Source: Chloroflexota bacterium (GTDB lineage Bacteria > Chloroflexota > Dehalococcoidia > Lucifugimonadales > UBA3495). Taken from it: 40,000 bases of DNA. The notes beneath the pieces are model-generated. The model was not told the origin of the DNA. It did not search any database and saw nothing but the letters and a program-made list of their open reading frames with translations. Each line of letters begins with the position of its first letter. Positions within the stretch are counted from its first letter, which is position 1. This document shows, piece after piece, positions 1-40,000 of the stretch. The stretch is from the NCBI GenBank assembly GCA_028874675.1, contig JAPPJA010000038.1, positions 1-40,000 on the forward strand. The letters are read 5' to 3'. Made by a program: the position numbers and the translations under genes.

Positions 1-54
1 AAGATGACCTGGGTGTCTTCAGAAACAAACCGGCATAATTAGTTGGAGCAAATG

Positions 55-91
55 GCCCTCACCCCCGGCCCCTCTCCCTCGGGGAGAGGGG
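55..91. repeat. GC-rich hairpin repeat, copy 1 (gccctcacccccgg-CCCCTCTCCC-tcg-GGGAGAGGGG)
   Basis: 10-bp stem at 69-78/82-91. The same 37-nt unit recurs at 994-1030 (same orientation) and 1186-1222 (inverted). Confidence 0.7.
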
Positions 92-327
92 TGAAGTTTG
101 GGTTGGGGTGACAGTTGGGTGTTGACGGGTTAGATGGCCACTGCCTAGCCTGAATATTGTCGGACAAGGGCGGAAATGCAACCGGCCGGACGACGGGCAA
201 CTGAATAGACGGGCGCGGGCAGCGTCCACAGATGTACGCGAGGGACTGACCTTTGTGGGTTGGTCTCTTTTTGTTTTGAGACCGAAGCTGCCAGCGGCGG
301 GAAATCAGGAGAGAAGGAGGGGCGAAG

Positions 328-1020
328 TTGAGGGTGAATTTTCCGGGGGAGCCGGGCGAAGACGGGGAACGGGAGCGGGAGCTGCTGCTGGAATCGCTGG
401 AGCGGTACCGGCGGGGGCTGACGGACGCGCCCCTGCTGCGGAAGCGGGGAATGGGTCCGGCCGGCGGGCGCGAGGTGGTGACGGAGGAGGGCCGGAGGCG
501 GGAGAGCACCGGCAAGGACGGGGAAGGCGGCGCGGCCATGACCTTCGTCATTTCCGATGAGGAGGTGGACCGGCACGGCGACGTGGTGGTGGCCCAGGGG
601 TGGAGGCTGCAGGCCTACCGGAGCAACCCGGTGCTGCTGTGGGCCCATAACTACGGGCTGCCGGCCATCGGGCGGGCGGCGGCGGTGTGGGCGGAGCCGG
701 GGCAGCTACTGGCGCGGATGGAGTTCGCGCCGACGGGCTTCGCGCAGGAGGTGGCGGCCCTGTACCGCAGCGGGTACCAGCAGGGAGTGTCGGTGGGGTT
801 CAAGCCGCTGCGGTACGAGGAGCGGCGGGACGGGGTGACCGGAGCCTTCCTGGGCGTCCGGTTCCTGGAGCAAGAGCTGATCGAGGTAAGCGCGGTGCCG
901 GTGCCGGCCAACCGCAATGCGCTGCTGCGGGAACGGGGGCCGGAGGAGGGGAGCAAGGGAGTGACGCTGGAGGAGGTGGTTGCGGTGTTGCGGGCCCTCA
1001 CCCCCGGCCCCTCTCCCTGA
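328..1020 (+). CDS. HK97-family prohead serine protease (possibly with a charged N-terminal extension)
   Basis: FVISDEEVDRHGDVV, WAHN (His) and GVSVGFKP (Ser) motifs are typical of caudoviral prohead proteases. AAGGAGG at 314-320 lies 7 nt before TTG 328. The alternative start ATG 538 begins the protease domain proper. The last ~9 codons and the stop lie inside the repeat at 994-1030. Confidence 0.8.
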   Translation: MRVNFPGEPGEDGERERELLLESLERYRRGLTDAPLLRKRGMGPAGGREVVTEEGRRRESTGKDGEGGAAMTFVISDEEVDRHGDVVVAQGWRLQAYRSNPVLLWAHNYGLPAIGRAAAVWAEPGQLLARMEFAPTGFAQEVAALYRSGYQQGVSVGFKPLRYEERRDGVTGAFLGVRFLEQELIEVSAVPVPANRNALLRERGPEEGSKGVTLEEVVAVLRALTPGPSP

Positions 1021-1222
1021 GGGAGAGGGGGGAAGAGAGGACGTGGGTCTGGGTAGGAGAGGGGGTTGCGGGTTGGGGCCAGGGCGACCGCAAGGGTCGC
1101 CGCCACGATGGGGTGGGAAATGGCAGGGGCGGGGAACGGCCGTGCGCCCGTGACCCATACGCTCCCAACCCACATACATCCTTCCCCCCTCTCCCTGAGG
1201 GAGAGGGGCCGGGGGTGAGGGC
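994..1222. mobile_element. MITE-like 229-bp element with 37-bp terminal inverted repeats
   Basis: 994-1030 (gccctcacccccggcccctctccctgagggagagggg) and 1186-1222 are near-exact reverse complements. There is an internal hairpin ggcgacc-gcaag-ggtcgcc at 1083-1101. No coding capacity was recognised. The element sits between the protease and capsid genes. Confidence 0.6.
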
Positions 1223-1261
1223 ATCCCCACGAATTGGAACAAATTGCAAAGGAGGAGTTGT

Positions 1262-2593
1262 ATGACCCTGGGAACACAGGATATTGAGGTTATCAAGCGG
1301 GAAGTGGCGGGGATACGCGACTTTTACGCCTCGCGGATGGACTCGGAGCTGGCGCCGCTGCAGGAGGAGGTGGGGCGCATTGCCGCCCAGCTGGGACGGG
1401 TGCAGGAGCAGTGGCGGGACGGGGAACGGCGGGCGCTGCTGGCCAGGTACGGGGGCGAGGACCGGCCCCGGGTGTCCCACGGCAAGTACCGGGGAATGGA
1501 CGCCCTGTCGCTGGCCTACGTGCGCAGCGTGCTGAACGCCCAGCTGCGGGAGCCGGCGGGGCTGAACCAGCGGATGCTGGAGGACTGGCAGACCAACCTG
1601 AAGGCGGCCCTGGACAGCACCACCGCCGGAACGGGGGACGAGCTGGTGGCCACGGCCGAGGCCTCGGCGCTGTGGTCGGACGTCAACCTGGAAACGCTGA
1701 TTGCGCCCCTGTTCTCGCGGGTGGAAATGCCGACCAATCCCTTTGAGATTCCGCTGCAGCTGGGCGGCGTGAACTGGTACCCGGGGACGGAGAACACGGC
1801 GGTTACGGGAACGGCGCCGGCCACGGCCCGCCAGACCCTGACGGCCCACGAGCTGGTGGCCGAGGTCCCCTGGTCGCTGACGCTGGACGAGGACGCGGTG
1901 ATCGCCATGGCGGAGGAGGTGCGCAGTTCGCTGGTGCGCAACGCGGTGGAGGTGATTGACGACGTGCTGCTGAACGCCGACACCACCGCCGCCAACGGCA
2001 TCAACGCCGACGGGGCCACCATAACGGCCGCCACGGCGGGCAAGGGTCACTGGCTGGTGGGCTTTGACGGCCTGCTGCATCTGCCCCTGGTGGACAACGC
2101 GACGCAGGCCAACAACCACAACGCGGCGGTCAGCGACGGTATGTTCAACGAGGTCCGGGGCAAGCTGGGCAGGTACGGGGTAAGGCCGTCGGAACTGGCG
2201 TACATCATGGATGTGAGCACCTACATAAAGTCGCTGACGGTGAGCAATTTCCGCACCCTGGACAAGCTGGGGAACAACGCCACCCTGCTGCGGGGCCAGC
2301 TGGGCGCGGTGGAAGGGATTCCGGTGATCGTGTCGGAGCAGATGGCCACCGCCGATGCCGACGGCAAGGTTACCGACGGCGGCAACGCCAACACCAAGGG
2401 CCGGCTGCTGATTACCAACCGGACCCAGTGGCGGCTGGGGTTCCGCCGGGAGTTGCTGATCGAGACCACGCGGGATATCCAGAAGCGGCAGAACGTGATG
2501 GTGGTGAGCATGCGCCTGGCCTTCATGGAGCGGACGGGCAGCCGGAGCACGGCCACCCACACCGCGCTGCAGTACAACATAACCGGAGTCTAG
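1262..2593 (+). CDS. HK97-family phage major capsid protein with N-terminal delta/scaffold-like domain
   Basis: GGAGG at 1251-1255 lies 6 nt before ATG 1262. It directly follows a prohead protease gene. The N-terminus is coiled-coil-like (EVAGIRDFYASRMDSELAPLQEEVGRIAAQL). The body resembles HK97-fold capsid proteins, and the ~440 aa length is typical. Confidence 0.85.
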   Translation: MTLGTQDIEVIKREVAGIRDFYASRMDSELAPLQEEVGRIAAQLGRVQEQWRDGERRALLARYGGEDRPRVSHGKYRGMDALSLAYVRSVLNAQLREPAGLNQRMLEDWQTNLKAALDSTTAGTGDELVATAEASALWSDVNLETLIAPLFSRVEMPTNPFEIPLQLGGVNWYPGTENTAVTGTAPATARQTLTAHELVAEVPWSLTLDEDAVIAMAEEVRSSLVRNAVEVIDDVLLNADTTAANGINADGATITAATAGKGHWLVGFDGLLHLPLVDNATQANNHNAAVSDGMFNEVRGKLGRYGVRPSELAYIMDVSTYIKSLTVSNFRTLDKLGNNATLLRGQLGAVEGIPVIVSEQMATADADGKVTDGGNANTKGRLLITNRTQWRLGFRRELLIETTRDIQKRQNVMVVSMRLAFMERTGSRSTATHTALQYNITGV

Positions 2594-2607
2594 GCCATCA
2601 CGGTTAT

Positions 2608-2710
2608 TTGTCCACGAATAGACACGAATCTTCACGAATGCTGTATTCGCTTCAATTCCATTAGTGAAGACTCGTGCTCATTAGTGGATTTCGTTGTGCT
2701 CAGTGGATAA
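2608..2710. repeat. Inverted pair of 10-bp-periodic CACGAAT heptamer arrays with DnaA-box-like outer heads
   Basis: Forward: TTGTCCAC head at 2608-2615, CACGAAT at 2613, 2623 and 2633. Reverse: ATTAGTG 2660, ACTCGTG 2670, ATTAGTG 2680, degenerate units at 2690 and 2700, GTGGATAA head at 2703-2710. Confidence 0.75.
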
Positions 2711-2728
2711 AGGAGGGCGGAAAGATTT

Positions 2729-3580
2729 ATGACCAATGCCTATTGCGATTTGGCGACGCTGAAGTCGGGAGGGGCGCTGAACATCAGCGGCAGCGGCCAC
2801 GACCGGCGGCTGCTGCATCTGCTGGAAGAGGCGTCGCGGCTGATTGACGGGTACTGCAACCGCCATTTCTACGTGCTGGAGACCACGCGGCAGTTCGAGG
2901 CCAACTGGTGGTCGCCGGGGCTGCAGCAGCTGCTGGTGCCGGACCTGATCGGCGCGGACTCGGTGCGGGTGGCCGCCAAGTTCGACGGGGTGGACAGCCC
3001 GCCCGGGTGGCGGACGGCGGAGTACCGGCTGTATCCCATGGACGCGGCGCCGGAACGGGCGTGGGGACGTCCCTATACCCGCATGGCAATTGAGCCGGTG
3101 TGCACGCCCGTGTGCCGCCGGACGGACTGCCACGCCCTGGTGGAAGTGGCCGGCCGGTGGGGCTACCGGCAGGACCTGCAGGAGACGGGAGTCGCCACCA
3201 GCGCGGCGCTGGGCGCGGGGGACGCCTCGGTGACGGTGTCGGGAACGGTACCGGGAACGGAGGGGATATCCCCGGGTCAGACGCTGAGGCTGGACGACGA
3301 GCAGGTTTACGTGACCGCCGTGGCGGCGCAGGGACTGACGGTGGAACGGGGGGTCAACGGGACCGAGGCGGCGGCCCACGAGCCAGGGACATCCATCAAC
3401 GCATACCGCTACCCCGGGCCGGTATCGGAGGCGTGCCTGCAACTGGCGGTGCAGCTGTGGCACACGCGGGGCCGGGCGGCAGTCGGGGAGAATGAGGCGG
3501 GGCGTCGGCCTGAATCGTCCGGCGGCCTGGGACGAGAGGCGAAGGCGCTGGTGGCGGCCTACCGGAAGCTGGCGCTTTGA
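2729..3580 (+). CDS. Phage gp6-like head-tail connector/adaptor protein (N-terminal domain) with additional C-terminal region
   Basis: The N-terminus YCDLATLKSGGALNISGSGHDRRLLHLLEEASRLIDGYCNRHFY matches the usual pattern of gp6-like head-tail connector proteins. Its position immediately after the capsid gene fits. Confidence 0.6.
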   Translation: MTNAYCDLATLKSGGALNISGSGHDRRLLHLLEEASRLIDGYCNRHFYVLETTRQFEANWWSPGLQQLLVPDLIGADSVRVAAKFDGVDSPPGWRTAEYRLYPMDAAPERAWGRPYTRMAIEPVCTPVCRRTDCHALVEVAGRWGYRQDLQETGVATSAALGAGDASVTVSGTVPGTEGISPGQTLRLDDEQVYVTAVAAQGLTVERGVNGTEAAAHEPGTSINAYRYPGPVSEACLQLAVQLWHTRGRAAVGENEAGRRPESSGGLGREAKALVAAYRKLAL

Positions 3581-3592
3581 CGCGGGATGTTT

Positions 3593-3624
3593 TTATCCAC
3601 GAATGGGCACGAATTCTCACTAAT
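3593..3624 (+). repeat. CACGAAT heptamer array (half element)
   Basis: TTATCCAC head at 3593-3600. CACGAAT at 3598 and 3608, CACTAAT at 3618. Starts 12 nt after the stop codon at 3578-3580. Confidence 0.75.
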
Positions 3625-3638
3625 GGAACGGGGGTGAA

Positions 3639-4055
3639 ATGGCGCTGATTGAGGTGAGAGACGAGCTGGCGAGACGGCTGGGGCGGATGGAGGGAGTAAG
3701 GGTGTATGGCGAGCCGCCCGACGTGGTGACGGAATTGCCGGCAGCCATCATCCGGCCGGGCAAGCCGCTGGCGGAATACAACGGGACGCTGGCGGGCAAC
3801 GACGTGGCCTACGGCCTGGAAGCTCTGGTCCTGACCGGCTCGGGTGATGATGCCCAGGCATGGGAGGAAATGGCGGCCTTCGTGGCGCCCACGGGACCAA
3901 AGTCGGTCAAGGCGCAGGTGGAGGACGCAACGGGCGCGCAAGGAGCGGTGGACTGGTTCCGGGTGACCCGGGCCTCCGAGGGCGGACGCGTCGGCTACGG
4001 CAAGGCCAGCTACTGGGGAGTCGCCTTCCAGGTGCAGGGGTATGTGAGTGGGTAG
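3639..4055 (+). CDS. Phage structural protein, head-tail joining / tail-terminator-like (function tentative)
   Basis: 138 aa ORF, co-oriented and tightly spaced within the morphogenesis cluster. Size and position fit neck or tail-completion proteins. No diagnostic motif was recognised. Confidence 0.5.
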   Translation: MALIEVRDELARRLGRMEGVRVYGEPPDVVTELPAAIIRPGKPLAEYNGTLAGNDVAYGLEALVLTGSGDDAQAWEEMAAFVAPTGPKSVKAQVEDATGAQGAVDWFRVTRASEGGRVGYGKASYWGVAFQVQGYVSG

Positions 4056-4108
4056 GTCTGCCGACACCCACAGGGATTTCCGGGGACCGGGTAAGGAGGA
4101 GGGTATTT

Positions 4109-4552
4109 ATGGCCAAAGCGCCGGTGGCGGGTCGCAGCTACATCGAGGTTAGTGACTCCAATGGAGTGGCCCGAAACCTGTCCTCATACGTTGAGGCGGT
4201 GGAACCCCTGGGGCTGCAGGTGTCGGCGCTGGACGTTACGGGCCTGAATGACGAATCGCGGCAACTGGCCGCCGGCCCTGAGCCGGTGCAGGAGTTCACG
4301 CTGCGGGGCCTGTTCGACGATACGCCGGTGACGGGTCCGGACGCGGTGCTGGCGGGAATAGTGGGCCAGGTGGTAACGGTCAGCTACGGCCCGGCGGGCA
4401 GGGGAGCGGGACAGCGCAGAGTCACCGGACAGTTCCTCTGCCTCAGCTACCAGGTCGGCGGCAGCGTCGCCGAAGGGGGCGGGTCAGGACTGGTGAGGTT
4501 TACCGCCAGGTTCCAGCAGTCGGGGCCGGTGACCCTGGAAGTGTGGAGCTGA
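4109..4552 (+). CDS. Phage major tail (tube)-like protein (tentative)
   Basis: TAAGGAGGAGG at 4092-4102 precedes ATG 4109, an internal start of track ORF 3860..4552. The 147 aa product has a beta-rich composition. Position after the neck genes fits a tail tube protein. Confidence 0.5.
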   Translation: MAKAPVAGRSYIEVSDSNGVARNLSSYVEAVEPLGLQVSALDVTGLNDESRQLAAGPEPVQEFTLRGLFDDTPVTGPDAVLAGIVGQVVTVSYGPAGRGAGQRRVTGQFLCLSYQVGGSVAEGGGSGLVRFTARFQQSGPVTLEVWS

Positions 4553-4578
4553 AGGGTTGAATTCTTTGAGGGGAGGCG

Positions 4579-6624
4579 ATGGGGCAAATGGTCAGTCCTC
4601 GCTGGCGAATATGGGTGGATTGGAACGGCAACGGGACCTGGGGAGAGTCCAGCGGAGCCTACCGGGAAGAGGTCACGGAAGATGTGCTGGACCTGGAATG
4701 GAGGTGGGGAAAGCGGGCAGGGATTTCGGGAACCCGGCGCCGGATGCCGCCGGCCGAGTTGAACCTCACCCTGGGCAACGGGGACCAGCAGTACACCCCG
4801 GGGAATTCACAGTCGCCCCTGCACGGTCACCTGAACGCGGGGAAACGGGTTTGGGCGGCCTTCGCCTGGCCGCTGGATGACTTCCAGGGGACCAACGGCA
4901 GGGACCTGAACGGAAGGGCGGCGCCGGTGGGAGAAGGGGCCGCGTGGAGCAAGGCGTCCACCGGGCCGGCCGGCGTGGTCGTGGAGCAGGGAATGGCCAA
5001 ACCCGCCAGCGGCGGCGGCGGGGCCATCTACACCCTGGACTTCGGCGAAGCGGACGCTCACGTGGGGTTTATTTTCCGGCGCAGCAGTAACGGCGGCAGC
5101 GGGGTCGCGCTGCGGGTGGCCAGCCAGTGGGACTACCTCAGGGTGAGCTTCCGCAACGACGGCACCGTGCTGGAGGACGTCACCTTTGGCTTTCCGTCGT
5201 TCCTGCGGCGGGGAGACCCGCTGGCGGCAGACCGGGACTACTTCATCGAAATCGCCATGCACGGAAGCTCGGTGCGCCTGTTTGCCACCGACCTGAGCCA
5301 AGGCAGCGCGGACCGCAAGACTATCCTGGACGGGGGCGGCAACGCCGGCAATGCCACTGCCACCCGGCACGGCCTGTGGCACGACGGATCGGCCGCCGCC
5401 ACAGCAGACCGGTGGGGCCAGTTTGGAGGCTGGCGCAGTTTCTTCTACGGGTCGGTGGCGCGGCTTTCGCCGGAGCGGGACCCGGAACTGGGGTACGTCT
5501 GCCGGATTACGGCGCGGGACGACCTGCACCTGCTGGCCCAGTGGCCCCTGTACAACCTGTTCAACCAGTCCCCGCTTTCCACCGGCAGCCTCGCCAACAG
5601 CATCCTCACCTGGGCCGGCTTCAGCCCCAGCCACCGGCGGCTGGACCAGGGACAGACCCTGGTAGCCACTGAACCGAGGGCGATGTGGCGGATTTCGGCG
5701 GAGAGGGCGCTGGCCGGCCTGGCCGAAGAGGAGAACGGGCGCATTTACCTGGATGGGCGGGGTTATGTGCAGCTGGAAGACGCCGGTCACCGTAATGCCG
5801 GCCCCCATGCAGCGGCGCGGGTCACGCTGCGGGACACCAGCGGCTCCGGCCCCTATTTCTCCGAGCTGGTCTGGGACGACGGCAATGACGGGGTGGAGAA
5901 CTCGGTGGCCTTCCGGTATCGCCTGGCCACAAGCCGCGGCCCGCAGGAGATATGGCAGTTGCGGGATGTTCCGGCCATACCCGCCGGCGCCACCCGGGAC
6001 TTCCTGGCGGAAAGCGACAGGTACGAGGTTGTGGACTCTTTCCAGGCGCCGGCGGCCAACTCCGACTACACCGCCAACTCCCGTCCCGACGGAAGGGGTG
6101 ACGATATGACCGACAGCGTCACCGTTTCACTGCCCTACGCGCCCGGCGGCTCGCTGGCCGCGCCGTCGGACCGGTACCGGGGAAGGGGGACGGTGGTGCG
6201 GGTGACCAACGACCACGCATCGGCCACCGCCTACCTGACCCTGCTGCGACTGATGGCAGACCGGACGTATGAGGCGCCCGAACCCACCAGCTACCGGGCT
6301 GAAGACACGGCCAGCCAGTCCGCCCACGGCCTACGGGACGCGGCGGTGGAGTGCCGGTTCATCGACAACTACGCGGCGGCCCGGGTGGGAGCCGAAGCCC
6401 GGCTGGCTGACGGAAGCAGGGCCAGGGCGCGCCTGGTACTTACCCTTCCCAACGGAGGCGGCGCGAACCTGGCGCAGATGGCGCACCGGGTACTGTCGGA
6501 CCGGATAAGGGTGGTCAGCGGCAGCCCACGCGTTGATGGGGACTTTTTCATCGAGGGAATGGAAATTATTGCGCGGGCGCGTACAGGGGAAATGGTGGCT
6601 CGGTGGCTGGCGGTAGAGGTGTAG
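4579..6624 (+). CDS. Large phage tail-tip / distal-tail-like protein with a probable lectin-like (ConA/LamG-type) insertion (tentative)
   Basis: 681 aa ORF directly after the tube-like gene. The N-terminal (WRIWVDWNGNGTW...LNLTLGNGDQQYTPGN) and C-terminal (DGDFFIEGMEI) segments resemble siphovirus distal tail or minor tail proteins. The central GFIFRRSSNGGSGVALRV...YFIEIAMHGSSVRLFA looks like a beta-sandwich lectin fold. Alternative start at ATG 4588. Confidence 0.55.
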   Translation: MGQMVSPRWRIWVDWNGNGTWGESSGAYREEVTEDVLDLEWRWGKRAGISGTRRRMPPAELNLTLGNGDQQYTPGNSQSPLHGHLNAGKRVWAAFAWPLDDFQGTNGRDLNGRAAPVGEGAAWSKASTGPAGVVVEQGMAKPASGGGGAIYTLDFGEADAHVGFIFRRSSNGGSGVALRVASQWDYLRVSFRNDGTVLEDVTFGFPSFLRRGDPLAADRDYFIEIAMHGSSVRLFATDLSQGSADRKTILDGGGNAGNATATRHGLWHDGSAAATADRWGQFGGWRSFFYGSVARLSPERDPELGYVCRITARDDLHLLAQWPLYNLFNQSPLSTGSLANSILTWAGFSPSHRRLDQGQTLVATEPRAMWRISAERALAGLAEEENGRIYLDGRGYVQLEDAGHRNAGPHAAARVTLRDTSGSGPYFSELVWDDGNDGVENSVAFRYRLATSRGPQEIWQLRDVPAIPAGATRDFLAESDRYEVVDSFQAPAANSDYTANSRPDGRGDDMTDSVTVSLPYAPGGSLAAPSDRYRGRGTVVRVTNDHASATAYLTLLRLMADRTYEAPEPTSYRAEDTASQSAHGLRDAAVECRFIDNYAAARVGAEARLADGSRARARLVLTLPNGGGANLAQMAHRVLSDRIRVVSGSPRVDGDFFIEGMEIIARARTGEMVARWLAVEV

Positions 6625-6879
6625 ATGGGCAGGGACGAGGGACAGCTGTGGGGTCCTTGACGATCTGGAACGTCGAAGTGAAGGTGAAGTCGGAGGCTGG
6701 CGACCTTCACAGCGGCGGAATAGCGGGCTATCTCTCGATGGCGACCAGGCTGAACCCCAGAGCCGTCCATCCGGCCAAAGCCGGTACGACGTTCCCTGGA
6801 CGGGGAAGCCCCGCCACACGGAACTGCTAATAATACTTGGTTAGCGTTCCAATTCAGGTGGCATGGCGCGGGCAGAATG

Positions 6880-6966
6880 GTCGAAATGCTGTCAAGGTCG
6901 GGTTTGAAACCCGCCCCTGCCTGCTATAGGCCACCTGAATCGCAACGTTACGCTACCAGCGGGCAA
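6880..6966 (+). repeat. Conserved ~85-nt intergenic element, copy A (gtcgaaatgc...gggtttgaaacccgcccct.cctgctata...aatcgcaac)
   Basis: Aligns by eye with 27036-27120. Contains the palindrome cgggtttgaaacccg. Copy A is bracketed by the 11-bp inverted repeat attcaggtggc (6852-6862) / gccacctgaat (6930-6940). Confidence 0.65.
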
Positions 6967-6996
6967 TTGATAAGGAACGGGTTCAGGCCGTATAAT
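6967..6996 (+). promoter_or_regulatory. Candidate sigma70-type promoter for pdxS (TTGATA-N18-TATAAT)
   Basis: TTGATA at 6967-6972 and TATAAT at 6991-6996, ~58 nt upstream of the pdxS start. Confidence 0.4.
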
Positions 6997-7054
6997 ACAG
7001 TCGAAAATAGCTTTGAAGCTCAGTTTGCCCTATCCCCCTCGGAGGATGTTGGAT

Positions 7055-7945
7055 ATGGTTGATGTTCTAACCGGTACCTTTACCGTCAAGTCGGGTCACG
7101 CGCAGATGCTCAAAGGCGGCGTCATCATGGATGTGGTGAACGCCGAGCAGGCCATGATTGCCCAGGAGGCAGGGGCCGTAGCCGTAATGGCCCTGGAACG
7201 AGTCCCCGCCGATATCCGCGCCGACGGCGGCGTGGCCCGCATGACCGACCCCGCCATTATCCAGAACATAATGGACTCGGTCAGTATTCCGGTGATGGCC
7301 AAGTGTCGCATCGGGCACTTTGTTGAGGCCCAGGTGCTGGAGGCTATCGGAATTGACTACATTGACGAGTCCGAGGTGCTGACGCCGGCCGACGAGGTTC
7401 ACCACGTGTGGAAGCACGACTTCCAGGTCCCCTTCGTCTGCGGATGCCGCGACCTGGGAGAGGCGCTCCGCCGAATCTCCGAGGGCGCCGCCATGATACG
7501 GACCAAGGGCGAGGCGGGCACCGGCGACGTGGTGGAGGCGGTCCGCCACATGCGCGCCGTGCAGGACGCCATCCGCAAGCTCCAGAACATGCCCGAGGAC
7601 GAACTGGTGGTGGAGGCCCGCAACCTGGCGGTCAGCCTGGAATTGCTGACGCAGACCCGGGAGGAGGGCCGCATGCCGGTGGTCAACTTCGCCGCCGGCG
7701 GCGTTGCCACCCCCGCCGATGCCGCCCTGATGATGCAGCTGGGCGCCGATGGCGTATTCGTGGGCTCAGGCATCTTCAAGTCCGGCGACCCCGCCCAGCG
7801 GGGCTACGCCATCGTCCAGGCCGTCACCCATTACAACGACCCCAAGATACTGGCCGACGTTTCGAAGGATCTGGGAGAGCCGATGGTGGGCATCAGCACC
7901 CGCTCCATCCCGCAGGAAGAACTGCTGGCTCCCCGCAGCATCTGA
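7055..7945 (+). CDS. pdxS: Pyridoxal 5'-phosphate synthase, lyase subunit PdxS
   Basis: Strong family resemblance ([16 protein letters not shown]..., [46 protein letters not shown]). GGAGG at 7041-7045 lies 9 nt before ATG 7055. Track ORF starts at 7013. Confidence 0.95.
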
Positions 7946-8114
7946 CCCTTTGCATTGCAACGAGGGCAAGGGGGAAGGGCATCGGCCGAGAGAACCGCTG
8001 AGAGCTGCCCCCTGCCCGGTCCAGTGGATACGCCGGGCCCGCCGGTACCACGTCCACGGCGCCGGTGGCAGCGCGAGCAAGGGGTACAAACTCTAAACGC
8101 CGGACAGGAATGCA

Positions 8115-8714
8115 TTGAGAATTGGGGTACTAGCCGTACAGGGTGACTTCGCCGAGCACATCGCAATTCTGAGGCGGCTCAACGTTGATTGCCTGGAGGT
8201 CCGGTTGCCGGAACAACTGGACGACGTCAGCGGCCTTATTATCCCCGGCGGCGAAAGCACCACCCTCAGCCGGCTTATGAGCATCTACAACCTCCGGGAA
8301 CCGGTCCAGGACATGGCCCGGGCCGGAAAGGCCGTCTGGGGCACCTGCGCCGGCATGATCATGCTGGCCCACGAAATCACCGAAGCCGACCCGGTTCCCC
8401 TGCAGTTGATGGACATCGGCGTGCGCCGCAACGCCTTTGGCCGGCAGATTGACAGCTTCGAGCAGGAGCTGGACATCGCCGGGCTGGATTCCAGGCCCTT
8501 CCACGCCATATTCATCCGGGCGCCGGTGGTCATGCGAGTTGGAGACAAGGTAAAGACCCTGGCGACCCTGGCCGACGGACAGGCCGTGGCGGTCAGGCAG
8601 GGCAACCTGATGGCCACCGCCTTTCATCCCGAACTTACCCGCGACACCCGTCTTCACCAGTATTTCCTGGATTTGGCGGCTGCGCCGGCTGGTGGCGCCG
8701 GTCGGGGCAGTTAG
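8115..8714 (+). CDS. pdxT: Pyridoxal 5'-phosphate synthase, glutaminase subunit PdxT
   Basis: MRIGVLAVQGDFAEHI, GGESTT, GTCAGMI and FHPE motifs. Adjacent to pdxS. Confidence 0.95.
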   Translation: MRIGVLAVQGDFAEHIAILRRLNVDCLEVRLPEQLDDVSGLIIPGGESTTLSRLMSIYNLREPVQDMARAGKAVWGTCAGMIMLAHEITEADPVPLQLMDIGVRRNAFGRQIDSFEQELDIAGLDSRPFHAIFIRAPVVMRVGDKVKTLATLADGQAVAVRQGNLMATAFHPELTRDTRLHQYFLDLAAAPAGGAGRGS

Positions 8715-8740
8715 ATTCCGGGCTGGCGCCGATAGAACCT

Positions 8741-9745
8741 ATGTCAACCGTTCAGTCCTTTCGCATCACCGACGCCTTGCGCTGCACCCTGCTCAACGCG
8801 CCCAGGGGGCCAAACCTGGCATGCCCCAACCCGATTTTCAGCAGCGGACTGCCGGGCTCCTGCGGGGCCAGCCTGTGGCGAGATGCTGTGCTTCAACCGA
8901 AAGGCCGGGTGGCCCTGGCCCAGTGGCAAGGGACGCGGTTGACCGGACTGGCCTCCGCCCGCACCAGATCGGGGAAGCGCGCCTGGGAACTGGACGGCCT
9001 GTACCTGCCGTCGGTTACGGCGTCATGGGCTAACTCCGGTCCAGCGTTGGATGGCAAGGGTTGTCGGGAGCCTGTTGAAGGAGAGTCCGAAGCCCTGGCC
9101 CTTCTTGAGGAAGTGTTTCAAGCTGTAGGTGAACGCGCGGGTGAGCGGGTGTTCCTGAGGGCGCCCGGCAGCAGTTCCGCGGTTCCTCTGGCCCGCCGGA
9201 GCGGGTTTATTGCCGTGTGCGGCGAGACTATGGTGGAGGGTCCGGCGACCTCCAGAGCCAATGGCGCGGCAAAGCAGGAGTCGCAAAATGGTCTGCGGGC
9301 CAGGCTGCCCTCGGACGATTACGGGGTTTTCCAGCTTTACTGCGCCGCTACGCCAATGCGGGTGCGCCAGGCCCTGGGGCTTACCTTCGAACAGTGGCAG
9401 GACGCCCGGCAGCCAGGGAACCGGGGTGTTTCACCCGTACGACAGCAGGAATGGATAGCTGAAGAATCCGGCCGGATCCTGGGCTGGGTAAGACTGGCCG
9501 GACGCGGCGGGTCCACAGCCGCGGAGGTTATGGCTCACCCGGACCATCCCGACCTGCTTTTCCGCCTGGCGGATTTTGCCTCGTCCCGAGCCTCGCGTCT
9601 GCGTTGGCTGGTTCCGGACTACCAGGCGCCCGTCGCGGAAAGGCTTGTCAGCCGGGGAGCCCGGGCAGTGGGCGAATATAATATGATGGTGAAGATGGTG
9701 ACCGTTCCGGCCGTGCAATACGGAATGGCGCCGGTGGAGGCGTGA
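8741..9745 (+). CDS. Hypothetical protein, possibly GNAT-like acetyltransferase fold
   Basis: 334 aa ORF whose stop abuts the next gene. Only weak GNAT-like segments were seen (VFLRAPGSSSAVPLARRSGF). No confident family call. Confidence 0.5.
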   Translation: MSTVQSFRITDALRCTLLNAPRGPNLACPNPIFSSGLPGSCGASLWRDAVLQPKGRVALAQWQGTRLTGLASARTRSGKRAWELDGLYLPSVTASWANSGPALDGKGCREPVEGESEALALLEEVFQAVGERAGERVFLRAPGSSSAVPLARRSGFIAVCGETMVEGPATSRANGAAKQESQNGLRARLPSDDYGVFQLYCAATPMRVRQALGLTFEQWQDARQPGNRGVSPVRQQEWIAEESGRILGWVRLAGRGGSTAAEVMAHPDHPDLLFRLADFASSRASRLRWLVPDYQAPVAERLVSRGARAVGEYNMMVKMVTVPAVQYGMAPVEA

Positions 9746-9746
9746 A

Positions 9747-11501
9747 TTGGTAGCAGCGCAAGAGCTGGTACAGGAAGAAATGGAGCGTTTGCTGGAAATC
9801 CTGCCCCCCCGGGTGAAAAGCAGCCTGGTGGACGAGGAGAACCTGGCCGACCTGCTGGAGGTGGTGCTGGACCTGGGCCGCCTGCCGGAAGCCCGTTTCC
9901 CCACCGGGGATGTCATCCTGGACGATCGGGAGGTTACCCGCGACGACCTGGACTACCTGGTGCGACAGATCGGCGACTTTGGCGACGACAACCGGGCCGG
10001 CATGGAACGGACGCTGCATCGCATTTCCGCCATTCGCAACCGCAAGGGGCAGGTGGTAGGCATTACCTGCCGCGCCGGCCGGGCCGTATTCGGAACCATC
10101 AAGATAATCGAAGACCTGGCCTTCGCCAACAAGAACATCCTCCTCCTGGGGCGGCCCGGCGTGGGCAAGACTACCATGCTGCGCGAGGTGGCCCGGGTGT
10201 TGGCCGACAGCGCACGCAAGCGGGTGGTAATCGTTGATACTTCCAATGAAATCGCGGGTGACGGCGATGTACCCCACCCCGCCATCGGCCACGCCCGCCG
10301 CATGCAGGTGGCCACCCCCACCAGACAGCACGGGGTAATGATCGAAGCCGTGGAGAACCACATGCCCCAGACCATCATCATTGACGAGATGGGCACCGAG
10401 GAGGAAGCAGCCGCCGCCCGCACCATCGCCGAGCGCGGCGTCCAGCTCATTGCCACGGCCCACGGCAATACCCTGGACAACCTGATTCTGAACCCCACCC
10501 TTTCCGACCTGGTGGGCGGCATCCAGTCAGTAACCCTGGGCGACCAGGAAGCTCGCTACCGGGGAACCCAGAAGACCGTGCTGGAACGCAAGGCGCCACC
10601 CACCTTCGACGTGGTGGTGGAGATTCAGAGCTGGGAGCAGGTGGCCGTACACGACGGCGTGGCCCAGGTGGTGGACCAGTGGCTGCGGGGTTACCCCATA
10701 GTCCCGGTAATTCGCAGCCTGGACGACGAGGGCGAGGTGATGGAGCGGCAGGGCGATCCCCGTCCCAACGCCGACCCGCCGGCCCCCTGGGACCAGGAAT
10801 TCGGAGGCCGGAACCAGGACTACGGAAACCGGGGACGTCGTTCCGACCGTCGCCAGGGCAGGGGGCAGGACCGGCAGATGCCGCCGCCCTACAGCCCTCC
10901 GTCTCAATCGCGGCAGGGTTACCTGGATAACGGAAGCTACGATGAAGCCGCGGAAAAACCGGAAACGGAGCCGGCTGAGGTCGTCAGCGAGAACGGGGCC
11001 CGCACCCTGAACGCCCAGGTCTTCCTGTTCGGCGTAAGCCGGGACAAGCTGGATTCGGCCCAGGCGGATATGGGACTGAACGTGGCCGTCGTTAACGAAC
11101 TGCGCCGGGCGTCCCTGGTCCTGACCACCAAGACCCACTACCGCCGGGGGGCGCAGCTGGTGCGTTCCGCCGAGTCCACCGGTACTCCCGTTTACGTGCT
11201 GCGCAAGAACACTCTGCCCCAGATAAACGATTTCCTGCGGATGCTGGCCAAGGAGCAGGGAGTGCCCGTCCGGGGCAGCCGTCCCCGGGACGACACGGCG
11301 CCCAAGGAAACCCTGGACCAGGCAATGATGGAAGCCGAAGAAGCAGCCCAACGGGTACTGGGCGGCGAATTCAGTGTTCAGCTGAACCCCCAGCGGGCCT
11401 ACGTGAGAAGGCTGCAGCACCTGCTGGCCGAGCGTTTCAGCCTGGCCTCCACCAGCCGGGGTCGGGAACCGGAACGGTCGGTGCTGATTTACCGGCCGTA
11501 G
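9747..11501 (+). CDS. R3H-domain AAA ATPase (Ycf45 / SpoIIIAA-like family)
   Basis: Walker A GRPGVGKTT, Walker B IIIDEMG and IATAHG. The C-terminal R3H-like region is LNPQRAYVRRLQHLLAERF. GTG start lies 2 nt after the upstream stop. Confidence 0.85.
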   Translation: MVAAQELVQEEMERLLEILPPRVKSSLVDEENLADLLEVVLDLGRLPEARFPTGDVILDDREVTRDDLDYLVRQIGDFGDDNRAGMERTLHRISAIRNRKGQVVGITCRAGRAVFGTIKIIEDLAFANKNILLLGRPGVGKTTMLREVARVLADSARKRVVIVDTSNEIAGDGDVPHPAIGHARRMQVATPTRQHGVMIEAVENHMPQTIIIDEMGTEEEAAAARTIAERGVQLIATAHGNTLDNLILNPTLSDLVGGIQSVTLGDQEARYRGTQKTVLERKAPPTFDVVVEIQSWEQVAVHDGVAQVVDQWLRGYPIVPVIRSLDDEGEVMERQGDPRPNADPPAPWDQEFGGRNQDYGNRGRRSDRRQGRGQDRQMPPPYSPPSQSRQGYLDNGSYDEAAEKPETEPAEVVSENGARTLNAQVFLFGVSRDKLDSAQADMGLNVAVVNELRRASLVLTTKTHYRRGAQLVRSAESTGTPVYVLRKNTLPQINDFLRMLAKEQGVPVRGSRPRDDTAPKETLDQAMMEAEEAAQRVLGGEFSVQLNPQRAYVRRLQHLLAERFSLASTSRGREPERSVLIYRP

Positions 11502-11512
11502 GGGCCCCAGGG

Positions 11513-11544
11513 TTATCCACGAACGCACACCAATGTTCACCGAC
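11513..11544 (+). repeat. CACGAAT-type heptamer array (degenerate half element)
   Basis: TTATCCAC head at 11513-11520. CACGAAC at 11518, CACCAAT at 11528, CACCGAC at 11538. Starts 11 nt after the stop at 11499-11501. Confidence 0.6.
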
Positions 11545-11672
11545 GATGTTATGCCGGCGTGGGCACAGACCAATCAGGACCGGCCCTTGGGCGCCGTCCC
11601 TTTTCCCGGTTTGCCAGCCAGGCGCCGTCAGCTTCCAAAGACGGACGATACAAGTTTTAGCAGAGGTGCCCG

Positions 11673-12422
11673 GTGCCCGGACTGTTCATAGCCTTTGAGG
11701 GCGGCGAGGGAGCGGGGAAGACCACCCAGTCGCTTCTGCTGGCGGAGCGGCTGGCCGAATTGCAGACGCCACATCTGCTGGTGCGCGAACCCGGGGGAAC
11801 AGAACTGGGAGAATACCTCCGCGAGTACCTGAAGAGTGAGCGGCCCCTGTCCCCGGAAGCGGAGCTCCTGCTTTTCGAGGCGGCCAGGGTGGAACTGGTT
11901 TCCTGCCAGATAGTTCCTGCCCTGGAGGCCGGCCAGGTGGTAATTGCCGACCGCTTTTTCGGCTCAACCATCGCCTACCAGGGGTACGGGCGTGGCCTGG
12001 ACCTGCAGATCATAGACTCCCTCAATCGTTTCGCCGCCGGAAGCGCCACGCCTGACCTGACCATTCTGCTGGACCTGTCGCCGGAAGCAGGCATCCGGCG
12101 GGCGATGGCCTTCCAGACTTCCTTCTCGCAGGACGCTTCCGGGGGCCTGGCGCCCCTGGAAAGGAATGAAGAGGGGACCCGGTTTGAGGACCTGGATCTG
12201 GACTTCCATAACAGGGCAAGGGCGGGATTCAAGGAACTGGCAGAAGCCCAGCAGGAGACATGGGTGATGATAGACGCCCTGGGGTCCATAGAGAGCGTCC
12301 AGGACGAAATCTGGAGTCGGACCAGGGAACGGCTTTACCCGGAGGAGAAAGCCGCCAGGGCCAGGCCTCGCGCCCCGACGAACCCTGTCCCCCAGGGAGA
12401 ATTGTGGCCCCAGGCCACCTGA
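11673..12422 (+). CDS. tmk: Thymidylate kinase
   Basis: FIAFEGGEGAGKTTQ P-loop, REPGGT and DRF motifs. Carries a C-terminal ~40 aa extension. Confidence 0.92.
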   Translation: MPGLFIAFEGGEGAGKTTQSLLLAERLAELQTPHLLVREPGGTELGEYLREYLKSERPLSPEAELLLFEAARVELVSCQIVPALEAGQVVIADRFFGSTIAYQGYGRGLDLQIIDSLNRFAAGSATPDLTILLDLSPEAGIRRAMAFQTSFSQDASGGLAPLERNEEGTRFEDLDLDFHNRARAGFKELAEAQQETWVMIDALGSIESVQDEIWSRTRERLYPEEKAARARPRAPTNPVPQGELWPQAT

Positions 12423-12481
12423 CCACACCCGGAGAGGGCCGGAACGGGCATTCTCTCCGACCAAAAAGCCAAAAAAGTTAT

Positions 12482-12504
12482 GCCCCGCTGCGTGGCAGCG
12501 GGGC
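12482..12504. terminator. Bidirectional intrinsic terminator between convergent tmk and the selenoprotein gene
   Basis: Perfect 10-bp stem gccccgctgc/gcagcggggc with a 3-nt loop. It is flanked by an A-rich tract upstream (CCAAAAAGCCAAAAAAG, which gives a U-tract for the minus-strand transcript) and TGTTGTTGGTCTT downstream. Confidence 0.75.
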
Positions 12505-12557
12505 TGTTGTTGGTCTTCCGTTAAGCCGGTCGCCGAGGCGGACCGGCGTTATAAATG

Positions 12558-12842
12558 CTAGTTATCGGCAGGAACGGCTTCCAAGCTGCTAATCCGCTCG
12601 GTGATTACTTCCTTCATCTTGCGGACCCGAGCCAGGTCGGGGTAGCTGTTGCCTTCGGCCTTCTTGTCGAAGATCTTCTCGCCGTCTACAAATACTTCCA
12701 TGATGCCCTGGCCGCGGGGGGAAATGGTAATCGCAGCGTCGGGACCATATGTGCGGAAGAATTCATTCGCCATCCACGTGGCGGTAGCGTGGTGCTGTCA
12801 AGGTACGCAGTAGGTAATCTCGATCTGGACTTTGCCTTCCAT
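12558..12842 (-). CDS. SelW/Rdx-family selenoprotein (94 aa) with in-frame UGA at 12798-12800 read as selenocysteine
   Basis: AAGGAGG lies 7 nt before ATG 12842. Manual translation gives MEGKVQIEITYCVP-U-QHHATATWMANEFF..., with a CxxU redox motif at the position expected for this family. The downstream part (ITISPRGQGIMEVFVDGEKIFDKKAEGNSYP) matches the Rdx pattern. The track only reports the 71 aa part after the TGA. Confidence 0.75.
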
Positions 12843-12881
12843 AGGTTCCTCCTTGTTAGGCCTACTCTATGAGTTCCTATA

Positions 12882-12909
12882 ATTCTACCCAATATTATCC
12901 ACAAGTCAA
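12882..12909 (-). promoter_or_regulatory. Candidate promoter of the selenoprotein gene (TTGACT-N16-TAGAAT) with an embedded perfect DnaA box
   Basis: On the minus strand, TTGACT is at 12909-12904 and TAGAAT at 12887-12882. TTATCCACA on the plus strand at 12895-12903 lies in the spacer. The local context is AT-rich. Confidence 0.45.
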
Positions 12910-12972
12910 GTAGGTTTACTGCCTATTGTGCATTTTGTAACAACTAATTTACATCTATAAAACTGTTCTAAG

Positions 12973-13764
12973 TCAAAATTCGGGTTGCCGTTTCTCTTTG
13001 AATGCCTGAATTCCTTCCTGGGGATGGGAAGAGGTAGCGAAATACTGCACGAAGGCCATACCTTCCCGGTCAACTCCCGCCCGCAGCGGAAGGTCCTGCC
13101 CCTGCCGGGTGATGGACTTGATCCAGCTTAACCCGGTACGGCTCTTGCCCCGGAGCTGACCCAGTATGCCTTCCAGTTCCGCATCCAGCTGTTCCTGCGG
13201 CGCCGCCCGCAGCGCCAGGCCCCATTCCACTGCCTCGTTGCCGGAAAGCCAGCGCCCGGTGGTCAGCAATTCCATGGCCCGCGGCATGCCGACCCGCCGG
13301 GGCAGGCGCTGGGTGGAGCCGCCGCCGGGCATCAGCCCAAAGTTGGCGTGCTGGTCGCCCAGGCGGGCGTCCTCGGCGGCAAGGGTCATATCGCAGGCCA
13401 GCGTCAGTTCCAGCCCCCCGGCCAGGGCGAACCCTTGCACCACCGCGATGGTGGGAATGGGCAAGTCTTCCAGCTGGAAGAAGCATTCGTTCAGCAGCTT
13501 CACGTAGGGGGGCAAAAGGGATATCTCGTCGAATACGGTGTCGAAGAAGAGCAGGTCCGCCCCGGCGCAGAAGGCCCGGCCCTCGCCCCGGATGACCAGG
13601 GCCTTGACCGATTCGTCCTCACCCACCGCCGCAACGGCGTGGGAGAACTCCGCCAGCAGCTCCAGGTTCAGGGCGTTAAGGGCGTCGGGCCGGTTCAGGC
13701 GGATGGTGGCAACCCGGTCAGCGGTTTCAAGGATGATGTTGGCGTATTGCAAATGGGGCCTCAC
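12973..13764 (-). CDS. Enoyl-CoA hydratase/isomerase (crotonase) family protein
   Basis: ATIRLNRPDALNALN, GEGRAFCAGADL and GGLELTLACD are crotonase motifs. Start is GTG 13764 or TTG 13752. Confidence 0.9.
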   Translation of the reverse strand: MRPHLQYANIILETADRVATIRLNRPDALNALNLELLAEFSHAVAAVGEDESVKALVIRGEGRAFCAGADLLFFDTVFDEISLLPPYVKLLNECFFQLEDLPIPTIAVVQGFALAGGLELTLACDMTLAAEDARLGDQHANFGLMPGGGSTQRLPRRVGMPRAMELLTTGRWLSGNEAVEWGLALRAAPQEQLDAELEGILGQLRGKSRTGLSWIKSITRQGQDLPLRAGVDREGMAFVQYFATSSHPQEGIQAFKEKRQPEF

Positions 13765-13807
13765 GGGGGAACTGCAAACGTAGATGCGCCCGGGCGTATT
13801 CGCGGGT

Positions 13808-14191
13808 TCAAGTTTGAGCCTTTACCTCGGCATCCCGAATGTAATCTATTGTTTCTCGGACGTCGCGGTCTATGTCTTCCTCAGGTTCCAATATCCCGTC
13901 GTAGAAGCACCTGCCGTGCAGGAAGGACTGTCGGGCGGCGTAACGCAACCGCAGGGACTCAAGCGAAGGATCAAGATGTCTCAGACGTCGAATACCAAGG
14001 ACCGTCTGACCCGATGTACGCGGTTCAACGCCGGTGCGGGCAAGAATCAGCGCGTCAGTTGCCCGCTTGGTCGCTCCCCAGGCCTTGTCGGCTGCGTTCC
14101 GCATTCGGCCTTCCTCAAGCATTTCCAGGGCATCGTCATATAGCGCTCGGGCGTCAGCGAATAGAAAGCTTACTCGGTCTGTTTCCAGCAT
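13808..14191 (-). CDS. Solo HEPN-fold protein, PaREP1-like (paralog A), with Rx4H motif
   Basis: 127 aa all-helical-looking protein. AADKAWGATKRATDAL is a PaREP1-like signature. RQSFLH (Rx4H) is in the position of the HEPN catalytic motif. About 72% aa identity to 16040-16423. Confidence 0.6.
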   Translation of the reverse strand: MLETDRVSFLFADARALYDDALEMLEEGRMRNAADKAWGATKRATDALILARTGVEPRTSGQTVLGIRRLRHLDPSLESLRLRYAARQSFLHGRCFYDGILEPEEDIDRDVRETIDYIRDAEVKAQT

Positions 14192-14318
14192 ATGGCCTCA
14201 GCAACTTCAGGGTATGCCGGATTCTACACATAGGTTAGCTGACAGGAAATATCTCGGATAGCAAGGCCCTTCCCTCTTTCAATAGAGGGAGCAGGGATGA
14301 ACGCAGAATCTGAACCCT

Positions 14319-14501
14319 CCTACCGCCCCAGCATTGACAGCAGCCCCGGATGACCAGGGCCTTGACCGATTCGTCCTCACCCACCGCGGCAACGGCGTGG
14401 GAGAACTCCGCCAGCAGCTCCAGGTTAAGGGCGTCGGGCCGGTTCAGGCGGATGGTGGCAACCCGGTCAGCGGTTTCAAGGATGATGTTGGCATATTGCA
14501 A
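14319..14501 (-). pseudogene. Chimeric relic: ~30 bp of the secF 3' end fused to a duplicated 5' fragment of the enoyl-CoA hydratase gene
   Basis: 14345-14520 matches 13585-13764 plus ~20 nt upstream, nearly identical with one 9-nt deletion. 14319-14348 (ctaccgccccagc..attgacagcag) matches the secF terminus at 16559. The junction is at a gccccgg microhomology. Confidence 0.8.
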
Positions 14502-14596
14502 ATGGGGGCCTCACGGGGTTGGTGTGGAAGACTGTGGGATAGCTCCTGGTCAGTTATCAAACCGCGTTAACGCGGAGGCTGCCATAAAAAGTGACG

Positions 14597-15391
14597 CTAG
14601 ACTGCAGCCAAGTCCAACGAGCGAACGGCCTCTGTTTCGCGATGGAGAAGTTCTTCAGCTTCCCTCAAGACATAAGAGTAGAACCTCTCTTCTGCTTCAA
14701 CCGAGTCCTCTGCTTCGAGCACAGGAATTGTAGAAGCGTCTTGAAGTTGGCAATAGAGAGCATTCATTGTCTCTTTGCCCTCATGAAGTTTTTCGGTTTC
14801 CTGATTCCACTCTTCCGCATCGATATGGCCTACATATTCGTCCGATTCGGAGTTCCACACCAGGTAGGCCTTGAAAAGAACATCAGCCACCAGTCGCGGC
14901 CTGGTCTCTACCGAAGGCTGGTAAATCATTTTTATCCGAACTGCGCCAGGCCCTTCCCCGACAAATCGATACTCAACTCGGTCGTTATTTGGATCCTCAG
15001 ACAGTTCCGAGTTGCCAGATGGCACGACGTGGAGCGCAATTACTTCGGCGTCAAATGTCTCATAGATCACTCGACCGTGTTCCAGGGAAACGGTAGCCTT
15101 CTGTTGGTGAACGAAAGACTCTTGAGGCTCCAGGGGGACTTCATGGGCTTTGCGCTCCTGAGCTTCATCGTAAACAGCCTGCAGCCGGCGCCATATGTCA
15201 GTCCCATTGCCGAACAGCTTCCCTAACTCGACAGCCATTTCGGGAGTGACTCGGGATTTGCCGTTCAAGACTTGTGCAAGCGCTTCCGGAGTGACGTTGA
15301 GCTTTAGCGAGATTTCAGGGACTTCCATTCCCAGGGCGTTCATATTGGACTGAATGAGCCGGCCGGGATGGGCAGGGTACTTCATTGGCAT
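14597..15391 (-). CDS. higA: HigA-family antitoxin (XRE HTH) fused to an unrecognised ~170 aa C-terminal domain
   Basis: The N-terminal ~85 aa (HPGRLIQSNMNALGMEVPEISLKLNVTPEALAQVLNGKSRVTPEMAVELGKLFGNGTDIWRRLQAVYD) matches HigA/VapI. The gene lies 11 nt downstream of higB with a GGGGGA SD. The remainder has no recognised family. Confidence 0.8.
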   Translation of the reverse strand: MPMKYPAHPGRLIQSNMNALGMEVPEISLKLNVTPEALAQVLNGKSRVTPEMAVELGKLFGNGTDIWRRLQAVYDEAQERKAHEVPLEPQESFVHQQKATVSLEHGRVIYETFDAEVIALHVVPSGNSELSEDPNNDRVEYRFVGEGPGAVRIKMIYQPSVETRPRLVADVLFKAYLVWNSESDEYVGHIDAEEWNQETEKLHEGKETMNALYCQLQDASTIPVLEAEDSVEAEERFYSYVLREAEELLHRETEAVRSLDLAAV

Positions 15392-15402
15392 TTGGTATCC
15401 CC

Positions 15403-15681
15403 CTAATGGTAGTCCACGTAATCTACATCAGTAACATTACTACCATCGAATCGAAAGATAATCCGCCAGTTGCGACTTACCATCACGGACCAGAACCCGC
15501 TCAAAGGCCCACTGAGAGGATGAAGCCGGTAGCCGGGCTGATCCATCTCCGCAGCTCTCTCTGCCGTATCAAGCAGGGTTAGTATTTCTTCAATCCTTGC
15601 AATGTGGTTGGCTGGCAGCCGCGCCCGGTCTCCTCGCTCAAACAGATGCTCAAGTCTGCGGCTACGGAACCCTATTATCAT
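15403..15681 (-). CDS. higB: HigB toxin (plasmid maintenance system killer, RelE/ParE superfamily)
   Basis: LEHLFERGD..., GYRLHPLSGPLSGFWSVMVSRNWRIIFRF and DVDYVDYH closely match the HigB consensus. A TATAAT (minus strand, 15698-15693) lies just upstream of the ATG. Confidence 0.9.
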   Translation of the reverse strand: MIIGFRSRRLEHLFERGDRARLPANHIARIEEILTLLDTAERAAEMDQPGYRLHPLSGPLSGFWSVMVSRNWRIIFRFDGSNVTDVDYVDYH

Positions 15682-15746
15682 GCTTTCAGAGAATTATACA
15701 GCCATGCGAAAAATATCGGGTTCATTTCGCGAGACCGCGAGACCTG

Positions 15747-15921
15747 CTACCTCCCCAGCAGCCCCAGCATTGACCGCAGGCCCGTGGCAGCGGTGGCGCC
15801 AACTCGGCGGCCCCGACCTATGATGCGGCCAAATTCGCCCCGCTCCCAGATGACCACGAACTGGCTGGCTATGAAGATTGAACTGTAGGTACCCACGATC
15901 ACGCCGATGGCCAGCACCAGG
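15747..15921 (-). pseudogene. Duplicated 3' fragment of secF (~175 bp)
   Basis: Aligns with 16559-16735 with roughly a dozen mismatches by eye and includes the stop codon. No 5' part is present. Confidence 0.85.
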
Positions 15922-16039
15922 ACGGTCTTGACTACTCAGGCAGGAAGTCTGCGTTCTGGTTACGCCCTTGCGCCCTTGAATTCGATCCATGGGCTTTCCC
16001 TGTCAAAGGCCAGGATATCGGCAAATTCCTAGTCAGTCA

Positions 16040-16423
16040 TCAAACTTCGGCCATTGCCTCGGCTTCCCGAATGTAATCCAGGGTTTCGCGTACGTCAGCA
16101 ATGATGTCGTCCTCCGGCTCCAGTATGCCGTCGTAGAAACAGGCGCCGTGCAGGAAGGATTGGCGATGTCCGTATCGCAGTCGCAAAGGTTCCAGGGCCG
16201 GGTCCTGCCTTCGCAGCTGCCGGATCATGCGCATGGTCTGCCCGAAGGTGCGTGGTTCCTCGCCGGTGCGGGCCAGCATCAGCGCGTCCGTGGCCCGCTT
16301 GGTCGCTCCCCAGGCCTTGTCGGCTGCGTTCCGCATTCGGCCCTGGTCCAGCATTTCCAGGGCGTCCTGATACAGATCACGGGCATCCGCGAAGAGGTAA
16401 CTTACTCGTTCGGTTTCCAGCAT
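16040..16423 (-). CDS. Solo HEPN-fold protein, PaREP1-like (paralog B), with Rx4H motif
   Basis: Same length and architecture as 13808-14191. Conserved AADKAWGATKRATDAL and RQSFLHG motifs. Confidence 0.6.
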   Translation of the reverse strand: MLETERVSYLFADARDLYQDALEMLDQGRMRNAADKAWGATKRATDALMLARTGEEPRTFGQTMRMIRQLRRQDPALEPLRLRYGHRQSFLHGACFYDGILEPEDDIIADVRETLDYIREAEAMAEV

Positions 16424-16502
16424 AGGTTCTCAAATGCGACAGGATACGCCATATTCTACAGGTATCCTGCTGCAACACGAAACATCTTGGAACACGAGGT
16501 AA

Positions 16503-16531
16503 GGGCCCCTCTACCAGTGAAAGAGGGGCCC
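16503..16531 (-). terminator. Hairpin downstream of secF (candidate terminator)
   Basis: gggcccctct/agaggggccc 10-bp stem with a 9-nt loop, 28 nt after the secF stop. The trailing U-tract is weak. Confidence 0.45.
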
Positions 16532-16558
16532 GGTGCAAGCCTCGAATTTTGAAGGTTT

Positions 16559-17560
16559 CTACCGCCCCAGCAGCCCGAAGATTGACAGCAGGCCCGTGGC
16601 GGCGGTGGCGCCGGCGCGGCGGCCCCGACCGATGATGCGGCCGAATTCGCCCCGCTCCCAGATGACCACGAACTGGCTGGCTATGAAGATGGAACTGTAG
16701 GTACCCACGATCACGCCGATGGCCACCACCAGCAGCAGTTCACGGATGCTGGAACCGCCAATGAGGAGCATGGCCAGCAGCACCGTAAAGGTGGTGAAGC
16801 TGGTGTTGATGGACCGGCCCACGGTCTCCACGATGCTCAGGTTGACCACCGTGTCCAGGGCCCGGTCCGGGTAACGAATGACGTTCTCGCGGATGCGGTC
16901 GAAAATTACGATGGTATCGTTAACGCTGTAACCGGCCACGGTGAGAATGCCCACGATGAACATGGAGTTGACCTCCATGTTGAGCACGCGGCCCAGGATG
17001 GAGAACACGCCCAGCACCAGCAGGGTGTCGTGGATGAGGGTAAGGATGGCGCTGATACCGTAGCGGTAAGCCCGGGGCACCCGCCGGAAGGCATACCAGA
17101 TATACAGCAGGATGAACACCGAGGCCGCCGCCAGCGCGATTATGGCGTTGCGCACCGTTTCCTGGGCCACGATGGGCGAAGTGGAGTCGAAGTTGACGGC
17201 CAGCACCGGGGCCACATTCTGAGTAAGGTCGTCTTCAATTACCTGGCGCTCGGACTTGCCCCCGCCGGCGTCCTCGCTGAGCACCTTGGTACGGACCAGG
17301 AGCGTGCGGCTGCCGGTGCGCTGAATCAGGGCCTCGGGATGGCCCAGAAATTCCATGCGCTGCTGCACCTCGTCCTGGGACACGGACCTTTGAAAGGTAA
17401 TGTCCATGACGGAACCGCTGGTGAAGTCGATGCCCGGCCGCAGCCCGGAACCGCCGGTAACCCACCCGCCCGGGGGCAGGGCCAGTGAGAGTATTCCGGG
17501 AATCAGGAGCAGGGCCGAGAACAGGAAATACCAACCCCGCTTGCCTACGATGTTATACAT
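16559..17560 (-). CDS. secF: Protein translocase subunit SecF
   Basis: Typical SecF topology and motifs (DFTSGS, NDTIVIFDRIREN). GGAGG precedes the ATG. Located downstream of secD. Confidence 0.93.
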   Translation of the reverse strand: MYNIVGKRGWYFLFSALLLIPGILSLALPPGGWVTGGSGLRPGIDFTSGSVMDITFQRSVSQDEVQQRMEFLGHPEALIQRTGSRTLLVRTKVLSEDAGGGKSERQVIEDDLTQNVAPVLAVNFDSTSPIVAQETVRNAIIALAAASVFILLYIWYAFRRVPRAYRYGISAILTLIHDTLLVLGVFSILGRVLNMEVNSMFIVGILTVAGYSVNDTIVIFDRIRENVIRYPDRALDTVVNLSIVETVGRSINTSFTTFTVLLAMLLIGGSSIRELLLVVAIGVIVGTYSSIFIASQFVVIWERGEFGRIIGRGRRAGATAATGLLSIFGLLGR

Positions 17561-17637
17561 TCAATAGTTCCTCCGGGACCGAATTGTTAATCCAGGAATG
17601 TACGCGAACATTCAACAATTGAATAAGACTGATTTAC

Positions 17638-17664
17638 CCTCGTGCTTATTCGCGCCCATTCATG
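17638..17664 (-). repeat. CACGAAT-type heptamer array (degenerate) immediately after the secD stop
   Basis: On the minus strand: TGA-TAACTTGTT-CATGAAT-ggg-CGCGAAT-aag-CACGAGG. The 10-bp period falls at 17664, 17654 and 17644. Confidence 0.55.
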
Positions 17665-17673
17665 AACAAGTTA

Positions 17674-19698
17674 TCAAACGTTGCGGGGCTGCCCGGCGGC
17701 GCCGGCCCTGGCGCCGCTGCCGGGCCGTGGCGAGCCTTCGGGACTGAACAGGGCCATCTGCCGGCCCAGGCCAATCCAGGCCATGAGCTGCAGCAGGTTG
17801 CGGCTGAGTACTATGGCAGTGAACATGCTGACCACCACGCCGATGAACAGGGTGAAGGCAAAGCCCGTTACCAGGTCGTCGGCAGTGCGGCTGCCCAGCC
17901 ACAACAGCACCATGCAGGTAATTATTGTCGAGAAGTTGCCGTCGCGGATAGCCGGCCACGCCCGGCTGAACCCCACCTCCATGGAAGAGGCCAGGGTGCG
18001 GCCGATGCGAATTTCCTCTTTCATCCGCTCGAATATCAGGATGTTGGCGTCCACCGCCAGACCGATGGACAGGATGAATGCCCCGATACCCGACAGGCCC
18101 AGGGTAACGGGCACCAGCTTGAATACTGCCAGCACGACCACGGTGTAAAAGACCAGGGCCACGGCGGCTATGATGCCGGCCATGCGGTAGTAGGCCACCA
18201 TGAAAACCATCACCAACCCCAGCCCGATGATGCCGGCCAGCAGGCTCTTCTTCAGGGACTCCTCGCCCAGCAGGGCGTCCACATCGCTTTCCTGGATCAG
18301 CTCCAGCGGGACGGGCAGGCTGCCGGCTTCCAGCTGGATGGCCAGGGTGCGGGCCTCTTCCCGGGAGAAGTTGCCGGTAATGGAGCTGCGGCCATCGCGA
18401 ATCCAGGCCAGGGACACCGGGGCAATGAGAAGCTCATCGTCCAGGAATACGGCGATACGCTTGGTGTCTATGCCCACGATGCGCTGGGTCAGGTCGCCGA
18501 AGATGCCCGTGCCCCGGTCGCCGAAGGCGATGTTGACCTCCCACTCGCCGGTGTTGGGGTCGGTGGAGGCGAAGGCGCTCTCCAGGTCGTCGCCGGTAAG
18601 GCCGATCTCGGCGTCGGTAAAGGTGAAGCAGGTGACGTCGGAACAGGTACGCTCCTTGAACACCAGCTGGGCCGTCTGGCCGATGAGGGCCTTGGCCGTC
18701 TCGATGCCGCCGGTGGTTTCGAAGGTAACAACCTCGCCGACGCCCGACGACAGCGCGCTACGCAGGGCGCTCTGCTGGTTGACATTGATGGAGATGGTGC
18801 GAATTTCGTACTGGGTGTCCGACGAAGCGTCAACGGTGAAGTCCTCGTAGCCCTGGGCCGCCAGAACTCCCTCCACGGCCGAAGCGTCGGTGGGTTCGCT
18901 GAACCCGACCTGGGAAATGGAACCGCTGGCGCCGGGCAACTGAACGATAACCCGGTCCTCGCCAAACAGCTGAATGATGGGCTCCTCGGTACCGAAGAGG
19001 TTGACACGGCGGTTTATCCGGTCGAGGACGCCTTCCATCTGGTCTGCCGTGGGCGGCTGAATCTCGCTGAGGGAGAAGGAGGCGGTGCCCACAGTCTCGG
19101 TGGAAAATTCGGTTACTTCGCCTACCGCTTCCGCCAGGGCGGTTTCCAGTTCATCCAGCTGGCCTTCGTCCAGCGCGGAGGTCGTAGTAATTCGGAAGAA
19201 GTTATCCACACCGGTCTGTTCTACCTGGTAATTCTCCAGCCCCTGCTCCTGGGCCACGTCGTCAACCGCCGGGTCTTCGGGCAGGTCCAGTTCCGGATCA
19301 AAGCTGAATTCCACGCGAGTAAGGGTAATCGCGTCTTCCAGCCCCTCCTTAACCGCATCGTCCAGCAGGTCGGTGGTAACCACGTAGTTGCGGTCATCCA
19401 GCGGGCGGATGTCGTAGCCGGTCACATCGAAGCTTTCCAGGGCCTCTTCAACCACCACGCCCCGGGTGGGGTCGGCAAATCCCACCTCAATTCGGGTGCC
19501 CGTATCGGCCTGATAGACCAGGTGGCCGCCGCCGCTGAGGTCCAAACCCAGCTTCAGGCCCAGGGGACCGTCACCGCCCCGAACCAGGGCGGGAAACCCG
19601 GGGAGGTCTATGTTTATGTCCCGGAACCCCAGGGCAGCCGCGGAAAGCCCCAGAATGACCAGGATAAGGATGGAAAGCTGGACACTGCGCCTGCGCAT
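17674..19698 (-). CDS. secD: Protein translocase subunit SecD
   Basis: Large periplasmic-domain SecD with C-terminal TM bundle motifs (LDLSGGGHLVYQ, DANILIFERMKEE). AAGGAG precedes the ATG. Confidence 0.93.
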   Translation of the reverse strand: MRRRSVQLSILILVILGLSAAALGFRDINIDLPGFPALVRGGDGPLGLKLGLDLSGGGHLVYQADTGTRIEVGFADPTRGVVVEEALESFDVTGYDIRPLDDRNYVVTTDLLDDAVKEGLEDAITLTRVEFSFDPELDLPEDPAVDDVAQEQGLENYQVEQTGVDNFFRITTTSALDEGQLDELETALAEAVGEVTEFSTETVGTASFSLSEIQPPTADQMEGVLDRINRRVNLFGTEEPIIQLFGEDRVIVQLPGASGSISQVGFSEPTDASAVEGVLAAQGYEDFTVDASSDTQYEIRTISINVNQQSALRSALSSGVGEVVTFETTGGIETAKALIGQTAQLVFKERTCSDVTCFTFTDAEIGLTGDDLESAFASTDPNTGEWEVNIAFGDRGTGIFGDLTQRIVGIDTKRIAVFLDDELLIAPVSLAWIRDGRSSITGNFSREEARTLAIQLEAGSLPVPLELIQESDVDALLGEESLKKSLLAGIIGLGLVMVFMVAYYRMAGIIAAVALVFYTVVVLAVFKLVPVTLGLSGIGAFILSIGLAVDANILIFERMKEEIRIGRTLASSMEVGFSRAWPAIRDGNFSTIITCMVLLWLGSRTADDLVTGFAFTLFIGVVVSMFTAIVLSRNLLQLMAWIGLGRQMALFSPEGSPRPGSGARAGAAGQPRNV

Positions 19699-19793
19699 CG
19701 GTTACTCCTTTTGATTTGGCCCCAGGGGACACAAAGAGGCGCGAAGGAACCGGCCGGTTCATACCCCGGTACCTTCGCGCGCTGGAACTCTCC

Positions 19794-21257
19794 TCATTTC
19801 AAACCATCGGCCAGGGCCAGGGCTTCTTCCCGGGTGGAAATTTCGCCGGCGGCCCGCGCCTCGTCAATCTGCTCCAGCAGGCGGCCTATCTGGGGCCCCG
19901 GCGGGAGGTTCAGGCGCTGCATAAGGTCGTGACCCGTCACAAGCCGGCGGGCGCCCTCGGCCGGGGCCTGTTCCCGCCCGGCATGCAGCAAATTGCCTAA
20001 CATTCTAGCATGACTGGCCCAGCGGTCGGCTACAATCTCGGGTCCCTTGGCCGCCAGGTAGTCGGCCATGGCCAGGTAAATGGTGTCGATGGCCACGTCG
20101 CTCACGTCTCGATAGTAGCGATGCACGGCCCGGGGCGTGGGGTCCTCGTCGCCGTGGCGAAGCTGGGAGGGCCTCAGGTGGTGTTCCACCATGCGGGCAA
20201 CCATGGAGACGATTCTGGCGCTGAACCGCAGCCGGGTCAGCCGTTCCGTAACCATTTCCGCGCCCAGTTCCGAGTGACCCAGGAAGCGAATGCGGCCGGT
20301 CTTGTCGGGCCCCTTGGTCTGGGGCTTGGCGATGTCGTGGAGGAGGCCGGCCAGCTTCAGGACGGTGCGACGGGTAAAGCCGTCGCCTACTTCCTCGGCG
20401 AAATAGGCTTCCACCTCTTCATTCCAGGGCGCCAGGGAGTAGATGGCGGAGTTCTGGTGGCCGCGGGTAATCAGCTCCGCGTACTCCACCGTATGGAGGT
20501 TGTGGTTCCAGACGTCCCAGTAGTGGGCGCTGGGCTGGGCCACGCCCCTGGTCAGCTCCATTTCGGGGATGATTCGGCACAACAGGTCCAGCCGGTCCAG
20601 AACCTCCAGTTGTCCACGGGCGCCTTCCCCGGCCAGGATAAGCATGAACTCGTCGCGAACCCTTTCCGGGGCCACTTTTTCGAGTTGGAGCGCGTCCCGC
20701 CGAATTTGCCGGGCCGTTTCCGGGGCCAGCATGAACCGCAGTTGCCCCGCCAGGCGCGGACCCCGCAGCAGGCGGCCCGGGTCCAGGCGGAACACCTCGT
20801 CGTTCACTGTCCTTATCTGTTTGCGGTACACATCCTGCCGACCGCCGAAAGGGTCAACCAGGTCGTTTGCCCACTGGGCAGCGGGAATGGGCCATTCGTC
20901 CGGGTCATCGTCGAGCAGGGCGGGGTGGTCCAGGGGCAGAGCCATGGCGTTGACGGCGAAATCGCGCCGGTCCATGTCCTCGTTAATGGTGTCGTGGTAT
21001 CGGACCAGGTCCACCACCAGCGGCCCCTCGTCGCAGCCTACCCCTTCGGATGGCGGCGGGACGATTACCTGGTACACACCCCGGGCCAGGTTGTGGGGCT
21101 GGCAGACGCCGCCCAGATGACCGGCCAGCTCGCGGCCCAGTTCCTCCACCGACGCGACGGTGGGGGGCACAGCGATGTCCATGTCTCGCGGGCCGGAGGC
21201 GCCGCGGAAGTCGGCAATTTCGCCGCCGAGGAGGGAATCCCGCAGGAAGCCGCCCAC
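19794..21257 (-). CDS. cca: CCA-adding enzyme / tRNA nucleotidyltransferase with HD domain (5' end uncertain, may extend to ~21358)
   Basis: GGFLRDSLLG nucleotidyltransferase motif, and an HD domain (LLHDIAKP, GHSELG). The in-frame upstream peptide PAILNQIAQFFSTRFPPGEAGAYLV looks like the genuine N-terminus, but it has no canonical start codon. Confidence 0.85.
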   Translation of the reverse strand: MGGFLRDSLLGGEIADFRGASGPRDMDIAVPPTVASVEELGRELAGHLGGVCQPHNLARGVYQVIVPPPSEGVGCDEGPLVVDLVRYHDTINEDMDRRDFAVNAMALPLDHPALLDDDPDEWPIPAAQWANDLVDPFGGRQDVYRKQIRTVNDEVFRLDPGRLLRGPRLAGQLRFMLAPETARQIRRDALQLEKVAPERVRDEFMLILAGEGARGQLEVLDRLDLLCRIIPEMELTRGVAQPSAHYWDVWNHNLHTVEYAELITRGHQNSAIYSLAPWNEEVEAYFAEEVGDGFTRRTVLKLAGLLHDIAKPQTKGPDKTGRIRFLGHSELGAEMVTERLTRLRFSARIVSMVARMVEHHLRPSQLRHGDEDPTPRAVHRYYRDVSDVAIDTIYLAMADYLAAKGPEIVADRWASHARMLGNLLHAGREQAPAEGARRLVTGHDLMQRLNLPPGPQIGRLLEQIDEARAAGEISTREEALALADGLK

Positions 21258-21461
21258 CAGATAAGCGCCCGCCTCCCCGGGGGGGAAGCGAGTGGAGAAG
21301 AACTGGGCAATCTGATTAAGAATGGCGGGTTTTCCTGGCGGGTGAAGGCGCGCTTCACCGGATTTTGCTGTGCTGGAGAAACCGGGGCCTCATGGCCGCT
21401 GGAGGCCGGTCCGCGTCCCTGTCCTGGAAGGAAACAGGGGGAAACCTGCTCTCGGGACCGG

Positions 21462-22049
21462 TTACTCCGATTCCTCCCGGGATGCCCGGGGTTCCTGGGT
21501 TTCCTCGGCGGTGGCTTCGCCGTCGTTGGGTTCGCCGTCGGTGGGTTCGTCGTCAGTGGGTTCGGGCGGGTCTGCCTCGTAGGTAATTTTCCAGAAGCTC
21601 TCCCGCGAGACCAGGTGATCGATGTAGAGAACGCCGTTCAGGTGATCGGTCTCGTGCTCCAGCGCCTGGGCCAGCAGGCCATCAGCCTTGATGCGGACCA
21701 CCTTGCCGTTCAGGTCCAGGGCCCTGGCCCGTACCCGCTCAGAGCGCTTAACCGTCCCGCGATAGCCGGGAATGCTGAGGCAGCCCTCTTCGACCTCCCG
21801 TTCACCCTCCCGCCGGATGATTTCCGGATTGATCAAGACCAGCGGTTCGTTCCACTCGGGCAACTGGATTACGGCCACCTTTTGCAGGCCACCCACCTGG
21901 TTGGCGGCGAGGCCTACACCATGCTCGGCATGCATGGTCTCCACCATGTCGTCGGTGTACTGCTTCAGGCTGGCCGGAATCTGGGTGATGCGCCTTGTCT
22001 GCTGGCGCAGGATGGGGTCGGGAACATGCCGCATGGTCAAACGGGCCAA
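21462..22049 (-). CDS. def: Peptide deformylase with acidic repeat-containing C-terminal tail
   Basis: GVGLAANQVG, EGCLSIPG and HETDHLNG motifs. GGGAGG at 22064-22059 lies 9 nt before TTG 22049. ATG 22034 is an alternative start. The track start at 22184 is unlikely. Confidence 0.9.
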   Translation of the reverse strand: MARLTMRHVPDPILRQQTRRITQIPASLKQYTDDMVETMHAEHGVGLAANQVGGLQKVAVIQLPEWNEPLVLINPEIIRREGEREVEEGCLSIPGYRGTVKRSERVRARALDLNGKVVRIKADGLLAQALEHETDHLNGVLYIDHLVSRESFWKITYEADPPEPTDDEPTDGEPNDGEATAEETQEPRASREESE

Positions 22050-22210
22050 GGTGGGATACCTCCCGGGACGGATCAAGGGGACGAGGCCGTGAAATTTCGC
22101 GCCGGATTCAGCAAATAAGTATAGCCGAGGCGACTGAAAAGGGCAAAGAAAAGGTTGGCGCCGGTCCCGGGGAAACCGGCGCAAAGGCCACGTTGAAGGC
22201 CCGCCTGGCC

Positions 22211-22717
22211 TCAGCCCGCGGGCGGGTTGAAGGGCGGCATGGGCGGGGGAAAGTCCATGCTCTCGTCAGCCCGGGCCACTTCCTCGGGAACGAGCAGGCG
22301 GTTTATGATGCGCTCGCGTGAGGGCGCAGCCGAATAGTCGATATTCGGCCCGTGTTCCCTGATCTCCCATAGCCTTTCGATGAACCGTGATACGTCGGCC
22401 ACAAGCTGGTGCAGTAGAGGGTCTGTCAGTCGATCCTCGTAGTAGTTTTCGTGAAGCTGGTCGGCGATGGCCTGCAGATGCCTGAGTTCCGGCTGGTCGT
22501 ATTCATCCGCCAGCAAGTCAACAATTTCCCGCCGCAGGTTGTGGGAACTGTGGCGCCAGTTCCGGTCCTCCGCGATGGCTTTGACCGCCTGGGCCACCGC
22601 CCCGGAAGCCTTGTCCGACGCCTGCACGCGGTCTCCCTGCGTGTGCAGTTCGTAGTTGGCCTGTTCCAGCAGGCGGCGGCTCAGTTCCGCGTGACGATTG
22701 GCGTTGGCCAGGGACAT
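22211..22717 (-). CDS. PaREP1/HEPN-like helical protein, tandem paralog 1 (168 aa)
   Basis: QASDKASGAVAQAVKAIA and LHENYYED signatures. The start was chosen by collinearity with the paralog at 22905-23411 (MSLANANRH vs MSLVNANRH). Conserved proline-rich tail DESMDFPPPMPPFNPPAG. Confidence 0.6.
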   Translation of the reverse strand: MSLANANRHAELSRRLLEQANYELHTQGDRVQASDKASGAVAQAVKAIAEDRNWRHSSHNLRREIVDLLADEYDQPELRHLQAIADQLHENYYEDRLTDPLLHQLVADVSRFIERLWEIREHGPNIDYSAAPSRERIINRLLVPEEVARADESMDFPPPMPPFNPPAG

Positions 22718-22904
22718 GGTGGTAACCGCTGTTCCAGTGGGATGCGCTGGGTCTGCTCTCAATGCAGTGTAACCAGCGCCGGTGGGGCAAGTCCATACAT
22801 AGCGTGGTGATGCTTATAGGGGGGTTGGTCGGTGGCGGGCCCTTTGGCCGGGCTTCGGACGAGGGCGCCAAGGGGTGTGGGGAAACCCCTGGGCCCGCCT
22901 GGCC

Positions 22905-23411
22905 TCAGCCCGCGGGCGGGTTGAAGGGCGGCATGGGCGGGGGAAAGTCCATGCTCTCGTCAGCCTGGGCCACGTCCTCGGGGACGAGCAGACGGCCGAT
23001 GATGCCTAGCTGGTCCGGCGATGGAATAAACTCTGGGTCAGGGCCTTTCTCCCTTACAATCCATAGGGATTCAATGCGCTCGGTGATTTGTCCCAACAGG
23101 TAGGCGACAAGCACATCGCTCATCCGGTCCTCGTAGTAGTTTTCGTGCAGTTGATCGGCTATGCCCTGCAAGTTCACCAGGTCCGGCACATCGAACTCGC
23201 TGGCAATGAGCCCCACAATCTCCCGCCGCAGGTTGTGGGAGCCGTGGCGCCAGTTCCGGTCCTCCGCGATGGCCTTCACCGCCTGGGCCACCGCCCCGGA
23301 AGCCTTGTCCGACGCCTGCACCCGGTCTTCCTGCGTGTGCAGTTCGTAGTTGGCCTGTTCCAGCAGGCTTCGGCTCAGTTCGGCGTGGCGATTGGCGTTG
23401 ACCAGGGACAT
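22905..23411 (-). CDS. PaREP1/HEPN-like helical protein, tandem paralog 2 (168 aa)
   Basis: Same length as paralog 1. Near-identical N-terminal ~67 aa and C-terminal ~28 aa, with a divergent central ~70 aa. Confidence 0.6.
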   Translation of the reverse strand: MSLVNANRHAELSRSLLEQANYELHTQEDRVQASDKASGAVAQAVKAIAEDRNWRHGSHNLRREIVGLIASEFDVPDLVNLQGIADQLHENYYEDRMSDVLVAYLLGQITERIESLWIVREKGPDPEFIPSPDQLGIIGRLLVPEDVAQADESMDFPPPMPPFNPPAG

Positions 23412-23591
23412 GGTGGTAACCGCTTTTCAAGTGGGGTGCGCTGGGACTGCTCTCAATGCAGTTTAACCAGCGCCGGTGAGGCAAGTCCATACATAGCGTG
23501 GTGATGCTTATAGGGGGGTCGGTCGGTGGAGGGGCTTCCGGCAGGGCCCGGCGCCGGAGGGCACATCAGGGATTTCTCACGGGTCCCGTTT

Positions 23592-26126
23592 TTACAGCAG
23601 GTCCACCGGATCCACGTCAATGGTCACGTCGCGGGTTGGCAGGTCGAGGCCCTCCAGGAAGCGGTGCAGGTTGCGACCCCGCACCAGCAGGTTCCACCGG
23701 TAACGGCCGCGTACCCTGGGGGGAATGCCGGGGGCGGGGCCAAGAATTGCTACATCCGTCAGGCCCTGGGACCGGATACGTTCCCGCATCAGCCGCGCGG
23801 CAATGGTAGCCTGCCGCTGGCACGTGGTCGGGTTGGAGTCCTGGTAGAGCAGCCGCACCAGTTGATTGAAGGGCGGGTTGCCCTGGCGGCGACGGGTAAT
23901 GATCTCCGCCCGGGCCAGGGAAGCATAGTCCTGGTTGGCAGCGGCCATCACGGCATAATGGTCGGGGTTATAGGTCTGGATGACGACTCTTCCCGGCCTG
24001 GCCCCGCGGCCAGCCCGGCCCGCCACCTGGCAAAGCAGCCCAAAGGCCCGCTCCCCGGCGCGGAAGTCGGGGCGGTAGATGCCCACGTCGGCCAGAATCA
24101 CGCCCACCAGCGTAACGTCGGGCAGGTCCAGGCCCTTGGCCACCATCTGGGTGCCCACCAGCGCCTGGACTTCTCCCGCAGCCAGGCGGCGCATGGTCTC
24201 GTCCGGGTCCATGCCGGAGCGGGCGGCGTCGGAGTCCCACCGCTCCACCACCACACCAGGAAAGGCGGCCTTTACCTCGTCCACCACCCGCTGGGTGCCG
24301 ATGCCCAGCTGCCGGATGTGACGGCCCTGGCACCGTCGGCAGATGTCGGGCGGGCGACTGCGCCGGTTGCACCGGTGGCAGCGAAGCCTGGATTCCGAAG
24401 AGTGGTAGGTGAGAGTGGCCGAGCAACTGCTGCAGGTAACCACGAAGCCGCAGTCGCGGCACTGGACCATGGGCGCGCTGCCCCGCTGGTTGAGGAACAG
24501 GATGGCCTGCTCGCCCCGCCCGATGCACTGGGCCAGTCCCTCAGACAGGGCCTGGCTGAAGATGCTGCGGTTGCCTTGCCGGAGTTCCTGGCGCATATCG
24601 GCAATTTCCACCCGTGCCAGGCCCGGGGATTCGCCTGAATCGGCTGACACCGTGCCCTGGGCTCCTTCAACATTCCGGCCGCTGCTCTGCCCGCCGTCCG
24701 GCCTGGCGCCGAAGGGAATGCGGTAGGGCAGTTCCAGCAGCTTATGGCTGCCCTGCAGGGCGTGGTAGTAGGTCTCGATGTCCGGGGTGGCGCTGCCCAG
24801 CAGCACGGTGGCCCCGGTCAGGCGGGCCAGCTCCAGGGCGGCGGTGCGGGCATGGTAGAAGGGATGGGCCTCCACCTGCTTGTAGGTCCACTCGTGCTCT
24901 TCGTCTATGACGATCAGGCCCAGGCTGGGCAGCGGCGCGAAGAGGGCCGAACGGGGGCCGATTACCACGTCGTAGTCGCCATCCCGCATCTGCCACCACT
25001 GGTCGAACCGCTGCCGGTCGGTAAGTCCGCTGTGGGTGACGGCTACCTTGCCGGGAAACCGGGCGTTGACCCGCTCAACCGTCTGGGGAGTCAGGGAGAT
25101 TTCCGGCACCAGGAAGAGGGCCTGCTTTCCCAGGGCTACAGTTTTCGCGATGGCCCGTAGATAGACTTCCGTCTTGCCGCTTCCGGTTACCCCGTGCAGC
25201 AGGAAAGCGCCGGGCGGCCGCGTCGGGTTCGCCAGGGACTCTTCCACCGCCTCCAGGGCCGCGGCCTGATCGGCGTTGAGTACGGGAGGTTCTTCGGCCA
25301 CAGGGGCGCCGCCCTCGCCGTCCTCCCCTTCCCCGAACCGGTCCCGGCCCTCCACCGACCGCGATTCCAGCCGGACCCATTCCAGACCCGCCAAACCCTT
25401 TTCCACCAAGGCGTCCCCCACGCCCGGTCCAAACTCCCGGTTGGCCAGGGTGGTGGAGTACCCGTCTCCGGCTTCGCGTAGGGTTTGAAGCAGGTTCTCC
25501 TGCCTTGGGGAGACCCGAACGGATAGCTCGGGCCAGTTGCCCAGGGCGTCGGGAAGGCCGGTGGGAAACAAGCGGGAGTCGTAGCGAAAGGTGCGGGGAC
25601 GAGGCAGGTCCACCAGCCGGTGCACCAGGCCCCGGTCCACCAGGCGGTTGACCTCCCGAATACCCGCCTGGCCCAGGAGTTTGGCGAAGTCGGCCTCGCT
25701 CATCCGTCCCTGCTGGGCCAGGGCGGCCAGGGCGTCCCTGGAAGCGGGTTTCAGGCCCGGGTCATCGGGGGACTCAAGGGAGCGGGGCAGGATTCGGGAG
25801 CGGACCTGGGCCTTGAATCCGGGAGGGAAGAACAGGGCCAGGGCATCGTAGAGGGCGCAGAGGTAGTAGCCGGCCATCCACCGGGCCAGCGACAGGGCCG
25901 TCTCGTCCAGCAGCCGGCCCGGCTCGACGGCCTGCAAAATGTCCCTGGTGACTTCCACCTGGGGCGCCGACACCAGTTCCAGAACCACGCCCTGCAGAAT
26001 GCGCCGGCCAAAGGGGACCCAGACCAACTGGCCGGGCTCGATTCGAAACCCCTCGGGGATGCTGTAGGAAAAGGTTCGGGAGTAGCCAACCGGGGCGTCA
26101 ACCGCTACTTCTGCGTATCTGGTCAT
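23592..26126 (-). CDS. priA: Primosomal protein N' (replication restart helicase PriA)
   Basis: GVTGSGKTEVY Walker A, DEEHE, Cys-rich zinc region (CRDCG...CSSCS...CHRCN...CRRCQG), 844 aa. Confidence 0.95.
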   Translation of the reverse strand: MTRYAEVAVDAPVGYSRTFSYSIPEGFRIEPGQLVWVPFGRRILQGVVLELVSAPQVEVTRDILQAVEPGRLLDETALSLARWMAGYYLCALYDALALFFPPGFKAQVRSRILPRSLESPDDPGLKPASRDALAALAQQGRMSEADFAKLLGQAGIREVNRLVDRGLVHRLVDLPRPRTFRYDSRLFPTGLPDALGNWPELSVRVSPRQENLLQTLREAGDGYSTTLANREFGPGVGDALVEKGLAGLEWVRLESRSVEGRDRFGEGEDGEGGAPVAEEPPVLNADQAAALEAVEESLANPTRPPGAFLLHGVTGSGKTEVYLRAIAKTVALGKQALFLVPEISLTPQTVERVNARFPGKVAVTHSGLTDRQRFDQWWQMRDGDYDVVIGPRSALFAPLPSLGLIVIDEEHEWTYKQVEAHPFYHARTAALELARLTGATVLLGSATPDIETYYHALQGSHKLLELPYRIPFGARPDGGQSSGRNVEGAQGTVSADSGESPGLARVEIADMRQELRQGNRSIFSQALSEGLAQCIGRGEQAILFLNQRGSAPMVQCRDCGFVVTCSSCSATLTYHSSESRLRCHRCNRRSRPPDICRRCQGRHIRQLGIGTQRVVDEVKAAFPGVVVERWDSDAARSGMDPDETMRRLAAGEVQALVGTQMVAKGLDLPDVTLVGVILADVGIYRPDFRAGERAFGLLCQVAGRAGRGARPGRVVIQTYNPDHYAVMAAANQDYASLARAEIITRRRQGNPPFNQLVRLLYQDSNPTTCQRQATIAARLMRERIRSQGLTDVAILGPAPGIPPRVRGRYRWNLLVRGRNLHRFLEGLDLPTRDVTIDVDPVDLL

Positions 26127-26306
26127 AGGCGCTGGCCACCGGCTGGACTGTCATAAACCGGACAAAATCAGCGGGAGCGGTAAGTCCCGCTGGCGACTTG
26201 CCCGGTCAAACCAGGGATTGGATGTTCGGTCGAGAGGGAGGGGCCGGCCGGAAACAGCCTGTTCCGGCAGCCGCTCAGGTGACCCGAATCTCCATCCGGA
26301 AAACGC

Positions 26307-26687
26307 CTACCGCTGGGCAGCCTCTCCCCGGGGGCGGCGGGGCACCGTCTTTTCCTTGATACGCGCGGCGCGTCCCTGCAGTCCGCGAAGGTAGTAAAGC
26401 TTGGCCCGGCGGACCGAACCCCGGCGGGTTACTTCCAGCGAATCGATCAAGGGGGAATAGAGGGGGAAAATACGTTCCACCCCTATGCCTCCACCGGCCA
26501 TGCGGCGAACGGTAAAGTTGGCCGACGGGCCCGTACCGTTCTGACGGCGAATGACCACACCCTGGAAGGCCTGGATACGCTCTCGTTCGCCCTCCCTGAT
26601 GCGGAAGTTGACCCTGACCGTATCACCGGCGCCGAAGTCGGGTATGTTGGGGTTGGTTTCTGGCTGAAGTATCTGGGCGGCTTCCAT
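26307..26687 (-). CDS. rplS: 50S ribosomal protein L19
   Basis: [29 protein letters not shown] and FTVRR...[11 protein letters not shown] are L19 signatures. Confidence 0.95.
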
Positions 26688-26872
26688 TTTCTAAACTAAC
26701 TGCCTTTCTTTGTCTGGTCCGGACAGGAATGTGTCTCGCGAAACAACGCTGGCGGTCTCCTTCGACCGCTGGCACTAAATCATACCACATGACCTGGGGA
26801 CTTTGCAGGGTCAGCGCTGGGCGGGTAACAATTCAGAATTGAAGGGAATTACTTGCCACTACGCCCGACATC

Positions 26873-26900
26873 GTAGGGGCGCAAGGCCTTGCGCCCCTAC
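26873..26900. repeat. Perfect 28-bp palindrome (REP-like): gtaggggcgcaagg/ccttgcgcccctac
   Basis: Exact self-complementarity read directly, in a 620-bp intergenic region. Confidence 0.8.
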
Positions 26901-27035
26901 CCACCCCAAGACTTTCCCAAGTTCGATGTTCACGCCTGCGCTCCAACGAAGGGTTTTCACCTAATCAGCGCCCTCCAACCCTGAACAGTTACCCGGGCAG
27001 GTATAACAGGTCCGAGTTGATATTCACGGAGGCCT

Positions 27036-27120
27036 GTCGAAATGCAGCCAAGGGGGGTTTGAAACCCGCCCCTACCTGCTATATACCGCTTAAATCGCAA
27101 CACCAGCGCTCGGCGGCAAC
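27036..27120 (+). repeat. Conserved ~85-nt intergenic element, copy B
   Basis: Aligns with 6880-6966 and shares gtcgaaatgc, gggtttgaaacccgcccct, cctgctata and aatcgcaac. Located upstream of ppk2. Confidence 0.65.
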
Positions 27121-27308
27121 AGTTGGCGGTAAGGGTGATGCGGTTCCTTGCCTGCGGAATTTGTGCCGCCTATAGCACGATTCTACAACGCGATTGCCCC
27201 TACTTCAGGGCCGCCGCAATTGACAGGTTTGCGCGGCATTAATTACGATTAACGAAGACAGGCAAGGACGCGGAGTTCCGCGCTTGCCGCACTTACGGTT
27301 ATTTTCTG

Positions 27309-28202
27309 ATGGTTGCGTACGACGTAAAGCTGGAAAATAACAATATCCTGCCCGAAACCCTGGCCATCAGCCATGATGTGCCGGCGTTCCGGGGCATTGA
27401 GTACCTGGCTTACCGCGCCGAGCTTCGGGTCCTCCGCCGCCAGCTTCTGGCCCTGCAGGAATGGGTGGTGGAAACGGGCCAGCGGGTGGCCATAGTCCTG
27501 GAGGGGCGCGACGCCGCGGGCAAGGGCAACATCGCCGCGGCCATCACCCACTATCTCAACCCCAGGACCTCCGGCATTATCTCCCAGGGAATACCCACGC
27601 CACAGGAAATGCGCAACTGGCTTGGGCATTACCACAAGCTGATGCCCCAGCCCGGCGAGCTGATGGTTTACGACCGCTCCTGGTACTCCCGCGCCCTGAT
27701 CCAGCCGGCCATGGGCTACTGCACCATGCGCCAGTACCACTATTTCATGAACCGGGTCAACGACTGGGAAAAAGACCTGGTGGACGAGGGCGTCACCTTC
27801 ATCAAGCTTTACCTGTCGGTCTCCCGGGAATCCCAGAACCTGCGATTCCGGCTGCGGCAGGACAGCGACCTGCAGTACTGGAAGTATTCGCCCAACGACC
27901 GGAAGGTGGCGGAGCGGTGGCAGCTGCTGACCTACTTCAAGGAGAGGATGTTCGCCGTCACCTCCACCGACTACGCCCCATGGGTTATCATAGAGTCGGA
28001 CAATAAGCAGCAGGCCCGCCTGAACGCCATCCACTACATTCTGACCCGCTTCGAATACGAAGGAAAAGACCTGCGGCCCGAGGTCATCTACCAGGCGCCG
28101 GACACGGATATGCTGACCGACGTGGTGGTGGACGGGGTGCTGTTCACGGGCATGAACCGCGATCAGATAGGAATCCTGGAGCGCATACTGATACATGAAT
28201 AG
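27309..28202 (+). CDS. ppk2: Polyphosphate kinase 2 family protein
   Basis: VLEGRDAAGKG Walker A and YDRSWY are PPK2 motifs. ~297 aa single-domain class. Confidence 0.9.
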   Translation: MVAYDVKLENNNILPETLAISHDVPAFRGIEYLAYRAELRVLRRQLLALQEWVVETGQRVAIVLEGRDAAGKGNIAAAITHYLNPRTSGIISQGIPTPQEMRNWLGHYHKLMPQPGELMVYDRSWYSRALIQPAMGYCTMRQYHYFMNRVNDWEKDLVDEGVTFIKLYLSVSRESQNLRFRLRQDSDLQYWKYSPNDRKVAERWQLLTYFKERMFAVTSTDYAPWVIIESDNKQQARLNAIHYILTRFEYEGKDLRPEVIYQAPDTDMLTDVVVDGVLFTGMNRDQIGILERILIHE

Positions 28203-28659
28203 AGATGAGCTGCCCCGGATGTTCGCCGCCGGAGGCCTGGTCCTCTGCGGCGGTCACGCCCTGGTTATCCGCAAGCACCGATTGCTGGACCTGCCCAAGG
28301 GCAAACTGGACTACCTGGACGAACCCTACGAAATATGCGCTCTTCGGGAAATATCCGAAGAGACCGGCCTTCCAGCCTCCTCCCTCTCCATTCGTTCTCC
28401 CCTCTGCAGAACCAGCTATATTTCCTACTACAAGATCGGGCCGGTGAACAAAACAGTCCAGTGGTTCCTGCTGGACTACGACGGCGATTTGACGGACCCG
28501 CTGCAGCCGGACCTGAAAGAAGGCATCGACCAGGCCCACTGGCTGCCCCTGGATGGACTGCTGGAGAAGATGCGGGCCTCCCGCCCCTACCTGCGCCCGG
28601 TCCGCCAGGCCATAGAGCGGGAATTGTACCTGGCGGCGCTGCCATCGAGCGGGGATTAG
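28195..28659 (+). CDS. NUDIX hydrolase
   Basis: Nudix box GKLDYLDEPYEICALREISEETGL. The start overlaps the ppk2 stop by 8 nt. Confidence 0.85.
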   Translation: MNRDELPRMFAAGGLVLCGGHALVIRKHRLLDLPKGKLDYLDEPYEICALREISEETGLPASSLSIRSPLCRTSYISYYKIGPVNKTVQWFLLDYDGDLTDPLQPDLKEGIDQAHWLPLDGLLEKMRASRPYLRPVRQAIERELYLAALPSSGD

Positions 28660-28800
28660 CAAGCGCCTGCCGTACAACCGATGACGCCTGTTGGGGCCAC
28701 GAGAGGATGCATTATCGCGGGAACGCCAAATACCTGGGCAATGGTAGAATAGGGCTGGACTGATTTGAAAGCCGCATCTCCTCCTCCGGAGGCTACCCTT

Positions 28801-29835
28801 ATGACCATACCCGCCACGACCGCAGTCTTTACCGACGTCGCCGCAGAGTTTCGGGCCATTACCGAGGCAGCTGGCCTCCACGACAGCTCCTACACGGGCA
28901 GGTTGAAGGCCACCGGCGAAGACGCCCTGGATCTGCTTAACCGCCTGTCCACCAACGGCATCGTCAACCTGGCCCCGGGGCAGGGCGCCCCCACAATCCT
29001 GACCACCGACCGGGGCCGCATTCTGGACCTGCTGGGCGTGGTAAACACCGGGGACTATACCCTGCTCATCACCAGCCCCGACTGCCAGCAGGCCGTAATT
29101 GACTGGCTGGACAAGTACACCATCATGGAAGATCTGACGGTGGAGGACATTTCCGGGGACACGTGCCTGTTCACCGTCTGCGGGCCCGACAGCCCCGCGG
29201 CCGTGGCCAGGGCGGCGAGCCTGGAACCGGGCGGGGCGAGCCTGGAGGGCCTGGGCCCTTATTCCGTTCTGCCGGCGGAAATAGCCGGCCACTCCGCCGC
29301 TATCATTCGTCGGCCTTTGGGGGCAATGACGGCCCTTGACGTGGTGGTTGACGCCTCCGCCGACGCCCAGGTATGGGAAACCCTGGCCGCCTCGGGCGCA
29401 ACCCCCGTTGGCACGGAGGCTTTCAACGCTGCCCTGGTCCACAACGGCGTACCCCGCCACGGTCGCGAAATGGGCGACGACTTCAACCCCCTGGAGGCCG
29501 GGCTCATCGGTTCCGTGGACTTTGCCAAGGGCTGCTACATCGGCCAGGAGGTAATCGCCCGCCTGGATACCTACGAGAAGGTGCAGAAGTACCTGGTACG
29601 CTTGGGCTTCTCCGAGGGCGCGCAGGTGGCAGAGGGCGCGACCCTGGAACTGGAGGGCCGCAACGTGGGACAGGTAACATCCCTGTCGGCCATACCCTCC
29701 ACCGGGGAGCTTGTCGGCCTGGGCTACGTCCGCACCGCCAGCGCCAACCCCGGCCAGACGCTGGACCTGGCCGCCCCGTCCACTGGCACGGCCCGGGTTA
29801 CCGATCTCCCCCAGCTTTTCGGCCCAGGGGAGTAG
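28801..29835 (+). CDS. Folate-binding GcvT/YgfZ-family protein (aminomethyltransferase-like)
   Basis: GcvT-like N-terminal pattern (SYTGRLKATGEDALDLLNRLSTN) and C-terminal KGCYIGQE motif. GGAGG at 28788-28792 lies 8 nt before ATG 28801. Track start is 28765. Confidence 0.8.
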   Translation: MTIPATTAVFTDVAAEFRAITEAAGLHDSSYTGRLKATGEDALDLLNRLSTNGIVNLAPGQGAPTILTTDRGRILDLLGVVNTGDYTLLITSPDCQQAVIDWLDKYTIMEDLTVEDISGDTCLFTVCGPDSPAAVARAASLEPGGASLEGLGPYSVLPAEIAGHSAAIIRRPLGAMTALDVVVDASADAQVWETLAASGATPVGTEAFNAALVHNGVPRHGREMGDDFNPLEAGLIGSVDFAKGCYIGQEVIARLDTYEKVQKYLVRLGFSEGAQVAEGATLELEGRNVGQVTSLSAIPSTGELVGLGYVRTASANPGQTLDLAAPSTGTARVTDLPQLFGPGE

Positions 29836-29841
29836 CTGAAT

Positions 29842-29919
29842 TCATCCACGAATAAGCACGAATGGGCACGAATGTTGTGAAGGAAGGTAGAAAAGAGATT
29901 CTTGCTTGTTCGTGGATAA
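29842..29919. repeat. Inverted pair of CACGAAT heptamer arrays with DnaA-box-like heads
   Basis: Forward: TCATCCAC head, CACGAAT at 29847, 29857 and 29867. Reverse: ATTCTTG at 29898, GTTCGTG at 29908, GTGGATAA ending at 29919. Starts 6 nt after the stop at 29833-29835. Confidence 0.75.
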
Positions 29920-29958
29920 CCACCCCTTAATCGGCCAGCCCCATCACCGCGAGGATGA
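29913..29958. repeat. Direct repeat DR1: displaced copy of the ptrB 3' end (last ~10 codons, stop and ~14 nt downstream)
   Basis: tggataaccaccccttaatcggccagccccatcaccgcgaggatga. The 30-nt core is identical to 30249-30278. Confidence 0.85.
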
Positions 29959-29970
29959 TTTAGAGGCGCT

Positions 29971-30195
29971 ATGAATCAACTGTTGAAAGAGGCTTTTGAG
30001 AAGGCCTCATTGCTGCCTGAAGACGAACAGGACAAGTTCGCTCGCTTTCTCCTGGCGGAGTTGGAATCTGAACAGAAATGGGCCGAACTCCTTGACCGGT
30101 CGGAGTCGGACGATTTGCTTACGAAAATGGCGGATGAAGCATTGGCTGACCACAACGCCGGAAATACGGCGCCCCTGGATTCCCAAGACCTGTAA
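29971..30195 (+). CDS. Orphan antitoxin-like small protein (addiction-module-component style, LPEDEQDKFARFLLAELESEQKW)
   Basis: 74 aa acidic helical protein resembling antitoxins that normally precede RelE/ParE-type toxin genes. No toxin ORF fits in the 50 bp before ptrB. Confidence 0.55.
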   Translation: MNQLLKEAFEKASLLPEDEQDKFARFLLAELESEQKWAELLDRSESDDLLTKMADEALADHNAGNTAPLDSQDL

Positions 30196-30232
30196 GAATG
30201 CGGTCCTTAAACGGCTTCTCTTCCCCCCTTCT

Positions 30233-30278
30233 TGGATAAACCCTCCTCAATCGGCCAGCCCCATCACCGCGAGGATGA
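30233..30278. repeat. Direct repeat DR2: the functional ptrB 3' end
   Basis: tggataaaccctcctcaatcggccagccccatcaccgcgaggatga, the partner of 29913-29958. Confidence 0.85.
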
Positions 30279-32370
30279 AGGCATACTCCTCCGCTACCTC
30301 GTAGAGGCGGTCGTACCGGCCCGAGCGGCCGCCGTGGCCGGCGCCCATGTTGGTCTTCAGCAGGGCCAGGTTATCGTCGGTCTTCAGGGCCCGCAGCCTG
30401 GCCACGAACTTGGCCGGCTCCCAGTAGGTTACCCGGGGATCGTTGAGGCCCGCCGTCGCCAGGATGGGTGGGTAGTCCCTGGCCGCCAACTGGTCGTATG
30501 GGGAGTAGGAGCGGATGTACTCGAAGGCAGCCTGGTCTGCAATGGGATTGCCCCACTCGGGCCACTCGATGGGCGTCAGGGGCAGGGAATCGTCCAGCAT
30601 GGTGTTCAGCACGTCCACAAAGGGGACGTGGGCGGCGACGGCGCCCCAGAGTTCCGGGGCCTGGTTGACCACGGCGCCCATCAGCTGCCCGCCGGCGCTG
30701 CCTCCGGCAATGGCGATGCGGCCCTCGGAACCGTAGCCCTCCTTGACCAGGTGACGGGCAACGTCCACAAAGTCGTTGAAGGTGTTGGTGCGGCGGTCCA
30801 GCTTTCCCGCCTCGTACCAGTGGTAGCCCATATCGTCGCCGCCCCGGATGTGGGCGATGGCGAAGATGAAGCCCCGGTCCAGCAGGGACAAGCGGGTGGT
30901 TGAGAAGGAAGGCGGGATGGCGTACCCGTAAGCTCCGTATCCATACAGGTAAGCAGGGGCGGAGCCGTCCACCGGCGTTTCCCGATGCCGGACCAGCGAC
31001 ACCGGCACTTCCGCGCCGTCGCGGGCCGGGGCCAGCAGCCTCTCGGTAACGTACTCGGATGAGTCGTAGCCGCTGGGCACCTCCTGCACCTGTCGCACCT
31101 CCAGCTCACCGGAGCCCAGGTGATAATCGAACACGGTATTGGGGGTCACCATGGAGGTGTAGTCCAGGCGCAGCGTATCCGTCTGAAACTCCCGGTTCTG
31201 GCCCACACCGGTTGTGTAGGCATTCTCAGGAAACTCAACGTAGGTGGTCTCCCCCGCCCGGTCTATGAGGCGGATGTGGTCCAGGCCGTTAATCCGCTCC
31301 TCCACGGCAAGGAAGCCCTGGAAGGCCTCAAACCCGCATATGTAGTGGGTGTCGGAGGCGTCCACCAGGGGCGTCCAGGCGGCCTCGGTGGGATCGTCAG
31401 CCGGGGCCACGGCCAGGCGGGTGTTCTTGTGGGTATCATTGGTGCGGATTACGAAGCGGTCGCCCTGGTGGTCCACCGAGTATTCATGGTTGGGGCGGCG
31501 GGGAGCCACCACCAGCGCATCGGCTCCCGGGTCGGCGCTGGGAATGATCCTCACCTCGCTGGTAACGTGGTCGCCGGCGCCGATGATGACGTACTCCCTG
31601 GAAGACGATTCCCCTATCCCTACGAAAAAGCCCGGGTCGCCCTCTTCGTAAACCACGGCGTCCTGGTCCACGGGCTGGCCCAGGACGTGGAGCCGCACCT
31701 GCCAGGGCCGCCAGTTGTCGTCCACCAGGGTGTAGAAGAAGGAGGAATCGTCGGCGGACCACACCACGCGGCCAGTGGTATCCGGTATTTCCTCGGGCAG
31801 CAGTTCCCCCGTGTCCAGGTTCTTCACCACCAGCCGGAACCGCTCGGAGCCGTCGGTGTCGGCGCTGTAGGCCATCAGGTTGGCGCCGTGGCTCACGCCC
31901 AGGGAACCCAGGCGGAAATATTCCAGTCCCTCGGCCAGGGCCGGTTCGTCCAGGATGGGTTCCGCCTGCGCAGTGGGGCCCAGCCGGGCATCGGCGTCGG
32001 AGGCGGGCCAGCGCAGCCAAACCCGGTACTGGCTTTCTTCGGCGAATTTCCACTGGTAGTACCAGTCGCCGTCCTTCCAGGGCACGCTGGCCAGGTCGGG
32101 CTGCTGGCGGCCCTTGATTTCCTCGAAAATAGTGTCCGTCAGCCCCTTGTAGGGCTCCATCATCGCATTGAAATAAACGTTCTCCGCGTTCAGGTAAGCC
32201 AGGATTTCCTCGTCTTCCACGGTGGGATAATTGGGGTCGCGGAGCCACCGCCACGGGTCATCAATGGTGACGCCGTGGCAGGTATAGCTGTAGGGCCGCT
32301 GTGGAGCCAGCGGCGGAGTTGCTGCCGGCGGCGCAGCATCCTGCGGAACATGGGGTGTCGGTTCTGACAT
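30247..32370 (-). CDS. ptrB: S9A family serine peptidase, oligopeptidase B-like
   Basis: N-terminal HGVTIDDPWRWLRD, catalytic GGSAGG, 707 aa, prolyl oligopeptidase architecture. Confidence 0.88.
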   Translation of the reverse strand: MSEPTPHVPQDAAPPAATPPLAPQRPYSYTCHGVTIDDPWRWLRDPNYPTVEDEEILAYLNAENVYFNAMMEPYKGLTDTIFEEIKGRQQPDLASVPWKDGDWYYQWKFAEESQYRVWLRWPASDADARLGPTAQAEPILDEPALAEGLEYFRLGSLGVSHGANLMAYSADTDGSERFRLVVKNLDTGELLPEEIPDTTGRVVWSADDSSFFYTLVDDNWRPWQVRLHVLGQPVDQDAVVYEEGDPGFFVGIGESSSREYVIIGAGDHVTSEVRIIPSADPGADALVVAPRRPNHEYSVDHQGDRFVIRTNDTHKNTRLAVAPADDPTEAAWTPLVDASDTHYICGFEAFQGFLAVEERINGLDHIRLIDRAGETTYVEFPENAYTTGVGQNREFQTDTLRLDYTSMVTPNTVFDYHLGSGELEVRQVQEVPSGYDSSEYVTERLLAPARDGAEVPVSLVRHRETPVDGSAPAYLYGYGAYGYAIPPSFSTTRLSLLDRGFIFAIAHIRGGDDMGYHWYEAGKLDRRTNTFNDFVDVARHLVKEGYGSEGRIAIAGGSAGGQLMGAVVNQAPELWGAVAAHVPFVDVLNTMLDDSLPLTPIEWPEWGNPIADQAAFEYIRSYSPYDQLAARDYPPILATAGLNDPRVTYWEPAKFVARLRALKTDDNLALLKTNMGAGHGGRSGRYDRLYEVAEEYAFILAVMGLAD

Positions 32371-32801
32371 GTTGAATTCAGCCTCCCGGCGAAGTGAAAG
32401 TAGCTTGCATTGTTATGTTACCCAAAGGAATCCCTTCTCCCGGACAAAGTTAATCACACTTCAGCTTTAATTCCAACGATGTTGGTACCTGGGGAACCCG
32501 CCAGCGGAGGAGCCGGGCGGGTGACCGAAAGAACCCTGCCGCCTCCCGGTCGCCGGGAAAAGGCCCTCCGGCGGCGGTTTGTGTCCTGTAGTTTTGGTGA
32601 ATTTTCGCGGCGCCGGCCGGGGGCAGAGGCGGGTTAAACCAGATACGTCATGCACGTTTTTGGAGGGTGAAAGCGCACCCAGCCCTACCTGAAAACCCGC
32701 CTGCGTCGGCCTATGGCGCTGTCTTGCGCCGCCACACCCCGGCAGGTAAGCTTTTCGCCACCTGTTCTCTTCGGACCACTTTCCACCACCGGGTAAGCAC
32801 C

Positions 32802-34160
32802 TTGACAGACAGTTCGGCACAAAACACCTGGACCGCAACCCTGGGGCAACTGGAGATGGAGTTGCCCAGAGCTACCTTTGACACCTGGCTGAAAGACACC
32901 GAGGGCCTGGCCTTCGATGGCATGGACCTGCTGGTCCAGGTGCCCAGCGTCTTTACCATCGCCTGGCTGGAACAGCGCATGTACCAGACCATCCTCCGGG
33001 CCCTGCGCCAGTCCTCGGGAGAGCCGCTGGACGTGCGGTTCCGGGTGCCCTCCGAGATGGGCGAGGAAGAGGCCGATCCGCCCTCTGCCGGCGGGACAGC
33101 CAATGGCAGCGGAAGTCCCGCGCCGCCGGTCCCCATGAACGCCGGGGTCAACTTCGACCGCAAGTACTCCTTCAACAACTTCGTGGTTGGAACGTCCAAC
33201 CGCATGGCCTTCAGCGCGGCCCAGGCGGTGGCCGACGCCCCGGGCCAGGCCTACAACCCCCTGTTCCTCTACTCGGGCGTGGGCCTGGGCAAAACCCACC
33301 TGCTGCACGCCATCGGGCAGGAGGCGGCCCGCAACGGCCACAGCGTCCTCTACGTCTCCTCGGAGCAGTTCACCAACGACTTTATCTCCGCCATCCGCAA
33401 CCGCACCACCGAGGAGTTCCGGCAGCGTTACCGCAGCGTTCAGGTGCTGCTCATTGACGATGTCCAGTTCATGAGCGGCAAGGAGCAGACCCAGGAAGGG
33501 TTCTTCCACACCTTCAACGACCTGCACACGGCCGGCTACCAGATTGTCCTCACCTCGGACCGGCCCCCCAAGGCCCTGGCGCTGCTGGAGGACCGGCTCC
33601 GGTCCCGCTTCGAGTGGGGCCTCATCGCCGACATCCAGCCACCGGACCTGGAAACCCGCATGGCCATTCTCTCCTCCAAAGCGGACCAGCTGAAGACCAT
33701 TGTCGAGGAGAGTGTGCTGGAGCTGATTGCCAAGCGGGTGCAGAAGAACGTGCGGGAACTGGAGGGCAGCCTGAACCGGGTGGTTGCCTATTCCCAGCTG
33801 ATGAGCATTCCCGTCACCCTGGAGTCCACCTCCCGCCTGCTGGACGACCTGACCCACGACATTGCGCGGCATGCCATTGACCGCGAGAAAATTCTGGACG
33901 AGGTGTCCCGCCATTACAAGGTGTCAACCGCCGACCTGCTGGGCCGCAGCCGCAGCAAGAACATTGCCCTGGCTCGCCAGGTGGCAATGTACCTGCTGAT
34001 CTACGAGCTGGAGCTTTCCCCTACCGAGGTGGGGCGCCTCCTGGGCAACCGGGACCACTCCACCGTCATCCACGGAGCCGGCAAGATCAACGGGGAGATC
34101 AACGAGGACTACCACCTCCGCCAGAATGTGCTTACCATCAAGGAAGCCATTTTCACCTGA
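32802..34160 (+). CDS. dnaA: Chromosomal replication initiator DnaA (start uncertain: TTG 32802, TTG ~32727 or GTG 32667)
   Basis: GVGLGKTHLLHAIG Walker A, LLIDDVQF, the RSRFEWGL sensor and the C-terminal DNA-binding helix (DHSTVIHG). The N-terminus NTWTATLGQLEMELPRATFDTWL fits domain I, so the start must lie at or before 32802. Confidence 0.93.
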   Translation: MTDSSAQNTWTATLGQLEMELPRATFDTWLKDTEGLAFDGMDLLVQVPSVFTIAWLEQRMYQTILRALRQSSGEPLDVRFRVPSEMGEEEADPPSAGGTANGSGSPAPPVPMNAGVNFDRKYSFNNFVVGTSNRMAFSAAQAVADAPGQAYNPLFLYSGVGLGKTHLLHAIGQEAARNGHSVLYVSSEQFTNDFISAIRNRTTEEFRQRYRSVQVLLIDDVQFMSGKEQTQEGFFHTFNDLHTAGYQIVLTSDRPPKALALLEDRLRSRFEWGLIADIQPPDLETRMAILSSKADQLKTIVEESVLELIAKRVQKNVRELEGSLNRVVAYSQLMSIPVTLESTSRLLDDLTHDIARHAIDREKILDEVSRHYKVSTADLLGRSRSKNIALARQVAMYLLIYELELSPTEVGRLLGNRDHSTVIHGAGKINGEINEDYHLRQNVLTIKEAIFT

Positions 34161-34261
34161 TCTTTCGGCCCGCCCAACATTATCCCTTAGGCCATACAGA
34201 CGGCCCTTCCCGGCGCCATGGCCATTGTGGGGCCCAATGTTGCCCGATGCCGTTTACCCGT

Positions 34262-34540
34262 TAATCGTGGATAACTCCCGGTAAACTGTGGATAAACTGT
34301 TCTAATCCGGGGATAACCCTTCACAGCCCGTTAATTTCCAGGCATGGGTCCGTGGACAGAATTTTCAGGGCTAATCCCATATAGATAATGTCCACAAACA
34401 GCCCCAACTTATCCACATATCTGACCTGGGTCCTCCCCATTCCATACCAGCATGTCAACCTGCTGATCGTATCTCCGTCAACCTGGTCGTCCACTTATCT
34501 ACGGCTTTATTATTCCTGTTATCTAATCTACAATTGACCC
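34262..34540. promoter_or_regulatory. Candidate oriC: DnaA-box cluster plus AT-rich segment
   Basis: Perfect boxes are TGTGGATAA at 34287-34295 and TTATCCACA at 34409-34417. Near-boxes are at 34266-34274 (cgtggataa), 34308-34316, 34351-34359, 34388-34396 and ~34488. The AT-rich stretch 34500-34535 lies directly downstream of dnaA. Confidence 0.75.
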
Positions 34541-35863
34541 ATGATAGATACAGTCAGACTTAACATTAAAGCCGGGGACGGGGGCAACGGGTGCGTCAGC
34601 TTCCTAAGGGAAAAGTTTCGGCCCAAGGGCGGCCCCAACGGCGGCGATGGCGGAAACGGGGGCAATGCCTACGTGGTTGGCGATGGCTCCCTGAACACCC
34701 TCCTGCACCTGAAATACAACAGCACCATGTATGTTGATCGGGGTGGCCACGGCAAGGGAAAGGGCCAGCGCGGCGGCAATGGTGAGGATACTCACATCAA
34801 GGTCCCTCTGGGTACGGTGGTGTGGCGGATGCTGAAGGGCGGCGAGAAAGAATTCCTTACCGACGTTACCGATGATACTCCCCGGATAGTCGCCCAGGGT
34901 GGAGCTGGCGGGTGGGGCAATGCCCACTACGTTTCCCCCACCAACCAGGAACCGATGCTGTCCCAGCGCGGAGAACGGGGCGAATACGTGGTCCTGTTCC
35001 TCGAATTAAAGCTGCTGGCCGATGTGGGACTGCTGGCCAGGCCCAATGCCGGCAAGTCCACCCTGATATCCCGCTGTTCCGCGGCCAAGCCCCGCATCGC
35101 TGACTACCCATTCACCACGGTGGAGCCGGTGCTGGGTGTGGTAAGTACCCATGGCCAGGACTTCGTGATGATGGAAGTCCCAGGCCTCCTGGAGGGCGCC
35201 CACGAGGGTGTAGGACTGGGCGACCAGTTTCTGCGCCACGCCGAGCGGGCCCGCCTGTACGTCCATGTTCTGGACGGCCTCTCTGAGGACCCGGTGGCGG
35301 ACTTCCACATGATTAACCGGGAACTGCAGGAGTTCAACCCGGCCCTGGCCCACAAGCCCCAGGTAATCGCCGTAAACAAGATGGATGTCACCGAGGTACA
35401 GGAACGGAGAGAAGAGCTGGCAGTGTCCCTCAAGGAGGCAGCCGCAGAATCGCCGGTACTGCCAAACGGTTCCGATACCCCGGTGTTCTTCATTTCGGCG
35501 GTCAGCGGCGAAGGGGTCGAGCCCATGCTGGGGCAGGTAATCGAAATCATGGAGCGCGTCTCGCAGGCCGAAGCTGAAGCTGCCAAAGATGCCGAACCTG
35601 TGGTGGAAGGGGCGCCCACTGGGCCGGACCGGCGGCGCGCCCCCGCCGAGCCCATCACCTTCTACAAGGACCGCGGCGTTTACGTCATCAAGTCCGAGCA
35701 GCTGGAACGCCTCAGTGCCCTGGCGGATACCAGGGACTACCGGGTGCTGCTCCAGCTGTGGCGGGAAATGACCCGCCTGGGAATTGCCCGCCGCCTTGAA
35801 GAGGCCGGCATCGAGCCGGGAGACACCATCCGTATCGGCCGGGCGGAGATGGAATGGTTCTGA
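34541..35863 (+). CDS. obg: GTPase Obg/CgtA
   Basis: Glycine-rich Obg fold (GGNGCVSFLREKFRPKGGPNGGDGGNGG), G domain (GLLARPNAGKST, NKMD) and a C-terminal OCT-like domain. Confidence 0.95.
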   Translation: MIDTVRLNIKAGDGGNGCVSFLREKFRPKGGPNGGDGGNGGNAYVVGDGSLNTLLHLKYNSTMYVDRGGHGKGKGQRGGNGEDTHIKVPLGTVVWRMLKGGEKEFLTDVTDDTPRIVAQGGAGGWGNAHYVSPTNQEPMLSQRGERGEYVVLFLELKLLADVGLLARPNAGKSTLISRCSAAKPRIADYPFTTVEPVLGVVSTHGQDFVMMEVPGLLEGAHEGVGLGDQFLRHAERARLYVHVLDGLSEDPVADFHMINRELQEFNPALAHKPQVIAVNKMDVTEVQERREELAVSLKEAAAESPVLPNGSDTPVFFISAVSGEGVEPMLGQVIEIMERVSQAEAEAAKDAEPVVEGAPTGPDRRRAPAEPITFYKDRGVYVIKSEQLERLSALADTRDYRVLLQLWREMTRLGIARRLEEAGIEPGDTIRIGRAEMEWF

Positions 35864-35900
35864 TATCTGAAAGTGACTCTTTTATCCCAGGGGTATAGTT

Positions 35901-36341
35901 ATGAGTCTGCCAAGGGAAACGGGAATGTCCCCACAGAAACAGGTAATTACCGACGGACTGGTCCTGCCCGGCACTACCGTTGGAGGGGAAGTGGGAGCAT
36001 TTCACGTCGACTTTACCCTGCGGAGTGGAGACGGAACTCGCTCTATTGATTTGAACGGCCTGGCAGATACCGGCGCGTCCTATACCCTGATTCCGGCGGG
36101 CCTGCTGGATGACCTGGGGGTAGCCAGGAGGGAAACGCTGATGTTCAGGCTGGCCGATGGCTCGGCCAAGGAGTTTGACGTCGGGTTGGCGGAAATGGAA
36201 CTGGAAGATCGCACCAACCCCGTTCAAGTCGTCTTCGGGCCGGAAAACCGGATTCTGCTGGGCGCTATGGCCCTGGAAGCCTTTGCCCTTGCCGCCGACT
36301 CCAGGAACCGCCGCCTCATTCCCGCCGACTTGACGCTGTAG
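35901..36341 (+). CDS. Retropepsin-like (clan AA) aspartic protease
   Basis: ADTGAS active-site motif within LNGLADTGASYTLIP. ~146 aa single-lobe size, with a C-terminal ILLGAMALEAF motif typical of this family. Start may be at the internal ATG (MSPQKQ). Confidence 0.75.
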   Translation: MSLPRETGMSPQKQVITDGLVLPGTTVGGEVGAFHVDFTLRSGDGTRSIDLNGLADTGASYTLIPAGLLDDLGVARRETLMFRLADGSAKEFDVGLAEMELEDRTNPVQVVFGPENRILLGAMALEAFALAADSRNRRLIPADLTL

Positions 36342-36349
36342 GGGGATAG

Positions 36350-36595
36350 ATGGACATCTACCAGTTGGACTACATTCTCCACGAACCAACGGAAAGCCAA
36401 GGCTGGATGTACCTGGCCGAGGCCCCAGCCTTGCAGGGCTGCATGGCCTGGGGAACCACCCCGGCGGAGACCCTTTGGGAACTGGTCGACGTAGCGCGTA
36501 TGCTGATTGAACTTCACAAAGAAAACGGGGAGCCGCTGCCCGAGGAGCTCATTCCGCAGGGCAGCCACCAAGGTAAGCTGACGGTAACTGCGTGA
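36350..36595 (+). CDS. hicB: HicB-family antitoxin (short form, no obvious DNA-binding domain)
   Basis: GWMYLAEAPALQGCMAWGTTPAETLWEL matches the HicB/UPF0150 N-terminal domain. Lies 8 nt after the protease stop and overlaps hicA by 4 nt. Confidence 0.8.
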   Translation: MDIYQLDYILHEPTESQGWMYLAEAPALQGCMAWGTTPAETLWELVDVARMLIELHKENGEPLPEELIPQGSHQGKLTVTA

Positions 36596-36801
36596 CCTAC
36601 GGGGAACTGCGGCTGAAACTGGAAAATCTGGGCTGCAGATTTCAGCGTCAAGGTCGGGGTTCCCACGAAATTTGGCTTAACCCCGCCAACGGGCAGCAGT
36701 CGCCGGTACCCAGACACGGGAACTTGGACCTGGCTACCGGAACCCTGCACCAAATCCGCCGAAACCTGGGAATTTCCCGTTCAGACGTCTACCAGGCGTA
36801 A
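36592..36801 (+). CDS. hicA: HicA-family mRNA interferase toxin
   Basis: LENLGCRFQRQGRGSHEIW...VPRHGNLDLATGTLHQIRRNLGIS matches HicA. GTG start in a GTGA overlap with the hicB stop. Confidence 0.85.
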   Translation: MTYGELRLKLENLGCRFQRQGRGSHEIWLNPANGQQSPVPRHGNLDLATGTLHQIRRNLGISRSDVYQA

Positions 36802-36913
36802 CTTCATAGGGCATGGTTCCAGGCAGATACAAGGCAAGAATGAAAAGCCGAGAGCTACGGGTCAACCCGGACCGGACGGCCCCACTCCCAACTCACAGTT
36901 TTTAGCTACACAT

Positions 36914-37561
36914 ATGCGCATTGGGATACTTGGCGGCACCTTTGATCCCATCCACCTGGGGCACCTGCTTATCGCGGAGGAAAGCCGCGTAAGCCTGGGC
37001 CTGGACCAGGTATTGTTCGTACCCGCCGGCCGTCCGTGGCTTAAGGAGGGCCAGCCCCTCACCGAAGCCTGTCACCGCCTGAAAATGGTTGAGTTGGCAA
37101 TCTCCTCCAACCCCCACTACCGGGTCATTCGCAACGAGATTGAACGCCCCGGCCTCAGCTATACGGTGGACACCCTGGTAGAACTGCGGGAAGAACTGCA
37201 GGACAAACTCTCCGGAGACGCCGAGCTGTTCTTCATCCTGGGCCTGGACGCCTTTGAAAGTTTCCACCGCTGGAAGGAGCCCGAGCGCATACTGCAACTC
37301 TGCCGGCTGGCGGTGGTGAGCCGCCCCGGCTACGGGGACGAGGAACAGGACCGGCTGCTGGCCAACTACCGGGATCAGGGCGACCGAATCTGTGTTCTGC
37401 CCGTCCACAACGTTGACTTCAGCGCCACCGAGATTAGGCGGCGGGCCGCCGCAGGCATCTCCTTCCGGTACCAGGTTCCGGAGGGGGTGGAGGCCTACAT
37501 CATGGAACAGGGGCTGTACCCGCCAGCGTCCCCAGGGTGGTGTCGGGGAAGCGGCTTGTGA
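36914..37561 (+). CDS. nadD: Nicotinate-nucleotide adenylyltransferase
   Basis: GILGGTFDPIHLGHL (H/TxGH motif) and a SATEIRRR-type motif near the C-terminus. Confidence 0.93.
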   Translation: MRIGILGGTFDPIHLGHLLIAEESRVSLGLDQVLFVPAGRPWLKEGQPLTEACHRLKMVELAISSNPHYRVIRNEIERPGLSYTVDTLVELREELQDKLSGDAELFFILGLDAFESFHRWKEPERILQLCRLAVVSRPGYGDEEQDRLLANYRDQGDRICVLPVHNVDFSATEIRRRAAAGISFRYQVPEGVEAYIMEQGLYPPASPGWCRGSGL

Positions 37562-37599
37562 TGCTTGAAACATGAGGAACCTTGACTACAGCCGGCGAG

Positions 37600-37619
37600 G
37601 TTCCCGCCTTCGCGGGAAC
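37600..37619. repeat. REP-like hairpin gttcccgc-cttc-gcgggaac
   Basis: 8-bp perfect stem 39 nt after the nadD stop. No U-tract follows. Confidence 0.55.
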
Positions 37620-37704
37620 GACGAAATGGTACGCTGGGAAACTACAATCTTCAGTTTGACGACAACCCATAGCCCCCGTATTTCCTGACGAGGGAGGAAC
37701 CCGA

Positions 37705-38277
37705 TTGCGAGAACTGTCTGAACGACTGCTGGCCCTGGCCCTGGATATGGGCGCCCTTCGTTACGGTGACTTCACCCTTACGTCGGGAAAGAAAAGCTCC
37801 TACTACTTCGACGGACGCCTGTTGAGCCTGGACCCGGAGGGCTCTTACCTGGCGGGGCGGGCCTTGCTGCCGCTGGTGCGGGACGCCGGCGCCGAGGCCA
37901 TCGGCGGCCCCACCCTGGGCGCCGATCCCCTGGTGGCGGCCGTGGCCCTGTGCAGCCACCTGGAAGCGGAGTCCGGCGGCGTTCCGGTACCGGCCTTCAT
38001 CGTCCGCAAGGAGGCCAAGAGCCACGGCATGGGCAATGCGGTGGAGGGCCACCTGAAAGCCGGAGCCAAGGTGGCCGTGGTTGACGATACCTGTACCACC
38101 GGCGGCTCGCTGTTCCTGGCCATAGAAGCGGCGGAAGCGGCAGGGTGCAGCGTGGTCAAGGTTCTGGCCATCCTGGACCGGAACGAGGGCGGCAGCGAGG
38201 AACTGCGGCGGCGCGGCTACGACTTCGAGTCGCTGCTGGTGGCCAACAGCAGTGGTGAAGTGGAAGTGGTGGAGTAG
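37705..38277 (+). CDS. pyrE: Orotate phosphoribosyltransferase
   Basis: GDFTLTSGKKSSYYFD and the PRPP-binding loop VAVVDDTCTTGGS. GGAGG lies 7 nt before TTG 37705. Confidence 0.93.
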   Translation: MRELSERLLALALDMGALRYGDFTLTSGKKSSYYFDGRLLSLDPEGSYLAGRALLPLVRDAGAEAIGGPTLGADPLVAAVALCSHLEAESGGVPVPAFIVRKEAKSHGMGNAVEGHLKAGAKVAVVDDTCTTGGSLFLAIEAAEAAGCSVVKVLAILDRNEGGSEELRRRGYDFESLLVANSSGEVEVVE

Positions 38278-38350
38278 GGCAGCCCGGGGAGTAGGTTTGT
38301 TTCCTTTTTCACCGTATATGGTTCCAACCCCTGGCTGGCGTTAAGGATTC

Positions 38351-38407
38351 TTGGCCCTGCGGCATGCTCAGGGCGACACGAGTGATGTTCGGAAGGAACG
38401 GCCGGTA
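38351..38407 (+). repeat. Intergenic repeat copy 1 (core tcagggcgacacgagtgatgttcgga)
   Basis: About 70% identity by eye to 38593-38650. Confidence 0.5.
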
Positions 38408-38592
38408 TGGTGGTTTAGCTGCGATATAACCGGTATATTCGGACCAGGGTTGAACAGAAACTTCGGGGGCGGGTCATTGGCCCGCCCCCTGCTGGTTTCC
38501 CCGGGTTTACAGATTGATGAGAGTGGCTATTCCTCGAACCACATGGAGCTGACGCGGATGGTGGGGTCGAGGCGCGGCTGGGGTTGGGGATT

Positions 38593-38650
38593 TTGGGCGC
38601 TTCGGCAGGATCAGGGCGACGTGATTGATGTTCAGGAACAACCCTGTCGG
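38593..38650 (+). repeat. Intergenic repeat copy 2 (core tcagggcgacgtgattgatgttcagga)
   Basis: Partner of 38351-38407. A 9-bp-stem hairpin gggggcggg/cccgccccc lies between the copies at 38465-38489. Confidence 0.5.
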
Positions 38651-38772
38651 CTGTAAGCGGTAATGCGCTTTGGCTGGCCCTTTCCTGGAAGATACATGGG
38701 GCCCTGAAGGCTGACGGGGGTTCTCCCGGAACACCATTCAGGATCTACCAACAGAGGACCTGCCAAAAGGAT

Positions 38773-39906
38773 CTACCAAACGGAATCGTGAAGTACTTGC
38801 GTCATCCTTTTATTTGTCACCTTATTTTTCACAGCAATTCTCAGCGCCTTCGGCCCCAGCCATGGAGTGGTCGCAGATGGATCCCGCAAAAAGAGACCTT
38901 GTTGCTTGCAGCGCTCCAGCAGCTCGGCCTTGGAACAGGATTCTTCCGGCAGGTAGAAGAGGAGAAAGTTTGCCGCGCCAGGCACAATCCTGGCGACTGG
39001 GAGTGAGGTCAGATCCCCAGCGAGTTCACGCCTGAGAAGCATCGTCTCGTGATATCGTTCCTGATAATACTCAACGTCCTGAAGCGCGGCGACCGCGGCT
39101 ACCTGACCAGGCAGGCTGACCGCCCAGGGCGGGTTCAACTGGAGCAGGGGACCAATTACCTGAGGATGACCACAGAGGTATCCTACTCGGAGGCCGCTCA
39201 GGGCATAAGCCTTGGACATGGATTTGCAAACAATCACATTGGCGCTGGAAGCAGCGTAACTCTCCAGAGACTCGGCTGGCCTGACGTAATCGATATAGGC
39301 CTCGTCAATCCAAACCATAGTGGACTGGGGGGCGCAGTCCAGGAAATTCTCCAATTCCTTTCGGGCTATGTGCCTTCCGGTGGGGTTGTTGGGGTTGACC
39401 AGCACCAAAAGGTCGTAACCCATGGAAAGCTGGTCAGCCAGCTTGTCCAAGTCCACTTGGAAGTCCTCATCGGGGTTGAGCGGGAAACGGTCCACTTGGC
39501 AACCGATGATTCTGTCACAGATATGGGCATATTCACCGTAAGTAGGGTCGAGAAGAAGAACCCTGCTAGAGGCGTTCAACCATTCTCGCAGGGCCAGGAA
39601 CATAAGGGTGGATGACCCTGCCCCGGCGAGAATCGATTCCGGAGGCAGGGCTCGGCAGCGGGCAATGGTGGCGACCAGCCCTTCGCAGTTGGTAGGCGGG
39701 GAGGTTCTGGCAATCCAGGGAAGGTATTCCTGCAACTGATGGACTACTCTTGGAGAGGGTGGAAACCAGGCGTCGAGCACGTCGGCATTGATTATCTCCG
39801 CACCCCGCTGCAGGTTTTCAAACTCCACGCCCACGGCATCAAAGAAAGCCCCCCCATGGAAGCAGACGTCCTGAAATGTATCGTTTTGCCTCAAATCATG
39901 CCTCAC
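38773..39906 (-). CDS. Class I/II PLP-dependent aminotransferase (HisC / CobD-like)
   Basis: NPNNPTG, DEAYIDY and SMSKAYALSGLRVGY (PLP lysine) motifs. GC content is visibly lower than in neighbouring genes. Confidence 0.85.
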   Translation of the reverse strand: MRHDLRQNDTFQDVCFHGGAFFDAVGVEFENLQRGAEIINADVLDAWFPPSPRVVHQLQEYLPWIARTSPPTNCEGLVATIARCRALPPESILAGAGSSTLMFLALREWLNASSRVLLLDPTYGEYAHICDRIIGCQVDRFPLNPDEDFQVDLDKLADQLSMGYDLLVLVNPNNPTGRHIARKELENFLDCAPQSTMVWIDEAYIDYVRPAESLESYAASSANVIVCKSMSKAYALSGLRVGYLCGHPQVIGPLLQLNPPWAVSLPGQVAAVAALQDVEYYQERYHETMLLRRELAGDLTSLPVARIVPGAANFLLFYLPEESCSKAELLERCKQQGLFLRDPSATTPWLGPKALRIAVKNKVTNKRMTQVLHDSVW

Positions 39907-40000
39907 TTCCCGAGCTCACCTGCGCAGTGGTCTTGTCCTCAACCCATTCGGAGACCCGGATTCATTACTGATTCTCATTCCCCTGGCACATGGTTCCAGC

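Follow-up and report, generated by a model that had tools for sequence, protein, structure and literature searches.

Three small cassettes in series between secF and ech of a sponge-associated SAR202 bacterium, probably stacked by illegitimate joining and homologous recombination in the flanking genes

The window analyzed here (the whole stretch of 40,000 nt) comes from a sponge-associated SAR202 (Chloroflexota) bacterium in which the gap between secF and ech holds three small cassettes in series, all on the minus strand, as are the two core genes. Intact secF (16559-17560; Pfam SecD_SecF_C, E 2.6e-51) is the upstream core flank and intact ech, for an enoyl-CoA hydratase (12973-13764; ECH_1, E 4.8e-55), the downstream one, each a candidate homology anchor. 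The amino acid identity of secF is 85-99% in more than 20 related Dehalococcoidia/SAR202 MAGs, and the ech-rdx-tmk synteny is kept in L002, L003, L005, L007-L012, and L020 (L numbers denote sequences compared with the window). Along the minus strand, secF is followed by a hairpin, the gene PaREP1-B, a 5′ remnant of an AlbA_2 gene (118 nt), and a copy of the secF 3′ end (175 nt, secF′); then come higB, higA, and a copy of the ech 5′ end (170 nt, ech′), and finally a secF relic (30 nt), a second hairpin, PaREP1-A, and ech itself. A preliminary description of the window had given essentially this layout, with every element where we find it apart from minor corrections, and had rightly described the higBA segment as lower in G+C (48-55%, versus 60-68% in the flanks). 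Elsewhere in the window, a phage- or GTA-like head-tail gene set was observed at 328-6624.

PaREP1-B (16040-16423) and PaREP1-A (13808-14191) each encode a 127-aa HEPN-fold protein and score 33.9 and 33.5 bits, respectively, against PF05942, both above the cut-off of 24.4 bits. The AlphaFold2 model of PaREP1-A is all-helical (pLDDT 94.9), and the top structures retrieved with it by Foldseek are the HEPN proteins 2hsb, 2q00, and 3o10 (TM 0.67-0.77), so that profile and modeled fold both place the two copies in the PaREP1 family of the HEPN superfamily. The Rx4-6H motif, present as RQSFLH in PaREP1-B, has a nearly invariant arginine (R87) and an invariant histidine (H92) among 22 family members, and the RNase activity that it suggests is putative. 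Classical PaREP1/8 proteins have been reported to possess the histidine of this motif and to lack the arginine (PMC3710099), and the 168-aa paralogues in the window lack the motif arginine. No gene for a minimal nucleotidyltransferase (MNT) antitoxin adjoins either copy, as their neighbors are the AlbA_2 remnant, ech, and the region of the secF terminator; the PaREP1 genes are therefore not to be classed as HEPN-MNT toxin-antitoxin modules.

The two genes are 75% identical at the nucleotide level, within the range of 70-75% estimated earlier, and 77% identical as proteins. In the phylogeny they fall into two separate old allele clades, which supports the earlier view that they are not a simple recent tandem duplication. 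Both clades include genes lying directly behind secF in other genomes: PaREP1-B groups with PaREP1 genes at the same site in L012, L010, L009, and others. Outside the arrays, the closest relative of PaREP1-A shows 86% identity. Upstream of PaREP1-B, the secF-PaREP1 intergenic region of B type (16424-16558) contains a terminator-like hairpin (16503-16531), folded as a 10-bp G+C-rich stem, and a conserved promoter-like block, and is conserved between species, with compensatory changes in the stem. The corresponding region of A type (14192-14318, hairpin at 14267-14296) is 100% identical to positions 9711-9837 of L002 and 87.5% identical to the single-cassette allele of L092. From folding and conservation, the hairpins are predicted to act as the secF terminator.

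The middle cassette begins with higB (15403-15681), encoding a RelE-like toxin (PF05015, E 8e-17), followed after an 11-nt gap by a higA-like antitoxin gene (14597-15391), so that the toxin comes first. The 264-aa higA product matches TIGR02607 above its cut-off over residues 3-78 (E 7e-18); the matches with HigA structures in the PDB are also restricted to this N-terminal HigA HTH domain (residues 5-85), and the C-terminal extension behind it (~185 aa) has no match to any family. By its profile matches, the pair is a predicted type II toxin-antitoxin module of the HigBA kind, atypical in the length of its HigA and in the extension. The higB product is 94.6% identical to that of L010, where the gene itself lies directly behind secF. 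The spacers on either side of higBA also belong to a higBA-type allele, since the one between secF′ and higB (15682-15746) shares 82% identity with its secF-higB counterpart in L010 and the one between higA and ech′ (14519-14596) is homologous to the higA-ech spacer of L008. A terminator-like hairpin lies at the higA end (14619-14595), and higBA has no hairpin of the PaREP1 type upstream.

Between the cassettes lie fragments of the flanking genes. The secF 3′ copy (15747-15921) represents another secF allele, of which the final 175 nt are kept together with the stop codon, and is 93% identical to the native end (16559-16732) over 174 nt (BLASTN E 2e-69). The roughly a dozen mismatches counted at first are in fact 13 nt, which amount to six synonymous and five non-synonymous codons with the frame and stop codon intact, so that secF′ appears to have diverged, at least partly, while still functional. 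The ech 5′ copy (14345/14349-14518) comprises approximately the first 160 nt of ech (BLASTN E 7e-76) and differs from the native gene by two substitutions, a 1-nt indel, and a 9-nt deletion, the last of which is not present in L083 and L084. This duplication had been noticed, together with ~20 nt upstream of ech; the duplication stands, and the upstream part has to be corrected, as the homology begins 4 nt upstream of the GTG at 13764, i.e. ~16 nt upstream of the TTG that gene callers take as the start. The shorter secF relic (14319-14348) consists of approximately the last 30-39 nt including the stop codon and has a 9-nt gap of its own relative to native secF.

The 118 nt between PaREP1-B and secF′ (15922-16039/16040) had been passed over as a spacer. 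By translated comparison, this segment is the 5′ remnant of an SLFN_AlbA_2 gene, newly recognized here: ~44 codons, interrupted by stops, are 54.5% identical over 44 aa to a 201-aa AlbA_2 protein of L002 (TBLASTN E 8e-5), which matches PF04326 (E 3.5e-11). Its ATG overlaps the PaREP1-B stop codon.

With the remnant recognized, the joint between it and secF′ (J1, 15907-15921) also proves to connect a 5′ piece of a downstream gene to a 3′ piece of secF, as does the joint between ech′ and the secF relic (J2, 14343-14349). When the window and contigs L083, L087, L002, and L085 are aligned with native secF and with AlbA_2 genes that are intact, J1 (CTGGTGCTGGCCAT) falls in an imperfect microhomology of ~14 nt between AlbA_2 GTCCTGGCNATGGCCA and secF CTGGTGGTGGCCAT. 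At J2, where GGTCATCCGGGGC is joined to TGCTGTCAATGCTGGGGCGGTAG identically in the window, L083, and L084, the overlap GCCCCG(G), approximately 4-7 G+C-rich nt, was correctly located in the preliminary description, although just ~4-6 nt of the gccccgg given there are demonstrably shared. Both joints thus lie at short, imperfect microhomologies and look illegitimate, and no core sequence is common to them. The secF copies are also unequal in length and starting point (~232 or 175 nt versus ~39, 30, or 21 nt).

In related species, the secF-ech site carries one cassette and no scars. The single occupants are PaREP1 only (secF-PaREP1-ech in L009, L011, L012, L020, and L092), higBA only (secF-higBA-ech in L003, L005, and L008), AlbA_2 with a 244-aa gene (L023), or PaREP1 with a methylase, and no secF duplication was found in these single-cassette species. 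Every block stacked in the window is a contiguous part of an allele found alone at the site in other genomes. Taken with the separate clades, this indicates that the PaREP1 and higBA alleles of the array are foreign to each other and were probably acquired horizontally, not duplicated locally. Two other species combine cassettes without scars (higBA then PaREP1 in L010; PaREP1 then partial higBA in L007), so stacking need not leave flank fragments.

Contigs from other samples carry this composite array too, at 98% identity and with both novel junctions. L083 (sample ERZ25069412), whose name format suggests a long-read assembler, is collinear with window positions 18436-11432 at 98.3% identity (102 mismatches), and the two halves of the array are covered by L087 and L084 (97.7% and 98.2%), which stem from another study and sample. 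J1 and J2 are identical across the window and these three contigs, and J1 further recurs in L002, L085, and L094. Three further forms of the array are found in sister strains. L094 has two tandem units of secF′, hairpin, PaREP1, and AlbA_2 remnant, hence two J1 junctions, followed by higBA and then full ech; its units are mosaic, with a PaREP1-A body and a B-type tail, and with an A-type hairpin region upstream of a B-type gene. L002 and L085 have PaREP1-B, the AlbA_2 remnant, a secF′ of 51+21 nt, and PaREP1-A, and are devoid of higBA. The S forms of the array keep 51 nt of secF′ that are absent from the W forms, which calls for 57-nt deletions that arose independently or for a different ancestor.

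The data show this anatomy, the junction sequences and their presence in further samples, the polymorphism of the site, and the phylogeny of the alleles. On this basis, we consider the secF-ech gap to be a multi-allelic cassette site whose alleles were probably stacked by illegitimate joints combined with homologous recombination in the secF or ech flanks. The preliminary description had already spoken of an accretion hotspot behind secF and of repeated recombination between strain variants; the former is evident from the array itself, and the latter is supported by blocks that are single alleles elsewhere and by the two PaREP1 clades. Several features expected of a homology-anchored array built by illegitimate joining are found: the added blocks are bounded by secF 3′ and ech 5′ sequence, their other border is a novel microhomology joint between non-homologous sequences, and foreign origin is marked by the PaREP1 clades, by the likeness of the higBA block to L010 and L008, and by the synonymous-rich divergence of secF′. 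Such an array would further depend on RecA and on a delivery route for DNA (transformation, conjugation, transduction, or GTA). We infer the recombination pathway, the order of events, and the mode of DNA delivery as follows. Ordinarily, homologous recombination within the conserved flanks would swap one cassette for another; in the lineage of the window, alleles would have been added rather than replaced, in at least two events, each comprising one microhomology-mediated illegitimate joint and homologous recombination in one flank. In one event, the 5′ part of AlbA_2 would have been joined to the secF 3′ end (J1), putting secF, the hairpin, PaREP1-B, and the AlbA_2 remnant ahead of a resident secF′-higBA-ech allele. 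In another, ech +160 would have been joined to secF -39 (J2), so that the relic, hairpin, PaREP1-A, and ech were placed behind. A 0.75-0.9 kb fragment of another strain's allele might have circularized and entered by a single crossover, or might have been caught by homology-facilitated illegitimate recombination; both routes fit, as the topology of J1 and J2 is that expected from either. Joints of 3-10 bp have been reported for homology-facilitated illegitimate recombination, and, as an alternative, linear DNA is documented to circularize and then enter by a single crossover (PMC3240628). Because the classical form of the former yields insertion with deletion and not duplication of the anchor, the route through a circular intermediate, or one of duplication followed by replacement, may be the true one. 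The direct repeats secF/secF′ and ech/ech′ would then permit unequal crossover and deletions that give rise to the sister forms, and an integrase would play no part.

Several other explanations need to be weighed against this. The one closest to it supposes in-situ tandem duplication of a segment running from the secF end through a cassette to the 5′ end of the downstream gene, by illegitimate exchange between sister chromosomes, after which the interior of one copy was exchanged by double homologous recombination with foreign DNA. It uses the same ingredients in a different order and is not separable by sequence alone; J1 and J2 have exactly the topology of tandem-duplication joints, the tandem units of L094 end at the same J1 and are mosaic, and allelic replacement is clearly common at the site. 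However, each stacked module would take two events, by way of an unstable intermediate that contains perfect repeats of 0.75-0.9 kb, and the 7% divergence of secF′, rich in synonymous changes, fits import better than local duplication, which leaves it a serious but distinctly less probable account. That a metagenome assembler concatenated co-existing strain variants is, by comparison, barely credible. The window is indeed a metagenome scaffold, strain variants do occur, and for run SRR10996926, from which contigs with 100% identity to the window were obtained, the Logan unitigs are interrupted within the repeats (L081 covers 15913-14463). Yet the entire array is collinear on a 1.7% diverged contig from another sample, its halves were found in a third study, J1 is present in three more contigs, and the junction k-mers join non-homologous sequences at overlaps of 4-14 nt, for which a de Bruijn graph needs supporting reads; every independent assembly would have to carry the identical error. 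The array is thus real and inherited. The preliminary description had named two outcomes that would count against it, an assembly artefact and one arrangement fixed among relatives, and the data give neither, as the junctions recur in independent assemblies from other samples and the site is highly polymorphic among related genomes.

Two further explanations would give the array a dedicated machinery. Integrative elements at tRNA genes bring a replacement gene terminus, and tandem accretion at a single site is typical for att-site integration. The preliminary description offered serial insertion into an attachment site in the secF end as one of two mechanisms; mobile modules, each with a replacement secF terminus, would have entered one after another, and a secF-end copy does lie on the secF-proximal side of each module, with the modules accreted in tandem at one site. 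This proposal fails on its defining features and is very unlikely: the secF copies begin at different points and are of unequal length, as given above, J1 and J2 offer no constant att core, the distal partners are 5′ fragments of ech (160 nt) and AlbA_2 (118 nt) and not element DNA, the modules measure 0.5-1.3 kb and carry PaREP1, HigB, and HigA genes but no recombinase, and single-cassette species show no secF duplication. In line with the earlier remark that integrases and transposases are absent, no Pfam match to either was found among the called genes of the 40-kb scaffold; several of these genes have no Pfam match at all, so an unrecognized recombinase is formally possible. No tRNA or Rfam RNA was found on the scaffold. 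Chromosomal integrons are known to carry toxin-antitoxin cassettes, and the cassettes here are small, co-oriented, and rich in such genes, with hairpins between some of them, as might be expected of an integron-like array without integrase (CALIN) in which the hairpins are attC-like sites. Against this, the hairpins directly follow the secF stop and are kept with compensatory changes in single-cassette genomes, higBA lacks one upstream, the module borders fall at core-gene ends and gene fragments and not at hairpins, and no IntI was found on the scaffold, and this explanation appears very improbable.

The stacking of alleles by illegitimate joints and flank recombination is a tidy natural example of an already known type of process. 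By analogy, the closest counterparts are the orphan arrays that arise by C-terminal or module displacement, i.e. Rhs/CDI toxin-immunity strings and the T6SS orphan immunity arrays of Vibrio cholerae (PMC5361080). There as here, horizontally acquired modules are piled successively at a single locus, displaced 3′ fragments of the anchor gene remain between them, neither an integrase nor a specific site is involved, the proposed mechanism pairs an illegitimate joint at one border with a homologous anchor at the other, and simple replacement by double homologous recombination is commoner in related strains. Here, in contrast, the anchor is the housekeeping gene secF and not a polymorphic toxin, the cassettes are free-standing HEPN, toxin-antitoxin, and AlbA_2 genes where those arrays carry toxin tips and immunity genes, part of the downstream flank (ech) is also duplicated, and the host is an uncultured sponge symbiont. 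Tandem integrative elements at the 3′ ends of tRNA or protein genes likewise leave copies of the target-gene end between insertions, but they differ in having an integrase, a constant att core, and element-sized inserts, and their distal junction partners are not fragments of neighboring genes. Homology-facilitated illegitimate recombination (PMC3240628; PMC2884548) shares with the array one homologous end, one microhomology joint, and kilobase-scale inserts, and circularization with a single crossover, described in the same work, duplicates the homologous segment as seen in ech′/ech and secF′/secF; the former was characterized by experiments on model bacteria capable of transformation or conjugation, whereas the pathway here is read from scars only. 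The array also resembles the integrase-free hotspots of horizontal transfer flanked by core genes (Oliveira et al. 2017, PMC5635113), in that a highly variable spot rich in defense and toxin-antitoxin genes lies between conserved core genes, without mobile-element genes, and turnover is ascribed to homologous recombination in the flanks. Clean replacement is predicted for those hotspots, whereas additive events with illegitimate joints appear to have occurred here, and the flank-fragment scars record them in junction-level detail.

The array is read on the minus strand of the window, whose coordinates are those of ENA scaffold ROBB21-1_SAMN13943214_METAG-scaffold_1478 and whose proteins are also present in an NCBI Chloroflexota MAG (locus tags OXN21_). 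It begins with secF (17560-16559) and a 135-nt intergenic region containing a strong hairpin (16531-16503), followed by PaREP1-B (16423-16040), the secF-proximal of two genes encoding 127-aa HEPN-like proteins, by a 118-nt segment that had passed for a spacer, and by a 175-nt copy of the secF 3′ end (15921-15747) that is 93% identical to the native end and retains the stop codon. Next come higB (15681-15403) and higA (15391-14597). A 76-nt spacer separates higA from a duplicate of roughly the first 160 nt of ech (14518-14349), to which a 30-39-nt secF relic with a stop codon at its end is joined (14348-14319); then follow a second hairpin region (14318-14192), PaREP1-A (14191-13808) and, after 43 nt, the enoyl-CoA hydratase gene ech itself (13764-12973). 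The secF and ech repeats are far above chance (BLASTN E 2e-69 and 7e-76), and G+C is 48-55% across higBA versus 60-68% in the flanks. All features listed in the preliminary description were found in the window, apart from small corrections and additions concerning the ech copy and the 118-nt spacer. The ech copy, whose homology begins 4 nt ahead of the GTG, had been presented as nearly identical to native ech apart from a 9-nt deletion; the deletion stands, and two substitutions and a 1-nt indel are additionally present. The spacer is what remains of the 5′ part of an SLFN_AlbA_2 gene, so that the joint between this remnant and the secF 3′ copy (J1) and the joint between the ech copy and the secF relic (J2, GGTCATCCGGGGC followed by TGCTGTCAATGCTGGGGCGGTAG) are alike in topology, each uniting a 5′ piece of a downstream gene with a 3′ piece of secF.

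The concern that the repeats might be an assembly artefact was addressed with independent assemblies, and a chimera was rejected because the array and both joints recur in contigs of other samples and studies. A contig from another sample (L083) aligns collinearly to window 18436-11432, with 102 mismatches (98.3% identity), and thus represents a different strain carrying the whole array; two contigs from a different study (L087 and L084) cover secF to higA and the ech copy to ech at ~98%. The window, L083 and L084 have exactly the same J2 sequence, J1 recurs in L083, L087, L002, L085 and L094 (further loci from related genomes, strains or samples), and the 9-nt deletion in the ech copy is private to the window strain. 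Contigs from run SRR10996926 are identical to the window, whose source sample is SAMN13943214. By exact-protein look-up, an 88-aa chimeric ORF across J2 was found in the source scaffold only and the 263-aa reading of ech had no record; J2 is independently supported by contigs carrying PaREP1-A. Scans of JGI metagenomes with the exact J2 pattern and a degenerate J1 pattern gave no match, and the window lineage is probably absent from the collection scanned. Contig names of the form ctgN_Nx_l resemble those of a long-read assembler, from which they presumably derive.

A SecF scan of species-representative genomes yielded 77 loci, the closer of which all belong to Dehalococcoidia/SAR202 MAGs, several being sponge-derived as judged by record names. 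Comparison of the ech-secF interval in these relatives, as proposed in the preliminary description, revealed several alternative occupants and hence a polymorphic site. Downstream of secF lie PaREP1 and then ech in L009, L011, L012, L020 and L092, higBA and then ech in L003, L005 and L008, higBA and then PaREP1 in L010, PaREP1 and then a partial higBA in L007, an AlbA_2 gene with a 244-aa gene in L023, and PaREP1 with an N6/N4 methylase, sometimes fused to an Mrr-type nuclease domain, in L004, L006 and L093; SAR202 genomes at greater distance have an AP_endonuc_2/Zincin_1 gene pair next to secF. The borders of these cassettes are the secF stop codon and the ech start, and the spacers around higBA in the window match single-cassette alleles, that of L010 on one side and that of L008 on the other. 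When ten related loci were searched for flank-fragment scars with their own secF end and own ech start as queries, only L002 was positive, indicating that the scars are lineage-specific and no general property of the site.

Two of these occupants deserve separate description. The SLFN_AlbA_2 gene (201 aa) and the overlapping 244-aa gene of unknown family constitute another cassette type (L002 10230-11566; L023 9034-10364), and PaREP1 and AlbA_2 of the B-type unit overlap by stop and start codon (ATGA), a hint of a PaREP1-AlbA_2-244aa operon that might represent a defence module not yet described. PaREP1 is followed by an N6_N4 DNA methylase in L004 (10299-11942), L006 (9525-10598) and L093 (5388-8299), with fusion to an Mrr_cat/NA-iREase1 nuclease domain in L004 and L093 and a 382-aa unknown protein between PaREP1 and the fusion in L093; HEPN genes thus adjoin restriction-modification-like genes at the secF hotspot.

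Within the window, PaREP1-B groups with the copies of L012, L010, L020, L007, L009 and L011, and PaREP1-A with those of L092, L066, L093 and L075; by SecF identity, the genomes with one clade are as close to the window as those with the other. A simple recent tandem duplication, already doubted in the preliminary description, was rejected, as the two genes fall into separate groups with copies of different relatives. The secF 3′ copy differs from the native end in six synonymous and five non-synonymous codons, the latter mainly in the variable C-terminal tail, and its frame is intact; divergence as a functional allele fits this pattern better than decay after local duplication. By these comparisons, the stacked alleles are foreign to each other.

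Four forms of the array were seen. The W form is that of the window, L083, and L087 with L084. In the S form (L085), PaREP1-B and the AlbA_2 remnant are followed by 51 nt of the secF copy plus its last 21 nt, hairpin A, PaREP1-A and ech, and the L002 type is an S form in which PaREP1-A and ech are separated by a complete AlbA_2 gene and the 244-aa gene. The L094 type has two tandem units of secF copy, hairpin, PaREP1 and AlbA_2 remnant, with two J1 joints, followed by a 176-nt secF copy, higBA and full ech, without J2; its units are mosaic, in that a PaREP1-A-type body ends in a B-type tail and a B-type gene is preceded by a hairpin region of A type. The register of J1 differs slightly among S, W and L094, and 57-nt deletions across an imperfect direct repeat of 14 nt in secF relate these registers to one another. 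The middle secF copy has been hollowed out in three distinct ways. The L094 secF 3′ copy (4014-4195 versus 5470-5651) is 97% identical to that strain's native secF end, compared with 93% in the window, which points to continuing gene conversion or to a later exchange between the repeats.

Both 127-aa proteins match Pfam PaREP1 above threshold. The AlphaFold2 model of PaREP1-A (pLDDT 94.9) most closely resembles the HEPN proteins 2hsb, 2q00 and 3o10, a match found only by structure-based search, as a PDB sequence search gave nothing at E <= 1. The family carries the motif RQSFLH, with R87 nearly invariant and H92 invariant; in classical archaeal PaREP1/8 proteins the arginine of the Rx4-6H motif is reported absent (PMC3710099). 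It is large and uniform, with 1983 database matches at E <= 1e-5, nearly all of those listed being 127 aa long and 72-86% identical. No MNT partner gene adjoins PaREP1-A or PaREP1-B. A second tandem PaREP1-family pair (22211-22762 and 22905-23411, minus strand; 168 aa by the scaffold gene calls) lies between priA and def; these proteins are 24-26% identical to the 127-aa ones and, like the described classical proteins, keep the HEPN histidine and lack the arginine. HigB is a RelE-like toxin by family match. HigA (264 aa) comprises a canonical N-terminal HigA HTH domain (residues ~3-85) and an extension of ~185 aa with no match in Pfam, NCBIfam, PADLOC or PDB sequences, and this long form is shared, at 52-77% aa identity, by all higBA alleles at the site (L003, L005, L008, L010, L019 and L074). 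PADLOC had no match for any of the six cassette proteins.

The secF-PaREP1 intergenic region, with its hairpin and promoter-like block, is conserved across species, and the stem shows compensatory changes between species. The two hairpins are called terminator-like from position, fold and cross-species conservation; the promoter/terminator scan did not flag them because neither is followed by a T-run, and it detected no sigma-70 type promoter. The promoter-like block upstream of PaREP1 (TTCCGAGATATTTCGTGTTGCA...TGTAGAAT; window 16424-16500, minus strand) has equivalents in L007, L009, L011, L012 and L020, and in the B copy GGATACGCCATATTCTACAGGTATCC, an almost perfect palindrome and possible operator, overlaps the -10-like TAGAAT.

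The rest of the scaffold is of housekeeping character (priA, def, cca, secD, secF, ech, tmk, pdxS, pdxT, dnaA and obg), with dnaA at ~32.9-34.2 kb, ~16 kb from the array, which probably places the locus near the replication origin. At the contig start, directly before pdxS/pdxT, lies a phage- or GTA-like head-tail gene set (328-6624, plus strand) encoding a prohead protease (Peptidase_S78), an HK97-type major capsid protein, a head-tail adaptor, a tail terminator, a major tail protein and a 681-aa unknown protein; its left end runs off the contig, no integrase was seen in it, and it might represent what is left of a prophage, or a gene-transfer-agent-like cluster. No called gene of the scaffold has an integrase or transposase Pfam match, in agreement with the preliminary description. 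Scans of the window for tRNAs and Rfam families gave no match, so that a tRNA/tmRNA-type att site is absent.

The window data fit integrase-free additive capture, in which a fragment of ~0.75-0.9 kb from another strain's allele would have brought along short pieces of both flanks. One route would be circularisation of the fragment at a microhomology, followed by a single crossover in flank homology; the other would be capture through homology-facilitated illegitimate recombination. Linear DNA is documented to undergo either, with reported junction microhomologies of 3-10 bp (PMC3240628; PMC2884548). The starting point was likely a resident secF-higBA-ech allele, in front of which the J1 event would have put secF-hairpin-PaREP1-B-AlbA_2′; L094 retains higBA and then full ech. 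In the W lineage, the J2 event would have added relic-hairpin-PaREP1-A-ech behind the resident allele, and the repeats left by such events could have supported unequal crossover (L094) and deletions (S). A less probable variant scenario, local tandem duplication and subsequent allelic replacement of one copy, would look the same at the sequence level.

Of the two mechanisms put forward initially, recombination between strain variants is favoured by the match of the stacked alleles to single cassettes of relatives, whereas serial insertion into an attachment site in the secF end is contradicted on each defining feature: the secF copies vary in length, the joints share no common core, the distal partners are gene fragments, and no recombinase was found on the scaffold. 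An integron array was also considered for the window and set aside as very unlikely. It seems improbable that the flank fragments are more than scars, namely portable homology arms that make each small module a RecA-mobilisable cassette. If they were, recombination between secF and its copy or ech and its copy would loop a module out as a one-arm circle able to re-insert into any related genome by a single crossover; the site would then be a recombinase-free, integron-like capture-and-shuffle array of defence and TA genes in sponge-symbiont populations, and the W, S, L002-type and L094-type forms in co-occurring strains would be snapshots of that shuffling.

Most bacterial horizontal-transfer hotspots are devoid of mobile-element genes, and their mechanism is usually inferred only statistically. 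In the window array, which is real, well resolved and mechanistically informative, the joints themselves are preserved, and the scars, the single-cassette alleles in sister species and the rearranged forms in co-occurring strains make up a junction-level record of integrase-free gain and stacking of small defence and TA genes in an uncultured symbiont. The locus also draws attention to a highly conserved HEPN protein of 127 aa that has the complete Rx4H motif and is secF-linked across SAR202, and to its recurrent neighbours, AlbA_2 with the 244-aa protein and the methylase-Mrr fusions.

The array is a new example of a known process, neither a new kind of system nor a new principle. The site fits the transfer hotspots without mobile elements that lie between recombining core genes (PMC5635113), and its closest analogues are the Rhs/CDI orphan strings and the orphan immunity arrays of the Vibrio cholerae T6SS; for these analogues, the same model of an anchor and illegitimate joints has been proposed, clean replacement by double homologous recombination being the commoner outcome (PMC5361080). 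Compared with these systems, the window array is distinguished by a housekeeping gene as anchor, free-standing HEPN, TA and AlbA_2 modules as cassettes, duplication of the downstream flank as well, and an uncultured sponge symbiont as host.

What the first reader, a model, noticed from the sequence alone, without database searches (positions are those of the whole stretch)
22190..23535. 694-bp tandem pair of PaREP1/HEPN-like genes with conserved ends and a hypervariable core, inserted between priA and def
The two 168 aa genes are offset by exactly 694 bp, together with a ~115-bp conserved leader.

Their products differ at only 5 of the first 67 residues and 2 of the last 28, which include the proline-rich tail DESMDFPPPMPPFNPPAG. 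The central ~70 residues are only about half identical. This mosaic suggests either gene conversion at the ends or diversifying selection/cassette exchange in the core.

Each leader can fold into a nested hairpin (gcgctgg...ctgc-N7-gcag...ccagcgc, 22744-22779 and 23438-23473).

priA and def are adjacent in many bacteria (the priA-def-fmt arrangement), so the pair looks like an insertion into a conserved operon. Unlike the 127 aa family in the secF hotspot, these proteins lack the Arg of the Rx4H motif (IADQLH).
Basis: partly seen in the sequence, partly recalled or inferred. Interest (0 to 1): 0.7.

Follow-up and report, generated by a model that had tools for sequence, protein, structure and literature searches.

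The report
Mosaic tandem PaREP1 HEPN gene pair
Two neighbouring copies of a small HEPN-fold (PaREP1-family) gene in a sponge-associated Chloroflexota genome have nearly identical ends but an old, very different middle. This mosaic was made by recombination, and the proteins' function is still unknown.

Summary
Two intact 168-aa genes lie on the minus strand (22211-22717 and 22905-23411), exactly 694 bp apart, between priA and def. Both pass Pfam's threshold for PaREP1.

The mosaic is highly significant. There are 15 differences in 279 nt in the ends and 99 in 228 nt in codons 65-140 (p=1.6e-25). Synonymous divergence is 0.05-0.19 in the ends and saturated in the core, so recombination, not constraint, explains it.

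In related Dehalococcoidia MAGs the priA-def slot always holds this gene, in one or two copies. The cores fall into old, discrete classes (A, B, C) in any combination, while the ends follow the host lineage. Core dN/dS is 0.1-0.35, so the core is not hypervariable in the sense of positive selection.

The missing Arg and the tandem arrangement are published traits of the PaREP1/8 clade. The leader holds a conserved promoter-like motif. The hairpin is strong here but not conserved.

New features are the bacterial host range, a 45-residue C-terminal extension ending in an invariant D-x-PPP-x-PPF-x-PP tail, and the segmental concerted evolution. The likely function, a HEPN dimer with a non-canonical RNA-binding or RNase site, is inferred and untested.

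The parts
22211..22717 (-). Copy A, next to def: a 168-aa PaREP1/HEPN gene with an A-class core
   Evidence: ORF. Pfam PF05942, E=5.5e-13. AF2 model with pLDDT 93.4, all-helical. The best Foldseek hits are HEPN proteins 2q00 and 2hsb.
22905..23411 (-). Copy B, next to priA: a 168-aa PaREP1/HEPN gene with a B-class core
   Evidence: ORF. Pfam PF05942, E=2.7e-10. Its core is 90% identical in DNA to both copies in L002 and only 57% identical to copy A.
22298..22525 (-). Divergent core of copy A, codons 65-140. In the model it covers the end of the insert helix, helix 3 including the H89-x-N91 motif, helix 4 and the first helix of the extension.
   Evidence: 99 of 228 nt differ from copy B. dS is saturated and dN is 0.46. 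The best breakpoints fall at codons 65 and 140.
22992..23219 (-). Divergent core of copy B, codons 65-140
   Evidence: Same analysis as for copy A. B-class cores recur in L002, L005, L028, L046 and L064.
22718..22830 (-). Leader of copy A, holding the promoter-like bipartite motif GTATGGAC-N18-TACACT at 22766-22798
   Evidence: About 93% identical to the leader of copy B. The motif occurs only upstream of genes in the priA slot, in 17 loci, and none is expected by chance in the window.
23412..23524 (-). Leader of copy B, holding the promoter-like motif at 23460-23492
22744..22779 (-). Inverted repeat or hairpin of leader A. It overlaps the -10-like box.
   Evidence: -17.3 kcal/mol, z = -3.2. 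Across 21 leaders 71% of cells pair, with weak covariation. There is no alifold consensus.
23438..23473 (-). Inverted repeat or hairpin of leader B
   Evidence: -18.9 kcal/mol, z = -4.0.
22214..22255 (-). Proline-rich C-terminal tail of copy A (D155-F-PPP-M-PPF-N-PP-AG)
   Evidence: D155, P157-159 and P166 are invariant in 56 homologues, and P161, P162, F163 and P165 are at least 90% conserved. In about 800 kb of loci the motif occurs only at the C-terminus of family members, apart from one spurious match.
22908..22949 (-). Proline-rich C-terminal tail of copy B
   Evidence: Identical peptide. dS across codons 141-168 between the copies is only 0.05.
22198..22210 (-). Thirteen nt after the stop codon of copy A, identical in copy B (22892-22904): the 3' edge of the duplicated unit
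   Evidence: an identical run covers 22198-22271.
23592..26126 (-). priA, the upstream flank of the slot
   Evidence: Pfam PriA_3primeBD, DEAD, PriA_C and Zn_ribbon_PriA. The synteny is conserved.
21462..22034 (-). def (peptide deformylase), the downstream flank. Its likely start is the ATG at 22034, and it has its own promoter-like site at 22118-22146.
   Evidence: Pfam Pep_deformylase, E=7.6e-46. Promoter scan.

Best explanation
This is a tandem duplicate of a self-contained cassette made of a promoter-like leader and a 168-aa gene. The gene encodes a bacterial subfamily of the PaREP1/8 clade of HEPN-fold proteins. The cassette sits in a conserved slot between priA and def in a clade of Dehalococcoidia (Chloroflexota) that the sample and MAG names suggest are sponge-associated.

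The mosaic arises by homologous recombination. The leader with codons 1-64, and codons 141-168 with 13 nt after the stop, are repeatedly homogenised between copies and alleles within a lineage by gene conversion. Codons 65-140 persist as a few old, discrete allele classes (A, B, C) under purifying selection. These classes are reshuffled among genomes, so a slot may hold A, B, C-like, A+A', B+B or B+A. This part is shown.

The following is inferred. The proteins act as HEPN dimers, homodimers where there is one copy and optionally heterodimers where there are two. The site would be built from the canonical His at the end of helix 3 (H89-x-N91) and invariant basic and His residues of the insert between helices 2 and 3 (R52, W54, R55, H59, R62, R63), which would replace the missing Arg. 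The variable core would set partner or target specificity. The invariant proline-rich tail would dock onto an unknown partner. The most likely activity is RNA binding or cleavage in a conflict or stress role.
For: Identity:
- Pfam PaREP1 is above its cut-off for both copies.
- The AF2 model has pLDDT 93.4, and its best PDB matches are all HEPN proteins: 2q00 (the PaREP1 structure), 2hsb, 1o3u, 4nqf, 1wol and the HepT toxins.

Mosaic and recombination:
- Differences between the copies are 15/279 nt in the ends and 99/228 nt in the core, p=1.6e-25.
- dS is 0.19 (N), 0.05 (C) and above 2 (core). Even the motif at residues 85-96, which has no amino-acid change, has pS 0.77.
- The N-terminal part follows the lineage. 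Copy A is 94% identical to copy B and 93% to the B-class L002 copies. L005 (B class) is 95-96% identical to L061/L062 (A class).
- The cores follow their class. Copy B is 90% identical to L002 and 57% to copy A.
- L061 and L005 are close genomes (priA dS 0.11) yet carry A and B cores. L001 and L008 (dS 0.25) have cores with saturated dS.
- Among 136 distinct proteins, 45 pairs have ends that differ by less than 8% and cores that differ by more than 40%.
- The same mosaic is seen in the independent pairs of L045 and L007.

Slot and copy number.

Own promoter: the motif GTATRGAC-N17-19-TANACT lies upstream of nearly every priA-slot copy and nowhere else in the 68 loci held.

Dimer inference: single-chain fusions of two PaREP1 domains exist.

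Alternative-site inference: the invariant residues are listed. [quoted passage not shown] AF0298 (2hsb) is the closest structural match by TM-score (0.78, rmsd 2.0).
Against: - There is no functional evidence at all: no assay, no expression data, and no hit in PADLOC or NCBIfam.
- No donor for any core replacement was identified. The best cross-locus core identity is only about 69%. Old balanced alleles and repeated import therefore cannot be told apart.
- Core dS also exceeds the flanking-gene dS within a class, by up to about fourfold in most comparisons. This could partly reflect noise in segments of 76 codons or a locally raised mutation rate.
- Most genomes, including complete chromosomes, have a single copy in the slot, so heterodimers cannot be essential.
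- Dimerisation and the position of the variable core relative to any interface could not be modelled with the tools at hand.
- The Foldseek E-values are weak (0.017 or higher), although probabilities are 0.99-1.0.
Confidence: 0.8

Rival explanations
1. The pattern reflects only different selective constraint. The ends are under strong purifying selection and the core is free to drift after an old duplication, with no recombination.
For: The N-terminal part has very low dN/dS (0.02-0.15) and many invariant residues. The core tolerates more change (dN/dS 0.1-0.35).
Against: Constraint on the protein cannot keep synonymous sites identical. pS is 0.05-0.17 in the ends and 0.70-0.80 in the core. 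The non-coding leader is also about 93% identical. The N-terminal part groups by genome and the core by class.
Confidence: 0.03
2. The pair is a two-component toxin-antitoxin or toxin-immunity module. One paralogue would neutralise the other, and the core classes would be matched specificity pairs kept by frequency-dependent selection.
For: HEPN proteins are common toxins, and PaREP1/8 belongs to the nucleotidyltransferase-associated HEPN-T group. Toxin-antitoxin genes are enriched in sponge symbionts (PMC8163846). Discrete old allele classes and variable copy number resemble polymorphic conflict loci. A higBA pair and two more PaREP1 genes lie 6-9 kb away.
Against: Most genomes carry a single copy in the slot, and pairs can be B+B or A+A' as well as B+A. 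There is no MNT or other partner next to the genes here or in L066 and L067. There is no PADLOC hit, and the family is absent from viral contigs. Both copies keep the same invariant residues.
Confidence: 0.1
3. The locus is a programmed variation system. One copy would be a silent or alternate cassette that is swapped into an expression site, or the core would be targeted by a diversity-generating retroelement.
For: Conserved ends flanking a variable core resemble cassette systems. Between close relatives the order and content of the slot differ: B-A, A-A', B-B, A alone.
Against: Both copies are full-length and each has its own promoter-like leader. There is no recombinase, reverse transcriptase or template repeat within the flanking genes priA, def and cca. 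Only two copies are present. Core dN/dS is well below 1 with saturated dS, which indicates old alleles and not fresh mutagenesis.
Confidence: 0.04
4. The family is a host-interaction factor of sponge symbionts. The invariant polyproline tail would act as a eukaryote-like short linear motif (a ligand for an EVH1, SH3 or profilin type of domain), and the HEPN body would be a carrier or effector.
For: All 60 genomic loci are in Dehalococcoidia/Chloroflexota MAGs, many with sponge-derived names. The window matches a contig named ROBB21-1, which I read as the sponge metagenomes of Robbins et al. 2021. The tail is invariant and specific to the family. Its resemblance to FPPPP-type ligands rests on my own knowledge and was not tested.
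Against: There is no signal peptide or secretion context. Few lineages of sponge symbionts encode secretion systems (PMC8163846). Distant relatives of unknown origin carry a related LPPVxP tail, so the motif may be a general feature of the family. The host origin of most MAGs was not verified.
Confidence: 0.05

Closest known systems
PaREP1/PaREP8 family (Pfam PF05942; HEPN-T(Parep1/8) of Anantharaman et al. 2013; structure 2q00/2jpu from Sulfolobus solfataricus)
   Same: The Pfam model matches above its threshold. 2q00 is the best hit by both sequence profile and structure. The canonical His is kept while the Arg of Rx4-6H is missing. The genes occur in tandem arrays and as multi-copy paralogues.
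   Different: The family is described as archaeal, with proteins of about 115-130 aa. Here the hosts are bacterial (Chloroflexota), and the protein carries a conserved 45-residue C-terminal extension ending in an invariant polyproline tail. It has an invariant R-x-WRH-x-SH-x-LRR insert loop and sits in a fixed slot among housekeeping genes.
AF0298-like HEPN-T proteins (PDB 2hsb)
   Same: This is the best structural superposition: TM 0.78 relative to the target, rmsd 2.0 A over 119 columns. In that group a conserved His from the insert between helices 2 and 3 is proposed to build an alternative active site. The 168-aa family also has invariant His and Arg residues in that insert.
   Different: Sequence identity is 14%. 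AF0298-like proteins lack the canonical His, whereas this family keeps it (H89). No activity is known for either.
HepT-MntA (HEPN-MNT) type II/VII toxin-antitoxin systems (PDB 7bxo, 6m6w, 7ae6, 5yep)
   Same: The HEPN fold is shared; these structures rank 7-35 in Foldseek. HepT acts as a dimer with a composite site.
   Different: There is no Rx4-6H at the end of helix 3. There is no adjacent minimal nucleotidyltransferase. There is no PADLOC hit.
Segmental concerted evolution of tandem or dispersed paralogues by gene conversion (textbook examples from my own knowledge: tufA/tufB, and the pilE/pilS cassettes of Neisseria)
   Same: Within a genome, parts of the paralogues are kept nearly identical, including at synonymous sites, while other parts stay divergent.
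   Different: There is no sign of programmed switching or of silent cassettes. The divergent segment consists of a few old classes under purifying selection that are shared across host lineages.

Membership tests
PaREP1/PaREP8 (PF05942; HEPN-T Parep1/8) | Match to the curated Pfam model above its gathering score | tested here: met
   49.3 and 40.6 bits against a cut-off of 24.4. All but one of the 120 listed homologues carry a precomputed PF05942 hit.
PaREP1/PaREP8 (PF05942; HEPN-T Parep1/8) | Four-helix HEPN fold with an insert between helices 2 and 3 | tested here: met
   The AF2 model (pLDDT 93.4) has helices at 3-27, 30-51, an insert at 52-72, then 76-94 and 99-122. The top Foldseek hits are 2q00, 2hsb, 1o3u, 4nqf and 1wol with probability 0.99-1.0, although E-values are 0.017 or higher.
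PaREP1/PaREP8 (PF05942; HEPN-T Parep1/8) | Canonical His kept and Arg of Rx4-6H absent at the end of helix 3 (the family description in PMC3710099) | tested here: met
   H89 and N91 are invariant, and there is no Arg 5-7 residues before H89 (LQAIADQLH). The description is quoted.
PaREP1/PaREP8 (PF05942; HEPN-T Parep1/8) | Tandem arrays or multi-copy paralogy | tested here: met
   Tandem pairs occur in the window and in L002, L007, L011, L039, L045, L061/62, L066 and L067. One genome holds six loci.
PaREP1/PaREP8 (PF05942; HEPN-T Parep1/8) | Archaeal distribution, as described in 2013 and in the Pfam name | tested here: not met
   All 60 genomic loci are in Dehalococcoidia/Chloroflexota MAGs. 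This is a matter of described range and not a structural criterion.
Catalytic HEPN RNase toxins (HepT and similar) | Rx4-6H motif at the end of helix 3 | tested here: not met
   Only the His is present there. An R52-x6-H59 string does exist, but it lies in the insert between helices 2 and 3.
Catalytic HEPN RNase toxins (HepT and similar) | Adjacent minimal nucleotidyltransferase (MNT) partner | tested here: not met
   The neighbours are priA and def. The next gene, cca, is a housekeeping CCA-adding enzyme. There is no MNT in L066 or L067.
Catalytic HEPN RNase toxins (HepT and similar) | Metal-independent RNase activity or toxicity | not testable with these tools
   This needs a biochemical assay or heterologous expression.
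Known anti-phage defence systems (PADLOC-DB 2.0) | Match to a defence-system protein model | tested here: not met
   No family matched at E up to 1 for either copy or for the 127-aa paralogues.
Known structured RNA leader (Rfam 15) | Covariance-model match in the leader | tested here: not met
There is no match in 22718-22830 or 23412-23524 at E up to 1. There is no alifold consensus.
Diversity-generating or cassette-switching system | Reverse transcriptase with a template repeat, or a site-specific recombinase, next to the variable region; fresh variation without purifying selection | tested here: not met
   The flanks are priA, def and cca. Core dN/dS is 0.07-0.35 with saturated dS.

The most novel reading that the evidence does not exclude
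The priA-def slot holds a polymorphic specificity locus special to symbionts. Old core classes (A, B, C) would be kept by balancing or frequency-dependent selection because they set which partner HEPN subunit or which target (RNA, or an invader or host factor) is recognised. Gene conversion would keep the catalytic N-terminal half and the polyproline docking tail uniform. The tail would be a short linear motif that links a non-canonical HEPN nuclease to a conserved cellular or host partner. That would make this a new kind of single-gene, allele-diversified HEPN conflict system without an MNT partner.
Probability: 0.12. Interest if true: 0.7.

Novelty: new variant of a known kind. Interest (0 to 1): 0.4.

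Why it matters
PaREP1/8 is one of the HEPN clades with no known function, and it has been described as archaeal. This locus shows a well-sampled bacterial branch with three useful properties:
- It has an added conserved C-terminal module.
- It sits at a fixed and easily recognised genomic address.
- It offers natural allele series and natural one-copy and two-copy states.

This gives a tractable system for asking whether Arg-less HEPN domains are active and what their variable surface recognises. The segmental concerted evolution is also a clean, quantifiable example of recombination uncoupling parts of a small gene in uncultivated symbionts. Without functional data it remains a moderately interesting evolutionary observation on a member of a known family.

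Tried and rejected
- Rfam scan of the region: only a spurious lncRNA hit inside priA.
- RNAalifold on 21 leaders: no consensus structure. Folding of the homologous 44-nt stretch in relatives shows that the hairpin is not maintained in L002, L005 or L001.
- PADLOC and NCBIfam: nothing for the 168-aa or the 127-aa proteins.
- Foldseek against viral structures: no hit with E of 0.001 or lower.
- Scan of IMG/VR viral contigs: no relative of the family.
- Search with the C-terminal 44 residues alone against the 5.8-billion protein set: the word index returned no candidate, so one search was wasted. A regex scan of all held loci replaced it and found the tail only in family members, apart from one spurious match.
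- Search for a donor of the core replacements (L008, L001): the best cross-locus core identity is only about 69%, so no donor was identified.
- SSB C-terminal tail mimicry, considered because the gene is next to priA and MDF...PPF resembles MDFDDDIPF. I rejected it. The Phe is not the terminal residue, and most family members are not next to priA.
- A functional link to cca, which is a Pol-beta-type nucleotidyltransferase two genes away. I rejected it because family members elsewhere lack it.
- Heterodimer modelling could not be done: the structure tool takes one chain only and returns no coordinates.
Full report
**Observation**

The window carries two intact 168-codon ORFs on the minus strand, copy A at 22211-22717 and copy B at 22905-23411. 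They lie between priA (23592-26126) and def (ORF 21462-22184, likely start at 22034).

Repeat finding gives two direct-repeat blocks, both with a start-to-start spacing of exactly 694 bp and no indels. An ungapped sliding-window comparison shows three zones:
- 90-100% identity over 22198-22299, which is the 3' end of the gene plus 13 nt after the stop;
- 90-100% identity over 22521-22830, which is codons 1-64 plus a leader of about 113 nt;
- roughly 40-55% identity over most of 22300-22520, with a small island at the ADQLHENYYED motif.

The contrast is not chance:
- Differences number 15/279 nt in the ends and 99/228 nt in the core (Fisher p=1.6e-25).
- At third codon positions they number 10/93 and 47/76 (p=1.4e-12).
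- The best pair of breakpoints falls at codons 65 and 140, and 0 of 200 permutations reached that score.

The two-copy structure is reproduced at 99.985% identity in a separately assembled contig (ROBB21-1_SAMN13943214 scaffold_1478). A long-read contig from a relative shows the same gene order (L064).

**What the genes are**

Both products pass Pfam's curated threshold for PaREP1 (PF05942), at 49.3 and 40.6 bits against a cut-off of 24.4.

An AlphaFold2 model built on 56 homologues is confident (pLDDT 93.4, pTM 0.86) and all-helical. Helices lie at 3-27, 30-51, 59-72, 76-94 and 99-122, followed by an extension with helices at 132-141 and 145-155 and a coil tail at 156-168.

Foldseek against the PDB returns HEPN proteins in six of its first seven places: 2q00 (the PaREP1 structure), 2hsb, 1o3u, 4nqf and 1wol, followed by the HepT toxins. 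Probabilities are 0.99-1.0, but E-values are only 0.017 or higher. A profile search of PDB sequences also finds 2q00/2jpu first, weakly (E = 0.08).

The HEPN survey by Anantharaman et al. describes the Parep1/8 clade as 'lacks R but H is conserved'.

That paper places Rx4-6H at the end of helix 3. In the model this is where the invariant H89-x-N91 sits. The family also has an invariant cluster in the insert between helices 2 and 3: R52, W54, R55, S58, H59, L61, R62 and R63. The paper suggests that such basic residues may replace the Arg in this clade. It also suggests that an insert-borne His builds an alternative site in AF0298-like proteins. AF0298 (2hsb) is the closest structural match here by TM-score. 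An active but non-canonical site is thus plausible, but it is only inferred.

**Distribution and the slot**

A search of 5.8 billion proteins found 157 relatives. Nearly all of the 120 listed are exactly 168 aa, and all but one carry a precomputed PaREP1 hit.

A scan of 185,579 species-representative genomes gave 60 loci, all in Dehalococcoidia/Chloroflexota MAGs. Many have names that point to sponges (RHO, IRC, SB0662, SAR202 bin22). The window's own contig name points to the sponge metagenomes of Robbins et al. 2021. The mapping from names to hosts is my inference and was not verified.

In one clade the order rplS-priA-[168-aa gene]-def-cca-secD-secF-[127-aa PaREP1] is conserved, while priA identity falls to 70%. 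The slot is therefore old. Its content varies:
- B then A in the window and in L064;
- B+B in L002, the closest genome;
- A+A' in L061/L062 and in L007;
- a single A-like copy in L063 (99% identical to copy A, priA dS 0.07), L065, L001, L003, L004, L009, L022 and L024;
- a single copy with a C-like core in L008;
- a single B copy in L005, L028 and L046.

Other genomes carry the family elsewhere among housekeeping genes, again often as tandem pairs. Spacings range from 507 to 859 bp, so duplication is recurrent. The family was not found on viral contigs.

**The mosaic is a recombination signature**

Nei-Gojobori estimates between copies A and B give dS of 0.19 for codons 1-64 and 0.05 for codons 141-168. 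For codons 65-140 dS is saturated at above 2. Even the twelve codons of the motif, which show no amino-acid change, have pS of 0.77. Protein-level constraint cannot produce this pattern.

Segment-wise DNA identities show that the ends follow the host lineage and the core follows an allele class:
- The N-terminal part of copy A is 94% identical to copy B and 93% to the B-class copies of L002.
- The N-terminal part of L005 (B class) is 95-96% identical to that of the A-class genes of L061/L062.
- The core of copy B is 90% identical to L002, 73% to L005 and only 57% to copy A.

Flanking genes calibrate this. L061 and L005 are very close (priA dS 0.11) yet carry A and B cores. L001 and L008 (dS 0.25) have cores with saturated dS.

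Clustering 136 distinct 168-aa proteins gives three major core classes with 49, 33 and 23 members, plus minor ones. All three major classes are 85-88% identical to copy A in the N-terminal part. Forty-five pairs have nearly identical ends and very different cores, and 20 pairs show the converse. Similar mosaics occur in the independent pairs of L045 and L007. In L002 the conversion tract instead covers the core and the C-terminal part.

Core dN/dS is 0.07-0.35 wherever dS is measurable. The core is less constrained than the N-terminal part, but it is not under gene-wide positive selection. 'Hypervariable' is therefore the wrong word. These are old alleles under purifying selection that are reshuffled by homologous recombination.

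I could not identify donors for the replacements. Long-term balanced polymorphism and repeated import therefore remain indistinguishable.

**Leader**

Rfam finds nothing in the leaders. An alignment of 21 leaders from the priA slot shows two conserved blocks, GCATCAC-N-ACGCTA-N-GTATRGAC and TGGYTANACT. I read these as a -35-like and a -10-like element 18 nt apart. That reading is an inference, since Chloroflexota promoters are poorly known.

The bipartite pattern GTATRGAC-N17-19-TANACT occurs twice in the window, once before each copy, with none expected by chance. It occurs upstream of nearly every copy in the priA slot, in 17 loci, and nowhere else in the 68 loci held. Each copy thus seems to be its own transcription unit. 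No terminator-like site lies between the copies, and def has its own promoter-like site.

It is not stable in L002, L005 or L001. RNAalifold predicts no shared structure. Counting the named pairs gives 71% paired with some covariation, which is inconclusive because the structure was derived from one of the sequences. The hairpin also straddles the -10-like box. If the promoter reading is right, only its 3' arm would be transcribed, and it would be better viewed as a lineage-specific DNA inverted repeat.

**C-terminal extension and tail**

Archaeal PaREP1 proteins and the window's 127-aa paralogues end at about residue 125. The 168-aa family adds two short helices and a tail. In the tail, D155, P157-159 and P166 are invariant, and P161, P162, F163 and P165 are at least 90% conserved.

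In about 800 kb of held loci the motif occurs only at the C-terminus of family members, apart from one spurious match. More distant relatives end in a related acidic-LPPVxP motif.

The role of the tail is unknown. A docking peptide is my best guess.

**How it probably works**

Shown:
- the identity of the cassette;
- variation in slot occupancy;
- segmental gene conversion or allelic recombination;
- purifying selection on both copies.

Inferred: the proteins act as HEPN dimers. Support comes from at least seven natural single-chain fusions of two PaREP1 domains among relatives. It also comes from the general dimeric habit of HEPN domains, which I state from established knowledge. One copy suffices in most genomes, so a second copy would add optional heterodimers. 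The conserved N-terminal half together with H89 would form the working site, and the variable core would set specificity. No defence-system model matches and no MNT partner is present.

**Comparison and novelty**

By its curated model, its fold, its motif pattern and its genomic habit, this is a member of the PaREP1/8 clade. It departs from the described family in four ways:
- a bacterial host range;
- the conserved C-terminal module;
- the fixed address among housekeeping genes;
- the documented segmental concerted evolution.

I rate it a new variant of a known kind, of moderate interest. The evolutionary account has high confidence. The biochemical account has low confidence.

Noticed in passing
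window 13585-16732: The 'secF hotspot' looks like a duplication or insertion scar. On the minus strand the order is secF, then p127b (PaREP1), then a 174-nt copy of the secF 3' end (15747-15920, 93% identical). Next come higB (15403-15681) and higA (14597-15391). They are followed by a roughly 165-nt copy of the 5' end of the enoyl-CoA hydratase gene (14343-14507, 98-99% identical to 13585-13758), p127a (PaREP1) and the hydratase gene itself. The 127-aa cassette is thus duplicated together with fragments of both flanking genes, with a HigBA pair in between.
   Followed up: partly
window 13808-14191 and 16040-16423 (minus strand): The two 127-aa PaREP1 paralogues are 77% identical, and the identity is spread evenly along the proteins. 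They keep a canonical RQSFLH (Rx4H) motif, unlike the 168-aa family. A 127-aa gene downstream of secF is also conserved by synteny in related MAGs.
   Followed up: partly
proteins P0129, P0136, P0137, P0146, P0147, P0152, P0162 (representative library): Natural single-chain fusions of two PaREP1 domains exist, 239-290 aa long. In several of them one domain has a degenerate H-x-N-F-Y-E motif, which suggests pseudo-dimers with one working site.
   Followed up: partly
L066 12870-13968: A second, distantly related PaREP1 subfamily (180 and 183 aa, about 33% identical to the 168-aa family) also sits as a tandem pair. It lies between proC and pdxA in a complete Dehalococcoidia chromosome and has a different C-terminal extension.
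   Followed up: no
L002 5365-6507: In the closest related genome the two slot copies have identical core and C-terminal parts (pS 0) but differ in the N-terminal part (pS 0.11). This is the reverse of the window's pattern and shows that conversion tracts vary in position.
   Followed up: partly
window 21462-22034 (def) and 23592-26126 (priA): Def carries a long acidic, proline-rich C-terminal extension (…EADPPEPTDDEPTDGEPNDGEATAEETQEPRASREESE). PriA has a Gly/Glu-rich insert near residue 270. Both are unusual for these enzymes.
   Followed up: no
L064 1200-1936: The B copy in this low-coverage long-read contig is broken by a frameshift, and priA is fragmented too. This is probably sequencing error and not a pseudogene.
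   Followed up: no
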